Origin: Candidatus Thorarchaeota archaeon
GTDB lineage: Archaea > Asgardarchaeota > Thorarchaeia > Thorarchaeales > Thorarchaeaceae
Direction: 5' to 3'
DNA: 64,000 bases
NCBI GenBank assembly: GCA_011364905.1
Contig: RDNZ01000009.1
Span: forward strand, 13,761-77,760
Shown here piece after piece: positions 1 through 64,000 of the stretch (position 1 is the stretch's first letter; every line of letters begins with the position of its first letter). The notes beneath the pieces were generated by a model. It had not been told where the DNA came from and made no database searches. It saw nothing but the letters and a program-made list of their open reading frames with translations. Position numbers and translations under genes: made by a program.

Positions 1-159
1 CACACTGATTATTGTATCCTCAGCCTTGGCATCCAAAAGCAGCGTTTCGTCTCCAAAGGGATTCAAATCACCTGTATGCTCCTTCGCAACATCAAGGTTT
101 TCAAGAATGATTGCTTTTGCACTGATGATTGCATCCTGCAGTAGCTTGAGCAGTGTCAT
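1..159 (-). CDS. Inositol monophosphatase / FBPase-IMPase family protein, 5' part (runs off left edge; not in ORF track)
   Basis: Hand translation from ATG at 159: MTLLKLLQDAIISAKAIILENLDVAKEHTGDLNPFGDETLLLDAKAEDTIISV. NPFGDxTxxxDxxAEDxII is the typical N-terminal motif of archaeal IMPase/FBPase. Confidence 0.7.
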   Translation of the reverse strand, partial: MTLLKLLQDAIISAKAIILENLDVAKEHTGDLNPFGDETLLLDAKAEDTIISV

Positions 160-276
160 ATTAGCATCAATATGGTGGTATTTGATATCTCTATATCACT
201 TGTTGGGTAGTGATTACAATACCTTAAATGCGTCAAGACATGAAATAGAACCGTAAGGCCAAACTAGGTGGAATCA

Positions 277-942
277 ATGGGCTTTCTGAGTGGAAAGAAA
301 AAAGTCGATGCAGAACGCGGAATTCTTGAAATGAAAGGCACTATGAATGCCTTGACACTAAGGATTCGCAGCCTTGAAACTAGAATGGTTGAGGAGCAAA
401 AGTCTGCAAAGGAGGCAATGTCCAAAGGGAGTCGTTCTGTGGCACGGTCCCACCTTGGTATTGTTGTAGACCTTGAGAATCGAAAGTCTCGATATCAGCA
501 ACAGTTCCTTACTCTAGAAACCGCGCTCCTTAATCTAGAAGAAGCCAAAACTCAGTCTGAAGTTTTACGTGCCTTCACTATCGCGAACGATGCACTAACT
601 GAAGCACGTTCAATGCTGCGGCCAGAAGAGATTCAGACTCAACTGGACAAGCTGTCTGAATCATTCGAGCATATTTCCATCGCAGGCGAACTGCTATCCG
701 AAGACTTGTCTGGATCCGACTCCACAGTCGAGGATGAAGAACGGATTGACCGTCAGCTTCAGGCTATGGAGGCCGAGGTCCTGCTCGAAAAAGAAGGGGT
801 TTTGCCTCCATTAGAGCGCGAGGGAACACTTCCTGCGAAGACTGGCAAAAGTGAGAGTTCAGATGAAAAACGAATTGATGAGCTACTTGCGGACCTTGAG
901 AAAGAAGCCCAAGAGGAGAGAGCTCGAGAGAAAGAGAGCTAA
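277..942 (+). CDS. Snf7/ESCRT-III family protein (Vps20/32/60, CHMP4-7-like)
   Basis: MGFLSGKKK N-terminus, long helical hairpin (AKEAMSKGSRSVARSHL...LETALLNLEEAKTQSEVLRAF), acidic C-terminal half and a MIM-like terminal helix (IDELLADLEKE). ORF track starts at GTG 268; ATG 277 is more likely. Confidence 0.85.
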   Translation: MGFLSGKKKVDAERGILEMKGTMNALTLRIRSLETRMVEEQKSAKEAMSKGSRSVARSHLGIVVDLENRKSRYQQQFLTLETALLNLEEAKTQSEVLRAFTIANDALTEARSMLRPEEIQTQLDKLSESFEHISIAGELLSEDLSGSDSTVEDEERIDRQLQAMEAEVLLEKEGVLPPLEREGTLPAKTGKSESSDEKRIDELLADLEKEAQEERAREKES

Positions 943-975
943 CACGTGATTCGTTTGATTGGTTTTCAGGTGTAG

Positions 976-1629
976 TTGAGATTGAGCATAGAACTAGTTG
1001 TTTTCGATGTAGATGGAACCCTAACAAAACACAGTAGTGTCTGGTGGCGACTTCATGAGCATTTTGGCACAACAGACGAGGGACGGAAATATTACAACCA
1101 GTATTTCGGCGGAGAAATCACATATGAAGAATGGGCTGATCTTGATGCTGCCTTGTGGAAAGGAGAATCCCTTGAGGAAGTCCTGAAGGTGGTGCAATCC
1201 ACTCAGCTTGCATCCGGAGCTCAAGAAACAATTCGTACTCTAAAAGGATGTAAACTGAAAACTGCTATTCTGTCTGGTGGCTTAGACATAATGGCTAATG
1301 ACATTGGTCAAAGAGTTGGCATCGACTATGTGCTGACTAACAAGCTTCATCACCGAGATGGGCTTTTAACCGGAGAAGTGGATAACCTCGTGGCATGGGG
1401 CGAAAAATACAAAGTGATTCCGAACATCAATGCTCATTTTGGGATTCCTCCAAAAAACACAGCCTTTGTTGGTGATGGTAGGAATGACATGAGTGTCTTC
1501 AAAGTTGTTGGTCTTTCGATTGCTTACAATCCTGAGGATGCCGAAGTTGCCAACTCTGCTGACGTTGTGATCCGGAAAGATGACCTAAGGGCTATCCTGC
1601 CTTATATCATACCGGATTTCCGACAATGA
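976..1629 (+). CDS. HAD-superfamily phosphatase, phosphoserine phosphatase (SerB)-like
   Basis: HAD motifs FDVDGTLT, ILSGG, K and VGDGRND. Confidence 0.85.
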   Translation: MRLSIELVVFDVDGTLTKHSSVWWRLHEHFGTTDEGRKYYNQYFGGEITYEEWADLDAALWKGESLEEVLKVVQSTQLASGAQETIRTLKGCKLKTAILSGGLDIMANDIGQRVGIDYVLTNKLHHRDGLLTGEVDNLVAWGEKYKVIPNINAHFGIPPKNTAFVGDGRNDMSVFKVVGLSIAYNPEDAEVANSADVVIRKDDLRAILPYIIPDFRQ

Positions 1630-1686
1630 GAAGCACAAAAACATAGGCTTGAAGCAAGATAGTCATGGCGGTTTTCTGCGCACTAT

Positions 1687-2841
1687 TCATTTGAGGTTGG
1701 TATACCTTGCTCCGCTTCCAGTATTAAGGAAGACCACATCTTCATTGAAATCAATTCTACCAGCTTCAATCAAATTACGTAACCCACAGATGCCTACCGC
1801 AGCCTCTGGGCATATGTCTAAACCTTCTAGTTTGGCAACCATCCTTCTGGTTGGCTCAATTTCCTGGTCTGCCACAGCGACTGCGCTTCCCCCTGAATTC
1901 CTAATTGCTTGAAGGATTAATCTGCCAGCAAACGGATTGGGTACTCTTAATCCCAATGCCTCAGTTTCTCCATTCACCCACTCCTCGATATCATCATCAC
2001 CTCTTTCAATGGCTCTCACTATTGGTGCGCAACCTCCGCTCTGTGCGGCATACATTCGTGGACGCTCGGAACCAATGAGTCCAATGGTTTCAAGTTCATC
2101 GAAAGCTTTCCAAATCCCGATGATTGCAGTTCCTCCTCCCGTTGGGCAGATTATTGCGTCAGGAACCGACCACCCCATCTGTTCACAGATCTCAAATCCC
2201 AGTGTCTTTTTTCCCTCAACTCGATAGGGTTCCTTCGTGGTTGAAAGATCCGTCCAATTTTCATTTTGATCTCTCATTACTTTGCCCGCATCTGAAATTG
2301 TGCCTTTCACACGAGTTGTGATCGCACCAAACAGCTCACATAGTTGAAAGAATGATTCAGGCGTATCTTCCGGCATGAAGATGTGAGCTTTCAAGGCTGC
2401 AGCAGCTGCATATGCACATGTGGATACCGCCGCATTCCCAGCTGAGGGGAGGGCAAACTCTTCTGCTCCTAACTCCATATGTCGAGAAACAGTCGCACAG
2501 AGACCTCTGTCCTTGAAACTTGAGGTTGGATTTTGAGACTCGTCTTTGATTCGGAGTATTTGAAGACCAATGTGTTTCCCTAACCGTCTAGAGAGTAATA
2601 GTGGTGTCCATCCCTCACCAAGGCTTACTATGCACGAAGGTGACTTCACGGGGAGAAGTTGTGAGTACCTCCACATCGAATTCACATCTGAGGGAAACTC
2701 GTTGTTTGCCAGAGCTTCTCTGACGCCTATCAGGTCATAAACGGCAAACAAGGGCGAACCGCAAACACAATATGTTGCCATTGAGTCAGCTGAGTGCTTT
2801 CTCCTACACTGCGGACATTCGAGATGTGAGATGTGTGACAT
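1687..2841 (-). CDS. thrC: Threonine synthase (PLP-dependent, fold type II)
   Basis: N-terminal Cys motif, SLGEGWTPL, NPTSSFKDRG (PLP lysine), SAGNAA, EGKKTLGFEI, PTGGGT, NTGSG. Confidence 0.9.
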   Translation of the reverse strand: MSHISHLECPQCRRKHSADSMATYCVCGSPLFAVYDLIGVREALANNEFPSDVNSMWRYSQLLPVKSPSCIVSLGEGWTPLLLSRRLGKHIGLQILRIKDESQNPTSSFKDRGLCATVSRHMELGAEEFALPSAGNAAVSTCAYAAAAALKAHIFMPEDTPESFFQLCELFGAITTRVKGTISDAGKVMRDQNENWTDLSTTKEPYRVEGKKTLGFEICEQMGWSVPDAIICPTGGGTAIIGIWKAFDELETIGLIGSERPRMYAAQSGGCAPIVRAIERGDDDIEEWVNGETEALGLRVPNPFAGRLILQAIRNSGGSAVAVADQEIEPTRRMVAKLEGLDICPEAAVGICGLRNLIEAGRIDFNEDVVFLNTGSGARYTNLK

Positions 2842-2929
2842 CAAAATAATCACGACATTTACATGAACACTTAGCCTTATTTGTAACTGTCACTTTGGTT
2901 TTTCGGAAATACCGAAGATTGGGATACTT

Positions 2930-4120
2930 ATGGGCGAGCTAAAACGAAAGACCTTACCGTTCACATCACTAGTAGGTTTGGAACGACTTAAGCTGGCTCT
3001 AATCCTAAACGGCATAAACCCACAGATTGGTGGAGTGCTCATCTCAGGGCCAAAAGGAACTGGCAAGACCACTGTGGTTCGAGCACTGGCTGATTTGCTT
3101 CCTGAGGTGGAGGCCGTTGTGGGATGTAGATTTGGATGCAATCCCAATAATCATGATTTTCTGTGTGCTGATTGTAGATCCACAATTGAATCGGGAAAGA
3201 AACTCAAGTCTGAGTCTAGAAAGATGCGTGTCATCAATCTCCCGCTCTCTACTACAGAAGATCGTTTGATTGGGGCTCTAGACATAGAACGCGTCTTACA
3301 AGAAGGAATTCAAGCACTTCGACCAGGAATACTTGCAGAAGCCAATCAAAATGTTCTCTATGTTGATGAGGTGAATCTATTACCTGACCATTTAGTTGAC
3401 GATCTCTTAGATGCGGCAGCAACAAAGATCAATGTGATTGAACGTGAGGGAATATCGGTTTCTCATCCCTCCGATTTTGTTCTAATTGGAACAATGAATC
3501 CTGAGGAAGGAGAACTAAGACCGCAGCTCCTAGATCGATTTCCTCTTCATGTTGCAGTTAGTGGTCATCACTCGATTGATGATAGAATGCAACTCGTAAG
3601 GCGAAACCTCGCCTTTGAAGAAGACCCTGACAAATTCAGAGCTACCTGGGAGGAAAAACAGGTCGAGCTTCGTAATCAGATAATTCAAGCGAAAGAACTG
3701 CTGAGGGATGTGGTCCTTCCTGACTCTCATCTCAGAGCTATTGCAATGGCTTGCGACGCTCTTGAAGTCGATGGTGTTCGACCTGACATCATCATCAGCA
3801 AGGCTGCAATCACTAATGCCGCTTTGGAAGGAAGAACAGAGGTTTCGCTAGAAGATATGAAAGTCGCCTCGCAACTTGTACTCAGTCATAGAACACGTCG
3901 AGGCGGACTATTGGAACCGCCTCTTCCAGATGATGTGGACAAAGCCATTACAAAAGCAGCTGAGGTTGCTCAGAGAACAGAACGCCGGAAATCCCCCACA
4001 GAGGTTCCGGAGGAAGACGATAAGTCCGGACCAAGATTGAGCGGCGGAGGTTTTGGTAGAGGAAATAGGTTTGCCACATCTGGCAGACAGGACGGCAAAA
4101 AAAAACTCCGAAAGGAGTAA
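2930..4120 (+). CDS. Mg/Co-chelatase ChlI-like AAA+ ATPase (5' half of a frameshifted chlD-like gene)
   Basis: [14 protein letters not shown] (Walker A), [19 protein letters not shown] (Walker B), [15 protein letters not shown]; ends just after an A9 run. Confidence 0.9.
4097..4118 (+). promoter_or_regulatory. Putative -1 frameshift / transcriptional slippage site (A9) with adjacent GAAA-tetraloop hairpin
   Basis: GGC AAAAAAAAA CTCC GAAA GGAG T. The -1 frame is open from the A run into the vWA ORF at 4165. Confidence 0.7.
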
Positions 4121-4164
4121 GAAATCCTAGGGGTGACCCAATCAAAGGAACCATCTGCGCTATT

Positions 4165-5595
4165 ATGATGGTAGTAGTATTCATCTGGTTTGCTTGGGTT
4201 TTCGTTAGTCCCATAAATTGGCTATTTGGGACCTACTATCTTCAATTTCCAACAGCTCCAGCATTAATAATTGACACAATAGTTATTGCTCCTGCAATTT
4301 GGTTCTTAGTACGAAAGTGGCTTGAAGTTATGACGCGCAGAACCAGTGGTCCAGCGGCTGGTATCGACACAGTTGAACCGGGTGGGGGACCACCAGAGGC
4401 AGGTGATGAATGGGGTCTGGCCACAAGACCATACTCTCCTCAGACTCCTGATATGATTTCAGGTCCAAAATCGGAAATCAGGGATGCTCCATTTGGACTT
4501 GATGATGGCTTTTTTGTAAAGCTACCTGATATTGACGCAGGTGAGGAGCTTTTCGACCGCGAGAAACTGAAGACACGAGCCATGATTCGTGCCAGAGTTT
4601 CATCTGGCGGGTGGGTCAAAAAGAGAGTGAGCTCAAGAGCTGTAGGGTCTCTGAAATCCTCAGACACATTGAAACATGGCCGGCCTGTTCGTTCTAGAAT
4701 TCCTAGTCGCGAAATCAGCAACATACATGTTCCGTCAACGGTGATGGCTGCAATCGCACGAACCGGCAAAACCTCCGGAGGACCGATCAAGATCATAAAG
4801 GAGGATCTCCGCGAGAGCGTGTTCACGGGAAGAACTCCTTTGACGATTATCCTTGTGATAGATGTTAGTCTCTCAATGAAGGGGAGTATGGAACAAGTGA
4901 GAGCTTTTCTTGAACGAGTAGAAAGCGAAACACGGGGATCCAAAGATCGGACGGGTATTATTGCTTTCAAAGACAGTGGAGCTGTAGAGATACAAGCTCC
5001 TACTACGAATTGGAATAAGATATATCGTGCATTAGGCCGACTGAGGATTTCGGGGCTCACACCTCTTGCTGAGGCTTTGAAGAAATCCCTGGAAACCATT
5101 CGCAGAGAGCGGATGCGAAATAGTGAAGTGGAACCTCTTGTCATTCTCATTTCTGACTTCTCCCCGAACATTCCTCTTGCCCAATCAGCAGGTCCAGGAC
5201 ATGAACAGTATACTCCTGTACAGGACCTAGTCCGTGCAGCTCGGTTGGTCAGGAAAGCGAAGGTTAGATTAGCAGCAGTTAATGTTGATCCTGAACAATC
5301 AAAGTGGCCTAGATTTCTGAAACGTCCTTATCATGAAGCCTTAGAACTTGCGGCCATGTTAAGGACGAGAAAGGAAGGACTGAATGACCCAATTGAAACG
5401 ATTCTAATGGTGGATGAGTTTCGAAAGACATTTGGCGCATATCTCATAGCCCGAGCAGCTGGTGGGCATGCCTACCTCTCTCGTGAGCTTCTAAAAGAAA
5501 CATCAATACTTGGCACACTACTTTCTTCAAGTCTTTCTAGAAGTCGTTTGCGTGAAGATGAATTGCGTCAGGTTGAAGCATATCTCCCACAATAG
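4165..5595 (+). CDS. ChlD-like vWA domain protein with two N-terminal TM helices (3' half of frameshifted gene)
   Basis: MIDAS motif DVSLSM, GLTPLA and LISDF; ChlD-like linker (IHVPSTVMAA...EDLRESV); hydrophobic hairpin at the N-terminus. Confidence 0.85.
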   Translation: MMVVVFIWFAWVFVSPINWLFGTYYLQFPTAPALIIDTIVIAPAIWFLVRKWLEVMTRRTSGPAAGIDTVEPGGGPPEAGDEWGLATRPYSPQTPDMISGPKSEIRDAPFGLDDGFFVKLPDIDAGEELFDREKLKTRAMIRARVSSGGWVKKRVSSRAVGSLKSSDTLKHGRPVRSRIPSREISNIHVPSTVMAAIARTGKTSGGPIKIIKEDLRESVFTGRTPLTIILVIDVSLSMKGSMEQVRAFLERVESETRGSKDRTGIIAFKDSGAVEIQAPTTNWNKIYRALGRLRISGLTPLAEALKKSLETIRRERMRNSEVEPLVILISDFSPNIPLAQSAGPGHEQYTPVQDLVRAARLVRKAKVRLAAVNVDPEQSKWPRFLKRPYHEALELAAMLRTRKEGLNDPIETILMVDEFRKTFGAYLIARAAGGHAYLSRELLKETSILGTLLSSSLSRSRLREDELRQVEAYLPQ

Positions 5596-5783
5596 TAACA
5601 TAAGCCAGTGCCTCTCTCGATTATGTTATTAGCATGCATTCTGTTTCAAAAATGCGCACATGGTCAATTCAATGACTGGTGTCATAGTGAGCGAGGAGAG
5701 CCCAGTACTGGGTTGCTATGAATCTGCTTTTCATGCATCAGTCACAGGTTATGTGCGCACCTTTCATTGAGGTGGAGTTTTCA

Positions 5784-6791
5784 ATGTTACCTGGAAAAAT
5801 ACCTCCGGACGTCCTTCAAACTCTGGTGTTTACGAAACTGGGAATTTCTGACCCGGATGTCTTGCTAGGACCTAGACTTGGCGAAGACGCTTCAGTGATT
5901 AATATAGGTGACAAGGCTATACTTGCCGCGACAGATCCTATAACTGGTTCAGTAGCAGATGTTGGTTGGCTCGCCGTCCATGTCAATGCAAATGACATCG
6001 CGGCTTTTGGTGTTCGTCCACGGTGGTTCTTAGCCTCCATTATGCTCCCTGAAAACTCAACTACTCAACAGCTTGAACGGATCATGAAACAGATTGATGA
6101 TGCGGCTCAGAAATTGGCAATAGCCGTCGCCGGAGGTCACTCAGAGATTACAATAGGTATTGACAGACCAATAGTAGTTGGTTTCATGCTGGGTGTTACA
6201 GATCTAGGGAATTATGTCACATCATCTGGGGCAAAACCCGGAAACTCGATAATCGTGACTAAGTCGATAGCGCAAGAGGGTTCTGCAATTCTAGCTACTG
6301 AAGGAAGAAACTTCCTCACACCAAAGATTGGAGCAAATCTAGTTGCTAGAGCAAAAGCATTGAGAGAAAACATTAGTGTAGTATCAGAGGGACTAGCGGC
6401 ATACGAAACTGGCTATGTGACTGCAATGCACGACCCAACTGAGGGTGGTCTCTCTGGAGGTCTGCATGAAATTTGTGATGCAAGTAGGGTTGGTTTTGAG
6501 ATTTATCAAGATGCTATACCGATAGATGAATCGTCTAGAACCATTTGTGAAGTTCTGGACATCAATGCGATGGAGTTGATCAGTAGCGGCAGTATGGTCA
6601 TCTGCTGCAACAACAAACACGCTACTGAAGTTGTGAACACGATTCAGTCACGCGGGATATCTGCCAATATTATTGGCAAAATCGTGAAAGATTCCAACCG
6701 CAGACTGTTGATAACCGACTCAGATGGTATCACACTTCAGCGGCCTAAAACAGACTCATTGTGGGCCGCATTCAAGAAACTCAATCCTTGA
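5784..6791 (+). CDS. AIR synthase-related (PurM/HypE-like) protein
   Basis: GPRLGEDA, TDPITG, VHVNANDIA, GGHSE, MHDPTEGG, LISSGSM. Confidence 0.85.
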   Translation: MLPGKIPPDVLQTLVFTKLGISDPDVLLGPRLGEDASVINIGDKAILAATDPITGSVADVGWLAVHVNANDIAAFGVRPRWFLASIMLPENSTTQQLERIMKQIDDAAQKLAIAVAGGHSEITIGIDRPIVVGFMLGVTDLGNYVTSSGAKPGNSIIVTKSIAQEGSAILATEGRNFLTPKIGANLVARAKALRENISVVSEGLAAYETGYVTAMHDPTEGGLSGGLHEICDASRVGFEIYQDAIPIDESSRTICEVLDINAMELISSGSMVICCNNKHATEVVNTIQSRGISANIIGKIVKDSNRRLLITDSDGITLQRPKTDSLWAAFKKLNP

Positions 6792-7560
6792 TGAAATCCT
6801 CAAGTATCCTGATTTCATCATCCCCAATCCAGTCCAAAGTGACTGGGGAGAGCGAAACGTTGTTGTTAACAAGTACCTCATATGCGTCTGATTTTGGTTG
6901 AGGTGTACGCTCTATTCCAAGATACCAGTAGTAGGGACGACCATTTGGATCGGTTCGTTTCTCAACCTCATTATGCATACGAACTTTTGCTGGTCTTGTA
7001 ACAACAAGCTTTGATTGCTCTGTTATTTTCTCTGGGAAGTTAAGATTCAATATGTCGATTTTTTGAGGTAGACCTCTTTCCAGAATTTTCATAGCAAGGT
7101 CTACTGTGATTTTACATGCCTTTTCGCAATCTCCATTTGATCCAGTGGCTTCAAACCAATCGCTTGGCGAAGCCTCTCGAGAAACAGCAATTGCTGGTAG
7201 CCCCCGTATGGCTGCTTCGAACGCCGCGCCAACAGTGCCACTGGTCAAAATGCTTTGATATCCTACATTTGCTCCCGAGTTGATCCCTGATATCAGGAGA
7301 TCAATATCATCGTAGAACGCCTGCGCGAGAATTACTGAGTCCGCTGGTGCTCCATCATGTGATACAAATTTGTATCCGTTCTTTTCGTGCTTTTCAGTTA
7401 TTCTAATAGGTCTCTTCAACGTTAGTGATTTCCCAGTAGCGCTGCGCTGTGCATCTGGTACCACAACTATCAGTTCAACAGTTTTCGAAAAAGCTTCGGC
7501 GAGCTTCAACAAGCCCTCGCTGCGAGGGCCATCATCATTTGTTAAACAGACCTTGTACAT
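6781..7560 (-). CDS. surE: 5'/3'-nucleotidase SurE
   Basis: LTNDDG, SGINSGANVG, SGTVGAA, LNLNFP, DPNGRPYYW. Confidence 0.95.
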   Translation of the reverse strand: MYKVCLTNDDGPRSEGLLKLAEAFSKTVELIVVVPDAQRSATGKSLTLKRPIRITEKHEKNGYKFVSHDGAPADSVILAQAFYDDIDLLISGINSGANVGYQSILTSGTVGAAFEAAIRGLPAIAVSREASPSDWFEATGSNGDCEKACKITVDLAMKILERGLPQKIDILNLNFPEKITEQSKLVVTRPAKVRMHNEVEKRTDPNGRPYYWYLGIERTPQPKSDAYEVLVNNNVSLSPVTLDWIGDDEIRILEDFIKD

Positions 7561-7630
7561 AGAGCATTTCTCCTAAGAATGCAGAAGCCAGTCACGATAC
7601 TATTGACTGATAAGATTGATGTTTGGCCGC

Positions 7631-7668
7631 AAAGAAAAAAGGTTGTGGAAGCACATGTGTGCTCCCAC
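7631..7668 (-). terminator. Hairpin plus U-tract terminator downstream of the small histone gene
   Basis: Minus strand reads GTGGGAGCAC-ACAT-GTGCTTCCAC then AACCTTTTTTCTTT. Confidence 0.6.
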
Positions 7669-7689
7669 TCCCGGCATCTTGAGAATTGT

Positions 7690-7860
7690 TTACAGGTCGT
7701 AGGACTTTAGCGTCTTACGCTTGTTCTCTGTTGTCCTCTTGGCAGCTTTATCCAGAAGCATCTCGACCTTCTTGTCTAGTGCATCATAGAAATCTCCGCT
7801 AACTTGGAGATTTTTCATCTTTGCATAGTCTTGAACTGCCTTTTTAACAATTAGTGTCAT
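7690..7860 (-). CDS. Minimal histone-fold protein, DUF1931 / face-to-face histone type, 56 aa (not in ORF track)
   Basis: MTLIVKKAVQDYAKMKNLQVSGDFYDALDKKVEMLLDKAAKRTTENKRKTLKSYDL, with the VSxDFYxALD and NxRKTxxxxDL signature. GGAGG SD upstream, terminator downstream. Confidence 0.9.
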   Translation of the reverse strand: MTLIVKKAVQDYAKMKNLQVSGDFYDALDKKVEMLLDKAAKRTTENKRKTLKSYDL

Positions 7861-8111
7861 TTTCTTTGCTCCTCCAAAAGGGTACTTTAAAGGTCATTCT
7901 CGACCCTTATAAGGCTTCTCTTAGAAATGCTTTTTAAAGCGCCATTTGGCCTATTTCGAGCCATTTGCGCATTTGATGAACGAAATGAGAGATTTCTAAG
8001 GATTTTCTAGGAAAGACAGCAGAATCCATATCCTGGCCAAGAAATCCAACAAACACCTAAAAGACTAGTTCGCGTTTTTGATTTAAAGCAAGAAACAGAA
8101 GTGAATGTGAT

Positions 8112-8906
8112 ATGAGATATGCATATGGTGTTTTCATAGGTGCGCTTCTTCCTTTTGTGATATTTCTAGGTGCTGCAGTGATTAGGATATTGGCTTTGTC
8201 TTGGAATGTATACTTCGCATGGTTTCTTGCATCCATACTGGTAGGAGTTGTACCTCCTGCTTTGGTTCTTATTGCTCAACGGGAGAGTATTCGGGAGTTC
8301 CTGATCTATGAAGCCGGCGGCTTTGGCTTGTTCTCACCGCTATGGATTGTCATCTTTGCGGATTTCACTGGCACGACTTGGTCAGTTTTATTCACTGAAG
8401 GAATTATTGAAGGTTTGCCAGCTCCTGGAATTGGTTCTTCTATCATGAGAGTTGATATCAGCGGCAGTAGTCTCCTCTTCATCTTGGCGGTCTGCTTGGT
8501 TGTTGGAATCGTCTTCTTACGACCCAGCTTTATTGCGAAATATGGTGTTAAAGGAGAAATTTCTGAGTTACGCGAATTGAAAAAATCTGCTGAGCCAAGC
8601 AAAGAACCACCCGAACCCTCAGAAACTCATGAACTGCTTGATGAAGACCCAATCGAGAAAGAGATGCCTAATGTTGTCCCCCCCGAGGCAAATGTCGACA
8701 CAATGGCTGACCTGAGAGGCTTGCTCACAGAACTCGGCACGCCCGAGCCAACAATCAACCTAATTTTCAATGCTGGAATTGCCACGACCCCCGATCTTGT
8801 CGCAACAAGTCCAGAGCAACTGGCATCGCTCACAGGTATTGATAAGAGGACAGCTCAAGACCTTCATATGGCTGTTCAGAAGAAAGTCTGGTTTGGTGAC
8901 ATTTAG
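8112..8906 (+). CDS. Membrane protein (about 4 TM) with acidic linker and C-terminal helix-hairpin-helix-like domain
   Basis: Hydrophobic N-terminal 135 aa. C-terminus LIFNAGIATTPDLVATSPEQLASLTGIDKRTAQDL resembles RadA N-terminal/NusA-type HhH. Confidence 0.7.
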   Translation: MRYAYGVFIGALLPFVIFLGAAVIRILALSWNVYFAWFLASILVGVVPPALVLIAQRESIREFLIYEAGGFGLFSPLWIVIFADFTGTTWSVLFTEGIIEGLPAPGIGSSIMRVDISGSSLLFILAVCLVVGIVFLRPSFIAKYGVKGEISELRELKKSAEPSKEPPEPSETHELLDEDPIEKEMPNVVPPEANVDTMADLRGLLTELGTPEPTINLIFNAGIATTPDLVATSPEQLASLTGIDKRTAQDLHMAVQKKVWFGDI

Positions 8907-8915
8907 ATCAAAAGT

Positions 8916-9656
8916 CTACTTGAGAGAAATAATAGCATCAAGTCCCACGGTCACTAGATTATCAATTGGTGGCTTTCCGACAATCTTTGCCTCATTCTCT
9001 ACATTCTCTCCAATGGCTACACAAATGGTCCCAACCTTGACGCCACGTAGGTGTCCAATAACGAATAAAGCTGCAGCCTCCATCTCAGTTGCCAAAACCC
9101 CTGAGTTCCTCATCATTTCCCACTTTCTTCTCATACCCTCTCGGTCTGCGACATAATCTGAATGTTCACTGTAGAATGCATCCTTACTATGCCCGATTCC
9201 AACATGGAACGCAGCCCCGCTATCCTTCGCGGCTTGTATCAATGCGAGAACGAATTCAGGACTTGCTACTGCAGGGAATTCAATTGGAACATACTGTCGC
9301 GAAGTTCCATCATCTCTGACGGAACCAGTGAAGATGACAAGGTCTCCAGCTTTGACAGACCGACTGATTGCTCCTGATGTACCAACTCGTAGAAAAGTCG
9401 TGCATCCAACTTTTATCAGCTCCTCTAGTGCGATTGCCGCGGATGGACATCCAATTCCAGTTGAACAAACAGCAACTGGAACGCCTTTCCATTTCCCTCG
9501 AAAGCTCCAGTATTCTCGTTTCTTCGCGACTTCTTCCGGGTCTTCAAAGAACCTCATCGCGATATCATGAGCGCGGTCAGGATCACCGGGTAGTAGAACA
9601 AGTTTCGGAATTTCTCCAGGAGCTATGCCAATATGGTACTCTTTTTCATCTGTCAT
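8916..9656 (-). CDS. udp: Uridine/nucleoside phosphorylase
   Basis: YHIG, LLPGDPDRA, STGIGCPSAAI, RVGTSGA, EMEAAALF. Confidence 0.9.
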   Translation of the reverse strand: MTDEKEYHIGIAPGEIPKLVLLPGDPDRAHDIAMRFFEDPEEVAKKREYWSFRGKWKGVPVAVCSTGIGCPSAAIALEELIKVGCTTFLRVGTSGAISRSVKAGDLVIFTGSVRDDGTSRQYVPIEFPAVASPEFVLALIQAAKDSGAAFHVGIGHSKDAFYSEHSDYVADREGMRRKWEMMRNSGVLATEMEAAALFVIGHLRGVKVGTICVAIGENVENEAKIVGKPPIDNLVTVGLDAIISLK

Positions 9657-9767
9657 GCTACGACCTTCTGGCGAAATCGCTCATCGAAACAAAAGGCTTT
9701 CGAAATGATGCGCTACAAAATAGAGATAGGCTTAAGAACTAAACATAAGCCGACTTGTGTGGTTACA

Positions 9768-9992
9768 ATGAGCGAGGAAATCACTCTGCTTCAAAAGAAA
9801 ATCTTAGAACTCATTCTATCTGACAACCGTAGGCCAGGCGCGATAGCATCTATTTTGAGAAAGCGCAATGTAGCCTGTAATCAGAATGATGTGATGCAGG
9901 CTCTGCTTGATCTTGAAAAGAGGGATCTTGTCGAACAACCCAGTGCTAAAGCTTGGACTGCCAAGGAAAAGGCACAGGATTACTTGGATTAG
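9768..9992 (+). CDS. Small winged-helix protein
   Basis: LQKKILELI...IASIL...DVMQALLDLEKRDLVE...W pattern. ATG 9768 avoids overlap with udp. Confidence 0.6.
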   Translation: MSEEITLLQKKILELILSDNRRPGAIASILRKRNVACNQNDVMQALLDLEKRDLVEQPSAKAWTAKEKAQDYLD

Positions 9993-10000
9993 AAAATCGA

Positions 10001-10987
10001 CTATAGGTACTTAACTAAGGTCTTTACAATATTGTAGGTCAAGTGAGGATTCTTGTCGCCGAATATTTCGGTATGAATTGTGTTTGTAGTGACAATCATA
10101 CCTCTGGCATTCTCCAGGAGTTCTTCAAGTAGTTCTTCCCCCCTTTCCATTAATGGAAGCACATGTGCAACCGCCATTCCCACGTCTGCCGCTCCTTGAT
10201 TCCTGAGTCTGTCCGCTGCCTTCACAAGAGTGCTCCCACTCTTCGTCAGGTCATCCACGACAATCACTTCTTTCCCTTCAACATCAATATTGCCATGAAG
10301 ATCTACCTTGAATGAGTTCTTTCTATGCTTCCCGAACCCGGCGATCTTGTATCTCTCCTGAGCTCCTTCGTCAGGAGTCACAAGCACAACATCTTTGAAA
10401 CCAAACTGCTTCTCGGCGAACCTGACCAAGTCTGGGATTACATCAATGGTTTCATAGTGCTGTTTCTCTCTTAATTCTGCAACCCAATCTAGGCTATCTG
10501 GAGCATGTGGATTGACAACCCAAATTTTGTTGCACGATTTAGCGATTGCTTCAATCGCCCATCTCCCTGAGACAGCTTCCCCAGTTCTAAATGCCTTATC
10601 CTGAAGGGCGAAGGGTTGGAACGTAAGAACAACCTCAACACGAGAGGGTGGAGAGATGGGTTTACACTCATAGCATTTATGTTCAACCTCTTGAACCACC
10701 ACTGGTCTGGATAGGAGGTCCAAAAGAAGTAGAAGCTCAACAACTCTGTCTGATGTGGTGTATGGTTCGTTTTCAGCAGGTCCGGAACCAGTACAACTTT
10801 GAATGATGACAACGCGTCTATTTGACAGTTCAGAAATGTCTTCGAGTTTCGCATAGATGTCAGCATTCGGAAAAAGCCTCCTTCTATCATAGTTCAATGC
10901 TGATGTGAAAACACGACATCCTTCTTCTTGGAAGCTCTCTTTTAGATGCTCTGCACCACTCGCCAGAATCACATCGTAGCTTTTCAT
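10001..10987 (-). CDS. Ribose-phosphate pyrophosphokinase-like phosphoribosyltransferase (divergent)
   Basis: FPNADIYA, VVIIQS, QDKAFRTGEAVS, TPDEGA, VVDDLTKSGSTL (PRPP-binding motif), VAH. Confidence 0.8.
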   Translation of the reverse strand: MKSYDVILASGAEHLKESFQEEGCRVFTSALNYDRRRLFPNADIYAKLEDISELSNRRVVIIQSCTGSGPAENEPYTTSDRVVELLLLLDLLSRPVVVQEVEHKCYECKPISPPSRVEVVLTFQPFALQDKAFRTGEAVSGRWAIEAIAKSCNKIWVVNPHAPDSLDWVAELREKQHYETIDVIPDLVRFAEKQFGFKDVVLVTPDEGAQERYKIAGFGKHRKNSFKVDLHGNIDVEGKEVIVVDDLTKSGSTLVKAADRLRNQGAADVGMAVAHVLPLMERGEELLEELLENARGMIVTTNTIHTEIFGDKNPHLTYNIVKTLVKYL

Positions 10988-11111
10988 TGATAACTACCAT
11001 GTGTGGGCGGAAATCTCGCCTTTATGAGATTTGTCCTAGCAATCGAGAACCAGTATTGCGACGGTAACCTAAAATGGGCGTAGTGACAATGAAACTTGCC
11101 GCCACAGGTAA

Positions 11112-11837
11112 GTGCTACGGGTGAGTCTGACAGCTAGAGACCTATTGCAGAAGCTTGCTAATGATGCTGGCTTATCATATCATACCATCGCACGTAAGGT
11201 CAATCGAATGATGGGAAAAGGGATGGGCTTCCTAGAATCAGCTCGTGCTATTGCCAAAGAACATGGTCTTAGCGAATCCAAATATCGAATAGATGCTGAG
11301 AAGATTGTGAAAGAATCCGAAAAAATACTACGTGAGGACTATACGCAGACACTGATGATATCGGCGGTTTTGGGTCAGATGGTTGAAGCGCGCGGAAAAG
11401 AACGGTTTCCAGCCCCTGCATTCTTTGCTTTCATCGAAGTGTTATCGCGAATCACCGATGCGCCAAGAGATACCAAATCCGAAACCTCTACTGAGATTGA
11501 AGATAGGACAACTAGGATCATCGAACTAATGACGACATTAGTATCTGTTCTTTGTGAATGGTCAGAAAAAGGCGTAGTCGGTGTGGCTGATGATTGTCCC
11601 GAATCCCTTCGCGAAATGGCCAGAGCTGTCTTCAGGAAGACGAAGCTCCTGCAAGGTGGGCTTTGGACTTGTATTTCATGTGGCGAAATCGTGAATGTTA
11701 AGGAAACTAAAGCACTAATGTGTGCGAATTGCGACAGTAGCATTTCACGAAGCAATATTCATGAGCGCTATGATCATCTAACCGGGCGAAACCGGACCGG
11801 ATACGGTAGGACCTCTTCTGAAAAAAGCGAAGATTAA
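11112..11837 (+). CDS. Hypothetical helical protein with C-terminal Zn ribbon
   Basis: 241-aa ORF with WTCISCG...LMCANCD; possible N-terminal HTH. Confidence 0.7.
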   Translation: MLRVSLTARDLLQKLANDAGLSYHTIARKVNRMMGKGMGFLESARAIAKEHGLSESKYRIDAEKIVKESEKILREDYTQTLMISAVLGQMVEARGKERFPAPAFFAFIEVLSRITDAPRDTKSETSTEIEDRTTRIIELMTTLVSVLCEWSEKGVVGVADDCPESLREMARAVFRKTKLLQGGLWTCISCGEIVNVKETKALMCANCDSSISRSNIHERYDHLTGRNRTGYGRTSSEKSED

Positions 11838-12475
11838 CTAGAGAGTTGGAACTCCAAACCATTCTTGAGATGCATAATCGCCTCATCGACGTCTGCTTGT
11901 GTCACTGTGACTTCATCAACTTGAAGAATGACTTCGCTATCTCGTGTTTCTTCGATAAAGATTACAACTGGATCCAGTCCTGCGGCACTTCCAACGCTAA
12001 TTAGTGGGGCAGTAACTCCGTCATAGAAATCAGACCTACCACGAGGAATGTCCATCCTTTTGAGAAGACGTTCACCTTTTTTCGAGAGGACCTGTCCGCA
12101 TGTTGCCCCGTCATGAGTCATTGTTGAGATTACGAATCTTGTTGGCACGTTTCCACGAATGTAGAACAACAAATCTGTCATCCAATCGAATTCTGTAATC
12201 ATCACGTCTCCAAACACTATCATCAGATCCTCAGCGATCATTCCATGAATTGGTACGACTGGAGGTTTCAGATCAATAGGGTACCTGTTCCATGAAGAGA
12301 ATGCTGGAGAGTTGAAGAGCAGTACAGTCTCAAACTCATTTTGTTCGTAGAGCCTTCTGCAAAGAGCTTGTCCTATTGGATTGAGCCCCAACACGACCGA
12401 ATAAGTCTCTGCGATTTTTCTTTTCTTATACACTTCAAGAATTGGTGATACCCATTCCTGTTCATATGTTGGCAT
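11834..12475 (-). CDS. Hypothetical protein, possibly degenerate PAC2 proteasome-chaperone fold
   Basis: Convergent ORF. VVLGLNPIGQALCRRL...FNSPAF and DGVTAPLI loosely resemble PAC2. Start is uncertain (track gives 12559). Confidence 0.5.
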   Translation of the reverse strand: MPTYEQEWVSPILEVYKKRKIAETYSVVLGLNPIGQALCRRLYEQNEFETVLLFNSPAFSSWNRYPIDLKPPVVPIHGMIAEDLMIVFGDVMITEFDWMTDLLFYIRGNVPTRFVISTMTHDGATCGQVLSKKGERLLKRMDIPRGRSDFYDGVTAPLISVGSAAGLDPVVIFIEETRDSEVILQVDEVTVTQADVDEAIMHLKNGLEFQLSS

Positions 12476-12655
12476 CGTTTCTAGCCCTGTCTTCTCAGAA
12501 CCAAGTTGTCTAATGACTGTTTGTCTTATATTTTCAATTCGAAATGATACAAAATGCACTTTCGAGGAGTTTTAATGATTTATTGCGATTCCGATTGATT
12601 TATGTGGAAGGCTTAACGGGGCTCCTCGCGTATAACTAGTGGTGAGTGAATACCA

Positions 12656-14008
12656 TTGGACAAATACATAGAAAGTGTCTACAACCGTGTCGTTGAGAAA
12701 GATCCTCATCAGAAGATCTTTCATCAGGCATTAATAGAAGTACTGGAGTCATTAGAGCCAGCCATAAAGAAGTACCCCCAATACAAGGAGTATGCAATTC
12801 TTGAAAGAATCACCGAGCCTGAGAGGGTAATCAAGTTCCGTGTTCCTTGGGTGGATAAAGATGGGAAGATTCAGGTCAATCGAGGTTTCCGGATTCAGTT
12901 CAATTCCGCTCTTGGTCCATACAAAGGCGGACTGAGATTCCATCCAACAGTGACGGAGGATATTCTGAAGTTCCTCGGCTTTGAGCAAATCTTCAAGAAT
13001 AGCCTTACGACATTGCCCATGGGTGGCGGAAAGGGAGGCTCTGATTTTGATCCAAAAGGTAAAACCGATGCTGAAGTTGAAAGTTTTTGCGAGAGCTTGA
13101 TGTTTGAGCTCTATCGGCACATTGGTCAATTCACAGATGTGCCTGCAGGTGATATTGGCGTAGGTGGTCGCGAGATTGGTTACTTATATGGAGCGTACCG
13201 AAAGATTTCAAACTATCATGGAACCGGAGTCCTAACCGGTAAAGGCGCTGGTTGGGGCGGTTCACTAATCCGTCCTGAGGCAACAGGATATGGTTGCGTC
13301 TACTTCGTAAACGAAATGCTGAAGACACGCAACGAAGACATTAAGGGAAAGGTAGTTGTGGTTTCCGGCTCTGGTAATGTCGCTCAATACGCAGTTGAAA
13401 AATGCATCGACCTTGGAGCCAAGGTCATTGCCATGAGTGACTCAACTGGTTGGATTCATGATCCTGCTGGCATAGATAGGGAGAAGCTAGCATGGATTCT
13501 GGAGCTCAAAAACGAGCGAAGAGGTCGCATCAGGGAATATGCAGACCAATTCAAAGTTGACTACACAGTAACTGCCAAAGGCACACCATGGAGTCTGAAG
13601 TGTGACATTGCTCTTCCATGTGCAACCCAGAACGAGGTTGATGCAAAGGAAGCAAAAATGTTGGTGGACAATGGAGTTATGGCTGTTGGAGAAGGCGCCA
13701 ATATGCCCACAGTTCCAGAGGGTATTGAGATTTTTCTGGAGAATAATATTCTCTTTGCACCTGGTAAGGCCGCTAATGCTGGTGGTGTATCTGTATCCGG
13801 ACTTGAGATGGCGCAAAACAGTCAAAGATACTTCTGGACACGCGAAGAAGTGGACGCGAAGCTCCATCAAATCATGCAAGCCATTCATGCCAATGCGTAC
13901 AAGACATCTGAGTTGTTCGGCAAAAAAGGCAATTACATGGTTGGCGCAAACATAGCAGGTTTCTTGAAAGTTGCGGATGCAATGATTGCTCAGGGACATC
14001 GCGTTTAG
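12656..14008 (+). CDS. gdhA: NADP-specific glutamate dehydrogenase
   Basis: GPYKGGLRFHP, GGGKGGSDFDPKG, DVPAGDIGVG, RPEATGYG, SGSGNVA, PGKAANAGGV. Confidence 0.97.
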   Translation: MDKYIESVYNRVVEKDPHQKIFHQALIEVLESLEPAIKKYPQYKEYAILERITEPERVIKFRVPWVDKDGKIQVNRGFRIQFNSALGPYKGGLRFHPTVTEDILKFLGFEQIFKNSLTTLPMGGGKGGSDFDPKGKTDAEVESFCESLMFELYRHIGQFTDVPAGDIGVGGREIGYLYGAYRKISNYHGTGVLTGKGAGWGGSLIRPEATGYGCVYFVNEMLKTRNEDIKGKVVVVSGSGNVAQYAVEKCIDLGAKVIAMSDSTGWIHDPAGIDREKLAWILELKNERRGRIREYADQFKVDYTVTAKGTPWSLKCDIALPCATQNEVDAKEAKMLVDNGVMAVGEGANMPTVPEGIEIFLENNILFAPGKAANAGGVSVSGLEMAQNSQRYFWTREEVDAKLHQIMQAIHANAYKTSELFGKKGNYMVGANIAGFLKVADAMIAQGHRV

Positions 14009-14018
14009 TTAGATTTTT

Positions 14019-14057
14019 GCAGGACCCTCCATGGGTTCTGCTCTCTTCTCTTTTTTT
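14019..14057 (+). terminator. Hairpin plus T-tract terminator after gdhA
   Basis: GCAGGACCC-TCCAT-GGGTTCTGC followed by a pyrimidine run ending in TTTTTTT. Confidence 0.6.
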
Positions 14058-14071
14058 CAAAACTGACAGGA

Positions 14072-14677
14072 TTATTTCTTGATGATCTCTAGGAGCTCAG
14101 CAAGTCGCCGTTTGACATCGGATTCAACAGTACTTAGTTCTGCCAATTGTTTGATATGTTGAATCCGGCTTTTTCTATAATCTTCTTCAGAGATATGACC
14201 ACTGCGCCGTTGAATCTCTAATCTATCAGATTCAGCATTTATCTCATTTCTTCTTTCTGTAACCAAATCGAAGCCCTGTTTGAGAGACATCCACTCTATC
14301 ATTGCGTGGGATTTTTCCTCTTCAACTCTCTCTCTTCTACGACGTTCCTCTTCCGCCTGTTTTAATTGCCTATTAGCTGTACGGATCTCCTTTTGAATCT
14401 CAAATAGTCTACTTTCAACCTCTCGTTTCACTTGGACCATCTGTGTAGACTCAGACCATTTTTCCCTGTAACGCACAATATGCTCTTGCTCTGTTATCTG
14501 TCCATTCTCTAATTGCCTGTCCAAATGACTGAGTTCCGCTTGGATTTCTTGGAGTTGGCTCTTTATCTCATCGTAGGACTTTCGAAGAGAAACCCACTCA
14601 ACGCTGTATTGCGAAAGCACTTCTTTGGGGTCCATATAATAGACGTCTTCCGGCGGGGCTCCTTCATAGTGACTCAT
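14072..14677 (-). CDS. Coiled-coil protein with two G-x-I-[ST]-E-x-[ED]-[YH] helical-hairpin motifs (CdvA-like/SHOCT-like)
   Basis: LENGQITEQEH and RRSGHISEEDY motifs within heptad repeats. Confidence 0.65.
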   Translation of the reverse strand: MSHYEGAPPEDVYYMDPKEVLSQYSVEWVSLRKSYDEIKSQLQEIQAELSHLDRQLENGQITEQEHIVRYREKWSESTQMVQVKREVESRLFEIQKEIRTANRQLKQAEEERRRRERVEEEKSHAMIEWMSLKQGFDLVTERRNEINAESDRLEIQRRSGHISEEDYRKSRIQHIKQLAELSTVESDVKRRLAELLEIIKK

Positions 14678-14824
14678 TTGTTGTGGCTCCTGCAATACTC
14701 TCACGAGTAAAAATCTGACTTAAGGGATTTTCTAAGATGCCATTTTCAACATATCTGAAGAAATCTGTAAGACCCATCCGCTTAAGAGGGGGAATTATCT
14801 ATTTCAAAATCGTTGTGCTTGAGG

Positions 14825-15892
14825 ATGAACATCGACATCGATCTAGTTCCCAAGGCTCAGAGAAAGGAAAAGCCAACTGACGTTCTGCAAGTAGCATTTG
14901 GTACAGTCTTCTCTGACCACATGTTTTCAATGCGCTACAATGGCTCAGAATGGACTGATGCAAGAATCCATCCGTATGGTCCTCTCTCATTGAGTCCTGC
15001 CGCCTTGTGTTTGCATTACGGTCAGGGTATCTTCGAGGGCATGAAGGCTTACCGAAGAGGTGAAAGGATTCTTCTTTTTAGACCAGAGATGAACTTCAAG
15101 CGCCTAAATGTTTCAGCAACGCGAATGGTCATGCCCACTATAGACCCTGACTTTGGTTTGCATTCATTGATGGAATTGATAAAAACCGATTCTGAATGGG
15201 TTCCGGAGGTTCCTGGAAGTTCCCTATACATTCGTCCGACAATGATTGCAACTGAACCCAAGCTTGGTGTACGGCCATCATCTGAATATCTCTATTACAT
15301 CATTCTTAGCCCGGTGGGGCCATATTTCAAGGAGGGTTTCAGTCCGGTTAAGATATATGTCAGCGACAAGTACGTCCGAGCAGTGAAGGGAGGAACAGGT
15401 GCAGCCAAAGCAATAGGGAACTATGCAGCTAGCCTACTAGCAGGAACTAATGCAGTCAAGGTAGGCTATTCGCAGGTACTCTGGCTCGATGCTCTTGAAA
15501 GAAAGTGGATTGAGGAAGTCGGGACGATGAACCTGTTTGTCCGATTCGACGATGAGGTTGTGACGCCACCACTTGCTGGGTCTATTCTCCCCGGAGTAAC
15601 CCGCGACTCTGTTCTCACCCTTGTCAAGGATTACGGCCTAAAGCCAAATGAACGGATGATCTCTATTGACGAAGTCATTGAAGGGCTTAGTTCAGGAAAA
15701 GTGAAAGAAATATTCGGTTGTGGTACAGCTGCAATCATTGCTCCGGTAGGGTCTCTCTGGTACAAGGATAAACCATATGCTGTATCTAACGGTCAGACCG
15801 GAGAGTTGACTCAAAGGCTATTCGAAGACCTAATAGCCATTCAATCTGGCGAACTGGAAGATACTCATGGTTGGGTAGTACCAGTGGAATAA
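14825..15892 (+). CDS. ilvE: Branched-chain amino acid aminotransferase
   Basis: LHYGQGIFEGMKAY, LYIRP, GTGAAKAIGNYA, EEVGTMN, ILPGVTRDS, GCGTAA. Confidence 0.95.
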   Translation: MNIDIDLVPKAQRKEKPTDVLQVAFGTVFSDHMFSMRYNGSEWTDARIHPYGPLSLSPAALCLHYGQGIFEGMKAYRRGERILLFRPEMNFKRLNVSATRMVMPTIDPDFGLHSLMELIKTDSEWVPEVPGSSLYIRPTMIATEPKLGVRPSSEYLYYIILSPVGPYFKEGFSPVKIYVSDKYVRAVKGGTGAAKAIGNYAASLLAGTNAVKVGYSQVLWLDALERKWIEEVGTMNLFVRFDDEVVTPPLAGSILPGVTRDSVLTLVKDYGLKPNERMISIDEVIEGLSSGKVKEIFGCGTAAIIAPVGSLWYKDKPYAVSNGQTGELTQRLFEDLIAIQSGELEDTHGWVVPVE

Positions 15893-15905
15893 ACACACTG
15901 ACAGT

Positions 15906-16322
15906 CTAATCGTATCCGAGCTCTTCTCGTTCAGCATCTGAAACATCAGGTTCCTCAGAGTCCAGAGTATCCCAAGCAGGAGGCGGATCTTCAGATACAT
16001 CCGCAGAGGGTGGTTCCGGTATGTCTGGTTCATCGAATGTAGACTCCGTAGGAAATTCAATCTCCTCCTCCTCCTCCTCTTCTTCTTCTTCTTCCTCCTC
16101 CTCCTCTTCGTCTATATCCTGCAACCTGAATTCTGCTACTAGTTTTCCTTCCTCAATCTTTTCGAGAAGCATTCTGAATATCCTTTCAACAACTTTACTG
16201 CGTCCTTTTGCTTCGAATTCGATATTGCCGATTCCGAATTCAACCTCACAATAGTCTGTTTTCTTCCCTTTCTTCTGTTCTTTGCCGGACTCTACTTTTT
16301 CTTCCTCTGACACAGCATTCAC
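15906..16322 (-). CDS. Small acidic protein with poly-Glu tract
   Basis: Short beta-rich N-terminal domain (EVEFGIGNIEFEAKG), then a long E run and a D/E/P-rich tail. Confidence 0.7.
   Translation of the reverse strand: MNAVSEEEKVESGKEQKKGKKTDYCEVEFGIGNIEFEAKGRSKVVERIFRMLLEKIEEGKLVAEFRLQDIDEEEEEEEEEEEEEEEEIEFPTESTFDEPDIPEPPSADVSEDPPPAWDTLDSEEPDVSDAEREELGYD
16062..16110 (-). repeat. GAR trinucleotide repeat encoding poly-Glu
   Basis: Plus strand reads (TCC)n(TCT)n(TCC)n. Confidence 0.8.
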
Positions 16323-16413
16323 CCTATCGGCTTGTAGGACTTGAGACCTAATAAAACGTATAGTTGGTCCGAAGCATTTTAGTGCAGAATTGTATGAATG
16401 ACACGGTGTCGAG

Positions 16414-16923
16414 GTGTTAATCCTGCCATCGCAGCTAGTTGTTGACTATACAAAATGTACTGGGTGCCGGATTTGTGAGCTTGCTTGCACAGCAAAGAAG
16501 GAAGGTCGGTTCCAACCAAGTCTTGCTAGGCTCAAGATTGTTCGATATGACGATCTTGGGATTGACCTACCAAATGTTTGTGGACCCTGCGAAACCGCAC
16601 CATGTGTTGATATCTGCCCTGTTTATGCTATTCGACGAGACCCAATCTCTAAGATGACATTCCTCGACAATGACAGGTGCATACTTTGCAAGTCTTGTGT
16701 TGGAGCATGTGTAAACGGTGTCATTCTCTTAGACACCAAAAGGATGAGGATTATCAAGTGTGATCATTGTGGAGGAGACCCTGAGTGTGCTAAGGCATGC
16801 CCGACTGGAGCGATATCATATTCACATGTTTCCGTTGCCCCATCCTTAGATAGACATGATAAAATCTCGAGTTACCTTCGAGAGATAGAACGAACAGCTC
16901 AAGAGTCCGGCGGAGCTGAGTAA
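16414..16923 (+). CDS. 4Fe-4S dicluster (DmsB/AOR-associated) electron-transfer protein
   Basis: CTGCRICELAC, CGPCETAPCVDICP, CILCKSCVGAC, KCDHCGGDPECAKACP. Confidence 0.93.
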   Translation: MLILPSQLVVDYTKCTGCRICELACTAKKEGRFQPSLARLKIVRYDDLGIDLPNVCGPCETAPCVDICPVYAIRRDPISKMTFLDNDRCILCKSCVGACVNGVILLDTKRMRIIKCDHCGGDPECAKACPTGAISYSHVSVAPSLDRHDKISSYLREIERTAQESGGAE

Positions 16924-16924
16924 A

Positions 16925-18817
16925 TTGAGTCTAGGTGGCTATAACGGTAAGATCCTGCGTGTCAACCTGAGTGACGGCAGCTTCGAAGTGGACCCTCTTC
17001 CCAAATCTTGGGTCAAGGACTATATCGGCGGTGATGGATTCGGAGTCAAACTCCTTTTTGAGGAGGTGCCGGGTGGTACTGATCCTTTAAGTGCTGATAA
17101 CAAGCTAATAATTGGTACTGGGCCGATTACAGGCACAATGTGGCCAATGAGCGGACGAACCGTTTTCATTTCAAAAGCACCTCTCACAGGAATTTGGGGT
17201 GAAAGCCACGTTGGAGGTTTTCTAGGTCCCGAACTGAAGTACGCAGGATACGACATGCTTGTTGTGGAAGGAAAAGCCGAACATCCGGTCTACATTCGCA
17301 TTGAAGATACTCATCTTGAATTATGCGAGGCTTCACATTTATGGGGGTCGACAACCGACCAGACTACTATTAACATCAAAAAAGCTCATCATGACCCGGA
17401 TATTCAGGTGGCAGCCATAGGTCCTGCTGGTGAGCGCCTTGTACGGTTCGCCTCGGTAATAGTAAATCATGCACGGGCTGCTGGACGTACTGGAATGGGC
17501 TCTGTACTAGGCTCAAAGAATGTGAAAGCAATCGCGATTCGTGGTCATGGAGGAGTTGATGTGTATGATCATGAGGGTTTCTTTGAGCTCGCAAAAAAGG
17601 CTCATCGTCGAGTGCGCGAGAATCCACAAGCAAGAGAGATGGGTAAATGGGGGACTTGGATTCTTACTGCGGTCAAACAGGAAATTGGAGAGTTACCCAC
17701 ATACAACCATCGGACAGGAGTTTTTCCCGGATTTGAGAAGTTGACCGGAGATTACATTCGACCAAGATTCACTATATCTGATAGGGCTTGTTTCGGATGT
17801 AGTCTTGGTTGCAAGAAAGTAAACTATGTTAAAACTGGTCCATTCGCTGGGACACTTGAAGAGGGTCCTGAATATGAGGGCTTGATGGCTTTTGGTAGTT
17901 CATTGGGAATCGACGACTATGCTACCACCCTAAAGGCAAATCAGATTTGCAACCGATATGGAATGGACATCATTTCAGCAGGTGCGACTATCGGTTTTGC
18001 CATTGAGGCTTTCGAGAATGGCGTGATCACCGAGAAGGACACAGGTGGCCTCAAGCTTGAGTGGGGCAACAGAGAACAGGCAATTCACCTTCTTGAGATG
18101 ATCGCAGCCCGTCAAGAGTTTGGAAACCTTCTCGCTGAGGGAAGCAAGCGTGCCGCAGAGTCGATTGGGAAAGGTGCTGGCAAGTACGCAATGCATGTGA
18201 AAGGGTTAGAGGTATCTGGTCAGGATGGTCGCACACATCGAAGCATCGGTCTTGGACATGCAACTGCCGCGCGAGGCGCTGACCATCTTCGAAGCCTAGT
18301 AGTGGTGGATCAATTAGGCTATGAGGATGTTGCTGCAAAACGTTGGGGCGCTGATAAACTTCCTGAGATTATAGACCCTTACACTGAGAAATACAAGGCC
18401 ACTGCGGTTGTTGAAAGCGAAAATGCCTACTGTATAAGGGACACTCTGATTGTCTGCTGGTATTCCGTTTCATGGCCTCCTATATTTTGGATGGAGGATT
18501 TCGCTGAGATGTTGCCCTTCGCAACAGGTGTGAAGCATTTTGGAAGTGTTAAGAATCTGACAGAGATTGCTGAACGTGTGGTCACGATGAAACGCCTTTT
18601 CAACAAACGTGAGGGAATAACACGAAGGGATGACAATCTTCCAGACAGGTTCACAAAGGAACCAATGCCTGAAGGACCAGGAAAAGGCCAGACTGTAGAC
18701 CTCGATCCAATGCTTGATGACTATTACAGACTTCGCGGTTGGGACCTGAAAACAGGTTTGCCTACAGAAGAAACCATCAAAAGACTCTCATTGGAGTGGA
18801 CAAAAGCCCACTCCTAA
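16925..18817 (+). CDS. aor: Tungsten-type aldehyde:ferredoxin oxidoreductase family protein
   Basis: GGYNGKILRVNLS, AAGRTGMGSVLGSKNVKAI, CFGCSLGC, EGPEYE, MHVKGLE, RGADH, YYRLRGWD. Confidence 0.93.
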   Translation: MSLGGYNGKILRVNLSDGSFEVDPLPKSWVKDYIGGDGFGVKLLFEEVPGGTDPLSADNKLIIGTGPITGTMWPMSGRTVFISKAPLTGIWGESHVGGFLGPELKYAGYDMLVVEGKAEHPVYIRIEDTHLELCEASHLWGSTTDQTTINIKKAHHDPDIQVAAIGPAGERLVRFASVIVNHARAAGRTGMGSVLGSKNVKAIAIRGHGGVDVYDHEGFFELAKKAHRRVRENPQAREMGKWGTWILTAVKQEIGELPTYNHRTGVFPGFEKLTGDYIRPRFTISDRACFGCSLGCKKVNYVKTGPFAGTLEEGPEYEGLMAFGSSLGIDDYATTLKANQICNRYGMDIISAGATIGFAIEAFENGVITEKDTGGLKLEWGNREQAIHLLEMIAARQEFGNLLAEGSKRAAESIGKGAGKYAMHVKGLEVSGQDGRTHRSIGLGHATAARGADHLRSLVVVDQLGYEDVAAKRWGADKLPEIIDPYTEKYKATAVVESENAYCIRDTLIVCWYSVSWPPIFWMEDFAEMLPFATGVKHFGSVKNLTEIAERVVTMKRLFNKREGITRRDDNLPDRFTKEPMPEGPGKGQTVDLDPMLDDYYRLRGWDLKTGLPTEETIKRLSLEWTKAHS

Positions 18818-18823
18818 CGAGGT

Positions 18824-19783
18824 TTACATTCTTACATAATCTACTCTGTGGGTCGCACCACAGGCGGGACATGCGTACTGATCAGGACCTACCCAATCGA
18901 TTTGCTCCCACGACATGGGTGCAGAGCAATGTGTACATCTGTCCTTGATGACTGGCTTAACAAACACTGTGCTACCGCCCGCATCACCAGCTGCTGTTTG
19001 CATATCATGAGTTGTTTCTTGCGCTACTGGAGTGCTTGTGACTGTTGCGGAGTCACTGACTTGATACTGTGACAGCGGATGATGAGGTGTGATGTAGCTA
19101 AAGGGTCGAACCAACCAATCAAGGTGCTCTTTTGATATCGAGCTCCATGCACGGCTCTGCCATACCGTTAAGAGATGGTCTTGCCGTGGAACCCTGCCTC
19201 TAATTTTGAACTTCCCTGATGTCGCTTTGAGCTTAAGCTCACGTCCCCTAGCTTCAAATGTTTCAACCATGTATAGCGGAAAGATGAACATCTTTCTTGC
19301 TCCAGAATCATACTGATACAATCTGTAGTTTGTGAGTACGAAGTTATCAGGAATATAGGTGAAAACTTCTTCGCCTTTGAGCCATGCAAAGGTCTGATAG
19401 AAATGTCTGGAAAATGGCCTATGAAAGCCAATCGAAACCCATCTATTGTAAGGATGCTCTGGATGAACAAATGGAACACCACTGACTTCACAGATCTTTC
19501 TTTGGCCGCCAACTCGAAGATTGTCGAACTCGCGAAGCCCGAGTGCTGCGCGAAGTTCTTCCCTTCTAGGCATCGCTCCCACTAGGTTAATGATTCCGTT
19601 CGTAACCTTGCACATAGCAGAATTAGGAGTCAACTTGTACTCCTTGATAATGTGCAATGGGATGCTTGCGCTGCTTCGTGATCCTCTATCGAATTGTATC
19701 CATCTGTAATTGGTCAGGATGTATTCCTGGTGTTGACTTAGGACACGTTCGTTCTCTATTGGAATGTATACCAGTGATGACAC
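18824..19783 (-). CDS. Tandem PH/GRAM-like domain protein with C-terminal Zn ribbon
   Basis: Internal duplication: ENERVL...YILTNYRWIQFD and GEEVF...FVLTNYRLYQYD. C-terminal CTHC...CPAC. Confidence 0.7.
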   Translation of the reverse strand: MSSLVYIPIENERVLSQHQEYILTNYRWIQFDRGSRSSASIPLHIIKEYKLTPNSAMCKVTNGIINLVGAMPRREELRAALGLREFDNLRVGGQRKICEVSGVPFVHPEHPYNRWVSIGFHRPFSRHFYQTFAWLKGEEVFTYIPDNFVLTNYRLYQYDSGARKMFIFPLYMVETFEARGRELKLKATSGKFKIRGRVPRQDHLLTVWQSRAWSSISKEHLDWLVRPFSYITPHHPLSQYQVSDSATVTSTPVAQETTHDMQTAAGDAGGSTVFVKPVIKDRCTHCSAPMSWEQIDWVGPDQYACPACGATHRVDYVRM

Positions 19784-19873
19784 TTCGATTTACACCAGCT
19801 ATAGAATAATCTGAATGTGAAGGAAACTGTGTTTTGCCAATTAAACCTTAGCCGTAGGGCCTTGAAGTAGGTC

Positions 19874-20107
19874 TTACTGCATGGACCGTGGCATCGTTTG
19901 CCTCGGTATCGATATATATAGAATATCATCGTATCCAAGGACTCCATAACCACTTGGATTCTCCAATCTCACGTGGTCATCATAGACGTCTTGAACTCTC
20001 ACGTTCGGTATTTTTGCAAGTGTGTCTCGTTGCTGATAACGCAGATACACTGTAAATGCTTGGCCAGTCGTTTTCAAATCTTGAAAAATGCTCCTCCAGT
20101 CTGTCAC
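19874..20107 (-). CDS. Small beta-rich hypothetical protein (77 aa)
   Basis: AGGAGG SD precedes GTG at 20107: MTDWRSIFQDLKTTGQAFTVYLRYQQRDTLAKIPNVRV... Confidence 0.7.
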   Translation of the reverse strand: MTDWRSIFQDLKTTGQAFTVYLRYQQRDTLAKIPNVRVQDVYDDHVRLENPSGYGVLGYDDILYISIPRQTMPRSMQ

Positions 20108-20176
20108 TCTTGATTTCCTCCTGTATGTGGATGAAGGTGGCTGAGCTTTTAATACTTGCTGCTTCGGAAACCTCAA

Positions 20177-20635
20177 TCACAGCAGACCATCCTTTGTCAG
20201 GTGTGGTCGAAGTCCCAATCTACTAAATGCTCGACAGAGAATCTCATCCAGAGGCTCATCAATGTTGCTCTTGAATATATGGGCTGAACACCCTTTTCTG
20301 CAATCAGATGACCCAAATCTTTGAGGTCCAGGGTCGAAGGTTTCAGATGATGAAATCCTATGAGCGAGATCACATTCCATGTGTTTTGGACTCTCAGCCC
20401 AGATTGCATATGACAGCTTGACATTTGCTGAAAGAAGATAATCAATGTGCCAGTAAATTGCTTTTTCCTTCCTGAAATGCCTGAGTAGTCTGTTCTCAAG
20501 ACTAGTGGATCCACCCCCCATAGCTGATCCTACGTAAAGCCATGTACCTGGTTGAAATGTGAGATGTCCCAGTGATTTAATGTTGACTTCAGTTGGGGCT
20601 TTAATCATTATGACCAGAACATATACTCCCTTCAA
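20177..20635 (-). CDS. GIY-YIG nuclease family protein (DUF123)
   Basis: KGVYVL, YVGSA, RLLRH, WHIDYLL, FGSSDC..GCSAH. Confidence 0.9.
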   Translation of the reverse strand: MKGVYVLVIMIKAPTEVNIKSLGHLTFQPGTWLYVGSAMGGGSTSLENRLLRHFRKEKAIYWHIDYLLSANVKLSYAIWAESPKHMECDLAHRISSSETFDPGPQRFGSSDCRKGCSAHIFKSNIDEPLDEILCRAFSRLGLRPHLTKDGLL

Positions 20636-20745
20636 GAGTAAACCTCGATGTTCTTTCTAGGTCCGGAGCTTGATTTAGTGTTTGCTGTCGGTGGCACTCA
20701 TAGACGATATTGTCATAAGTGTTGGAAGAACATTCTCAATCAACC

Positions 20746-21696
20746 ATGGCGTCATCTGAGATTATTCCTGGAATCCACGTAGTAAGGGGCAAGTTTGCAG
20801 GCGAGTTTGGATTCATAGCCAGTTACCTAGTAGTAGACTCAGGAGAGGTTCTTGTTCTTGACCCAGGGACTGCTGGTGATCCTGGAGACCGACTTGAAAA
20901 GGCAATTCGGAACTTGGGACTTGATCCTAAGAACGACGTGGTGGGAATTCTCTGCACCCACGGTCATCCTGATCATGCAGCTGGTGCTGGCCGTCTGAAA
21001 AGAGCAACTGGTGCTCCTATACTGATTCATCAAGACGATGCAGAGCTTCTTCAAACTCCAGCTAAGTTTCTTAATGAACGACTTATGATGGACAAGGCCG
21101 AACGGTTTTCAATGAAGTTCGACAAAGGACCGCTCAGAGTCAATTATCGAGGAGTAGAAGCTGATGAGCTTATTACTCATGGCCAGAATGTCCCGGTAGG
21201 CGAAACAAATCTAAAGGTAATTCATACAGGTGGCCATTCAGCTGGTCACTGTGCCTTCTATGACGCAACAAGCAAGTCTTTGTTCTCAGGAGATGAAGTG
21301 AACAACTTTCCCAATGATTCTCGCAAGTTCTATGTTGATAATACAGGGAGCATTGTTTCGAAGCTAGCCGCCCTGGACGTTTTATCAAAACTTGGAGCTG
21401 ATTATCTCTTCCCATCTCATGATACACCGCACCTTTTCGCAGATGTCCGTCTTCAGTTTGAGGCTGCGAGAGATGGAGTTGTGCATCTTCAAGACACATT
21501 ACTAACTCTTCTGAGCGCAAGGGGTGAAGCTGATGTTGAACAACTGGTTTTTGACATGAAGCAGGCACGAAGTGTTCCCATCCCAGAGAGTTATGATGCT
21601 CTAGTCACGACAACCACATATGTGACACTTATGGGACTAAAGGAAGCTGGATTGATACGTGAGCTTGGAAATGGCATCTGGACCAAAGTTGGATAG
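20746..21696 (+). CDS. MBL-fold metallo-hydrolase with C-terminal wHTH-like domain
   Basis: THGHPDHAAG, HTGGHSAGH, LFSGD, PSH. Confidence 0.9.
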   Translation: MASSEIIPGIHVVRGKFAGEFGFIASYLVVDSGEVLVLDPGTAGDPGDRLEKAIRNLGLDPKNDVVGILCTHGHPDHAAGAGRLKRATGAPILIHQDDAELLQTPAKFLNERLMMDKAERFSMKFDKGPLRVNYRGVEADELITHGQNVPVGETNLKVIHTGGHSAGHCAFYDATSKSLFSGDEVNNFPNDSRKFYVDNTGSIVSKLAALDVLSKLGADYLFPSHDTPHLFADVRLQFEAARDGVVHLQDTLLTLLSARGEADVEQLVFDMKQARSVPIPESYDALVTTTTYVTLMGLKEAGLIRELGNGIWTKVG

Positions 21697-21778
21697 CTGC
21701 GCGAGCTAGATTCAAATGATTGCGTTATTGTTGTGAAACGATTCTCATCTCTCATGTTATGAAAGGGAGAGGTCTACT

Positions 21779-24457
21779 ATGTCTGATAGAAGAGATGCGC
21801 AAGCACCAAGCACGGTTGAAGCCATTCGAATGGCATCTGCATCCGTATTAGGGACATCAACAGGGCTTGGTTATCCGGTTGGAAGCGCAATTGGCGCTGG
21901 TACAATGCTTGAACAGCATTCTGAGTCTGTTTCCATGAACATCGTACCATTGATCTTCAATATCCGTGATACTCTAATGTCATCAGAAGGATTGGAACTT
22001 CTCTCAATAGAATATGACCTTGATAGAACTCCGGGTCCGGAAGTACTTCCTGAACAACTGGTCATAGCTGGAGGTGTCGAAGGCGGAGTCGGTTCTCATG
22101 TCTGTGTCCTAAGCTGGGAGAAAGGAGTTGTTGATCCTTTCAAGATCAATGATTACATGAAGGTCCTGTCCAAAAAGATTGCAGACATAGAAAGTGCTGT
22201 GATTAACAATCAGCTGAACTATGAATTTGAAGGTCTCCCAGTCATGAGTAATTTTGCACACCGCCTAAACAGTGTCTTGTTTGTCGACATGCTTGACCGT
22301 CGATTTCAGGGGTCTTGGGATTCCTTGCAGGTAAAGCCGGATCATGTCGATATTGACCTAATTGCCAAAATGGCTGTCACTGATGATTTTACACTCCAGC
22401 CTCCGGGGCTCAGAGTTGTTGGACGAAAGACCCTTGAGTTCAAGCTTCCAAACGAGCCAGATGAACGACTTGTCGCTCACTTTAAACGACGTATTTTGAC
22501 ACCGAGTGCCATAGAAACTTTGACCAAGGTTGTTCCCGAAACCGGTCAAGCTCTTCTGCAGGAACTCAACTATTACGCCTATGCTACGGAGGAGTCAGAA
22601 ATTGTAGATGGCGTTGTAAGTGCACTAGGCTCTTTTCTCGGTCAGACTATGGTGTCACTAGCTGATATCGACTCTCTCAAACCTCGCATTAACGAGTTTG
22701 TAAAGATACTTGAAGAAACCGTTAACGAACTTGAGCATATAGTTGAGAACCACCTTGGTTCAGGGAAATCACTCACGATTGATAACCACAGGAGTGAACT
22801 GATTTCTGCTGTTTCATCACACAGTGAACTGTCCTCTGGCATAAAGAACACTCTTGCCATGGGGATAGTTGAACGATTAATGAATTCAGTTTCTCGAGAG
22901 TTCAGTGGACACGGGGAAATCCGTGCTTGGGAACTGAAAGGAACCCTGAGGTATGCTATTGCCTATGCCAAAAGAGTCTCTCAATATTTCTCGAGGGAGC
23001 TAAACCAATACCTTGTTACGAATGCCGCAAAGAAGGCATTCTTCACTGCTCTTCAAGATTTTAAAAATGAAACAGTCGGGGGGGACATTAGTTCCACTGA
23101 CATGACATTATTCGATCTCTTCTATGCTGAAGTCCAAGCTCAGCTTAACGCAGCCTTCGCCAAGGAAGCATTTGAGGGATCTGAGTATCGCGACTTCAAA
23201 CAATTAATGGATGTCGTGACTCGACAACTGATAGAATCGTTCAAGACAATCGACATATGGGAGCTTATTGGGTTTGAGAAAGTAGCTGAAATTGCTGGAT
23301 CTGAGATTCGACAGAAATATTCGATTCCAGAGAGCGAAGAACTAACAGAGCATGGTAAAGCTCTGATAGTCCTTCTTGACAACTTCCAGGAACTGGTAGC
23401 TGATGTCATTCCTGATGTTGCTGACACTCTTCTTTCAAAACCATTAATCCGTCGAATTATCGACAAGATGTTATCAGAACAGACTAGTCTAATACCTGAA
23501 CTTGAAGCCGCAGTTGAAGGTGCAGGAGAGCGCCCTGATGAATGGAAAAAAGAAGCAATGGCTTGGGTTGCGAGCTTCAAAAGTGGCCTGAACGAATCGA
23601 TGACAAGTTCTCAAGCTCTTCTTGCTTTATTGAATTCAATTCATGAGATTGTTGGAGAAACAGTGACCCCGAGTGCTATGGTGGATCGCGCCAAGTTTGA
23701 AGCTGACCAGCGAGAGCAGATGTTCCTCGCAAAGGTACAGGAGTGGGAGGAGGTATGTCGGGTTCTTGAGGGTGAAAACGAAGCCATTAGGGCCCACAAT
23801 GCAAAACGCGAGGAACTACTCACCGAGAAGACTCAGCAGTATGAAGCAAAAATGCGTGAATATGAAACTGCACTCAGGGACTATATGGAAAAACTGGAGA
23901 AGTACAAAGCTGAGCAAGCTGAGCTGGCTGCCCAAGCCGCACAAGCTGCTGAAGTTGCAGAATCACCAATTCCGTCCACTCCGCCACCAGTTGTTACATC
24001 ATCTCCTCCTCCAGTAGAACCTTCAAAACCTTCGCCCATAGATGCAGAGTTGGCTGAGATTCGGGCGCAATACCCCGTGAAAGAAGAAAAACCACTGCCT
24101 CCTAAACCAGAACCTGATCCCTCACTCAAGTTCTTTGTTGAATTGCGAGACCTGTTGCAGGGTAGACTCGATCAATTGAGGGAACGAGAGAAAGACATGG
24201 AAACGACATTTGCACGAAGGGTTCTAAGACTTCAAGCTGAAGGAATTGGTGCAGCTTCAATGATTGGACTCGATATAGGTGATGAGTTCGTGGAATACCT
24301 CATGGGTTCAAAAGTTCGGAGTCTTGGAAAGTTACTTCCTCGGGTTGCACGCATGTATCTCAGAGACCCACAAGAAGAGGGATTACTGTACCTTGTAACA
24401 TTTGAACACCATGCAGGCGAGTTGACTGTATCAGTAGGGAACACATACTTGAGGTGA
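21779..24457 (+). CDS. Large hypothetical protein (892 aa): possible N-terminal roadblock/longin-like domain, helical body, coiled coil, Pro-rich segment
   Basis: Long intact ORF with an SD-like GGGAGAGG upstream. No enzyme motifs recognised. Confidence 0.8.
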   Translation: MSDRRDAQAPSTVEAIRMASASVLGTSTGLGYPVGSAIGAGTMLEQHSESVSMNIVPLIFNIRDTLMSSEGLELLSIEYDLDRTPGPEVLPEQLVIAGGVEGGVGSHVCVLSWEKGVVDPFKINDYMKVLSKKIADIESAVINNQLNYEFEGLPVMSNFAHRLNSVLFVDMLDRRFQGSWDSLQVKPDHVDIDLIAKMAVTDDFTLQPPGLRVVGRKTLEFKLPNEPDERLVAHFKRRILTPSAIETLTKVVPETGQALLQELNYYAYATEESEIVDGVVSALGSFLGQTMVSLADIDSLKPRINEFVKILEETVNELEHIVENHLGSGKSLTIDNHRSELISAVSSHSELSSGIKNTLAMGIVERLMNSVSREFSGHGEIRAWELKGTLRYAIAYAKRVSQYFSRELNQYLVTNAAKKAFFTALQDFKNETVGGDISSTDMTLFDLFYAEVQAQLNAAFAKEAFEGSEYRDFKQLMDVVTRQLIESFKTIDIWELIGFEKVAEIAGSEIRQKYSIPESEELTEHGKALIVLLDNFQELVADVIPDVADTLLSKPLIRRIIDKMLSEQTSLIPELEAAVEGAGERPDEWKKEAMAWVASFKSGLNESMTSSQALLALLNSIHEIVGETVTPSAMVDRAKFEADQREQMFLAKVQEWEEVCRVLEGENEAIRAHNAKREELLTEKTQQYEAKMREYETALRDYMEKLEKYKAEQAELAAQAAQAAEVAESPIPSTPPPVVTSSPPPVEPSKPSPIDAELAEIRAQYPVKEEKPLPPKPEPDPSLKFFVELRDLLQGRLDQLREREKDMETTFARRVLRLQAEGIGAASMIGLDIGDEFVEYLMGSKVRSLGKLLPRVARMYLRDPQEEGLLYLVTFEHHAGELTVSVGNTYLR

Positions 24458-24463
24458 TTGACA

Positions 24464-26911
24464 ATGGCTAGCTCCTGGGTACTAAAGACAAGACAAATGA
24501 GTGAAGCTGGAAAAGAAATTCTGCTTCGAGAGGCTTTAGCTTCGCACATGCGCAGCACTAGAGACCGTCAGTTATTTCAGGAACTTCTCAAGGAAAACAG
24601 GCCCCTTAAAGATATGTTCTCATTCTTTGCAGCCTTCTATTTACACAGTTATCAGGGTGTTCGTCTCCTAACGCCTTCTATGGAGCCTGGCGCGGGTAGT
24701 GAGATGAAAGATGAGCTTGGCGAAGAAGAACGGCATCAGCTTGAGCTTGAGGTTCGACAGCTTTTTTCTGAGAAACAACATCAAGAGGTTGAAGTGGCGA
24801 AACTTGCTAGTGATTTAACAATTCGTTTCATCGATGAACTAGGAGGGTCCGACAAGTCGCCACAACATAAAGAGAAAATTATTGATATGATACGGCAGAC
24901 TCTGAGCCAGATTCCTACGACATACACACCAAATCATGACATTGACTTGATGCTTGAAGTCACTGGTTGGGGCGAGAACTGGCGCAATGAGTTATACGTT
25001 AAGGCCTCTGGACTGAAAGAGAGTGCGCTCTCTCTAAGGGAGGAGCTACTTAGAGAGCACCCCTACGAAGTCCCAGAAACATCCGTACTTCGTATGGGCC
25101 TTGAAACCATACTTGGACGTGTGGAGTATGTTCAAGGACGACTTGCCGAAGCTCTCATTCCAGCAAATAGCTGGGATGCAATCGTTTCTGCAGTTTCGGA
25201 AAGATTTTGCAGACCAATGGGCTCTCTCAAAGGACTCAGATATGCTCATGAGATACGTCTTGCTATGCTAGAAGCACTCATAGCTGAGTTTGATACCCCC
25301 ACAACTTTAGAGGGCTTTGAGTCCCTGTTGGGCCGCGTAGTGACCACAAAAGCGGCGAAAATTCTAGTGGAAGATCCTGACCACATACTCGATACACTCT
25401 CTAGCTTTCTCAACGTGAGTGCAGATGAGATCAAAGCTCAACTTCGACGTAAAGGCATCAGTGATCTATCAGTTATTGGGCCAGGCTTAGAGGCGTTGAC
25501 CGAAGACTCTGTTTCCGACTCATCCAAGCCAGAAATCAGTAAAGAAGAGTTTGAGATGCTGGAGCGTTCTCTAAAGACTCTCGAAAAGATCGAAAGAACT
25601 CTTGATGGTCCAGTAAAAGGGATGCTTCGCTCAAAGGGTCTTCGAGCAACAGAACTTGAAAAAATAGACATCAATATGTTCACAAAGGATCGTGCAAAAC
25701 TTGTTGGCATTGAAGTCGAAGTTCTAGAGGCCATAAAGGCAAAGTTGCGGGTTCCACCGCCAGAGGAAATAGCACGACTTCTAAAGACTAGAGAGCAAGT
25801 TCAAAGTGGCGCATTGAGTTCACTGGGCATCTCGTCAGCGAGAGATTTCAGCCAACAAAGAGCTGAGGAGGAAACTGCTGTAAGTTTACGCCTTGACCTC
25901 ATCTGGCACTTCACTATAGGCATACTCACGAATCTAACTCGCGTTGTTGAGTCCTACATTCGGTCAAAACAAGACTTGTTACGTATCAAAGCACTGCTGA
26001 AAAGTATCTATGAAGACACAGAGATGGTTCTACAATTTCTCCGGGAGGAAATACTAATCGACTTGGCATCCATGCGAATCTACGAACTCAAAGTCCTTTA
26101 CCCCGAATTAGATGCTAAGACAATATGTACTTGGATGCATGCCAGGCTCTCTAGTAAAGGTATGAATACTGCAGGAGACGACCTCGAAACCTCAACAAGC
26201 CCAGTCTTTGAAGGCATCGTTGACAAATCGTTAGACATGTCAAATTTGGAGTATGATAATTATGCGATTGCTTTTGACATTATGCAACGTTTCTTGAAAC
26301 AAGAACGGCTAGAGAAGCTGGCAAAGGAAGAATATGCGCTTGAAGCTAAAGAAAAAGAGAAGCGTAGGATTGAGGAAAAGAAGGAAGGTATCGATGTTTT
26401 GATGTACCTTCATAATAAGGCTCGGACTGTCTTTCGAGCAATCAGTCGGGTTGGCACTAAGGGTCTCGAATGGACCCATAATGACACAACCAAGTGTACC
26501 AATCTTCTTTCTTACTATATCAAGACCAATAGAGGAAGAAAAATCTGTTCTGCATGCGGATCCCTACCGAAGGATGGAAAATGCGCTCAACACGGATCGA
26601 ACTTCATCAAGGATGCATCAGATATGGACAATCTGTCTATCTTTATCATGCAGAGTCTTTTTGAAATCAAAGAAGGATTGATCGGAGAAGGTAGAGGGGT
26701 TGAGCCAATGTCATGGGACAAAGCGAAATCCACTGTTGAGCGAGAGATTGGAGTTCTGAAAAGAAGAGGAAAACTGACATCCAAGACTAACCTAAAGGAA
26801 CTGATGCCCGGAGAGATCAATTACATTGTTGGTCCTGCAATGTCCGCTATTGTTGCTAAGTACTTCAACGAGTCATTGGGTTACGCCGCACGTCGGGCTG
26901 AAATAGCGTAG
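24464..26911 (+). CDS. Large helical hypothetical protein with C-terminal CxxC-x8-CxxH Zn finger
   Basis: Coupled to the upstream gene: GAGGTGA SD overlaps its stop. Motif CSACGSLPKDGKCAQHG. Confidence 0.8.
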   Translation: MASSWVLKTRQMSEAGKEILLREALASHMRSTRDRQLFQELLKENRPLKDMFSFFAAFYLHSYQGVRLLTPSMEPGAGSEMKDELGEEERHQLELEVRQLFSEKQHQEVEVAKLASDLTIRFIDELGGSDKSPQHKEKIIDMIRQTLSQIPTTYTPNHDIDLMLEVTGWGENWRNELYVKASGLKESALSLREELLREHPYEVPETSVLRMGLETILGRVEYVQGRLAEALIPANSWDAIVSAVSERFCRPMGSLKGLRYAHEIRLAMLEALIAEFDTPTTLEGFESLLGRVVTTKAAKILVEDPDHILDTLSSFLNVSADEIKAQLRRKGISDLSVIGPGLEALTEDSVSDSSKPEISKEEFEMLERSLKTLEKIERTLDGPVKGMLRSKGLRATELEKIDINMFTKDRAKLVGIEVEVLEAIKAKLRVPPPEEIARLLKTREQVQSGALSSLGISSARDFSQQRAEEETAVSLRLDLIWHFTIGILTNLTRVVESYIRSKQDLLRIKALLKSIYEDTEMVLQFLREEILIDLASMRIYELKVLYPELDAKTICTWMHARLSSKGMNTAGDDLETSTSPVFEGIVDKSLDMSNLEYDNYAIAFDIMQRFLKQERLEKLAKEEYALEAKEKEKRRIEEKKEGIDVLMYLHNKARTVFRAISRVGTKGLEWTHNDTTKCTNLLSYYIKTNRGRKICSACGSLPKDGKCAQHGSNFIKDASDMDNLSIFIMQSLFEIKEGLIGEGRGVEPMSWDKAKSTVEREIGVLKRRGKLTSKTNLKELMPGEINYIVGPAMSAIVAKYFNESLGYAARRAEIA

Positions 26912-26919
26912 TTGATTGA

Positions 26920-27240
26920 TTACACACTCTTAGTCGTTTCAGTTATCCAGTCCAGATAGTCCTTAGCCCCCTTTTCGACTCTTAAAACGACATACTCCGG
27001 AACCTCATAGGGGTGGATTCTCTTTATGACTTCCTCCAGACTTGAAGCTAGGTCTGCCTTTGTTTTCATTACTAGTAACGCTTCATTATCAGTCACAATC
27101 TCACCCTTCCAGTGATAGATGCTTTTGACTGATGGAATGATATTAACACAAGCACAGACTTTGGCTTCAACTAATACTCGAGCTAGGTTTTGTGCCACTT
27201 CGATAGGACAAGTTGTAATGGCAACGATGAAATCCGACAT
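26920..27240 (-). CDS. cutA: Divalent-cation tolerance protein CutA
   Basis: ACVNIIP, SIYHWKG, HPYEVPE, YLDW. Confidence 0.95.
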   Translation of the reverse strand: MSDFIVAITTCPIEVAQNLARVLVEAKVCACVNIIPSVKSIYHWKGEIVTDNEALLVMKTKADLASSLEEVIKRIHPYEVPEYVVLRVEKGAKDYLDWITETTKSV

Positions 27241-27357
27241 AAGAATTCACATACCCGCTTTGCATATAGTGACTTCTATTTCTAAATGCAGACCAATGGA
27301 ATTAGCAAATCGAAGGCCATTTATACCCACTATCAATCCCGAGCCCTTGGTGATTCT

Positions 27358-28755
27358 TTGAAGAAGTTCAAACCAGAAGGAGTAATGCCTGCCCTAGTAA
27401 CACCATTCACGCGAGATGGCGACATCAATGAGGAGGGCTTTAAACAAGTCATTGACTACACCATTGAGAAAGGCGCGACTGGTGTGGTAGCTCTAGGTAC
27501 GACTGGTGAGTTCTCATACTTGAGGACAGAAGAACGGAAGAAGATACTAAGACTCACTGAGAAGTATGTAGATGGAAGAGTACCTATCATTGCAGGAACA
27601 GGTCAAAACAGCACTCGTGCGACCTTGGCACTCACACAGTTCGCCGCAGATTTGGGGTGTGATGCGGCACTCGTAATCTCGCCGTACTATCTACGACCAA
27701 CGGACAAAGGGTACTATGAGCACTATGAGGAAATTGCTACCAAGGGAAATATCCCAGTTATCCTATACAATATACCACAATGCACCCTTGGAGTTCTTAA
27801 TTCGAATGTCGTCGAGGACCTAGCGTTTTTGGATAATATTGTTGGCATCAAAGACAGTAGCGGAAGTGTGCCCTACATTCTTGAACTGATTCAAAAGCTC
27901 AAGGGGAAAATGGAGGTCATTATTGGAGCCGATGAGTGCTTCCTCTCTGCGATAGTGGCTGGCTCAAAAGCTGCGATCATGGCTTCAGCGAATGTGATTC
28001 CACATATTTGGCTTGAAATCATGAGATTGGCGCAAAGCGGGAAAGTCGAGGAAGCCGCTGAGCTCCAGCGTACTACTCAAACTTTTGCCCGAATGGTTTT
28101 GAAGTATGGGGCTGCTCCGCCGGTTAAAGCAGCATTGAAAATGATAGGTTTGGACGCAGGTCGTGCCAGAATGCCCCTTAATAGCGGCGGGACTCTTACA
28201 CCTGAGATGAAAGAAGAGATACGAATTGAGTTAGAGAAGATGGGTGTCATTCCGAAATTGGAACATCCTCCGGTTCAGACAAATATCGATGTGATTGAGT
28301 TCCTTGCTAGTCAGGGGTTAATGCTAGAGCAGACTCCGGACATTTCTGTCAGTAGCGCTGCAAACGAGAAGGTGTCCGTTGGTGTTGCCGTTGGCTCTAA
28401 GAAGGGGCCAGTTGGTCGGACATTTGTAAGACTGCTCACAGTACCGAAGGTTGGCCATGAAGCTCTGACCGTCATTCTTGAGCCAAACCTGGCTGTTAAG
28501 CCTAGTAGTCTTATGCTTCCAGTACAGAAAATACAGTCCATGCGCCAAGCATCTTTGTTCTATGGGCCGGTTCAGTCTGGTGCTGCCAAAGCAATTTCAT
28601 CGTTCTTGGAAGCGAATAAGATACCAGAAAAATCGGTTGTTGATGATTTGATCATTCTAACTCTAGATATTGACTTGAATTCGAGCGACCGCCGCGAGAT
28701 TACAGCTGCGGCTCAACAAGCTGTTGAAGAAGCGCTACATGGAATTTGGGGGTGA
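27358..28755 (+). CDS. DapA/NAL-family class I aldolase fused to a degenerate Fae domain (paralogue A)
   Basis: ALVTPF, GTTGEF, LYNIP, GIKDSSG. C-terminal GPVG..F...GHEALTVILEPNLAVKPSSLMLP...FYGPVQSGAAKA is Fae-like but lacks AHIDL. Confidence 0.88.
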   Translation: MKKFKPEGVMPALVTPFTRDGDINEEGFKQVIDYTIEKGATGVVALGTTGEFSYLRTEERKKILRLTEKYVDGRVPIIAGTGQNSTRATLALTQFAADLGCDAALVISPYYLRPTDKGYYEHYEEIATKGNIPVILYNIPQCTLGVLNSNVVEDLAFLDNIVGIKDSSGSVPYILELIQKLKGKMEVIIGADECFLSAIVAGSKAAIMASANVIPHIWLEIMRLAQSGKVEEAAELQRTTQTFARMVLKYGAAPPVKAALKMIGLDAGRARMPLNSGGTLTPEMKEEIRIELEKMGVIPKLEHPPVQTNIDVIEFLASQGLMLEQTPDISVSSAANEKVSVGVAVGSKKGPVGRTFVRLLTVPKVGHEALTVILEPNLAVKPSSLMLPVQKIQSMRQASLFYGPVQSGAAKAISSFLEANKIPEKSVVDDLIILTLDIDLNSSDRREITAAAQQAVEEALHGIWG

Positions 28756-28760
28756 ATCAA

Positions 28761-30236
28761 GTGACTAGCGAATTTCGATTCAAAGGCGTCTATCCCGCTC
28801 TTGTGACACCATTTGATAAGAATGGGGTTAATGAAAAGCAATATCGCAATCTCATAGATTTCACGATTAAAAATGGCGCTACTGGGATAGTCCCTTGCGG
28901 AACTACAGGTGAGTTCACGAGCATGCGATTCGAGGAAAAAGAAGAGGCTATCCGTATCGCGTGTAAAGCCGCAAAGGGTAGAGTTCCAGTGCTTGCGGGA
29001 ACAGGTCATGCGTATACCAACGATGCTATCAAACTAACTCGCAGAGCCGCTGAGTTTGGAGCCGCTGCGGCTCTCGTGGTCACTCCTTATTTCATGAAGC
29101 CATCCGAGAAGGAGATCTACGAACATTTCGAAAAAATCGCAAATAATAGTGATATTCCAATTATCGTTTACAACATCCCTCAGGTGACTGGTGTTCCTTT
29201 ACATTGGACTTTGATTGATGGTCTCAGAGAAATTGATGGAATTGTGGGCCTAAAAGATTCAAGTGGTGATCTAGTCAATTTAACAACGATTCTTGTACGT
29301 AAGCCTGATAATTTCCAAGTCATGGTCGGTCACGACGAGGTGGCCTTGCCAGCTTTGGCATCAGGCTGCAATGGTGCTATCCTTGCAAGCGCCAATGTTT
29401 TTCCTGACCGGTATATCAGGATGCAGAGTGCGCTTGCTACAGGCGATCTAAAAGAAGCTCGTATCATTCAGCGAAGCATTCAGAAAATTGTACGCATCTT
29501 TGTGAATAATGGTGGTGGTCTAGCCGTTAAGGCTGCACTAAACATGATGGGTGTACCAGTAGGCAATGCAAGACATCCACTTCTCATCGGAGATAGCCTC
29601 GGATATGAAATGCATGATGAGATTCGGACTTGTCTTGAAGACCTCCAAATGATTCCACGTGGATTTGTCACTTTCAAGATGGGCAACCGATATATTGAGA
29701 GTGAGACCTATCCCAAAGCAGTAGGCATGGTCCCGGATGTCGTTGAAGACTTGACTCTTTTGCATGGAGAAGCCCTCTTTGGCGGAGGCAATGATGTGGC
29801 ACATGTGGATTTGATCATGGGCTTGCGTTCTGGTCCTATGAGTGATGCATTGAAGACTGCTGGAAAAGTGACTGAAGGCTTTCACCAATCGAACATAATC
29901 AAAGAACTTGAGCTGACCACTATATTTGCACCCACTGTAACAATCACATCAGAAAGACACCGAAAGATGGTCTATGAAGTAGCTCAACGTGCAGTCGAAG
30001 ACGCTGTAAGACGGACAATCACTGACAATATTATCCCCGAGGAACTTGTTCGAGACCTTGTAATTGCAGCGAATGTTTTTGTTCATCCAAGTGCTGTAAA
30101 CAAAACTCGCGTTCATATTAACAACTTCATCGCAGTCCGACATGCCCTTCGAAGAGCCATTGAGGGACGTCAGAGTGTGGAGGAAATAATTGCTAGAAAG
30201 GACTCGGCGAGACATCCATTTGCCTATAATCCCTAG
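28761..30236 (+). CDS. DapA/NAL-family class I aldolase fused to a formaldehyde-activating enzyme (Fae) domain (paralogue B)
   Basis: GTTGEF, YNIP, GLKDSSG. C-terminal HGEALFGGGNDVAHVDLIMG...VFVHPSA...ARHPF matches Fae. Confidence 0.9.
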   Translation: MTSEFRFKGVYPALVTPFDKNGVNEKQYRNLIDFTIKNGATGIVPCGTTGEFTSMRFEEKEEAIRIACKAAKGRVPVLAGTGHAYTNDAIKLTRRAAEFGAAAALVVTPYFMKPSEKEIYEHFEKIANNSDIPIIVYNIPQVTGVPLHWTLIDGLREIDGIVGLKDSSGDLVNLTTILVRKPDNFQVMVGHDEVALPALASGCNGAILASANVFPDRYIRMQSALATGDLKEARIIQRSIQKIVRIFVNNGGGLAVKAALNMMGVPVGNARHPLLIGDSLGYEMHDEIRTCLEDLQMIPRGFVTFKMGNRYIESETYPKAVGMVPDVVEDLTLLHGEALFGGGNDVAHVDLIMGLRSGPMSDALKTAGKVTEGFHQSNIIKELELTTIFAPTVTITSERHRKMVYEVAQRAVEDAVRRTITDNIIPEELVRDLVIAANVFVHPSAVNKTRVHINNFIAVRHALRRAIEGRQSVEEIIARKDSARHPFAYNP

Positions 30237-31006
30237 TCATTCCCTGTCCTCGTGTATTTGCTTCCGCATGCTCTAATCAGGATGCCTATTGTCAGAATCG
30301 GTACGGAAAATGTGATTGTAACCATTTGACTAAGAAATGATGAAACAAGATAGATTGTAGGAAGGGTGTTTCCTATCATGAGAACAGTGAAGACCAAACT
30401 GGCCAAAACTGGAATGAGAAAAATCTTGAGTCCTATGCGATTCTTTTCGTATTGCCTTAGTGAGATGACCTGTAGGACTCCCAGTACGAATACAATGAAA
30501 CTAGGTATAAGCAAGGGAGTAGATGCAATAGTACGAATACCCGCCCCAGACCACCCTGTAAAGATGTAGTTGAACAATGGTGAAATCATCCCTGTTAAGC
30601 TGAATCCAACATAACCATTATAGAAACTCCCTCCTGGATATCCAAAGGTAAACACGCTTGGTAGGAAAAGCCCCGCATAGAGATGATAATTCCTGACTAC
30701 CTTTTGCGACCTGGACAGATTTCTGAAATCAAGGTACATGAGGATGAGATAAACTAGGGATCCAGACACAAGTAGTAATATGGCCAAATTTCGCCACCAA
30801 TAGTATCCAGGGTAGACTCTTGCTCCCCAATAATCTGCAATGGTTCCAGGACGAATCTCTATTCCCCAAAAATACGGGGTTGCATAGTTTGTAGAAACGC
30901 CTAGTGTGAACAATCCAAGCCCGAGTAGAATATAGAAGATCTTGTAGATTGAATTTAATATTTGGCCTCCTATCTTACTTCGTTGGCTCTCCAAATTTCT
31001 TACCAC
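30233..31006 (-). CDS. Multi-pass membrane protein of unknown function
   Basis: 257-aa hydrophobic ORF with about 6 TM segments; AT-richer than its neighbours. Confidence 0.7.
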   Translation of the reverse strand: MVRNLESQRSKIGGQILNSIYKIFYILLGLGLFTLGVSTNYATPYFWGIEIRPGTIADYWGARVYPGYYWWRNLAILLLVSGSLVYLILMYLDFRNLSRSQKVVRNYHLYAGLFLPSVFTFGYPGGSFYNGYVGFSLTGMISPLFNYIFTGWSGAGIRTIASTPLLIPSFIVFVLGVLQVISLRQYEKNRIGLKIFLIPVLASLVFTVLMIGNTLPTIYLVSSFLSQMVTITFSVPILTIGILIRACGSKYTRTGND

Positions 31007-31312
31007 ACGTTCTGTGTGGAAGGATTTGTCTTAAGTCTAATCTTAATTGAAGTCATTCTGACGGCCTGAAAATCTTATTGGCCATTTGTTAAGGCGAATA
31101 ATTCGTGCGTGTACTCTCAAAACTTGTTGTTTATGCTTATAGAAAATAGAAAATTGTAGTATTCAAGGAGATGTCATCAAATGCACTTTCAAGCCTTAAG
31201 AACGCATCCATTCGTCATGTTCGCCTATATATAGTACAAACGCTATCATAGTCATAAGTCTTGCATCCCTCTTAGACTGTCGCACCACCACGCATCCGTC
31301 GGAGTTACAAAA

Positions 31313-31480
31313 ATGGCTGAAACCTATGTCATTCCTATGGGCGACATTCCTTCGCGCAAGTTGAGGAAGACTGTGAAGGTCTTCATCAAGGAGGAAGATG
31401 TTTGCCTATATGATGATGGTGGACAGGAATTTGGAGTCAGTCTTGAGAAGAATCGACTCATACTAAAACCCGATCAGTGA
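31313..31480 (+). CDS. Small hypothetical protein, 55 aa (not in ORF track)
   Basis: GGAG SD upstream. MAETYVIPMGDIPSRKLRKTVKVFIKEEDVCLYDDGGQEFGVSLEKNRLILKPDQ has protein-like composition; hairpin at 31531-31549 downstream. Confidence 0.6.
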   Translation: MAETYVIPMGDIPSRKLRKTVKVFIKEEDVCLYDDGGQEFGVSLEKNRLILKPDQ

Positions 31481-31575
31481 ATGGCTACAGCAGGATCATA
31501 GATGTCCTACTCTCTCTACGAATTGCACTTGGGGTTTCAGCCAAACTCCGATAGCTATTTTTGATAACCTAAACG

Positions 31576-31655
31576 ATGTGGCAATTCTCAGCTTGCTCTT
31601 GGCTCGTCATCGCCGAAGCTCAGCCAGGGGTAACTGCCTCACGGAAATGCCACAT
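31576..31655 (+). other. Long intergenic stem-loop (possible structured RNA)
   Basis: ATGTGGCAATTC pairs with GAAATGCCACAT; TTGCTCTTGGCT pairs with AGCCAGGGGTAA (G-U pairs on the + strand). Confidence 0.45.
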
Positions 31656-31803
31656 AAAGAAAGTAGTCGCTTTCTCCTAAAAGTTGTATGCATTAATGAC
31701 ACTGGATTAAACACTGAATCTCACGGCATAGCGTGTACCTCAGTTGGTCCTGTATCATCGCGTATAGCAGTCACATTATATGAGTACGAGTTCGTTTTGA
31801 CAT

Positions 31804-32754
31804 ATGGTCAATTTTGAGCGACATAACCGAGAATCAATTGATGTTGATGAGCTGGCAACATTCACATTTGAGGCGTATGAAGCCCTTCCCATACCATACA
31901 AATATGGTGACACCAAGGAGAGGATTGCTGAATGGTTTAGAAACCCGAATGATTGTCCAGACTTCCTTTCGATCGCTAGAGAAAACGGAAAGATACGGGG
32001 TTGGTCAGGAGTCTATCATTGGACTGATTCAATGGCCTACTTTCTGGCATGGCACCCACTTGTCTATCCTCCTGACATTGAGATTGGGTCACACTTGGTT
32101 CAAAACTGCATAGAGTATACTAACTCATCTGGAAGAGAAAGAATGGAGGTCTTCTTGATGGAACTGACAGATGAACACCGTGACTATGCAGCAACTTGTG
32201 GGGAAATGTACACTGCTGCTGGTATGAAACGAGGATATGAATGGACCTTCATGGATGCCGATTTGAAGAATCTCGATTTCAGACTTCGAGAGATTCCAGA
32301 GAGTATGCACATCAAATCACTTGTCGAGGTCACTAACGACGAGCTCTGGTCAGATTACGATAGAGCCTTTTCCGCAGGTGGAGACAGAAGATATCTGACA
32401 CAGTCTGTAGTACAACGCCGTGAACAGTTTGACTCATTCTTCTCCAGAAATGTGGCGTATGAAAGGGACGCTTCAATTGTACTCTTTGATGGTGAGAAGA
32501 TTGTCAGCTTTGTTAAGATAGACATTCACAATGACTATCTATTCGTTCACGGTATCGGAGTCGTTCCTGAGTATAGTAGACAGGGATTTGCTAAGTATGT
32601 TCTTGGTACAAGTATGATACGAGCGGCTGAGAATGGGCACTCGCTGATGAAACTCGAGGTTGATATTGGAAATCAAGGTGCTATCAGTCTTTACGAGCGA
32701 CTTGGTTTCAAGCACATGAAGGGTTCTATCAGTTATATCTGGGAGAAAGCATAA
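31804..32754 (+). CDS. Tandem GNAT acetyltransferase
   Basis: IGVVPEYSRQGFAK, LEVDIGNQGAISLYERLGF; degenerate N-terminal GNAT domain. Confidence 0.88.
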   Translation: MVNFERHNRESIDVDELATFTFEAYEALPIPYKYGDTKERIAEWFRNPNDCPDFLSIARENGKIRGWSGVYHWTDSMAYFLAWHPLVYPPDIEIGSHLVQNCIEYTNSSGRERMEVFLMELTDEHRDYAATCGEMYTAAGMKRGYEWTFMDADLKNLDFRLREIPESMHIKSLVEVTNDELWSDYDRAFSAGGDRRYLTQSVVQRREQFDSFFSRNVAYERDASIVLFDGEKIVSFVKIDIHNDYLFVHGIGVVPEYSRQGFAKYVLGTSMIRAAENGHSLMKLEVDIGNQGAISLYERLGFKHMKGSISYIWEKA

Positions 32755-32869
32755 CCATGCAGTTGGAGATCCTGCTAGAACGCATCCCTTGTTTTTCAAA
32801 CTGACATTGTGTCTAATCAGTAACGTTCATAGAGGAGAATGCGTTTGAGAGCCGTTGGAGTTAGTCCAA

Positions 32870-33997
32870 ATGAATCAATCTCGAGTTCTTTCTCTTTTGA
32901 AAGAATTGGTTTCTACAAACTCAGAGAACCCTCCCGGACACGAGGCCGATGTTGCGAAAATTCTCCGTGATCATATGGACGCCCATGGAATATCGTGTGC
33001 ATCTATTGGTCCTTCTGAGCGTCCAAATCTCATCTTCTCAAGTCATGATCAACAAAAAGGAGACCTGATCATACACGGTCACATGGACACAGTGCCAGCT
33101 GGTCCTCCTGAAAACTGGACTCACGATCCCTTCTCCTCCAAAATTGTTGACGGAAGACTATACGGACGAGGGGCCTGTGACATGAAAGGCTCTTTAGCGG
33201 CGCTTGCAGAAACATTGATTCTTTACTCTCAGGAGCAGCACAACAAACCTCTCTTGTTCTTGGCTACATCAGATGAAGAGAGTGGCTGCTCAGGAGCTGA
33301 AAGAGTAGCTGCGAGCAGTCATCTTAATGGTGTCCGGTTTGGAGTTTGCGCCGAACCCACTGGTCTGCAGGTTCTCATTGGTGAAAAGGGAATGTTCTGG
33401 TCAAAAGTTGTGGCAAAAGGCAAAGCAGCGCACGGCTCAAGACCTACAGAAGGCATCAATGCGATACAGGTATGTATGGATGCGATTCGAGTGCTCACGA
33501 ATAAGCAGTATGCATTTGATCACCAAGAAGTCCTTGGAGTCCCTACCTTCAATATTGGTGTCATTCAAGGAGGAATAAAGATCAATGTAGTGCCTGACAG
33601 TTGCGAGGCATTGCTGGATATGCGTACAGTCATTGGCCAAGATCCAGAATCACTCCTGAAAGAGATGAATGATCGGCTTGTTCTAGAGGGGCTTTCTGAT
33701 AGGGTCAAAGTTGAATATGTTCATGGCAAGCCCGCTGTTCTAACACCTATGGACTCCGAGATAGTCAGCGTAGCTAAATCGACTGTCGAACGCATAACAA
33801 GTGAATCTACCACATTAGGTGCAGCAACCTATGGGACGGATTGCTCAGTATTACAACCAAAAGTTGGTATACAAAACGTGATCTGCGGTCCCGGTTCCAT
33901 AGAGCAGGCCCACCAGCCTGACGAATTTATCTCACTTGATGAACTCTACCAATCAATTGACATCTACCTAGAAATAGCTCGGTATTTCGACAAGTAA
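32870..33997 (+). CDS. M20 metallopeptidase (ArgE/DapE family)
   Basis: HGHMDTVP, GRGACDMKG, DEE, AEPT, GKAAHGS, AHQPDE. Confidence 0.92.
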   Translation: MNQSRVLSLLKELVSTNSENPPGHEADVAKILRDHMDAHGISCASIGPSERPNLIFSSHDQQKGDLIIHGHMDTVPAGPPENWTHDPFSSKIVDGRLYGRGACDMKGSLAALAETLILYSQEQHNKPLLFLATSDEESGCSGAERVAASSHLNGVRFGVCAEPTGLQVLIGEKGMFWSKVVAKGKAAHGSRPTEGINAIQVCMDAIRVLTNKQYAFDHQEVLGVPTFNIGVIQGGIKINVVPDSCEALLDMRTVIGQDPESLLKEMNDRLVLEGLSDRVKVEYVHGKPAVLTPMDSEIVSVAKSTVERITSESTTLGAATYGTDCSVLQPKVGIQNVICGPGSIEQAHQPDEFISLDELYQSIDIYLEIARYFDK

Positions 33998-34093
33998 GAA
34001 CACAGTAGTCTCATCAGGAATAACCTTAAAGTTATCATTGTATGTGGAACAACACACTGATGTAGTCTACAAACATCAGAGGGGCAACAAGGA

Positions 34094-34618
34094 ATGCAGC
34101 TACAACAGATTATCGATTTACTGCTTGAGATCATTATTAGCCCGCTTTTTCTGTTCCTAGTCATTATGATCATTGTTGTGTTGGCAGCGCGACGCATTTC
34201 GAGGTCTAAATCCTCTTCGTCAATTCCGGTTGTGAAACAAATTCGGAGAATGACCGCTCAACTGGATAAAGGGAAAGACCTCACAGATCCCTCAGTATCC
34301 ACTCGTGATGACATCATCACCAAGAAGTTCAATTTACAGATGAAAGCACTAGGTCTTGAGCCCGCAACTGATAGTGGCTATATTCCAGTTTCACATACGC
34401 CTCTCGCTCGATTCCTCCAAGAACGAGGAGTTCAAGAAGACACGGTGAGTGCAATTCTTGCAGGTCTGTTGGAGGAAAACAGTGAAGATGATGTGCGCGA
34501 GATCATATCGGCTGCAGCAGAAAGTCCTGGTGTTGACCTTACGGGAACGGAACTAGAGAAAGCGCAAGACCTCGCTGTAAACGAATGGACAAACGCGCGT
34601 CGAATGAGGGAAACCTAG
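34094..34618 (+). CDS. Single-pass membrane-anchored hypothetical protein
   Basis: N-terminal TM segment followed by RRISR and a helical soluble domain. Confidence 0.75.
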   Translation: MQLQQIIDLLLEIIISPLFLFLVIMIIVVLAARRISRSKSSSSIPVVKQIRRMTAQLDKGKDLTDPSVSTRDDIITKKFNLQMKALGLEPATDSGYIPVSHTPLARFLQERGVQEDTVSAILAGLLEENSEDDVREIISAAAESPGVDLTGTELEKAQDLAVNEWTNARRMRET

Positions 34619-34630
34619 GGGATCCATTGA

Positions 34631-35353
34631 ATGACTGAACTTCTCCACATGAAGGATAACTATCTACAACAGTTTGATTGCAGGGTCGATGCAGTTGGCA
34701 ACGACTATGTTGTTTTGAATAGAACCGCTTTCTATCCAGAGGGCGGAGGACAAACGTCTGATAAGGGAACATTGACTGACGGGTCAAGGACCGTGAAAGT
34801 CATAGAAGTAAAGAAGGTGCAGGGCCAGATACAACACAGGATTGACGGCACGCCTTTCGAGAAAGGCGTTGAACTACATGGCGAACTTGATTGGGCAAGG
34901 CGATACGAGAACATGCGATTCCATACTTGTCAGCATGTGCTTTCCAGGTATTTGCAGATTAACTACAATGTCGAAACAAAAGGCAATAACATCAAACCAG
35001 GTGAGAGCCGAGCTGATTATACTCCCTTAGAATCATTTGATGATGAAATGAAACGCACTGTTGAAGCAGGCGTGAATGAAATTCTGGATCAAAACCTCAG
35101 TGTGGAAATCAGATTCATGCCTAGAGAGGAAGCAATCTCTTTCCTTACAGAACGAAATTACCAAACTCGATACCTTGAGATGGTTCCCAAATCCGTTAAG
35201 GAGTTTAGAGTTTTGATAATCGGTGATTATGACGTTGCATCTTGTGCAGGGACGCATGTCAAAAACACAAGTGAGATTGGTCATATTCAGATTGGCAAGT
35301 CCAAGAATGTTGGAGCCGGTGTGCGACGAATCTACTTCAGGCTGATTCACTAG
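34631..35353 (+). CDS. alaXM: Alanyl-tRNA editing protein AlaX (AlaX-M)
   Basis: TAFYPEGGGQ, MRFHTCQH (HxxxH), CAGTHV. Confidence 0.92.
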   Translation: MTELLHMKDNYLQQFDCRVDAVGNDYVVLNRTAFYPEGGGQTSDKGTLTDGSRTVKVIEVKKVQGQIQHRIDGTPFEKGVELHGELDWARRYENMRFHTCQHVLSRYLQINYNVETKGNNIKPGESRADYTPLESFDDEMKRTVEAGVNEILDQNLSVEIRFMPREEAISFLTERNYQTRYLEMVPKSVKEFRVLIIGDYDVASCAGTHVKNTSEIGHIQIGKSKNVGAGVRRIYFRLIH

Positions 35354-35420
35354 TACCATTATGCATCACTGCTAACAGTTTTATGCGCCATAGTGTTGAC
35401 TAGTTACAGTGTGAGTCACA

Positions 35421-36716
35421 ATGAAGGCACTCGTGCTAACTGCTGGGGAAGGTCAACGCCTACGACCTCTCACCACTAATCGCTCAAAGTCAATGCTGAT
35501 GATTGCAGGACGACCAGTCCTTCAATATATCATAGATAGCCTCATCGAAAACGACATTCGGGATATTGTCATTGTTGTTGGTCATGGACGCGAAGAGCTC
35601 ATCGATCACTTTCAAATGGGTGGAGATTTCGGTGTCAGGATTCGTTACATGATACAGCACCAACAGAAGGGCGTGGAACACGCTATTTTGACCGCTCGGG
35701 AAGAACTCGAAGGAGAAGAGGAATTCCTGCTTGTCAATGGTGATGTACTCGTAGAACCCGAGATGGTCAGTCGCACGCTCAGTACTCACAAGACCCTGGG
35801 CGGGGCTGTCACTATGCTCGTAACATTAGTGTCGAATCCAGAGCAGTTTGGTACGGTGAAACTTGGGCCAAATGGGATTGTAGAGAAGCTGGTGGAGAAA
35901 GGTGGTCCAGACCGGTATGTCAGCAATTATGCTGTTGCGGGAGTTTCAGTCTTCAATACTGAAGTGTTGCCTCTATTAGAGAAACACGGTGCGATGGAAC
36001 TTGCTTTTGAAGAGTACATCAAGAGTGGAAATCAAGTTTCAGCAACTGTCTGGGAAAAAGAATGGGCGGAGTTCACCTGGCCTTGGGATATACTCGATGC
36101 TAACAAGATTGTGATGGATCGTTTACTCAAAGGCAAGGGCAGCTACATCGCAGAATCAGCAGATGTTCACCCAAGTGTTGTAATAGAAGGATCTGTCTAC
36201 ATTGACGAAGGTAGTATCATTCGGCCTAACACTACTCTCAGAGGCCCTATCTATATCGGGAAAAACGTGTATGTTGGCAACAACTCGTTGATTCGAGACT
36301 ATAGCAGTCTTTGTGATGGTGTGCGAATTGGGTATGCTGTTGAAATGAGAAACAGCATGGTCTTTGAACGAGTCAATATTGGACGAATGACATACCTCGC
36401 AGACTCGATTATTGGGGCTGACACTTGTATCGAAGCGGGTGCGCAACTATGGAATTGGCGACCAGGTTTGGAACCGCTGTATCTCAAACAAGAGAACGAA
36501 AAAGTACAGGTTCCGCTGCGCAAATTTGGAGTCATTGTGGGTGACAATGTTGTTATTGGCGTAAATGCGTCAATATACCCTGCTACTAGGATTGGAGAGG
36601 ACAGCATGATATCTGCAGGTTGTGTTGTTGAAGAAGATATACCGCCACAGAGCAATGTGACACTGAAACAGAAACTAGTAGTATCAAAAAGAAAGGACCT
36701 CAAAAGTTGCGACTAG
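35421..36716 (+). CDS. Sugar-1-phosphate nucleotidylyltransferase/acetyltransferase (archaeal GlmU-like)
   Basis: LTAGEGQRLRPLT, NGD, PWDILDAN, C-terminal hexapeptide LbH repeats. Confidence 0.9.
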   Translation: MKALVLTAGEGQRLRPLTTNRSKSMLMIAGRPVLQYIIDSLIENDIRDIVIVVGHGREELIDHFQMGGDFGVRIRYMIQHQQKGVEHAILTAREELEGEEEFLLVNGDVLVEPEMVSRTLSTHKTLGGAVTMLVTLVSNPEQFGTVKLGPNGIVEKLVEKGGPDRYVSNYAVAGVSVFNTEVLPLLEKHGAMELAFEEYIKSGNQVSATVWEKEWAEFTWPWDILDANKIVMDRLLKGKGSYIAESADVHPSVVIEGSVYIDEGSIIRPNTTLRGPIYIGKNVYVGNNSLIRDYSSLCDGVRIGYAVEMRNSMVFERVNIGRMTYLADSIIGADTCIEAGAQLWNWRPGLEPLYLKQENEKVQVPLRKFGVIVGDNVVIGVNASIYPATRIGEDSMISAGCVVEEDIPPQSNVTLKQKLVVSKRKDLKSCD

Positions 36717-36727
36717 CATGTTTGTTC

Positions 36728-37384
36728 TTACTCACTAAGAAATTCTCCCACTAGGACCTCATCGGCATATACATAGATAGTTGAGTTGCGTTCTATTATT
36801 TTAATATCGGGTTCCTTGATTGCACTTGGTAACATGAACCGATGGCCTTCAACAATTATTGTTGATCTTTTTGGTTCCTCATGAATTAGAGTGTCATGGG
36901 TTGTTTTCCGGACGTCCTTTTCTCTTGATGGAATTATTCCTACCTCTGAAAGGAGAGAATCTAATTGCTGAACCTCAAGCTCAGTCATCTGAGATCTAAT
37001 GGATTTGTAACCGAGGTATCTGTCCTTGCCACGTCTTATTACATGATCCTCGTATTTTCCTGCGAACAATCTCTCAATTGCGAGATAAGGCCCTAAGCCT
37101 CTTCTAATAGAATCATTGTCAGTCGTGAGTTCACTCGTTCCCCCTCTTGACTGCGCAGGATGGCTAAGTTCATGCGAGATAAGCCCTAGGATACCCGACT
37201 CATGCCAAGCTTTCACATCATTATTGACTCTTATCGAAATCCTTTCCTTTGTTTCATCCCAATAGATTTGAGCAAAGCTTGATGTCCTACCCCATGTAAC
37301 TTGCAAATTAGAATTGATAAGCTCAGGATATGCGTGAAACACCAGAGTATTGGCCAATGCATGAATGTCTGGAACCCTCGGCAC
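36728..37384 (-). CDS. Hypothetical protein with HExxH zinc-metalloprotease motif
   Basis: GLISHELSH followed by E..TD..SIRRGLG. Confidence 0.65.
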   Translation of the reverse strand: MPRVPDIHALANTLVFHAYPELINSNLQVTWGRTSSFAQIYWDETKERISIRVNNDVKAWHESGILGLISHELSHPAQSRGGTSELTTDNDSIRRGLGPYLAIERLFAGKYEDHVIRRGKDRYLGYKSIRSQMTELEVQQLDSLLSEVGIIPSREKDVRKTTHDTLIHEEPKRSTIIVEGHRFMLPSAIKEPDIKIIERNSTIYVYADEVLVGEFLSE

Positions 37385-37499
37385 CGCTCTAAACTCTCTA
37401 TTGATTTCTCTTGAAAAAGCAACAAATGAGCATCTTTAAAAGTCAAACTCCAGCTTTCGGCCGTGAACCTAGCAACAAGTACCTAGGAGAGTAATTACT

Positions 37500-38411
37500 A
37501 TCAGCCGTAAGAGATGGGGTAAATCAGCCGTAAAGACCGAGAGAATAATACGGGATGCGATTCCAAAACCTGAGACCGAAACAGGAATTGACGAATATCT
37601 CGCGAAAGCAAAATCCATCACCTGCTATGATCTTGCTAATCGGTTCAATATTCGAATGAGCGTGGCCCGAAAGATTCTCAGAGAGAAGGAAGGTGAAGGC
37701 GTTGTTGTCCCATACATACGTGAAGGCGGATTTGTTGTTTATACCACGCCTGAAGAAGTCGAGAAGAGAGAAGAAGGCGCTCCCATAGTAGTAGCTGATG
37801 CTCTGGAAGAAGTTGCATCAAGTGTTCCAGAAACACCAGTGATTACCGATGAGATGGAAATCGCACTGGCTGCCGCATCCGGTCCTGAGGCTGTAAAACC
37901 CAGCAGACTTGCTCGCAAACGAAGAGAGGCTGGAGAAAAGAAAGAGCGGAAGGACACACGACCTGAGGTTGTTGTTGAGCCCCTGGAACCGGCTGAACGT
38001 CAACCTGAACCAGAATCAGAACGGGAAGAAAAACCTGCGAAGAAAACAGCTCCTAAGAAGCCTGCTCCCAAGAAGACAACAAAGAAGACAGCTTCTAAAA
38101 CAGCTGCGAAGAAGGATGACAAAAAGAAGCCTGCTCCCAAGAAGACAACAAAGAAGGCTGATGAGAAGGAAAAGGCTCCCAAGAAGACAGCTTCTAAAAC
38201 AGCTGCGAAGAAGGACGATAAAAAGAAGCCTGCTCCCAAGAAGACAACAAAGAAGGCTGATGAGAAGGAAAAGGCTCCCAAGAAAAAAGCTTCTAAAACT
38301 GCTGCGAAGAAAGATGACAAAAAGAAGCCTGCTCCTAAGAAGGCAACGAAAAAAGCTGATAAAGATAAGGCGTCATCCAAGAAGAAAAGCGACTCAAAGA
38401 AGAAGTCTTGA
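37500..38411 (+). CDS. rps25e: 30S ribosomal protein eS25 with long Lys/Ala/Pro-rich C-terminal extension; non-canonical start
   Basis: In-frame extension upstream of the track's ATG gives SRKRWGKSAVKTERIIRDA...KSITCYDLANRFNIRMSVARKILRE...VVYT, matching eS25. In-frame stop at 37470; no ATG/GTG/TTG before 37656; AGGAGAG SD at 37485. Confidence 0.85.
   Translation: MSRKRWGKSAVKTERIIRDAIPKPETETGIDEYLAKAKSITCYDLANRFNIRMSVARKILREKEGEGVVVPYIREGGFVVYTTPEEVEKREEGAPIVVADALEEVASSVPETPVITDEMEIALAAASGPEAVKPSRLARKRREAGEKKERKDTRPEVVVEPLEPAERQPEPESEREEKPAKKTAPKKPAPKKTTKKTASKTAAKKDDKKKPAPKKTTKKADEKEKAPKKTASKTAAKKDDKKKPAPKKTTKKADEKEKAPKKKASKTAAKKDDKKKPAPKKATKKADKDKASSKKKSDSKKKS
38082..38378 (+). repeat. About three tandem copies of a 99-bp (33-aa) repeat in the eS25 tail
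   Basis: KKTASKTAAKKDDKKKPAPKKTTKKADEKEKAP units start at 38082, 38181 and 38280 and are nearly identical in DNA; the third diverges at its end. Confidence 0.9.
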
Positions 38412-38552
38412 GATTTGGGATTCGTTCATCCAAGTCTAGCGTGTACAGTTTTGCCCTTCGGGACGTAAACCTACGCAAGAAGTGAAGAAACAGAATAAGG
38501 GTTGCCTCGCACTCTTCTATCGTTCTGAAAGCCTCGAGTGCGAGTCAACTTC
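38411..38552 (+). other. Three consecutive hairpins between convergent genes (terminators or structured RNA)
   Basis: AGATTTGG/CCAAGTCT; a cUUCGg-capped stem (38439-38476); CTCGCACTC/GAGTGCGAG (38506-38544). Confidence 0.5.
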
Positions 38553-38575
38553 AGTAACCTGGATTAAACCTAGCA

Positions 38576-39166
38576 TTACTTCAGAGCAGAAATTTGCTTG
38601 TCAACATCCTCAAGCTGAGTATCAAGTTCAGACTCCTTTGTCTTGTACTCATCTTCAGGAATGTAACCTCGCATGTAGTCAAACCGTAAGTCTGTAAGTT
38701 GAGCTTTCAGTTTGTCTTTCTGCTGGAGTAGGAAGTCCAACTGATCACTGCCTTCCGCAGGTGCGGCCTCGGCAGCAGGAGCTGGTGCTGGTTCCATAGA
38801 TGGTGCTGGTTCCGTAGCTGGTTCTGGAGCAGGCGCCGGTTCAGGAGCTTCTACAACCTCCGGTGTTGGCTCGGGTGCTGGAGCTGTAACCTCCGGCTGC
38901 GGCGCAGGTTGAGGTGCAGGAGCCGGAGTCTCAACTTTTGGGGCATCTGTCTTGACGCTTTCCATTTTCTCCATATTCTGCCTCAGAACTTCAATCTGAT
39001 TGGCTATCTCAGCAAAGCTGTCATTAATCGTCTGATTGATAGACATCTTCATCTTCGCGAAGTTTTCAGCCAGTTGATCCGCAAGCTTTTTTGTTTCAGC
39101 AACGTTCTCGGCGAAGCCTTCTATTTCTTTTAGTTTCTCCATCATAGCTTGAATATCAAAGGACAT
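38576..39166 (-). CDS. Coiled-coil protein with Pro/Ala/Glu linker and C-terminal CdvA/SHOCT-like hairpin
   Basis: N-terminal heptads, PAPAPEP-type linker, C-terminal LRFDYMRGYIPEDEYKTKESEL. Confidence 0.75.
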   Translation of the reverse strand: MSFDIQAMMEKLKEIEGFAENVAETKKLADQLAENFAKMKMSINQTINDSFAEIANQIEVLRQNMEKMESVKTDAPKVETPAPAPQPAPQPEVTAPAPEPTPEVVEAPEPAPAPEPATEPAPSMEPAPAPAAEAAPAEGSDQLDFLLQQKDKLKAQLTDLRFDYMRGYIPEDEYKTKESELDTQLEDVDKQISALK

Positions 39167-39256
39167 GTATTGTCACCAAAGTCGGCTAATTATATGGAAC
39201 ATCATTACATTTCGTTCTTAACCTTTGCCTTGACGAATATGTAGCGGATATTCATA

Positions 39257-40108
39257 TTAAGCGACTTTTGCTTCAGCCTTGCCTTCCAAAATAGCTCTAC
39301 GAATAATCTGAATGAGTCTATCTCTGTATGAAATATCAATCGCAACCAGCTCGTATGTTGGAATTCCGAGGATTTGACCAACCCTCTCTGGTGTCAAAGC
39401 TGTTGGAAGGTCTTGTTTATTGGCAATCCCAATTACCTTGGCATCAGGGACCTCGTCTTTGACAAGTGTCACCAGCTTCTTGCTTCGCAACACATTTTCA
39501 AGCGTACTGTCTGTGACTATTATTACAACCTGCGCATTGGCAATCATTTTTGCCCATAGAATGCTGAATCGGGATTGACCCGCCAGATCCCAAAGGACGA
39601 TATTTGCATTCTCAACTTCCTCAGGCAGTTTTTTGATAGACACACCGATTGTCGGATCGTGGACAAGTGGAAGAGTTTCTCCGCGGAGAAGGTGAAGTGT
39701 TGTGGTCTTTCCGACTCCAGCGAATCCCAATATAGCTACCTTGACCATTGTGACTGCAATCTCGTCGACTTTGTCATCGAATCCATCCAAGGGCTGATTT
39801 GCAGAGGCCAGATTTGCATAGTCACGCATGAATGAGTCTACCAGTTGTTCCATCTTTTCCTCGATTTGTGTGGAATCGTCTGCTTTGTCAGCAACGAACA
39901 TAAACGTGAAGGAATCCCTCTGTGCAAAGAAGATACGCGAGATTGCTACATTCATGAACTCTGTCTTGTTCTCTAAGTCCACAGTTCCTAGGAATTGAGT
40001 GAGGTTGATCAGAAATTCAACAAGATCAGCCTTCGACTCGCTCTTTGCATAATCCTTAGAATAGAGCATATTCCCCTGTTCGCCAAGCACATACACACTT
40101 CTGATCAT
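39257..40108 (-). CDS. Longin-domain / Arf-like small GTPase fusion
   Basis: N-terminal MIRSVYVLGEQGNMLYSKDY (longin/sigma-adaptin-like). G1 GFAGVGKTT, G2 PTIG, G3 WDLAGQ, G4 NKQD. Confidence 0.9.
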   Translation of the reverse strand: MIRSVYVLGEQGNMLYSKDYAKSESKADLVEFLINLTQFLGTVDLENKTEFMNVAISRIFFAQRDSFTFMFVADKADDSTQIEEKMEQLVDSFMRDYANLASANQPLDGFDDKVDEIAVTMVKVAILGFAGVGKTTTLHLLRGETLPLVHDPTIGVSIKKLPEEVENANIVLWDLAGQSRFSILWAKMIANAQVVIIVTDSTLENVLRSKKLVTLVKDEVPDAKVIGIANKQDLPTALTPERVGQILGIPTYELVAIDISYRDRLIQIIRRAILEGKAEAKVA

Positions 40109-41214
40109 GTTGGTTCACCACAACTTTGCATCAAGAGTTCCAGATGCCTTCGTGCAATTTGAGGTGTTATCTCTTTCTCTGACACCTTTTTCTTTATCAT
40201 AGGTAAAACATACTCTGGAAGGAATGACTCAATTCTTGGATTAGTTAAAAGGGCCCATATGTCCTCATCTTCAAAGTGCACCGCGACTTTTGATGCTTCA
40301 AGCGACCAAAGTACTTTCTTCACAATAGATTCAGGCAGTGCGGTTTTCAAAGCCACTTCTCCTGCAGTGAGCGGCTCAGTACGCAATGCATCGAGAACCA
40401 TGTAGTTCAAGCTATCAGCGAGAAGTCGTGAGATTTTCTCCCGATCCTCCAAGATGGGAGAGTTTGGGTCAGTAAATGGTAAAGTTGGATTGTACCCTTT
40501 ATTTGGTGGCGGGGGCGAGAAAAATGAGGTAACATACTCATTGTATTGATTGGCAATGGCTGGGAGAGTGTGACTTGCTTTCTTAATTGACTCCACAGGA
40601 GGCGCACGATAACCAAAGATGTCCTTCACAAGAAACACCATTTCTGCTGTTTTACCTATCATTTCGACCTTTACGACTCCCGAGTTCATTAGCGGTGCCA
40701 TTGCTTCTCTGAGGTCCACCTCATCCTGAACTTGGTTCTTTAACCAAATTGAAAGTTTGGCCGCCTTCTCAACTCCCTCTGCTTGCATACGTTCCAGAAG
40801 AAGAGCAGATGATGGTGTCAGGAATATCTCAGCAAGCTTTTGCTCTTCGCTTGTCTTTTCCAAGATGCTGCCTGCCTTCACAATCTCCTCAAGATTCACG
40901 GCATCCGCATCTTCATTCATTAGTGCGAGGATTAGGCGTCCCGATCCAGCGAGTCCCTCTGTTACAAGGTCAAATTCCTCCTCTGCACCAAGAACAGTGC
41001 AGACCATCCACTTTGGATATTGAGGAGAGCTGAAGATAGCGATTCTCAATCCTTCTATCTCAGCAAGGCTCAGATTCTCTTTGTTCTCTTTCTGCTGCTC
41101 ATAGAAAATCAGATTCAGGACTTTTTCATTGAGTGTCAATGTTGAAGGATATCTCTGCTTCACAAGGAACCCCTGAAAGTCATCAAGATGAACCACAAAT
41201 GTCGCTTCTGGCAT
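40105..41214 (-). CDS. uDENN/longin-like N-terminal domain plus winged-helix domains (NPRL2/DENN-like)
   Basis: TFVVHLDDFQGFLVKQRYP resembles the uDENN/NPRL2 F-D-x-x-x-G-P...YP start. C-terminal wHTH (PLTAGEVALKTALPESIVKKVLWSLE). ATGA overlap with the GTPase gene. Confidence 0.65.
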   Translation of the reverse strand: MPEATFVVHLDDFQGFLVKQRYPSTLTLNEKVLNLIFYEQQKENKENLSLAEIEGLRIAIFSSPQYPKWMVCTVLGAEEEFDLVTEGLAGSGRLILALMNEDADAVNLEEIVKAGSILEKTSEEQKLAEIFLTPSSALLLERMQAEGVEKAAKLSIWLKNQVQDEVDLREAMAPLMNSGVVKVEMIGKTAEMVFLVKDIFGYRAPPVESIKKASHTLPAIANQYNEYVTSFFSPPPPNKGYNPTLPFTDPNSPILEDREKISRLLADSLNYMVLDALRTEPLTAGEVALKTALPESIVKKVLWSLEASKVAVHFEDEDIWALLTNPRIESFLPEYVLPMIKKKVSEKEITPQIARRHLELLMQSCGEPT

Positions 41215-41295
41215 ATGCCGTCCCACCTATGGAGGTTGCAATATAGACATAAATGTTTGACCCTCATGTAGTGTTCAAAGTAGTATATAGTGAAA

Positions 41296-41655
41296 TTATC
41301 TGCTTTTTCGTTCTTCATCCAGATGTTTGAGACATACTATGTCTCCATTTGGATTTAGAATCCAACACTTTTCGCAGACATATTGCTCACACATTATGCA
41401 GGTGCCCACACGCTGATGAAAGAATTCAAGTCGATGCAGATTAGCTCCCTTGCCATGTTCTTCGCAGAAGCTCTGTCCACATTGAACGCAGGTAAACTGT
41501 TTTCTCATCCCGCAAAAATCGCAGGATAGTCCAGAGATAGCTGATTCATGGATGGACTCTGAGCAATCAGGGTTCTTGCAGATTCCAACACCCTTGTATT
41601 TCCCACAAGACTGGCAAATTGGTAGTAACAGGGGGTCATTTCTTTTTGCTTTCAT
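41296..41655 (-). CDS. Multi-zinc-finger protein (B-box/AN1-like)
   Basis: CQSC, CKNPDC, CDFC, CVQCGQSFCEEH, CIMC, CEKC, CLKH. Confidence 0.8.
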   Translation of the reverse strand: MKAKRNDPLLLPICQSCGKYKGVGICKNPDCSESIHESAISGLSCDFCGMRKQFTCVQCGQSFCEEHGKGANLHRLEFFHQRVGTCIMCEQYVCEKCWILNPNGDIVCLKHLDEERKSR

Positions 41656-41722
41656 AGCGATTGAAATCCTTCAAGGCATATGGGGCGCGTTAAAAACTCC
41701 AGTTGATTCTCCATAAGAAAGT

Positions 41723-44095
41723 ATGAAAAGCATTCCTATGACTCCAACCATAGGAATCAATATGGACCTTGACGGCTGGAACCTCATTGTACCCTCCACT
41801 GCCACTCGGAGACTCCAGTTGGCCGGCGGTCAACAAATGGAACAAGCCGTACCTGAGGATTATGTCGTGGCTGGAATGGTGCTCCGAGCAATTGAGCAGC
41901 GTGAAGGCCGGGAATTGGAGTTCATACTTAAGTGTTACTTACCTATAGCAATCGCAGAATCTCCATTTGCAAACAGAAGCTATCTTGTGGAACTTCTTGG
42001 CTTGACAAGTGAAACCATGATTTACCATAAACAAATCGATATACAATCTCTTGTCAAAGAGTTGGAGACTGACACTGATACAAAGACTCTGTTGAAATGC
42101 GTCAAGGAAGCAAGAGAACTGGTTTCAACTCTAAGAAATACAGAAAGAACAGTGCTACTTGGGCTCATGAGCGGCTTAATTGCGCGAGGTATTGCCCAGG
42201 TCCTCGAGAGACCCTTACGAAACCAAATTGTGGATTATGAGGTTATACTCACCGGTCTTCTGAAACAAAAGGAGTTCCAAAAGACAATCGATATCCTTCA
42301 AGAAACTGCAACATTACTCAGCACAGTCAATGATGACATGACACACACCATTGAACTCATCACATCGAAAGTTGAATCGCTAGTGGAAAGGACAGAAGCA
42401 GAATCAACACCAGTCCTTTCAAGATTAGATCTACGAATCCAATCGTTGCAAAATCAGATAGAAGCCATGGAGTCGGAGTTAACCAAAGTAAAGGCTTCTT
42501 CTTCGGACCAGAAACAAGCACGGATTACTGAGATTCAACAAACACTAAACGCAAGAACCGCAGCACTCAAACGTGACGACGACAGAAGAAACAAGATTCT
42601 TGCGAAGATTCAAGGGTCATCGCGAGAATTACTCATTGACCGTGACAATCTGAAGGCTGAATTTCAAGCAGCGTCAAAGACAATACATGATCAACTGGCT
42701 TCAATTATCGACATGTCTGTCCCAGTCATTCCTCATAGTGTTGGGGACAAAGGAGCACTTGTCCTTTTGCCATTCTTCATTGCAGGCTTCTCCAAGAAAG
42801 GTCAACTTCGAATCGAGATATACCCAGTCTCTCAAATGGTGACTAATGGAGAGAAGGTGAGCCGGAGACGAGATTTCGTGGATGGATTCACAAGTCCTTC
42901 AAGAACCATTGATGCAATAACATCAATGTTGAATGAGCGAGCCAATAATGATGTTACTTTAAGAAAATTCATCCGAGAGTCTTCAGAGAACTTCAACCTT
43001 CTGGCTGTAAAGGAATCAAGAGAACTGATCTTAGAAGGAGCTACCTCTTTAATGGGCGATGGTCTTGTAAAGCAACCCCTTGTTGACGAACTAAGGTCTT
43101 TAATCTCTGGCACACCTGAAGCGAAACCCAAGAAACGAGTGAGGCGTCAAGTGACTCCACTTGTCAGCGATGGCTCCCTCTCGCGAGTGCGATTTCACAT
43201 ACAAGATGAATCTGGGCATCCAATAGAAGGGGCTGAATTGGAACTTGGGGGAATATCCGCTAAGTCCGATGATAAGGGCACAATCGTAGTTTCTATCCCG
43301 TTAAGCAAACATGAAGGAATTGTTCGAGCCGCTGGATATGTCGATAAACCTGTTGAATTCTCTCTAACGTCTTCAGGCGATGTAGCAATTCCAATAATGC
43401 TCAACTCACTTTCCCATGAAGATCACATCGCTGCCAAACTTGACGAGCTCGTAGACAAATCTCGGCGTCTTGACATGATTCGTGAGCGGCTCTGGGAGGC
43501 TTTTGAAACTCAAGGAAGTACCCTGCTCAGTATTCCTGCATATCGCACAGCACTTGCAGAGCTACTCAGTGAGCTTGGTTATGAACCTGAATCTTGGATT
43601 GCTGAAGCGAAGATGAAATCAGGAATGGTGAAACGACTGCTAAAGAGAGATGACCGAACCGATGGCCTGCGTCGCGACATCCTCCGACTAGCTGAGGAGT
43701 CCAAGATGTTTGGAGGAATTATGCTATTCTCGGAGCTTCTCGTCAGATTGGACAATGCAGGATGGGGTACACATGCGGCTGAGATTGAGGACATCATTGA
43801 AGATATGTCCAAAGAAGGGTTGGTCCAAGGTATTTCAAAGATTGAAGGCGGTGCACTCCTCGTAGAGTTTATTCCAGTTGGACTTACAGACGACCCGCAG
43901 GAACTTCTGAGTCTTGCATCCACAAAGGATGGACGTCTAAGTATTGAGGATGCAGTAGTTGAGCTGGGTTGGACTGAAGAACGAGTAAAGAATGCTCTTG
44001 AACTTCTTGTTAAGAATGGCGTAGCAAAAGAGCAACGTAGTTATTCAAAAAGCACACAGTACTGGTTCCCTGGTTTGAGAGGGGGAAAGAAATAA
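41723..44095 (+). CDS. Multidomain ESCRT-II-like protein: coiled coil, Ig-like domain and C-terminal EAP30/Vps22-Vps36 tandem winged helix
   Basis: C-terminus GGIMLFSELL...IPVGLTDDPQELLSLA...LGWTEERVKNALELLVKNGVA...QYWFPGL matches EAP30/Vps22. VRFHIQDESGHPIEGAELEL...AAGYVD is a carboxypeptidase-regulatory Ig-like fold. Confidence 0.85.
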   Translation: MKSIPMTPTIGINMDLDGWNLIVPSTATRRLQLAGGQQMEQAVPEDYVVAGMVLRAIEQREGRELEFILKCYLPIAIAESPFANRSYLVELLGLTSETMIYHKQIDIQSLVKELETDTDTKTLLKCVKEARELVSTLRNTERTVLLGLMSGLIARGIAQVLERPLRNQIVDYEVILTGLLKQKEFQKTIDILQETATLLSTVNDDMTHTIELITSKVESLVERTEAESTPVLSRLDLRIQSLQNQIEAMESELTKVKASSSDQKQARITEIQQTLNARTAALKRDDDRRNKILAKIQGSSRELLIDRDNLKAEFQAASKTIHDQLASIIDMSVPVIPHSVGDKGALVLLPFFIAGFSKKGQLRIEIYPVSQMVTNGEKVSRRRDFVDGFTSPSRTIDAITSMLNERANNDVTLRKFIRESSENFNLLAVKESRELILEGATSLMGDGLVKQPLVDELRSLISGTPEAKPKKRVRRQVTPLVSDGSLSRVRFHIQDESGHPIEGAELELGGISAKSDDKGTIVVSIPLSKHEGIVRAAGYVDKPVEFSLTSSGDVAIPIMLNSLSHEDHIAAKLDELVDKSRRLDMIRERLWEAFETQGSTLLSIPAYRTALAELLSELGYEPESWIAEAKMKSGMVKRLLKRDDRTDGLRRDILRLAEESKMFGGIMLFSELLVRLDNAGWGTHAAEIEDIIEDMSKEGLVQGISKIEGGALLVEFIPVGLTDDPQELLSLASTKDGRLSIEDAVVELGWTEERVKNALELLVKNGVAKEQRSYSKSTQYWFPGLRGGKK

Positions 44096-44140
44096 GACTC
44101 AGCGCTTGTAATGAGTTGATACTCCGATGAGGTTTGAAGA

Positions 44141-44908
44141 ATGAACCGTTTGTCTCACATGGTGTTTGGGTTCTCTCTCTTTGTTGGACTCTATTCTTTG
44201 ATTTATGGGTACAGTGTATGGTCCTCCGAACCGGGAACAGTTTCTGAGCTGCTACAATTCTATATTATTGGCGGGATTGTAACAAGTGTGGTATGTGTTC
44301 CTATTCTGTATCTGAAGGCTCCTAATAGACACATGAAGGCACGGACTACTAGTAACAAAGGTGCGGCTGGTGCGTTATTCTTTGTTACATTTTGCCTTGG
44401 TTCATTGGTAGGTACTCTTGTTTATCAGTGGTATAGCGGCGTGGTGATTATTGGTAACATCTCCATTTTTGTTGGTGCAATTCTGGTAGTTGCTGGTGCG
44501 CTAATGCCCGATTGGGACATTCCTTTTCTTGGCATTGGCAAACATCGGAATATTATCTTTCATTCATTCATTATCCCATCACTAGCTGTCGTCCTAACCA
44601 TGCTCAATGTGGCTGCTAGAACTGGGTCGATTCTGGGTGATGGCGCAGAGGTTGAGTATTATCTCACTGCACTGATTCTCCTCGGATACGCATCCCATCT
44701 CTATCTCGACATCTTCCCAAGCGATGCGAATCCACTCGAAATTCTATGGATAGCTTCGGATCCCAACCACAAGGCTCCGACAGGACTAAAGCCTCTTGGT
44801 CAGCTAAGAATCAGTCCGAAGAAAGCTCGACATTGGTTGGCAGGAAATGCATCTCTCCTATTAATAATAGCAATCTCTCTATTCGCGGCCTACTTTGTCA
44901 ATCTATGA
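44141..44908 (+). CDS. Membrane-bound metal-dependent hydrolase (YdjM/DUF457-like)
   Basis: N-terminal SH, GALMPDWD, HRNIIFHS, GYASHLYLD, multiple TM segments. Confidence 0.8.
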   Translation: MNRLSHMVFGFSLFVGLYSLIYGYSVWSSEPGTVSELLQFYIIGGIVTSVVCVPILYLKAPNRHMKARTTSNKGAAGALFFVTFCLGSLVGTLVYQWYSGVVIIGNISIFVGAILVVAGALMPDWDIPFLGIGKHRNIIFHSFIIPSLAVVLTMLNVAARTGSILGDGAEVEYYLTALILLGYASHLYLDIFPSDANPLEILWIASDPNHKAPTGLKPLGQLRISPKKARHWLAGNASLLLIIAISLFAAYFVNL

Positions 44909-44945
44909 ATCATCTTTCCCATAAGCAATTGACTAGTGCTTTCCT

Positions 44946-45263
44946 CTACCAGTCGTCATCCTCGTCATCGAAATCGAAGTCCTCATCATCTTCGTCATCT
45001 TCATCCATGTCTCGTTCAGGTGGAAGATCACTGAGGTCCTCATCCTCCTCATCATCTTCAAACAGGAAGGTGTCTGGGTCGACTTCGGTTTCCTCTTCCT
45101 CTCCTTCTTCAAGAGGTTTCTGTGGTTTTGCCTTCTTCTTCAGAGGGAGCGCTAAACAAATGTTTTCGACGGGATCAAACCATTCGCATTCAGGACAACA
45201 TTCGCCCTTCGATGTGCATGTTAGGAATGCACCACATCTCTTGCAGCATTTTAGTTCAGACAC
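44946..45263 (-). CDS. Small Cys-rich protein with highly acidic tail
   Basis: CCKRC...C...CCPEC...C (8 Cys), then KKKAKP and a D/E-rich tail. Confidence 0.7.
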   Translation of the reverse strand: MSELKCCKRCGAFLTCTSKGECCPECEWFDPVENICLALPLKKKAKPQKPLEEGEEEETEVDPDTFLFEDDEEDEDLSDLPPERDMDEDDEDDEDFDFDDEDDDW

Positions 45264-45404
45264 GATTCATGCACCTAAGTGCTCTCTCTACCATATGATT
45301 CCTCAAATTTCCCAAATAAACTTCTCCGTGTTGCACTAAATCGTACATGATGAATAGCAACTTGATATATCCAGTCAAAGTTAAATGACACTTCAAGATT
45401 GACC

Positions 45405-47159
45405 ATGCTGGAGTTGTTTCAATTGGATGATTTGGAGCAAGAAGTCCGTAAGACTGTGCTTGACAACGCAGTGAAGTATGAAGGGAAACCAAATGTGAAT
45501 TCTGTAATGAGCGCGCTTTTGGGTTCTCGAGCCGATTTGAGATCTCGTGCAGGAGAGGTCAAGCGTCTTACTCAGAAGTATGTTGATGAAATCTCCAAAC
45601 TGTCTTTAGAAGAGCAAATCTCCCTACTGAAACAGATCGCCCCGGAGCTTCTTGAGCAGTCTGTTCAAGTTGAATCAGATGAAGACAAAGAGCCTCCAGA
45701 ACTTCCCAACGTTGACAAGTGGAAAAAAATCGTCATGCGACTAGCACCATTTCCCTCAGGACCACTTCATGTTGGGAATGCACGGATGGTCATTTTGAAT
45801 GACTACTATGTGAAGAGATACAAAGGTGAGCTCATACTGGTCTTTGATGACACAATTGGTTCCTCTGAGAAGATTGTTGAAACTGAGGCATTCGATCTGA
45901 TTCCTGACGGTTTGAAATATCTGGGCGTAGAGTGGCATAAGACGGTTTACAAATCCGATAGGCTGGATTTATTTTACAAATACGCTGTTGACCTCATCAA
46001 GAGGAAAGAGGCATATGTATGCGATTGCGATGCCAAAGTTTGGCGGAAAGAACACAAAATCAAAGGCATTCCATGTGCGTGTCGGTTTCTGAGCGTAGAG
46101 GAAAATCTGGCTCGATGGGAGAAAATGCTTGATGGTACCTATCCTGAGAGGGCCGCCGCTGTCCGACTCAAAACAGGGATGGATAATCCCGATCCTGCCA
46201 TGCGAGATCATGTGATACTTCGGATTTCAGAAACTGAGCATCCTCGAGTTGGGACAAAATATCGAGTTTGGCCATTGCTAGAGTATTCTTGGGGTATCGA
46301 TGATCATGAACTTGGCATCTCTCACATAATTCGCGGGAAAGATCTTGTTAAGGAAGGCAAGATAGAGCAGCATATCTGGAATATCTATGGCTGGCAGCAT
46401 CCCGAGCTTCTCTACTATGGACGCCTAAAGTTTCAAGATGCCACATTGAGCAAGAGTAAATCCAGCAAGGAGGTTCGTGAGGGGATATACACTGGATGGG
46501 AGGATCCCAGGACATGGAGCCTTCAGTCCCTTGAAAGAAGAGGCATTGATCCACGAGCCATAAGAAAGGTAATGCTTGACTTAGGCCTGAGTCTCGTTGA
46601 TATCTCAATTTCGATGAAATCAGTGTACTCTGAGAACAGGAAACTGAGGGATGCAGAAGCTCCTCGCGTGTTTTTTGTAGAGGACCCAATATGGGCTAAG
46701 GCTGAACAGATTCCATCGAATCTATCTGTTGCGGATGTCCCAGTTCACCCAGACTTTCCTGAACAGGGAGTTCGCAGAATCGCTATTGGAATCACCAATG
46801 GGAGTGCTGTGATTGGATTGTCTCAAGACGACCTTGGCCAGATGAAGAAAGATACACTATTTCGATTGAAGGACTTTGCCAATTTCACGCTTGAGAAGGC
46901 AAAACCACCGACGATAAAGATGCATAGCAAGGATGTGGAAGAGGTTCGGAAGATCAATGGTCCAATCATCCATTGGATTCCTCGATTAAACAGTGTTCCA
47001 GTTGAGCTTACATTGATTGATGGCTCAATTGCCCATGGTTTTGGAGAGCCCGGAATCAAGGATTTGGCATCTGGAACATTTGTCCAGTTTGAGAGGGTGG
47101 GGTTTGCCAGATTGAATGAAGTTGGAGCGACTATTAGAGCTGCTTTTGCTCACAAGTGA
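45405..47159 (+). CDS. gltX: Glutamate--tRNA ligase (archaeal type)
   Basis: RLAPFPSGPLHVGNAR (HIGH-like), IIRGKD, LSKS, GWEDPRTWSL, QFERVGF. Confidence 0.96.
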   Translation: MLELFQLDDLEQEVRKTVLDNAVKYEGKPNVNSVMSALLGSRADLRSRAGEVKRLTQKYVDEISKLSLEEQISLLKQIAPELLEQSVQVESDEDKEPPELPNVDKWKKIVMRLAPFPSGPLHVGNARMVILNDYYVKRYKGELILVFDDTIGSSEKIVETEAFDLIPDGLKYLGVEWHKTVYKSDRLDLFYKYAVDLIKRKEAYVCDCDAKVWRKEHKIKGIPCACRFLSVEENLARWEKMLDGTYPERAAAVRLKTGMDNPDPAMRDHVILRISETEHPRVGTKYRVWPLLEYSWGIDDHELGISHIIRGKDLVKEGKIEQHIWNIYGWQHPELLYYGRLKFQDATLSKSKSSKEVREGIYTGWEDPRTWSLQSLERRGIDPRAIRKVMLDLGLSLVDISISMKSVYSENRKLRDAEAPRVFFVEDPIWAKAEQIPSNLSVADVPVHPDFPEQGVRRIAIGITNGSAVIGLSQDDLGQMKKDTLFRLKDFANFTLEKAKPPTIKMHSKDVEEVRKINGPIIHWIPRLNSVPVELTLIDGSIAHGFGEPGIKDLASGTFVQFERVGFARLNEVGATIRAAFAHK

Positions 47160-47212
47160 CATGCCAAAGAGGCCAAATACTGTTTTGCACCTTTTTTTAA
47201 TAGTGGTTCAAA

Positions 47213-47959
47213 ATGGCGAAGAAAAAAAGCAAGAGGAAAAGTACGCTTTCACCATCCAAGTTCAAGGTTACAGGCGCTCAAGCGAAACTATCAGTTGATA
47301 GTAAGAAAGAGAAACTTTACTACTTTGGAACAAAGGTGGAATCCGAAAAAGCTGAGGAAGTAGCAGGGTCTGAAGGAGCTGACATTCTCGGAGTAGCTCG
47401 GGGCGATGTAAAGGTCGGCAAGCCATCTATCAAGTATGACTTCTATAGTATATACGATGCTGAGCTCAACGTATCTTTTCTACGTATGCAGTCCCAAGAA
47501 ATCGGCGTCACAGAGGGCGTGAAAGGGGCATTAATCGGAAGGGATGTATACACTTCAAAGAAGAAAGGAAGCTTCTATTCTATCAAGTTTGATATGGTTG
47601 AGCTTTTTGAAATTACAAGAAATGATGGGATGACCCTTGATGGAAGGACTGGTGGACCTGCACATACCATCGAGAAACTCCTTAAAAAACCTGGAAAGAA
47701 AAAGGCAACTCCCGCATGGATTAAGAAGAACAAGATCTCGTCAGGAAAATTCAACAGTATTGAGAAAGTTATCAAAGCTGTTTCCAAGATGGCGGGACAG
47801 AAACCATCTGGAGCAAAGCGTATCACATCGCACACCTTGGCTTTCAAAAAACTAGAGGGGTATTATGTGCCTGTTTACTATGTGCGTGTTAGAGCTGGGG
47901 ATAAATCACAGACACTCAAGATAAATGCTATCGACGGGTCCGTTTCAATAGCTGTATAG
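47213..47959 (+). CDS. Basic hypothetical protein
   Basis: 248-aa Lys-rich ORF ending YYVPVYYV...INAIDG. Confidence 0.75.
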   Translation: MAKKKSKRKSTLSPSKFKVTGAQAKLSVDSKKEKLYYFGTKVESEKAEEVAGSEGADILGVARGDVKVGKPSIKYDFYSIYDAELNVSFLRMQSQEIGVTEGVKGALIGRDVYTSKKKGSFYSIKFDMVELFEITRNDGMTLDGRTGGPAHTIEKLLKKPGKKKATPAWIKKNKISSGKFNSIEKVIKAVSKMAGQKPSGAKRITSHTLAFKKLEGYYVPVYYVRVRAGDKSQTLKINAIDGSVSIAV

Positions 47960-47969
47960 GCAGTTTCTT

Positions 47970-49550
47970 CTAGTCACTGGCTGGAGGTCCCCAACCTCCT
48001 CCTCCAGGCGTTTCAATTCGGACAATCGCTCCGTTAGGCGCTAAGACAGTTGATTTTGCCTCAAGAGCATGAACCTTGCCTTCGTAGACTAATGCGTTTC
48101 TGCCTGATTCTCCATTGCCACCACCATTGAGACCCCATGGCTGTGACCGCCTTCGTTCTGATTGGATGGAGATTGTGCATCCCTCTCCACGAATCTCTAT
48201 CTCTCTGATTATTCCATCTCCACCTCTCCATTGGCCATCACCTCCGGTTCCCTTTCGAATGGAATATGCATGGACCATTAGTGGATATTCTGTTTCAAGC
48301 GATTCGATGGGAGTGTTCAGCGTATTCGTCATATGAGTGTGGATTCCGCTTGCTCCTTCATTTCCTTTTGATGCCCCAGATCCTCCGCCAATTGTTTCGT
48401 AGAAGGAGAAGGCTTTGCCTATTCGTGGGTCAATCCCTCCAATGGTCAAGTTGTTCATTGTGCCTTGACTTGCAGCAGGCACTAAGTTAGGAGCAATCTC
48501 TGAGAATGCTCCCAAAGTGACATCCACAATTCTCTGAGAGGTTTCCACGTTTCCTGCAGATACAGCTGCAGGATACATCGGATTGAGCAACGAGCCCTCT
48601 GGGATTTTGACCTCTATGACACTCCAACAACCCTCATTGACAGGAATGTCTTTCCCAAAGAGCGCGATAAAGACGTAATAGACGGATGATAGTGTAGAAG
48701 CGATTGGGCAATTAACATTTCCATTTACCTGTTCAGATGTCCCTTGAAAGTCAACTATTGCGCCTGCATTTGAAATAGTTAGACTGACTGATATTGGAAT
48801 TTCCCAATTTCCAGCTCCATCACTATCAAGGGTGTCAGAAAAACTGGCTGTTTGCCCCTTGTACTTAGCTAACGCATTTCTCATTCTATTTGCAGAATAG
48901 TCTTGAAGCTCCTGAAATGTTCTAATCAAATCTGGCCATTGGTGTATATTTCCGACTTCTCTCAGTCGTGCTATTCCAACGTGATTCGCAGCAATTTGAG
49001 CTGAAAGGTCTCCGATTCTTTCATCCGGTGTGAGTGTGCCTGAAAGGATGTCTGTGATGGCATGTTTCTGCAAGTTGTCATTCTCTACAATAATGCGCGG
49101 CTTAATTATGACACCCTCTTCATGGATCGAGGTTGACAGACCTGGCATGGATCCTGGACTTACTCCGCCTATGTCTGCGTGATGAGCACGGTTTGCTGTG
49201 AATGCAACTCTTTCCCCCTCCACAAAAACCGGAGCCACCAGAGTCAAGTCTGGAAGATGTGAACCACCGGAGTATGGATCGTTCAATAAGGCCATTGTTC
49301 CTTCCTCAAGATTCCTGTCGAGCGCTCTGATACAAGACTTGACAGACAATGGCATTGCCCCAAGATGAACAGGGATGTCCTTTGACTGCGCAATGAGGTG
49401 ACCATCTTTGTCAAATAATGCGCAACTGCAATCACGACGTTCCTTGATATTGGGACTAAACGCAGTTCTTCGAAGGGCTTGGCTCATCTCGCGTGCACAG
49501 GATATGAGTGCATTCTTAATTACCTCAAAGGAGATTGGGTCCTCAATCAC
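47970..49550 (-). CDS. Hydantoinase B / oxoprolinase family protein
   Basis: SPNIKERRDCS, PVHLG, NDPYSGGSHLPD, HHADIGG, YETIGGG, NTPIE, TPGGGGWG. Confidence 0.93.
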   Translation of the reverse strand: MIEDPISFEVIKNALISCAREMSQALRRTAFSPNIKERRDCSCALFDKDGHLIAQSKDIPVHLGAMPLSVKSCIRALDRNLEEGTMALLNDPYSGGSHLPDLTLVAPVFVEGERVAFTANRAHHADIGGVSPGSMPGLSTSIHEEGVIIKPRIIVENDNLQKHAITDILSGTLTPDERIGDLSAQIAANHVGIARLREVGNIHQWPDLIRTFQELQDYSANRMRNALAKYKGQTASFSDTLDSDGAGNWEIPISVSLTISNAGAIVDFQGTSEQVNGNVNCPIASTLSSVYYVFIALFGKDIPVNEGCWSVIEVKIPEGSLLNPMYPAAVSAGNVETSQRIVDVTLGAFSEIAPNLVPAASQGTMNNLTIGGIDPRIGKAFSFYETIGGGSGASKGNEGASGIHTHMTNTLNTPIESLETEYPLMVHAYSIRKGTGGDGQWRGGDGIIREIEIRGEGCTISIQSERRRSQPWGLNGGGNGESGRNALVYEGKVHALEAKSTVLAPNGAIVRIETPGGGGWGPPASD

Positions 49551-51577
49551 CTTTCATCCCTCCTAAGCCAAAGGACACCATCATTCTCTTGAGTGGCGTT
49601 CCAATCCGGAGTGACATATGTGGTTGTGTCAAGCTGTTCGATTATTGCTGGTCCCACGATTTCTTGCTTTGCCGCAAGGTCCCAACGTCTATAGACATCA
49701 GCCATCATCCATGTTCCATCTGCTAGCAGGACTCTCCTTTGACCTATGGGTTCAGATGTTACATTCACTCTGTGCTTGATTGGTCTGAATTCACCAGATT
49801 CGGACTTGGCGACCACTCGTGCTGTGACCCATTCTATTTCTCGATTACTCATTATATATCCAAATGATTCATGGTGGGCTCTCTCAAACTCACTCTTTGA
49901 TCTCTCAACTATGTTCGTTCCTTCTTCGGGAATGTCGATATTCAATTCATGGGACTGGCCCACATACCTCATGTCGATTTTCCACTTTAGTCGAATCTCC
50001 TTCCTTGAGGCTCCTTGCCTGATTAACCGTTCTGCGGCCTCATTCTCAAGGGCTGAAAACGTGGACAGAAGGGTCTCTTCATTCCTAGCATCATCAACCA
50101 GCAAGACTGTCTTCATGACGTCAACACGAAGGTCAGTGCAAACAAGTCCAAGAGCAGATGTGATGCCGGGATAGGGTGGTACTAGGACCTCGTTAATACC
50201 AAGCGCCTCAGCGATGTCGATGGCTTGAGTGGGGCCTGCACCTCCAAATGGAATTAATGTAAACTTCCTCGGGTCTGAGCCTCTTTCTAATGTGACTTCT
50301 CGGATTGCGTTGACCATGTTCGCTGTCGAGATTCTTATGATCCCTAAAGCTGTTTCTTCATTCGTTAGGTCTAGGCATGATGATATTTTAGAGATGGACT
50401 CATGAGCACTATCTAAATCCAGGGGAACATTGCCTCCCAGGAAGAATTCTGGATTGAGTCGGCCAAGGACAAGATTAGCATCTGTGACGGTTGCATCTTT
50501 TCCACCTTTGCCATAGGCTGCTGGGCCTGGGAATGCTCCAGCACTTTGAGGGCCGACATGGAGCACACTTGCTGTGTCAATCCACGCGATGCTACCTCCC
50601 CCCGCTCCAATCGTCTTCACGTCCACAGAAGGCACCCTTAGAGGCAACCCGCCTACTTCGTTATCTGGCTTAACAACGACATTTCCCATAATCGCACTTA
50701 TGTCGCAGCTTGTTCCCCCCATGTCCAATGTAATTGCTCTCGGGATGCTCCATTGCTTTGCATATTCCCACCCACCAATTGCGCCACTTGCAAGACCTGA
50801 TATTGCAAGTCCAATGGTTTGTCCCTTAGCCCGAGAAGCAAGCATTGTCCCTCCATTTGATTGCATAACCGTGAGTCTGCTCTTGGGGCAAATCGATGAT
50901 AACGATGTGTCGAGACGCTGGAGATATCCAGCAACAAGTGGGCCTAAATATGCCTCCAGGACAGTCGTTGAGGTGCGCTCAAACTCTCTGAACTCCGGTA
51001 GGATGTTTGATGATGCAACAGCATATACTTCAGATGAAGCGTTGATGGCTTTCAACAATCTTCTTTCATGTTCTTGATTTTGATATGAAAAAAGAAGTGA
51101 AACTGCAATGGAATCTGGTTGGCTGGCGGTCGCCTTCGAAATCACGCTGCTGATTGTTGCATCGGTCAGTTCTATGAGTGCCTTACCTTCAGAGTTCAGT
51201 CGTTCATGTACGCCAATCCTGTTTGTTCTATCGACAAGTGGCTCTGCTCGTTCTGCACGAAGACTGTATATGTCATCTCGATTCTGTCGACCAATCTCTA
51301 GGACGTCCTCGAGTCCTTCAGTTGTGAGAAGCACAACTTTTGCACCCTTCCTCTCCAACATTGCATTAGTTGCCACTGTGGTGCCATGCACAACAAGTTC
51401 AATGCTCTGTGAATTGATATAATTCATTTCCAGAATTTCTGTGACTCCTTTAGTGACCGCTTTATCTTGTGACTCGGGAGTCGATGGCACCTTGTGTACA
51501 TATTCTATACCCGTCTTAGAATCGACCATAATCACATCTGTGAAGGTTCCGCCCACATCGACTCCAATCATTCTCAT
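49547..51577 (-). CDS. Hydantoinase A / oxoprolinase family protein
   Basis: GVDVGGTFTD, HGTTVATNA, DMGGTSCD, IGAGGGS, FGGAGP. Overlaps hydantoinase B by 4 nt. Confidence 0.93.
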   Translation of the reverse strand: MRMIGVDVGGTFTDVIMVDSKTGIEYVHKVPSTPESQDKAVTKGVTEILEMNYINSQSIELVVHGTTVATNAMLERKGAKVVLLTTEGLEDVLEIGRQNRDDIYSLRAERAEPLVDRTNRIGVHERLNSEGKALIELTDATISSVISKATASQPDSIAVSLLFSYQNQEHERRLLKAINASSEVYAVASSNILPEFREFERTSTTVLEAYLGPLVAGYLQRLDTSLSSICPKSRLTVMQSNGGTMLASRAKGQTIGLAISGLASGAIGGWEYAKQWSIPRAITLDMGGTSCDISAIMGNVVVKPDNEVGGLPLRVPSVDVKTIGAGGGSIAWIDTASVLHVGPQSAGAFPGPAAYGKGGKDATVTDANLVLGRLNPEFFLGGNVPLDLDSAHESISKISSCLDLTNEETALGIIRISTANMVNAIREVTLERGSDPRKFTLIPFGGAGPTQAIDIAEALGINEVLVPPYPGITSALGLVCTDLRVDVMKTVLLVDDARNEETLLSTFSALENEAAERLIRQGASRKEIRLKWKIDMRYVGQSHELNIDIPEEGTNIVERSKSEFERAHHESFGYIMSNREIEWVTARVVAKSESGEFRPIKHRVNVTSEPIGQRRVLLADGTWMMADVYRRWDLAAKQEIVGPAIIEQLDTTTYVTPDWNATQENDGVLWLRRDER

Positions 51578-51682
51578 AATGAACAAGGCGAAGCTCTACG
51601 AACCTGAATATGAACACTTGGGATGGCCATCTTCGCCTGAATGCTTATATTGCTCATAACCCACGAGGGTTTGGTTATACCT

Positions 51683-53041
51683 ATGAGCGCCACTGCTACT
51701 CCGTCGAAACTGCTAGTAGTTCTTCTAGTCGTATCATTTCTAGCAATCCCATCAATTCCCATTACAGAGAACCAAGCGCACGTTCGTGCCATTCCTGCTG
51801 CGGATGAACCTCTCAGCGTTATTCTCATGATTGGTGATGGAATGGGGTTCAATCATGTGGAACTCGCCCGACTTGTTGAAGTCGGAGAGTTTGGGTCATT
51901 GAATATGCAGGACTCAGACTGGAATGCGTCAGCTACAACATATTCTGCGAATGCTGCTGTGACAGACTCTGCTGCGGCAGGAACTGCTCTCGCTACTGGT
52001 ACAAAGACGGATAACGGTGTTGTAGGAGAGGACCCCTCACGGAATCCTCTTGAAACAATTGTGGAATATGCCCAGACGCAGAACAAGTCCACTGGGGTTG
52101 TTTCCACATGTCGTATTGTGGATGCAACACCTGCAACATTCATGACTCACACTGATAGCAGAAACAACTTCGATGACATAGCACAACAGATTGTGGACTC
52201 AGATGTTGATGTGCTCCTTGGCGGTGGCTTGAAGTATTTCAATAGCAGCCAGATAGCCACTATGGCTTCAAACGGGTATTCTGTGGTGTACAATAGGACT
52301 GAATTGGCCGGTGTCATCTCTGGCAAAGTATTCGGCCTTTTTGCTGTTGATTATATGGATTATGAATACGATCGTAACTATTCGGTCCAGCCATCAATCG
52401 CTGAAATGACGAACAAGTCGATTAGCCTTCTCTCTCAAGATTCTGATGGGTTCTTTCTCATGGTTGAAGGGGGCAAGATTGACCTGGCTGCTCACAACCA
52501 AGACCAGGTTAGAAACGCTCTTGATACAATCGCATTTGATAAAGCTGTGAAAGTCGCAAAGGAGTATGTGGAGGGTCATAACAACACTATTCTCATCGTT
52601 ACAGCAGACCATGAAACAGAAGGATTGGTGGTTCTTAGCCACGATCTTGGCTCACAGCTTCCTGGAAGCCTCCCGACTGAAGCGCAGCGAAGAACTTTGC
52701 GGGCAGAACGAGCAAATAATGTCACAGTGGATTGGACTGCAAGTTATCACACAAATTGGCCAGTTCCAGTCTTTGCTTTTGGCGATGCGTTCTCAGGTCT
52801 GGAAGACAATCTTGCTCTCGATAACATAGATATCCACACTCTGATGATGGACTACTATATGGGTAGTCCGCTCAATGGTACTGATTTTTCTACTCCAACG
52901 ACTACGCCTGAAATAACGACCACTACAGACACAACTACTGAGCCTTCGGGATTAATACCTGACTCCTCTCTCCTGCTAGCAATAACAATTGGCTCAGCAA
53001 TAGTCATCGTGGTTGCTCTTGTGCTCATCAGGCGGAAGTAG
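51683..53041 (+). CDS. Alkaline phosphatase, secreted and C-terminally membrane-anchored
   Basis: Signal peptide, IGDGMG, TDSAAAGTA (catalytic Ser), EGGKIDLAAH, TADHET, Thr-rich linker, TM segment plus RRK. Confidence 0.93.
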   Translation: MSATATPSKLLVVLLVVSFLAIPSIPITENQAHVRAIPAADEPLSVILMIGDGMGFNHVELARLVEVGEFGSLNMQDSDWNASATTYSANAAVTDSAAAGTALATGTKTDNGVVGEDPSRNPLETIVEYAQTQNKSTGVVSTCRIVDATPATFMTHTDSRNNFDDIAQQIVDSDVDVLLGGGLKYFNSSQIATMASNGYSVVYNRTELAGVISGKVFGLFAVDYMDYEYDRNYSVQPSIAEMTNKSISLLSQDSDGFFLMVEGGKIDLAAHNQDQVRNALDTIAFDKAVKVAKEYVEGHNNTILIVTADHETEGLVVLSHDLGSQLPGSLPTEAQRRTLRAERANNVTVDWTASYHTNWPVPVFAFGDAFSGLEDNLALDNIDIHTLMMDYYMGSPLNGTDFSTPTTTPEITTTTDTTTEPSGLIPDSSLLLAITIGSAIVIVVALVLIRRK

Positions 53042-53081
53042 ATCACTCTCGAGACTTTATCACGCTTGACTAGATTCATAA

Positions 53082-54305
53082 GTGCCGCTAACCGAGCCTA
53101 TCTGTCCGGTGCATAGCTTGCCAGTAAAATACACATCTGTAATTCTACGGTTTGGAGAAATCGGCATAAAATCAAGTCAGACTCGCCGCCATATGACCAA
53201 GCTTTTGATTAATCATGTGGAGTCCGCTCTGAAGGAAAACAATGTTCCCTATAATCGGGTCCATTCGGTCTACGGTCGTATCTATATTGATACGAAAAAT
53301 GCGGTTAAGGCCGCAGAGGTCGCAGCACAGGTCTTCGGCATCGTTTCAACATCGCCAGTAATGGAGACCTCTGCAGATTTGGAGTCGATACTTTCCAGTG
53401 GCGAACAACTGGCAAGAGCGGAATTCAAGAAAGGTCTCACTTTTGCAGTTGGTGCAAGAAGAATTGGTGAACATTCCTTCTCGAGTCAAGATTTACGTGA
53501 GCATCTTGGTGAGAGGATTCTTGAAGGCATTCCAGAGCTTAAACTCAAAGTCAATCTCTCAAATCCCGACCAGTCTATCTACGTTGAGGTCCGTGAAAAC
53601 AAAGCCCATTTGTTCACGCAGACATTCGAGGGGGTTGGCGGGATGCCAACTGGATCTCAAGGCAAGGTTGTGTGCACAATCTCAACGGGACTTGATTCAC
53701 CGATAGCCGCATACAAGGTTATGAAACGAGGATGTATTCCTATCTTTCTACATCTTGATAATACTCCATACGCAGATGATCGATGTTCTGAGATTGCAGT
53801 GAAGCAAGCGCAGCTCTTAGCAGATTATATTCATGACTTCGAGGTCAAGATGTACATTGTTCCTCATGCACCTGATATAGAGGAGGCTAAGAAACATGCT
53901 CCTGAAAAGATGACCTGTCTTTTCTGTAAGCGGAACATGCTACGTATTGCTCGGGAGATCGCCCTTCAGGAAGGGGCTGATGCTATTGTCACAGGCGAGA
54001 TCATCGGAGAACAGGCATCACAGACAACAGCAAACCTCCGTGTTATTGAACAGGCAGTTACTGATTATCCAATTCTGAGACCCAATGCTGGTGACGATAA
54101 GGTCCAAATCGAGCATCTTGCTCAGACTATTGGCACATACGAGTTTGCCAAAGAAGGAGCATCCTGTTGTACACTCAATCCTCGCTATCCCTCAGTACGA
54201 GCCAATCCAGTAGATGTTGCTTCCTGCGAAGAGAGTATGGACTTCGAAATTCTAAAAGAGGAGCTAAAGAATGCCCGCATACTAGTGCTTCGTCAAGGCA
54301 AATAG
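53082..54305 (+). CDS. thiI: tRNA 4-thiouridine synthase ThiI
   Basis: RFGEIGIKS, THUMP domain, GGMPTG, STGLDSP (PP-loop), CxxC, TGEIIGEQASQT. Confidence 0.93.
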   Translation: MPLTEPICPVHSLPVKYTSVILRFGEIGIKSSQTRRHMTKLLINHVESALKENNVPYNRVHSVYGRIYIDTKNAVKAAEVAAQVFGIVSTSPVMETSADLESILSSGEQLARAEFKKGLTFAVGARRIGEHSFSSQDLREHLGERILEGIPELKLKVNLSNPDQSIYVEVRENKAHLFTQTFEGVGGMPTGSQGKVVCTISTGLDSPIAAYKVMKRGCIPIFLHLDNTPYADDRCSEIAVKQAQLLADYIHDFEVKMYIVPHAPDIEEAKKHAPEKMTCLFCKRNMLRIAREIALQEGADAIVTGEIIGEQASQTTANLRVIEQAVTDYPILRPNAGDDKVQIEHLAQTIGTYEFAKEGASCCTLNPRYPSVRANPVDVASCEESMDFEILKEELKNARILVLRQGK

Positions 54306-54474
54306 CAAGTCCTCCTATATCTGCTATACTTCTCTTAAAGCCGTTAAGAAATCCTATTACTCCTCCATCACGCGTTGAAACAATCCTTTCCGGTAATACA
54401 AAGTTCTTAAAGAAAAACGGTCTGGAAAAAGGTGTATAAACGCTGCAACTAGCAGTTAGAGGTGTAAAAAGGTC

Positions 54475-54705
54475 GTGCCGCGATCGAGGAAGGAACGTAT
54501 TATACCAGTAGCACCAATTGACAGACTCATCAGGAAAGCTGGCGCAGGACGAGTGAGCGACAAAGGCGCTGAGAAACTTGCACACATCCTTGAAGAGGTT
54601 GGAGAAATCCTTGCTAGAAGAGCTTTCCAGATAACTGAACACACTGGCAGAAAGACGATCACGGACAAGGATATCGACTTGGCTTACAAACAATGGAAGC
54701 CATGA
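54475..54705 (+). CDS. Archaeal (HMf-type) histone with short basic N-terminal extension
   Basis: IPVAPIDRLIRKAGAGRVS...HTGRKTITDKDIDLA; GAGGTG SD upstream. Confidence 0.95.
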   Translation: MPRSRKERIIPVAPIDRLIRKAGAGRVSDKGAEKLAHILEEVGEILARRAFQITEHTGRKTITDKDIDLAYKQWKP

Positions 54706-54778
54706 TTTTTTGACAAACGTATAGGTTTTCAAGGCAACATCATTACAATATTCCGTCTAGTGCAAGTAGTGATGAAAC

Positions 54779-55471
54779 ATGCCAAAGAGAGTTGAGTCTG
54801 TAGAAGACATGACAGTACTCCTCTCACTTCACGATGTGTCACCTGTTTATGAGAATGACATCATAACAACAATAGATCTTCTCTCCGATATCGGGATAAC
54901 CGAACTGACTCTTCTCGTAACACCCTTCTATGGACTCAAGAAGACCAATAGAATATCTGAGGGTGACATCTTTACAAAGTTCCTCAAGTCATTGAATCTA
55001 GAGATTGCCATGCATGGATATTCGCACTTTTCGAAGTCGGGTTCCTTGAATGAGTTCGATGGCTTGTCTCAGGAGAAGGTCGCAGCTAGAATCAGGGACG
55101 GAGTTTCGATTTTTGTGAAAGGATTTGGAAAGAAACCGACTGGATTCATTCCACCTCACTGGGACTCGCCTCCGAAAGTGATCAGAGCTGTGAAGGGTGT
55201 CGGACTCGGTTATTGTGTAAATGGAAACAGCATTCATAGACACTCAGACGATTTGGTGTTTGCAACCAGCTCGCGAATCATAAGCGAGGGAAGACGAACT
55301 CTCAACATGGAAGCATCACTTATCGAGATTGAGCTAGGGGGGTCTCTTCAGATTGGCATTCACCCACTTGATCATCGTACAAACAAGATGTTGGATTTCT
55401 TGGAAGACCTTCGAAACCGCCTTAGTTACAAGTTCATAGGATACAATGAGTTCTTGAAGTCGACATCTTGA
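54779..55471 (+). CDS. Polysaccharide deacetylase-like protein (DUF2334/NodB fold)
   Basis: SLHDVSP, EIAMHGYSH, GFIPPHW, IHPLD. Confidence 0.85.
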   Translation: MPKRVESVEDMTVLLSLHDVSPVYENDIITTIDLLSDIGITELTLLVTPFYGLKKTNRISEGDIFTKFLKSLNLEIAMHGYSHFSKSGSLNEFDGLSQEKVAARIRDGVSIFVKGFGKKPTGFIPPHWDSPPKVIRAVKGVGLGYCVNGNSIHRHSDDLVFATSSRIISEGRRTLNMEASLIEIELGGSLQIGIHPLDHRTNKMLDFLEDLRNRLSYKFIGYNEFLKSTS

Positions 55472-55626
55472 GTGTTTTACCTGTCGAAAAAAAGTCAGTC
55501 CAGTGCTGAAACAGAATGTGGTATCCGCTGAACAGACTCATATAGCTAGTTAATCCATACTTGAGAGGATGCAGACGTGCATCGAGTATGGAAGCATGGT
55601 CGACAGTATAAGAGGAGGATGTCCTG

Positions 55627-58600
55627 TTGAGGAGAATCAATCTCATAGGCGTACTAGTTGTAGCACTATTCTTGTTTCCAATGTTGAGTTTGTCTTCAGA
55701 CTATAATCCCGCAACGACAGTTAGTAATCCTGTCCTGCCGCAGATTGATGACTCTAGTGGGGGATACACACTGAGTGGAGACCATAGTACTGGCGTTGCA
55801 CCCGCGTTACCAGTGACTCTCAGTGGTCAGGTATCCAATGTCGGCCAGGGCACAATGTCCTTTGACTCATCCTCCTCTGGAGTCGCTTCAGTTGCCCTGA
55901 CTGATGGTTGGACTGGCACCGGCCTCCAAGCTCAAATTGACACCCTTACCTCGACTGCTAAGGATGTTCTTCAGAATGGGAATTTGAATGGATATCATAG
56001 TGAACAGTATGTCGTTACATCCAACACTGCATATAACCAAGAAAACGTCCCCACTCCTAACGGATGGACTATCAGGAAGGATGTAGTTGGAGATAATCCC
56101 CATCCTCAGCATGGTATGTATGAAATTGATAGCGATCCAAACGGTAGGAGTAGCACGTGGGGTATCTATCTCAAAGCTGAGCTGCCTTCAGCCTATACAC
56201 CTAATCCCAATGATGAAATGTACATTAGCCAGATGGTTTCAATGCCATATAGAGAACTCTATTCAGCGCAGGTCACATTTGACTATAATGTAAGATCTGG
56301 ATACTCGATGGATAACAAAGTGTTTCTTTTTGTTAGACTTGCTGGCTATACCTACGAATATCATGTGTTTAAGTCAGGTGATCCAACTGGTACCTGGTTA
56401 ACTACTCAACCCCTTACCATTCCTGCATCAGCAATGTCTGACTTATCAAGTAAAGTCATGAGTTTCGATATTGGTATCGCAACTAATGAGAATGTACAAT
56501 TAACTGCGGCCTCCGATAATTTCGCGTATATTGACAACATTAAGCTTAACTTGATAGTACGTCCATTCCCCGAACAAATAGATCTGAAGGCAAATGGAAC
56601 GCTTGTATGGGGCTCAACGATGGACAGTGTGTATCCCTATGTCCCTGATGATGCGAACAGAGACTGTTATGATGATTCATCTCTTGGAATTGAGCTTGGT
56701 GGTTATAGTAATAATGGAGTTCTTGACACAGGCATCTACTCGTCTAGTTGGCTAGATGGTTTATTTGAAACTGGGCTGCAGTTTCCACTGAATATTCCAC
56801 ATGGTGCTATTATTACATCAGCTTATCTTGAGGTTGAACCTGCATCTAGCTCTAGTCCTTATCTTTATGGAATGCGTGTTCATGTTGCCGATGAGGATAA
56901 TGTCACAGCTTTTACATCGGGCGGCCATCTCGAAACTCTCTTCAACTGGCTCACTACAAGCATCGATTGGTCCTTCAACTCATGGGACATATCTCCCGCT
57001 ACTCGCTACAGGTCGCCTGAGATAGGTCCTCTGATTCAGAATGTTGTGAGTCGATCAGGTTGGTCAGAAGGTAACTACATTTGTATAATGACAAGTCACA
57101 TGTATTCTGATTATTATCAACGGTGGAGCGGTATCAAGGGTACCTATGGGTCGTTCTTCAGTCCTGACGAAGCAGCAAGACTGTTCGTTGAATACGTGAT
57201 TCCAGAACCTGAAGATACGGTTCTCTTCTTTAATTATCAAAAGGACATCACTATTGACCACACAAAAGTTGCGGCAGATTTGAACGATTTCCCCGTATTA
57301 ATTGATATAACAGACAACGATTTGAAAAATAATGTTTTGTCCAACGGAAACGATATTGTTTTCACCATAGGTGGAACCTCTGTTGACCATGAGGTTGAAC
57401 TCTTTGAGCAATCAACTGGTCATCTTGTTGCCTGGGTAAAGGTCCCATACCTATCAAGTTCTGTTGATACTGTGATTACCATGCATTATGGTTGTGAGAA
57501 TGCACCTCCAGCCCTTGGTTCACGAGTCTGGAGCGACTACGCAACTGTACAGCACTTGAATCAGGATCCAACTGGAGTTAATTATGACAGTACTAGTAAC
57601 AATCACGATGGAACCTCTTATGGCGGACTTGGTACAAGCGACCTCATCACTGGAAAGATTGGAAACGCGATAGATTTCGATGGCAGTGATGATGTTATTT
57701 CAATTGGACAGATTGACACTGATGAGTGGACACAGTTCACAATGAGTGCATGGTTCTATCGAACCTTAGACAAAGATGCTCGAGTTTTTTCAAAATCAAC
57801 AACAACAACGTCTACTGGACACATAATGACACTACGACTTGATCCTACCAATCACGTGACAACCAGACTTTGGGCAGATCCTCAAGCAGCTGGCGTAAGT
57901 TATAGCAGCACCGCGACGGCTTCGAACTTCACTTGGCATTATGTATCTTGGTCTTGGGACCCATCACGAACCGGTCACGAAGTCTTAGCTTACCTCGATG
58001 GCAATCTTATCATTGATAGGTCGTATACGGGAACATCAATTTACGATTCGGATGCCATGTTCGTTATAGGCAACAATGACCTTTTGAATAGCAGGTACTG
58101 GGCTGGTATGATTGATGAGGCGCGTCTGACAACATTTGTGCGTTCTGAGGCATGGATTGATACAGAATTTAACAACCAAAACGACCCCTCCAGTTTCTAT
58201 ACGCGTGGATCTGAGAGAACCACACCTAACACATGGACTGACGCAAGTGAACCAAGCATTTACTTCACAACCTCATCCTCAACCCCGGTAACGATGAATG
58301 TCATTGTCACCATGGATGTTGGTGCCCAGGCTAATAGCATGGATACTGATTTCGACGAGGGAGTTAGTTATTTCATCGAGAGTGGATCTACTATAGTCAA
58401 CTGGACAGCCAAGGTGATGGTTTCGCCTCCAGCAGGTGCGACATCTTTTGGTTTTTCGGTGAATTATCCGAGAGCTGAATGGAAAGCAACCGAAGTTCTT
58501 AATCCATTGAATCAACCAAAGTCTCTGGGTAGTGATTGGTGGTACGAGGGAGGAACTCTGACCCTTTATTCATCTGCAATTGACTTCTGGGGTGTATGGA

Positions 58601-61600
58601 CTCTCAAGTTCATCAGTTGGAATTATTTGCAGGATATTCAGATTAGCAGTCCGTCTTTCAATGTTCTTGACGATGCACAATTCACCGTGACAACTCCAAC
58701 TTTGCTCGGAGCCGATGTCGGACTTGAACTTGTTGACCCTAATGGTGTTATTTGGGACTCTCAATCCTACACTACTTCCGCTGACCCAGCCCATCGGTTT
58801 CCCTCTTTCCGATATAGCAAGAATATCACAATCAGTAACTCATTGGTCTATAGTGATGTCACAGACTTTCCGGTGTTGCTCCAATTTACAGATAACGATT
58901 TACATTCTCCATTAAAAGTGCGTTCAGATGGTTCAGATATCATGTTCGCTATGGGTGATACTATTCTAGACCATGAGATTGAGAATTTCAATCAGACCTA
59001 CGGTTCAACAGCAAGAATTACAGCATGGGTAAAGGCGAATCTATCATCATCATCTACTAACACCATTACAATGTACTACGGGAGTCCAGTTGTGGACCAC
59101 CTCGAAAATCCTGCAGGAGTATGGTCATCCAATTTCGAGGCTGTTTGGCATCTTGGAGAATACGGTCTTGTTAATGAGGCATCTGGTGCAATTCACTACG
59201 ACTCTTCAGGCAATGGTTACAATGGTGTCCAACATGGCAATGTCCAAACTCCTTATGGAAAAGCTGGCTATGGTCAAAACTTCGATGGTGTAGATGACTA
59301 CATCGCTTTTGATCAAAGCCTCGCACCAAATGGTGATCTATTCATTACAGGTTGGTTCCAACCTACTACATCACACGACCAAAACTCACCCACCACCAGA
59401 GTGATCTTATCAAAATACATAGACATTGACCATGACCTAGTCATAGCACTGGCCGGCCAAGATTATGGTCGTCCTCTAATGAATGGCAGTCTGGTCTTCA
59501 AAATCGAGAGCTCTCCAGATTCGCCAATGTATACGTATACATCTACTCTGAAAAGCTGGACAGCTAATCAATGGTACTTCTTTGCATGCTACGCTGATGA
59601 AGATACTCCACTAAACAACAAAATCTGGATTGGTAGCACCACTCCAGCATTTCAAAATTGGGCTACGGTTGGACACGATGGTAGTACAACACAAGCCAAT
59701 GCTTCTTATATTGAGGAATGGCGATTGGGTGGCGGTAACTATGAATCAACATCAGAGAGTACTGGCTGGTTTGCTGGGAATCTTGATGAGTTTCGGATTG
59801 GAACGTCGCTAAGATCAGACGGATGGATTCAGACAGAATATCGCAACCAAGTGATCCCTCAAACTTTTGCACTCTCAGGGAGCGAAGGAACAAGAACGGC
59901 ACAGAACCACGTGTTTACAAAGACAATTGACTCGACCACCGCCGTCGGCAGTTGGACCGCAATTGCTCACTATAATGATACGGGTTCTACTGTTACAGAC
60001 AAGACTGGACTATTCGAGCGAACATTCATCGTTAAACATGGCTCAGCTCTCACCCTGAATAGACCAACCGATGCTGTGGGAGACCACCTTTCAGTGAAAA
60101 CTGCAGGAGATGTCTTGTATGTTGAGTATGAGCTCAGAGACTCTGATGCGGCAGGTAATCCTGGCATTGAAGATGCAACTGTCACTATGAATTGGACTGC
60201 ACCTTCAACCATCACATTCGATGACTATGGCGCTGGTATCTATCGCGCAGTATTAGACACCTCAGATCTTGGTGAAAACAAACAATGGCGAATTGAGGTT
60301 CAATCATCCCATCCATACTACACTGATGCAAATGAATACTTCAATTTGGATCTCTATCATGAAACTACCCTGACTGCAGCAGGCGAGTTAAGCACTCCTG
60401 CCGACTTTATCTTCAATACAACGCTCACCTTTAGAGATGGTTACACGGGAGCTCCCTTGCCTGGTGCAACAATAGTTCAATCTGGAGTACCAGCGGTTCC
60501 ATTCTCGTATGTCGATAACAGTGACGGTACTTACAAGCTCTCCATCCCAACGAGTTCTCTCACTCTTGGTCTTAAGCAGTATAAATTCAACGCGAGCATT
60601 TCAGGGGCATATCTGCAAATTGCTCAGACAGATGTCGCCTTTACTGTACGGCAACATTACACTGCCGTATCTGTTGCTGGAGATATGACTACACCTCATG
60701 GGTATGATACATCAGTAACGGTTTCAGTACTGGATCTTGATACGGGTCGTCCAGTTGATATCACTGATATCGACCTATTGACTTTCACGTATCCTGCTCA
60801 TAATGCTGATACATCGGGATCCTATGCTGCAACTCTAACATCTGCAGATTGGGATGTCGGTTCTATGGATGTAACTCTGACAGTAACAATGTCAAGTTCA
60901 AGAATTGCGGCTCCTGCGCAGTATCACTTCACAGTCCAAATCACTGCTCACGGAACCTCAGTTACTGTCGCAGGAGTCACTACTGTACCCTATAGCAATC
61001 AGACCTCTCTTTCTATTGTTTTGACCGATCTGGTTGATGGGACTCCGGTGCCTATTGGTTCTGTTTCGAACATCCAGCTTCAATATTCTCAGGCTCCTAC
61101 ATTCTCGAATTTCGGTAGTTATGACATTGCGCTCGATACCAGTTCATGGCCAGTGGGCACGCACATTGTGACTGTCGTTGTGACAATGAGCGACACAATC
61201 TATAGTGCTCCATCCAGCTATCAATTTAGCATAAAGATTCGAAGCATGACTACAGTGATATATCATGAACCCTCTCCACTCAATTTTCCAAATGGGACGA
61301 ATTTCGAAGTTTTTCTCCGTCTCAACGTGAGTGAACCAGGGTCATATTTCGGTTCTCCAATAACAGGTCGAAATGCAGGTGAGTTCTCTGTAACAGGATA
61401 TTCCATCACAATTGATACTACTGATCAAGCACTCGGTAGATACAAACTCACAATCGATGAATCGTATTTCCGGAGCGGAGGGCTGTTTCAAATCTCTGTG
61501 TATTTTACTTCAACTGACAATCGATTTGCGAATACATACTTTATGATCCAGTTTCGATATCGAGATGTTCAAAGTACTCTTACCTCGCCTAACTACCCAC

Positions 61601-64000
61601 AAGTTACAACGCCCTTTGGTCTAGATGTGAAAATCATTCTTAATTATACAGACCTCGATTTTGGCTCAGGCATTGCCGGAGCTGTAATATCAGCTTCACC
61701 CAATTGGATTGCCAACCAAAGCGATAAAGGCGGTGGAATTTATGAAGTTTGGATTGACGTATCGACGTTGGCCAAGGGACTAAACTACCTGAATCTGACT
61801 GCAGATAAATCCGGCGTGGCAAAGCAGACACTTGAGTTCAAAATACTGATTCGTGAAGCATATACTTCAGCCATACCTACCGTTAGCTCACTAGTAATTC
61901 CAATTGGGAACTCGCCATACTTCTATGTTGACTTCACTGATGTAGATCGTTCCATTCCTATCGACAATAGTTCGTCACCGTATACTCAGGTAGTTTCAAC
62001 CTGGCACAACTTCTCGGTCGAATATATGCCTCTCGATCACAGATACAAGATAACATTTCACACGTCCAGTTCTGATACGATCTCTTCAAACATTCCCTAT
62101 AATTTTGAATTTTCCAAAGGTACTGACTATCAACCGGTGAATTTCAATATCATAGTGACAATCCGTACTCATAACACAGAATTTAGAATCGTAAGCTCAA
62201 TTGAGGCAGTAAGTACAACTGGTACATTCAATATCTCAGTTTACTACGGTGACCTTGATAGTGCAATTGGAATAAAGTCTGCACTTGTTGTCTTTTCAGT
62301 TTCTAACTTGTCTGGTCCTGTTATTTCAAGCTACGACTATGACTTAATTCTTGGCAATGGCTACTATGTAATTTCTGTTCCAGCTTCACAGTTTGGCTTA
62401 GGCCCTCAAACGTTCACAGTCTATGCAGATTGGACTGGAGCAGTGCTGAAATATCAGGACAAGTCATTTGATACAAGTGCTACTGTTATTGGAAGAGACT
62501 CAACTCTTGCACTTTTGATTGGTTCTGAACCTACTCCATACAACGAGGATATGAGCTATACCTTTTTCTACAGCGACTCAGGGACCGGGATAGGCAATCT
62601 TTCAGGAAATGTGTTCTTCTATGTCAGCTTCCAGGGACAAGTTGTCAGTCCGTCCGACGTCATAATAACTGATTTTTCACTGATTGATCCAGGCAAGTAC
62701 TCTGTTGATTTCAACTCGGGGATCTTTAGCAGAACCGGACTCATTTACATGAATGTGTTTGTCAATTGGTCCAAGGGTGTAGCACCCTACTATTCTAACC
62801 GGACAGATACGGTTTCCATACGGGTGCTTTCGAGAGACACACTTCTATCGATCACTCCCCCATCATCAACAAGCTATAATGAAAATGCAACAATTACTCT
62901 GACATTTGATGACATCGTCAGTGGAACAGCCATTACTGGGCTCACCAAACAAGAAATCTCCCTGAATATCTCCTTCTCTCTGAGTGAAGATGCCGGAACA
63001 TACGAGATCTCATTCAACACATCTCAGTTTGGTAGTTTGGGATTGAAAGCGATACAGGTTAATGTTACGTGGGTGGGATCTCCCTTCTATGCCAGCAGGA
63101 CTGGCCAGATTACATACATCACTGTTATTGCAAGAACAACTTCAATGGAGTATCTTACTCCGCCGCCGACTCAGTACGGGGATCAAGTAATCTTCAATGT
63201 GACGTGGACTGATACGACAGCAGGGTCGTCTACACCTGTCACAGGCGCGACTCTCGTGTTGAAGGAAGGATTGACACCCATTGACACAGGCGAATATGCA
63301 CCCGTGGAAATAGCGCCTGGCGTCTATCAAGTCACTCTAAACACAACTTATGCAGTTACACCAGGCACAGACACACTGCGTGTGGAACTATCTTCAGGAG
63401 CGTTTTACTATACTTCTAAAGCCATTAATCGTCAATTCACAATCCAAGAACGCCGAGCAATAGTTGCGGCAGAACCAGTAGCGAATGTTCCCTTTGGATC
63501 TACAGTCACTATAATAGTCAGCTACTTAGATCTATTCAATGGAGCATCCATCGCGAATGGTAGTGCAAATGGATATCCAGTGACAATAGCAATTGCTGGT
63601 CAAACCTACACATCGACTTGGAGAGTAAGTCAACAAAACTATCAAGTGAATATCTCATGGAATCCAAGCTGGGATGCAACATGGGCTCCAGGGACGGTTC
63701 ATAGCCTGACAATTTCGATGGATTATAATTACCAAGCACCATACTATTCGCAAAACCAAGCAACAATCACCTTCGCAATAAGAAACAGACAGTCATCTCT
63801 TGCACTTGTTTCAGAACCAGAAACCACCCCATATCTTGATGATGTGAATTTCACCCTCTTCTACAGTGACAATGATGCAGCAGGAGCAGGCATTGCAAGT
63901 GCGAATATCTTGATTACTGGATTTACTGAAACCACAGACTTTCTTGTGACTGAGGGCGCTGCTGGAAATTACACAATCACTGTCTTTACAACCTCTTTGG
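55627..64000 (+). CDS. Giant secreted surface glycoprotein (>2790 aa, runs off right edge): two DUF2341+LamG modules followed by Ig-like repeats (not in ORF track)
   Basis: GAGGAGG SD, TTG start and signal peptide (MRRINLIGVLVVALFLFP). Every spot-checked segment is open in one frame and the ORF track shows no stop-bounded ORF in that frame. DUF2341-like KDITIDHTKV..DFPVLI...AWVKVP..ITMHYG near 57240 and again near 58800; LamG motifs FDGSDD and GMIDEARL; many NxS/T sequons. Confidence 0.9.
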   Translation, partial: MRRINLIGVLVVALFLFPMLSLSSDYNPATTVSNPVLPQIDDSSGGYTLSGDHSTGVAPALPVTLSGQVSNVGQGTMSFDSSSSGVASVALTDGWTGTGLQAQIDTLTSTAKDVLQNGNLNGYHSEQYVVTSNTAYNQENVPTPNGWTIRKDVVGDNPHPQHGMYEIDSDPNGRSSTWGIYLKAELPSAYTPNPNDEMYISQMVSMPYRELYSAQVTFDYNVRSGYSMDNKVFLFVRLAGYTYEYHVFKSGDPTGTWLTTQPLTIPASAMSDLSSKVMSFDIGIATNENVQLTAASDNFAYIDNIKLNLIVRPFPEQIDLKANGTLVWGSTMDSVYPYVPDDANRDCYDDSSLGIELGGYSNNGVLDTGIYSSSWLDGLFETGLQFPLNIPHGAIITSAYLEVEPASSSSPYLYGMRVHVADEDNVTAFTSGGHLETLFNWLTTSIDWSFNSWDISPATRYRSPEIGPLIQNVVSRSGWSEGNYICIMTSHMYSDYYQRWSGIKGTYGSFFSPDEAARLFVEYVIPEPEDTVLFFNYQKDITIDHTKVAADLNDFPVLIDITDNDLKNNVLSNGNDIVFTIGGTSVDHEVELFEQSTGHLVAWVKVPYLSSSVDTVITMHYGCENAPPALGSRVWSDYATVQHLNQDPTGVNYDSTSNNHDGTSYGGLGTSDLITGKIGNAIDFDGSDDVISIGQIDTDEWTQFTMSAWFYRTLDKDARVFSKSTTTTSTGHIMTLRLDPTNHVTTRLWADPQAAGVSYSSTATASNFTWHYVSWSWDPSRTGHEVLAYLDGNLIIDRSYTGTSIYDSDAMFVIGNNDLLNSRYWAGMIDEARLTTFVRSEAWIDTEFNNQNDPSSFYTRGSERTTPNTWTDASEPSIYFTTSSSTPVTMNVIVTMDVGAQANSMDTDFDEGVSYFIESGSTIVNWTAKVMVSPPAGATSFGFSVNYPRAEWKATEVLNPLNQPKSLGSDWWYEGGTLTLYSSAIDFWGVWTLKFISWNYLQDIQISSPSFNVLDDAQFTVTTPTLLGADVGLELVDPNGVIWDSQSYTTSADPAHRFPSFRYSKNITISNSLVYSDVTDFPVLLQFTDNDLHSPLKVRSDGSDIMFAMGDTILDHEIENFNQTYGSTARITAWVKANLSSSSTNTITMYYGSPVVDHLENPAGVWSSNFEAVWHLGEYGLVNEASGAIHYDSSGNGYNGVQHGNVQTPYGKAGYGQNFDGVDDYIAFDQSLAPNGDLFITGWFQPTTSHDQNSPTTRVILSKYIDIDHDLVIALAGQDYGRPLMNGSLVFKIESSPDSPMYTYTSTLKSWTANQWYFFACYADEDTPLNNKIWIGSTTPAFQNWATVGHDGSTTQANASYIEEWRLGGGNYESTSESTGWFAGNLDEFRIGTSLRSDGWIQTEYRNQVIPQTFALSGSEGTRTAQNHVFTKTIDSTTAVGSWTAIAHYNDTGSTVTDKTGLFERTFIVKHGSALTLNRPTDAVGDHLSVKTAGDVLYVEYELRDSDAAGNPGIEDATVTMNWTAPSTITFDDYGAGIYRAVLDTSDLGENKQWRIEVQSSHPYYTDANEYFNLDLYHETTLTAAGELSTPADFIFNTTLTFRDGYTGAPLPGATIVQSGVPAVPFSYVDNSDGTYKLSIPTSSLTLGLKQYKFNASISGAYLQIAQTDVAFTVRQHYTAVSVAGDMTTPHGYDTSVTVSVLDLDTGRPVDITDIDLLTFTYPAHNADTSGSYAATLTSADWDVGSMDVTLTVTMSSSRIAAPAQYHFTVQITAHGTSVTVAGVTTVPYSNQTSLSIVLTDLVDGTPVPIGSVSNIQLQYSQAPTFSNFGSYDIALDTSSWPVGTHIVTVVVTMSDTIYSAPSSYQFSIKIRSMTTVIYHEPSPLNFPNGTNFEVFLRLNVSEPGSYFGSPITGRNAGEFSVTGYSITIDTTDQALGRYKLTIDESYFRSGGLFQISVYFTSTDNRFANTYFMIQFRYRDVQSTLTSPNYPQVTTPFGLDVKIILNYTDLDFGSGIAGAVISASPNWIANQSDKGGGIYEVWIDVSTLAKGLNYLNLTADKSGVAKQTLEFKILIREAYTSAIPTVSSLVIPIGNSPYFYVDFTDVDRSIPIDNSSSPYTQVVSTWHNFSVEYMPLDHRYKITFHTSSSDTISSNIPYNFEFSKGTDYQPVNFNIIVTIRTHNTEFRIVSSIEAVSTTGTFNISVYYGDLDSAIGIKSALVVFSVSNLSGPVISSYDYDLILGNGYYVISVPASQFGLGPQTFTVYADWTGAVLKYQDKSFDTSATVIGRDSTLALLIGSEPTPYNEDMSYTFFYSDSGTGIGNLSGNVFFYVSFQGQVVSPSDVIITDFSLIDPGKYSVDFNSGIFSRTGLIYMNVFVNWSKGVAPYYSNRTDTVSIRVLSRDTLLSITPPSSTSYNENATITLTFDDIVSGTAITGLTKQEISLNISFSLSEDAGTYEISFNTSQFGSLGLKAIQVNVTWVGSPFYASRTGQITYITVIARTTSMEYLTPPPTQYGDQVIFNVTWTDTTAGSSTPVTGATLVLKEGLTPIDTGEYAPVEIAPGVYQVTLNTTYAVTPGTDTLRVELSSGAFYYTSKAINRQFTIQERRAIVAAEPVANVPFGSTVTIIVSYLDLFNGASIANGSANGYPVTIAIAGQTYTSTWRVSQQNYQVNISWNPSWDATWAPGTVHSLTISMDYNYQAPYYSQNQATITFAIRNRQSSLALVSEPETTPYLDDVNFTLFYSDNDAAGAGIASANILITGFTETTDFLVTEGAAGNYTITVFTTSL

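Follow-up and report, generated by a model that had tools for sequence, protein, structure and literature searches.

Why should a Thorarchaeota archaeon carry, side by side, two genes that each fuse an aldolase barrel of the DHDPS family to a Fae domain, both Fae domains being half-degenerate? The question is raised by positions 27358 to 30236 of the window (the whole stretch of DNA that was analysed, 64,000 nucleotides), for which an earlier note had described a tandem pair of such fusions. Our reading of the open reading frames bears out two adjacent genes on the same strand: gene A (27358..28755, +), with a class I aldolase barrel followed by a half-degenerate Fae domain, and gene B (28761..30236, +; 491 aa from GTG 28761), in which the barrel is followed by a complementary half-degenerate Fae domain. 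Gene A either starts at TTG 27358, which gives 465 aa, the length typical of most homologues, or at the alternative ATG 27286 that opens the ORF (489 aa), and it stops with the TGA at 28753-28755. Direct reading of the junction (28746..28760, +) offers three possible starts for B, namely TTG 28746, GTG 28752 (in a GTGA overlap with A) and GTG 28761. The 5-nt gap previously claimed between the genes is given by the last of these, the other two overlapping A; a Shine-Dalgarno-like run, GGGGGTGA at 28748-28755, lies 5 nt upstream of GTG 28761. The two proteins are 34% identical to each other, and Pfam profiles for DHDPS and Fae recognize both domains in both of them, far above thresholds, as had been proposed; with E-values of 1e-26 to 1e-77 for these assignments, chance matches are excluded. 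The genes flanking the pair in Thorarchaeota encode giant orphan proteins, CutA, a membrane protein, a GNAT acetyltransferase, an M20 deacylase, an AlaX-like protein and a sugar nucleotidyltransferase, and the neighbourhoods inspected provide no metabolic clue and no formaldehyde-linked pathway.

What do the barrels catalyse? The barrel of A (27373..28224, +), placed by Pfam DHDPS (257.7 bits), alignment to E. coli DapA and a residue census, and that of B (28779..29585, +), placed by Pfam DHDPS (259 bits), the same alignment and the census, have DapA/DHDPS (EC 4.3.3.7; TIGR00674, PF00701) as their closest sequence family and share with it the fold, GTTGE, Tyr133 and Lys161 (residues of the barrel are given in E. 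coli DapA numbering). Both exceed the cut-off of the DapA equivalog profile TIGR00674 (229.3 bits for A and 241.6 for B versus 206.15), every one of their best PDB matches is a DHDPS, with E-values down to 9e-55, and identity to E. coli DapA is 32% over the alignment. These scores, together with an ArgE/DapE-family deacylase encoded 2.6 kb downstream, speak for the annotated function, namely that A and B are true DapA (4-hydroxy-tetrahydrodipicolinate synthase) serving lysine synthesis and endowed with an extra domain. The GTTGE, YNIP and KDSSG motifs already pointed out are found in A and B alike, and both proteins display the hallmarks of NAL/DHDPS class I aldolases, i.e. GxTGE, Tyr133, the Schiff-base Lys and the (beta/alpha)8 barrel. 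In DHDPS the catalytic triad is formed by Thr44, Tyr133 and Tyr107', the latter coming from the partner subunit, and the carboxylate of aspartate semialdehyde is bound by Arg138 together with Asp187 and Asn248. The loss of Arg from the YNIPQ(C/V)T segment is confirmed, since A has Cys and B has Val where E. coli DapA has Arg138; Arg is found there in 0/261 fusions, and both Asp187 (to Ala, His or Trp) and Asn248 (to Ala or Gly) are replaced in every member. Furthermore, DapB (TIGR00036) is above cut-off in 0/46 genomes of the Thorarchaeota family, the Asd/ArgC C-terminal domain occurs in at most 8/46 and is absent from the present genome (81% complete), and the third DHDPS-family gene of this genome likewise lacks the DapA residues. 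With the substrate residues replaced and DapB missing, the proposal that these barrels are not DHDPS stands, and a genuine DapA function is largely refuted and highly improbable; A and B also differ from DapA in their additional Fae domain (about 190 residues including the linker), in the Phe that B has at Tyr107 and in belonging to a host with no DAP pathway. Several hundred Asgard proteins carry the DapA label, and lysine synthesis credited to a genome from a DHDPS-Fae gene is probably wrong.

The best explanation of these substitutions would be that the barrel belongs to the pyruvate-dependent class I (Schiff-base) aldolases and derives from DapA, having lost the residues that bind aspartate semialdehyde. 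An acceptor pocket depleted of polar and charged residues may well suit a small aldehyde. The census of orthologues (124 clusters of A, with 64-95% identity and mostly 456-465 aa; 114 clusters of B, with 65-96% identity and mostly 491-492 aa) adds an observation that was not in the earlier note: by residue conservation, the barrel of B is decaying whereas that of A stays conserved. Thr44, Thr45, Tyr133 and Lys161 are kept in 124/124 A orthologues, in which GxTGE is also invariant, and Tyr107 is kept in 111/124. The B protein studied here retains Lys161, Thr44 and Tyr133 and has Phe at position 107, a replacement found in 113/114 B orthologues, and the Schiff-base Lys161 is lost altogether in 6/114 B clusters. 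In one genus (loci L036 and L037) the Schiff-base Lys of B has become Ser and GTTGE has become ASLGE; in these two genomes, both of the Lys161-less ones examined, the Fae motifs of B remain intact.

Turning to the Fae domains, that of A (28360..28740, +) scores 93.8 bits with Pfam Fae, covering profile positions 9-135 only, and that of B (29766..30221, +) scores 102.4 bits over positions 2-158, the threshold being 27. Alignment with Fae of Methylobacterium (1y5y) gives E-values of 9.2e-10 for A and 2.9e-19 for B. Methylobacterium extorquens Fae (EC 4.2.1.147; 1Y5Y/1Y60; PF08714, TIGR03126) is a free-standing homopentamer; unlike it, each of the domains in A and B carries about half of the motifs. 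Its active sites are reportedly located between neighbouring subunits, methylene-H4MPT being bound in the cleft between them; acid catalysis is ascribed to His22, and both Gln88 and the C-terminal arm are said to respond to binding. The distribution of motifs that had been read from the sequence is reproduced in the comparison with 1y5y: A has H..L..LEPNL.VKP and FYGPVQ and lacks AHIDL, and B has GEAL..GNDVAHVDL and HPF and lacks PNL..KP. LEPNL.VKP and YGPVQSG are invariant in the 124 clusters of A, which throughout lack GEAL, the catalytic His and FVHP; in the A protein studied here His22 has changed to Ser, Asp24 to Gly and VFVHP to LDIDL. Across the orthologues of A the position of the catalytic His is Ser, Thr or Ala, and the C-terminal ARHPF arm, corresponding to the last 25 or so residues of Fae, is deleted in 124/124. 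Conversely, B retains GEAL, the A-H-x-D motif with the catalytic His (113/114 orthologues), FVHP and the C-terminal ARHPF (113/114), and it has a four-residue deletion of EPNL in 114/114 together with the change of FGPAQ to Y(E/D)VAQ. The complementary degeneration claimed for the pair is real, being seen throughout the 124 orthologues of A and the 114 of B. Taken together, the Fae domains of A and B keep every signature motif of Methylobacterium Fae, and the genome contains no Fae domain besides these two. The pair offers a clear-cut case of duplicated genes that have each lost what the other retains, and the site affected reportedly lies between subunits.

Does this reciprocity mean that the two proteins work together? 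Both A and B are present in 42/46 genomes of the Thorarchaeota family, and in 41 of these 42 they are co-linear with A upstream; they are essentially never separate, and never apart in complete assemblies, so that paralogues occurring singly, which would speak against a joint function, are not seen in this family. The paired loci L034-L039 mostly follow the A-then-B order with a gap of up to 6 nt or an overlap, the gap of L036 being 36 nt as called. Pairs from two other Asgard families show the identical pattern of complementary loss, and the B-type sequences form one clade (support 98). The undivided, ancestor-like fusion, missing from the earlier note, is widespread in other Asgard archaea: families of the Lokiarchaeota type and others have a single DHDPS-Fae gene, annotated as DapA or Fae, which has the same architecture but a complete Fae domain. 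These single-copy fusions are 40-48% identical to A and B, carry the same replacement of Arg138, keep both sets of motifs and score 191-210 bits with TIGR03126, above the cut-off of this Fae equivalog (118.05). Because the Fae domain is intact in the undivided single gene of other Asgard families, the A/B pair can be considered a subfunctionalised duplicate.

We somewhat favour, on the grounds of conservation, the interpretation that A and B together make up a single enzyme, as its two subunits, with a composite Fae site and with descent from the single-gene aldolase-Fae fusion widespread in H4MPT-using Asgard archaea. Tandem duplication of the fusion would have been followed by a division of work between the copies, in which A would hold an intact aldolase site and, with its EPNL.VKP loop and GPxQ motif, form one wall of the Fae cleft, and B, as its own barrel decays, would form the other wall with GEAL, the catalytic His, FVHP and the C-terminal arm. 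A full Fae site would then be rebuilt only through contact between A and B, and activity is predicted only with both chains present. Such a heteromer with composite sites is suggested by the conservation pattern combined with the reported position of the Fae site between subunits; its oligomer must differ from known Fae, because a pentamer cannot alternate A and B. A counterpoint is that in tight A-B dimers Phe107 of B would occupy the active site of A. Alternatively, A and B could be independent homomers, B being a working aldolase-Fae or Fae only, and A an aldolase with a non-catalytic Fae remnant used in folding or assembly. Tandem paralogues are under no obligation to interact, the conserved barrel of A could act alone as an aldolase, and B does retain the catalytic His and the C-terminal arm. 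However, the invariance of LEPNL and YGPVQSG in A would be unexpected for a remnant, exactly this invariant loop is the one deleted throughout the B clusters, the two genes keep together in the genomes, and the single-copy relatives hold both sets of motifs. We consequently regard separate homomers as rather improbable.

Composite or not, which reaction might the Fae domains support? The nearest natural parallel is the archaeal bifunctional Fae-Hps protein (5,6,7,8-tetrahydromethanopterin hydro-lyase/3-hexulose-6-phosphate synthase; NF009833), in which, again in a host using H4MPT, Fae is joined to an enzyme that forms or cleaves a C-C bond to formaldehyde. The use of H4MPT proposed for the present host is borne out by the presence of Mch (426.6 bits) and Mtd (367.9 bits) in its genome. 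The shared logic is likely to be that formaldehyde never leaves the enzyme. By this analogy the A/B pair appears to be Fae-Hps-like in logic, yet it is not a member of that family: NF009833 matches only the Fae part of A and B, with 70 and 85 bits versus a cut-off of 274. Moreover, Fae is joined in A and B to a DHDPS-family Schiff-base pyruvate aldolase instead of to Hps with its OMP-decarboxylase fold, it is C-terminal rather than N-terminal, and the fusion is duplicated with its Fae motifs split between two chains. Many other Asgard families do have Fae-Hps. This genome contains no Hps, which eliminates a role of the pair as a sink for Hps formaldehyde.

The analogy with Fae-Hps and the shape of the substituted pocket point to a chemistry involving pyruvate and formaldehyde or methylene-H4MPT. 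The fused Fae module would handle the aldehyde partner, most likely formaldehyde, either joining it to H4MPT or freeing it from methylene-H4MPT, and intermediates may be channelled between the barrel and the Fae sites. Overall, this would amount to the reaction pyruvate + methylene-H4MPT + H2O = 4-hydroxy-2-oxobutanoate (hereafter HOB) + H4MPT, with a physiological direction that could be either way. Because both domains score below the TIGR03126 cut-off (81.7 bits for A and 112.9 for B), the Fae activity of A and B is itself putative. The same low scores favour a different view of the Fae-like domains, as regulatory or oligomerisation modules that bind pterin or another ligand and have nothing to do with formaldehyde, the aldolase acting on a substrate such as a 2-keto-3-deoxy sugar acid or 4-hydroxy-2-oxoglutarate. 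The DHDPS family is indeed rich in such aldolases, as the NCBIfam matches of A and B illustrate, and the neighbourhoods of the genes are in keeping with this view. It is harder to reconcile with the near-invariant retention in B of GEAL, the catalytic His and the C-terminal arm, with the bona fide Fae domain of the single-copy orthologues and with the finding of the DHDPS-Fae family only where Asgard families have signatures of Fae and H4MPT as well; the depleted acceptor pocket, too, would better suit a small aldehyde. On balance, we consider such modules unlikely.

A more specific proposal, which we advance only tentatively, is that the A/B complex and the single-copy fusion are a natural methylene-H4MPT:pyruvate hydroxymethyltransferase that would make HOB from Wood-Ljungdahl C1 units and pyruvate, as an obligate heteromer in Thorarchaeota. 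In the synthetic homoserine cycle, the HOB aldolase step (pyruvate + formaldehyde = HOB) is carried out by RhmA of E. coli, a promiscuous class II metal aldolase placed in an engineered pathway, and HOB is termed a non-native metabolite (PMC8879981). The chemistry proposed from our sequences is the same as that of RhmA, here possibly performed by an H4MPT-coupled class I enzyme dedicated to it. If correct, the pair would represent the second natural case of Fae welded to a formaldehyde-handling C-C lyase, after Fae-Hps, and may be the first dedicated pyruvate-formaldehyde aldolase, of potential interest for synthetic methylotrophy, which now borrows promiscuous enzymes. It would also provide a native C1-assimilation or C4-building reaction that has so far been found only in engineered 'homoserine cycle' strains. 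Full-text searches of the literature returned no paper on a DHDPS-Fae fusion.

The fate of HOB is not apparent from the metabolic background: neither a source nor a sink for it was found among the 46 genomes of the Thorarchaeota family. The link to amino-acid or sugar-acid catabolism that had been suggested for the pair did not materialize either, as no particular catabolic or biosynthetic pathway could be connected with it. Replacement of Hom, feeding threonine and methionine synthesis, is unsupported for the Thorarchaeota family, because Hom (3/46 genomes), Asd, ThrB (above cut-off in 0/46) and MetX (1/46) are largely missing. The model for the ThrB2-type kinase reaches only about 300 bits versus a cut-off of 446, these matches being probably the related mutase ApgM; hence, the ThrB, ThrB2-type and MetX profiles reveal no recognisable homoserine-using step in the family, in which only a ThrC-like gene is common among those of the homoserine/threonine pathway. 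Phylum-wide, Hom and the DHDPS-Fae fusion overlap in many genomes. Replacement of PanB was also considered and discarded, given that PanB is present in 37/43 genomes of the family, the present genome among them, and in the majority of Asgard families with the fusion.

The single-copy fusions are usually found in an operon with either c1, a TIM-barrel protein that has no name, or c4, a protein of 428 aa, in a further difference from the two-gene arrangement, for the present Thorarchaeota genome has no homologues of c1 or c4. A relationship between c1 and c4 is not demonstrable (hhalign probability 9%), and the structure model of c4 is poor (pLDDT 52). The predicted fold of c1 is a TIM barrel, with class II aldolases as its nearest, though weak, structural matches (TM about 0.5).

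The window's genome is that of a Thorarchaeota-type Asgard archaeon (3.08 Mb, 81% complete), and the only Fae domains that Pfam Fae detects in it are those of the adjacent genes A and B. Both proteins have a DHDPS-family barrel (Pfam DHDPS: 257.7 bits in A, 259 bits in B) followed by a C-terminal Fae domain, which matches profile positions 9-135 in A (93.8 bits) and 2-158 in B (102.4 bits); the two are 34% identical. The ORF of A runs on the forward strand from 27286 or 27358 to 28755, TTG 27358, which yields 465 aa, the length found most often in homologues, being the most likely start; ~35 nt 5' of this codon is an ATTTATA box. A ends in TGA (28753-28755), and the ORF of B (28746 or 28761 to 30236, +) offers three starts, namely TTG 28746, GTG 28752 (in a GTGA overlap) and GTG 28761, the last with a GGGGGTGA run 5 nt before it. 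A and B are coupled under any of these starts.

Alignment to Methylobacterium Fae (1y5y) confirms the motif losses described in the earlier note, namely PNL..KP missing from B, which keeps GEAL..GNDVAHVDL and HPF, and AHIDL missing from A, which keeps LEPNL.VKP and FYGPVQ. B additionally retains VFVHP and the full C-terminal ARHPF and lacks FGPAQ; A retains GHEAL before LEPNL.VKP and the complete FYGPVQSG, has lost GEAL and, from AHIDL, both His and Asp, and has nothing beyond about profile position 135. Both domains score under the NCBIfam Fae equivalog cut-off of 118 bits (A 81.7, B 112.9). The proposed complementary degeneration holds for the A and B types in a residue census covering 124 clusters of the former and 114 of the latter, together with 20 further fusions first binned as single-copy, four of which were found to bear the B-type deletion. 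The catalytic His position of A-type Fae is Ser, Thr or Ala in 124/124 clusters and the Asp position is Gly or Ser in 121/124, D-I-D-L stands in place of FVHP and the C-terminal arm is missing in all 124; little or no variation is seen in L-E-P-N-L, Y-G-P-V-Q-x-G or the terminal Pro. All 114 B-type clusters have the G-E of GEAL and F-V-H, 113 have R-H-P and 113-114 have A-H-x-D; a four-residue deletion has removed the EPNL loop (P-N-L and the next residue) in 114/114, and (E/D)-V replaces G-P. This invariance of the two motif sets argues that each half is under strong purifying selection, with no chain holding a whole Fae site.

The methylene-H4MPT site of Fae is reported to be a cleft formed by neighbouring subunits, where His22 acts as the acid catalyst and where Gln88 and the C-terminal arm respond to the bound ligand. 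If the motif sets of A and B line opposite walls of this cleft, contact between A and B would restore one full Fae site; after duplication, the unused Fae faces would have been free to decay.

The distribution of the fusion was surveyed by scanning 201 Asgard genomes with Pfam Fae and then retrieving 20 loci. Ordinary Fae-Hps (~400 aa, ~240 bits) occurs in many Asgard families, and the DHDPS-Fae fusion in ten, beside or in place of Fae-Hps. Most fusion-bearing families have a single gene of 494-511 aa with a complete Fae domain, which at 191-210 bits exceeds the equivalog cut-off; A and B in tandem, in that order and with identical complementary losses, are present in the Thorarchaeota family of the window and two other families. 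In the maximum-likelihood tree, the B-types of all three paired families are monophyletic (support 98) and branch among the single-copy fusions, and the A-types group together near the long outgroup branch. This topology, in which the root is uncertain, would fit one old duplication as the origin of the pair. Both genes are present in 42 of 46 genomes of the window's family, which are related and hence not independent samples; the pair is co-linear (one contig, one strand, ~1.4 kb apart, A upstream) in 41 of these 42, the sole exception having A and B divided over contig ends.

The database label of DapA derives from the fact that both proteins exceed the TIGR00674 cut-off and that their best PDB matches are all DHDPS. 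Aligned to E. coli DapA, both barrels retain GTTGE (Thr44, Thr45), Tyr133 and the Schiff-base Lys161, with Cys (A) or Val (B) at position 138, which verifies the barrel motifs reported earlier, including YNIP and the missing Arg. Arg138 is essential for aspartate semialdehyde binding in DHDPS. None of the fusions in the census has Arg at this position, Asp187 is replaced by His, Trp or Ala and Asn248 by Ala or Gly; DapB is above cut-off in 0/46 family genomes and the Asd/ArgC C-terminal domain is found in only 8/46. These losses argue strongly against DapA function and sustain the earlier claim that the barrels are not DHDPS. A third DHDPS-family gene of the same genome (L005:1471-2364, equivalent to G000:C36:108361-109254) encodes 298 aa, scores 130 bits and carries GNTGE with His at 107 and Lys at 138; it is thus also non-DapA.

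The two barrels are not equivalent. A keeps Thr44, Thr45, Tyr133 and Lys161 in 124/124 clusters; B has Phe at the Tyr107 position in 113/114. In one Thorarchaeota genus (six clusters), B has Ser for the Schiff-base Lys and ASLGE for GTTGE, with intact Fae motifs, as in L036:7787-9235 (genome G116) and L037:9046-10524 (G155); judged from its residues, this B barrel appears to be a dead enzyme retained as scaffold. Tyr107 of DHDPS extends across the tight dimer into the active site of the partner subunit, and the asymmetry is thus compatible with tight dimers of A with A and of B with B. The residue pattern suggests that these may combine as a hetero-oligomer in which A would be the catalytic aldolase and B would chiefly supply the Fae-site wall that bears the His.

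The charged and polar residues that would bind the acceptor are gone from the aldolase pocket, and the presence of a fused Fae domain suggests formaldehyde as the aldehyde partner. The barrels would then interconvert pyruvate plus formaldehyde and 4-hydroxy-2-oxobutanoate, coupled to H4MPT, a chemistry that mirrors Fae-Hps in joining Fae to a formaldehyde-handling enzyme. In review PMC8879981 the aldol reaction appears solely as promiscuous enzyme activity within an engineered pathway. Mch and Mtd are present in the window's genome, consistent with the H4MPT C1 pathway previously proposed for this host, and no Hps was found in this genome, which is incomplete; Fae function is thus tied to the A/B barrels. 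Full-text searching of the literature collection covered found no publication on a DHDPS-Fae fusion. The component domains and the logic of Fae fusions are known; the fusion partner is new, and the Fae site is split.

Regarding physiological role, PanB is present, which rules out A/B as its substitute. A homoserine-building role might be considered since Hom occurs in only 3/46 family genomes, but it is not supported: no ThrB was above cut-off in the family genomes searched, the alternative homoserine kinase model matches only at the level expected of related phosphoglycerate mutase, MetX occurs in 1/46 and, phylum-wide, many genomes carry both Hom and the fusion. A catabolic, formaldehyde-capturing role may stand on equal footing. 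ThrC-like genes are the only common members of this set in the family, with up to three paralogue groups, though Hom, Asd, ThrB and MetX are largely missing. In several genomes of the family, one such gene (window 1711-2676, -; 155 bits, just below cut-off) keeps a distance of ~25-30 kb to the pair.

Single-copy fusions lie directly behind one of two neighbour genes, c1 or c4, with a gap of ~16-26 nt or an overlap; no homologue of either was found in the window's genome. The c1 protein (315 aa; L027:6304-7248, also L021, L022, L028, L029, L034 and L035) accompanies fusions in five Asgard families, and L035 has a c1-A-B operon. It matched no Pfam family; its AF2 model (pLDDT 79) is a TIM barrel, for which the closest folds, class II FBP/tagatose-bisphosphate/YdjI aldolases (TM ~0.5), may offer a lead. 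A protein atlas clusters c1 with faint U32-like bacterial proteins. The co-oriented c4 (428 aa; L024:5837-7120, also L023, L025, L026, L030 and L032), which overlaps the fusion by 4 nt in L025, returned no family, PDB relative or protein-atlas match; its poor AF2 model (pLDDT 52) has a helical N-terminus and then a beta-alpha repeat pattern. In one family a CitG-family gene (L028:7234-8292; Pfam 202 bits), far under the citrate/malonate equivalog cut-offs, adjoins the single-copy fusion; CitG homologues have been associated with H4MPT biosynthesis gene islands. An M20 ArgE/DapE-family deacylase (window 32855-33997, +; TIGR01910, 240 bits) is conserved 2-3 genes 3' of the pair family-wide and lies near the single fusion of another family (L027, L028). 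Just 5' of the pair, and syntenic with it across the family, are two translationally coupled giant ORFs (window 21779-26911, +; clusters c15 and c7) of 892 and 817 aa, without obvious enzyme domains.
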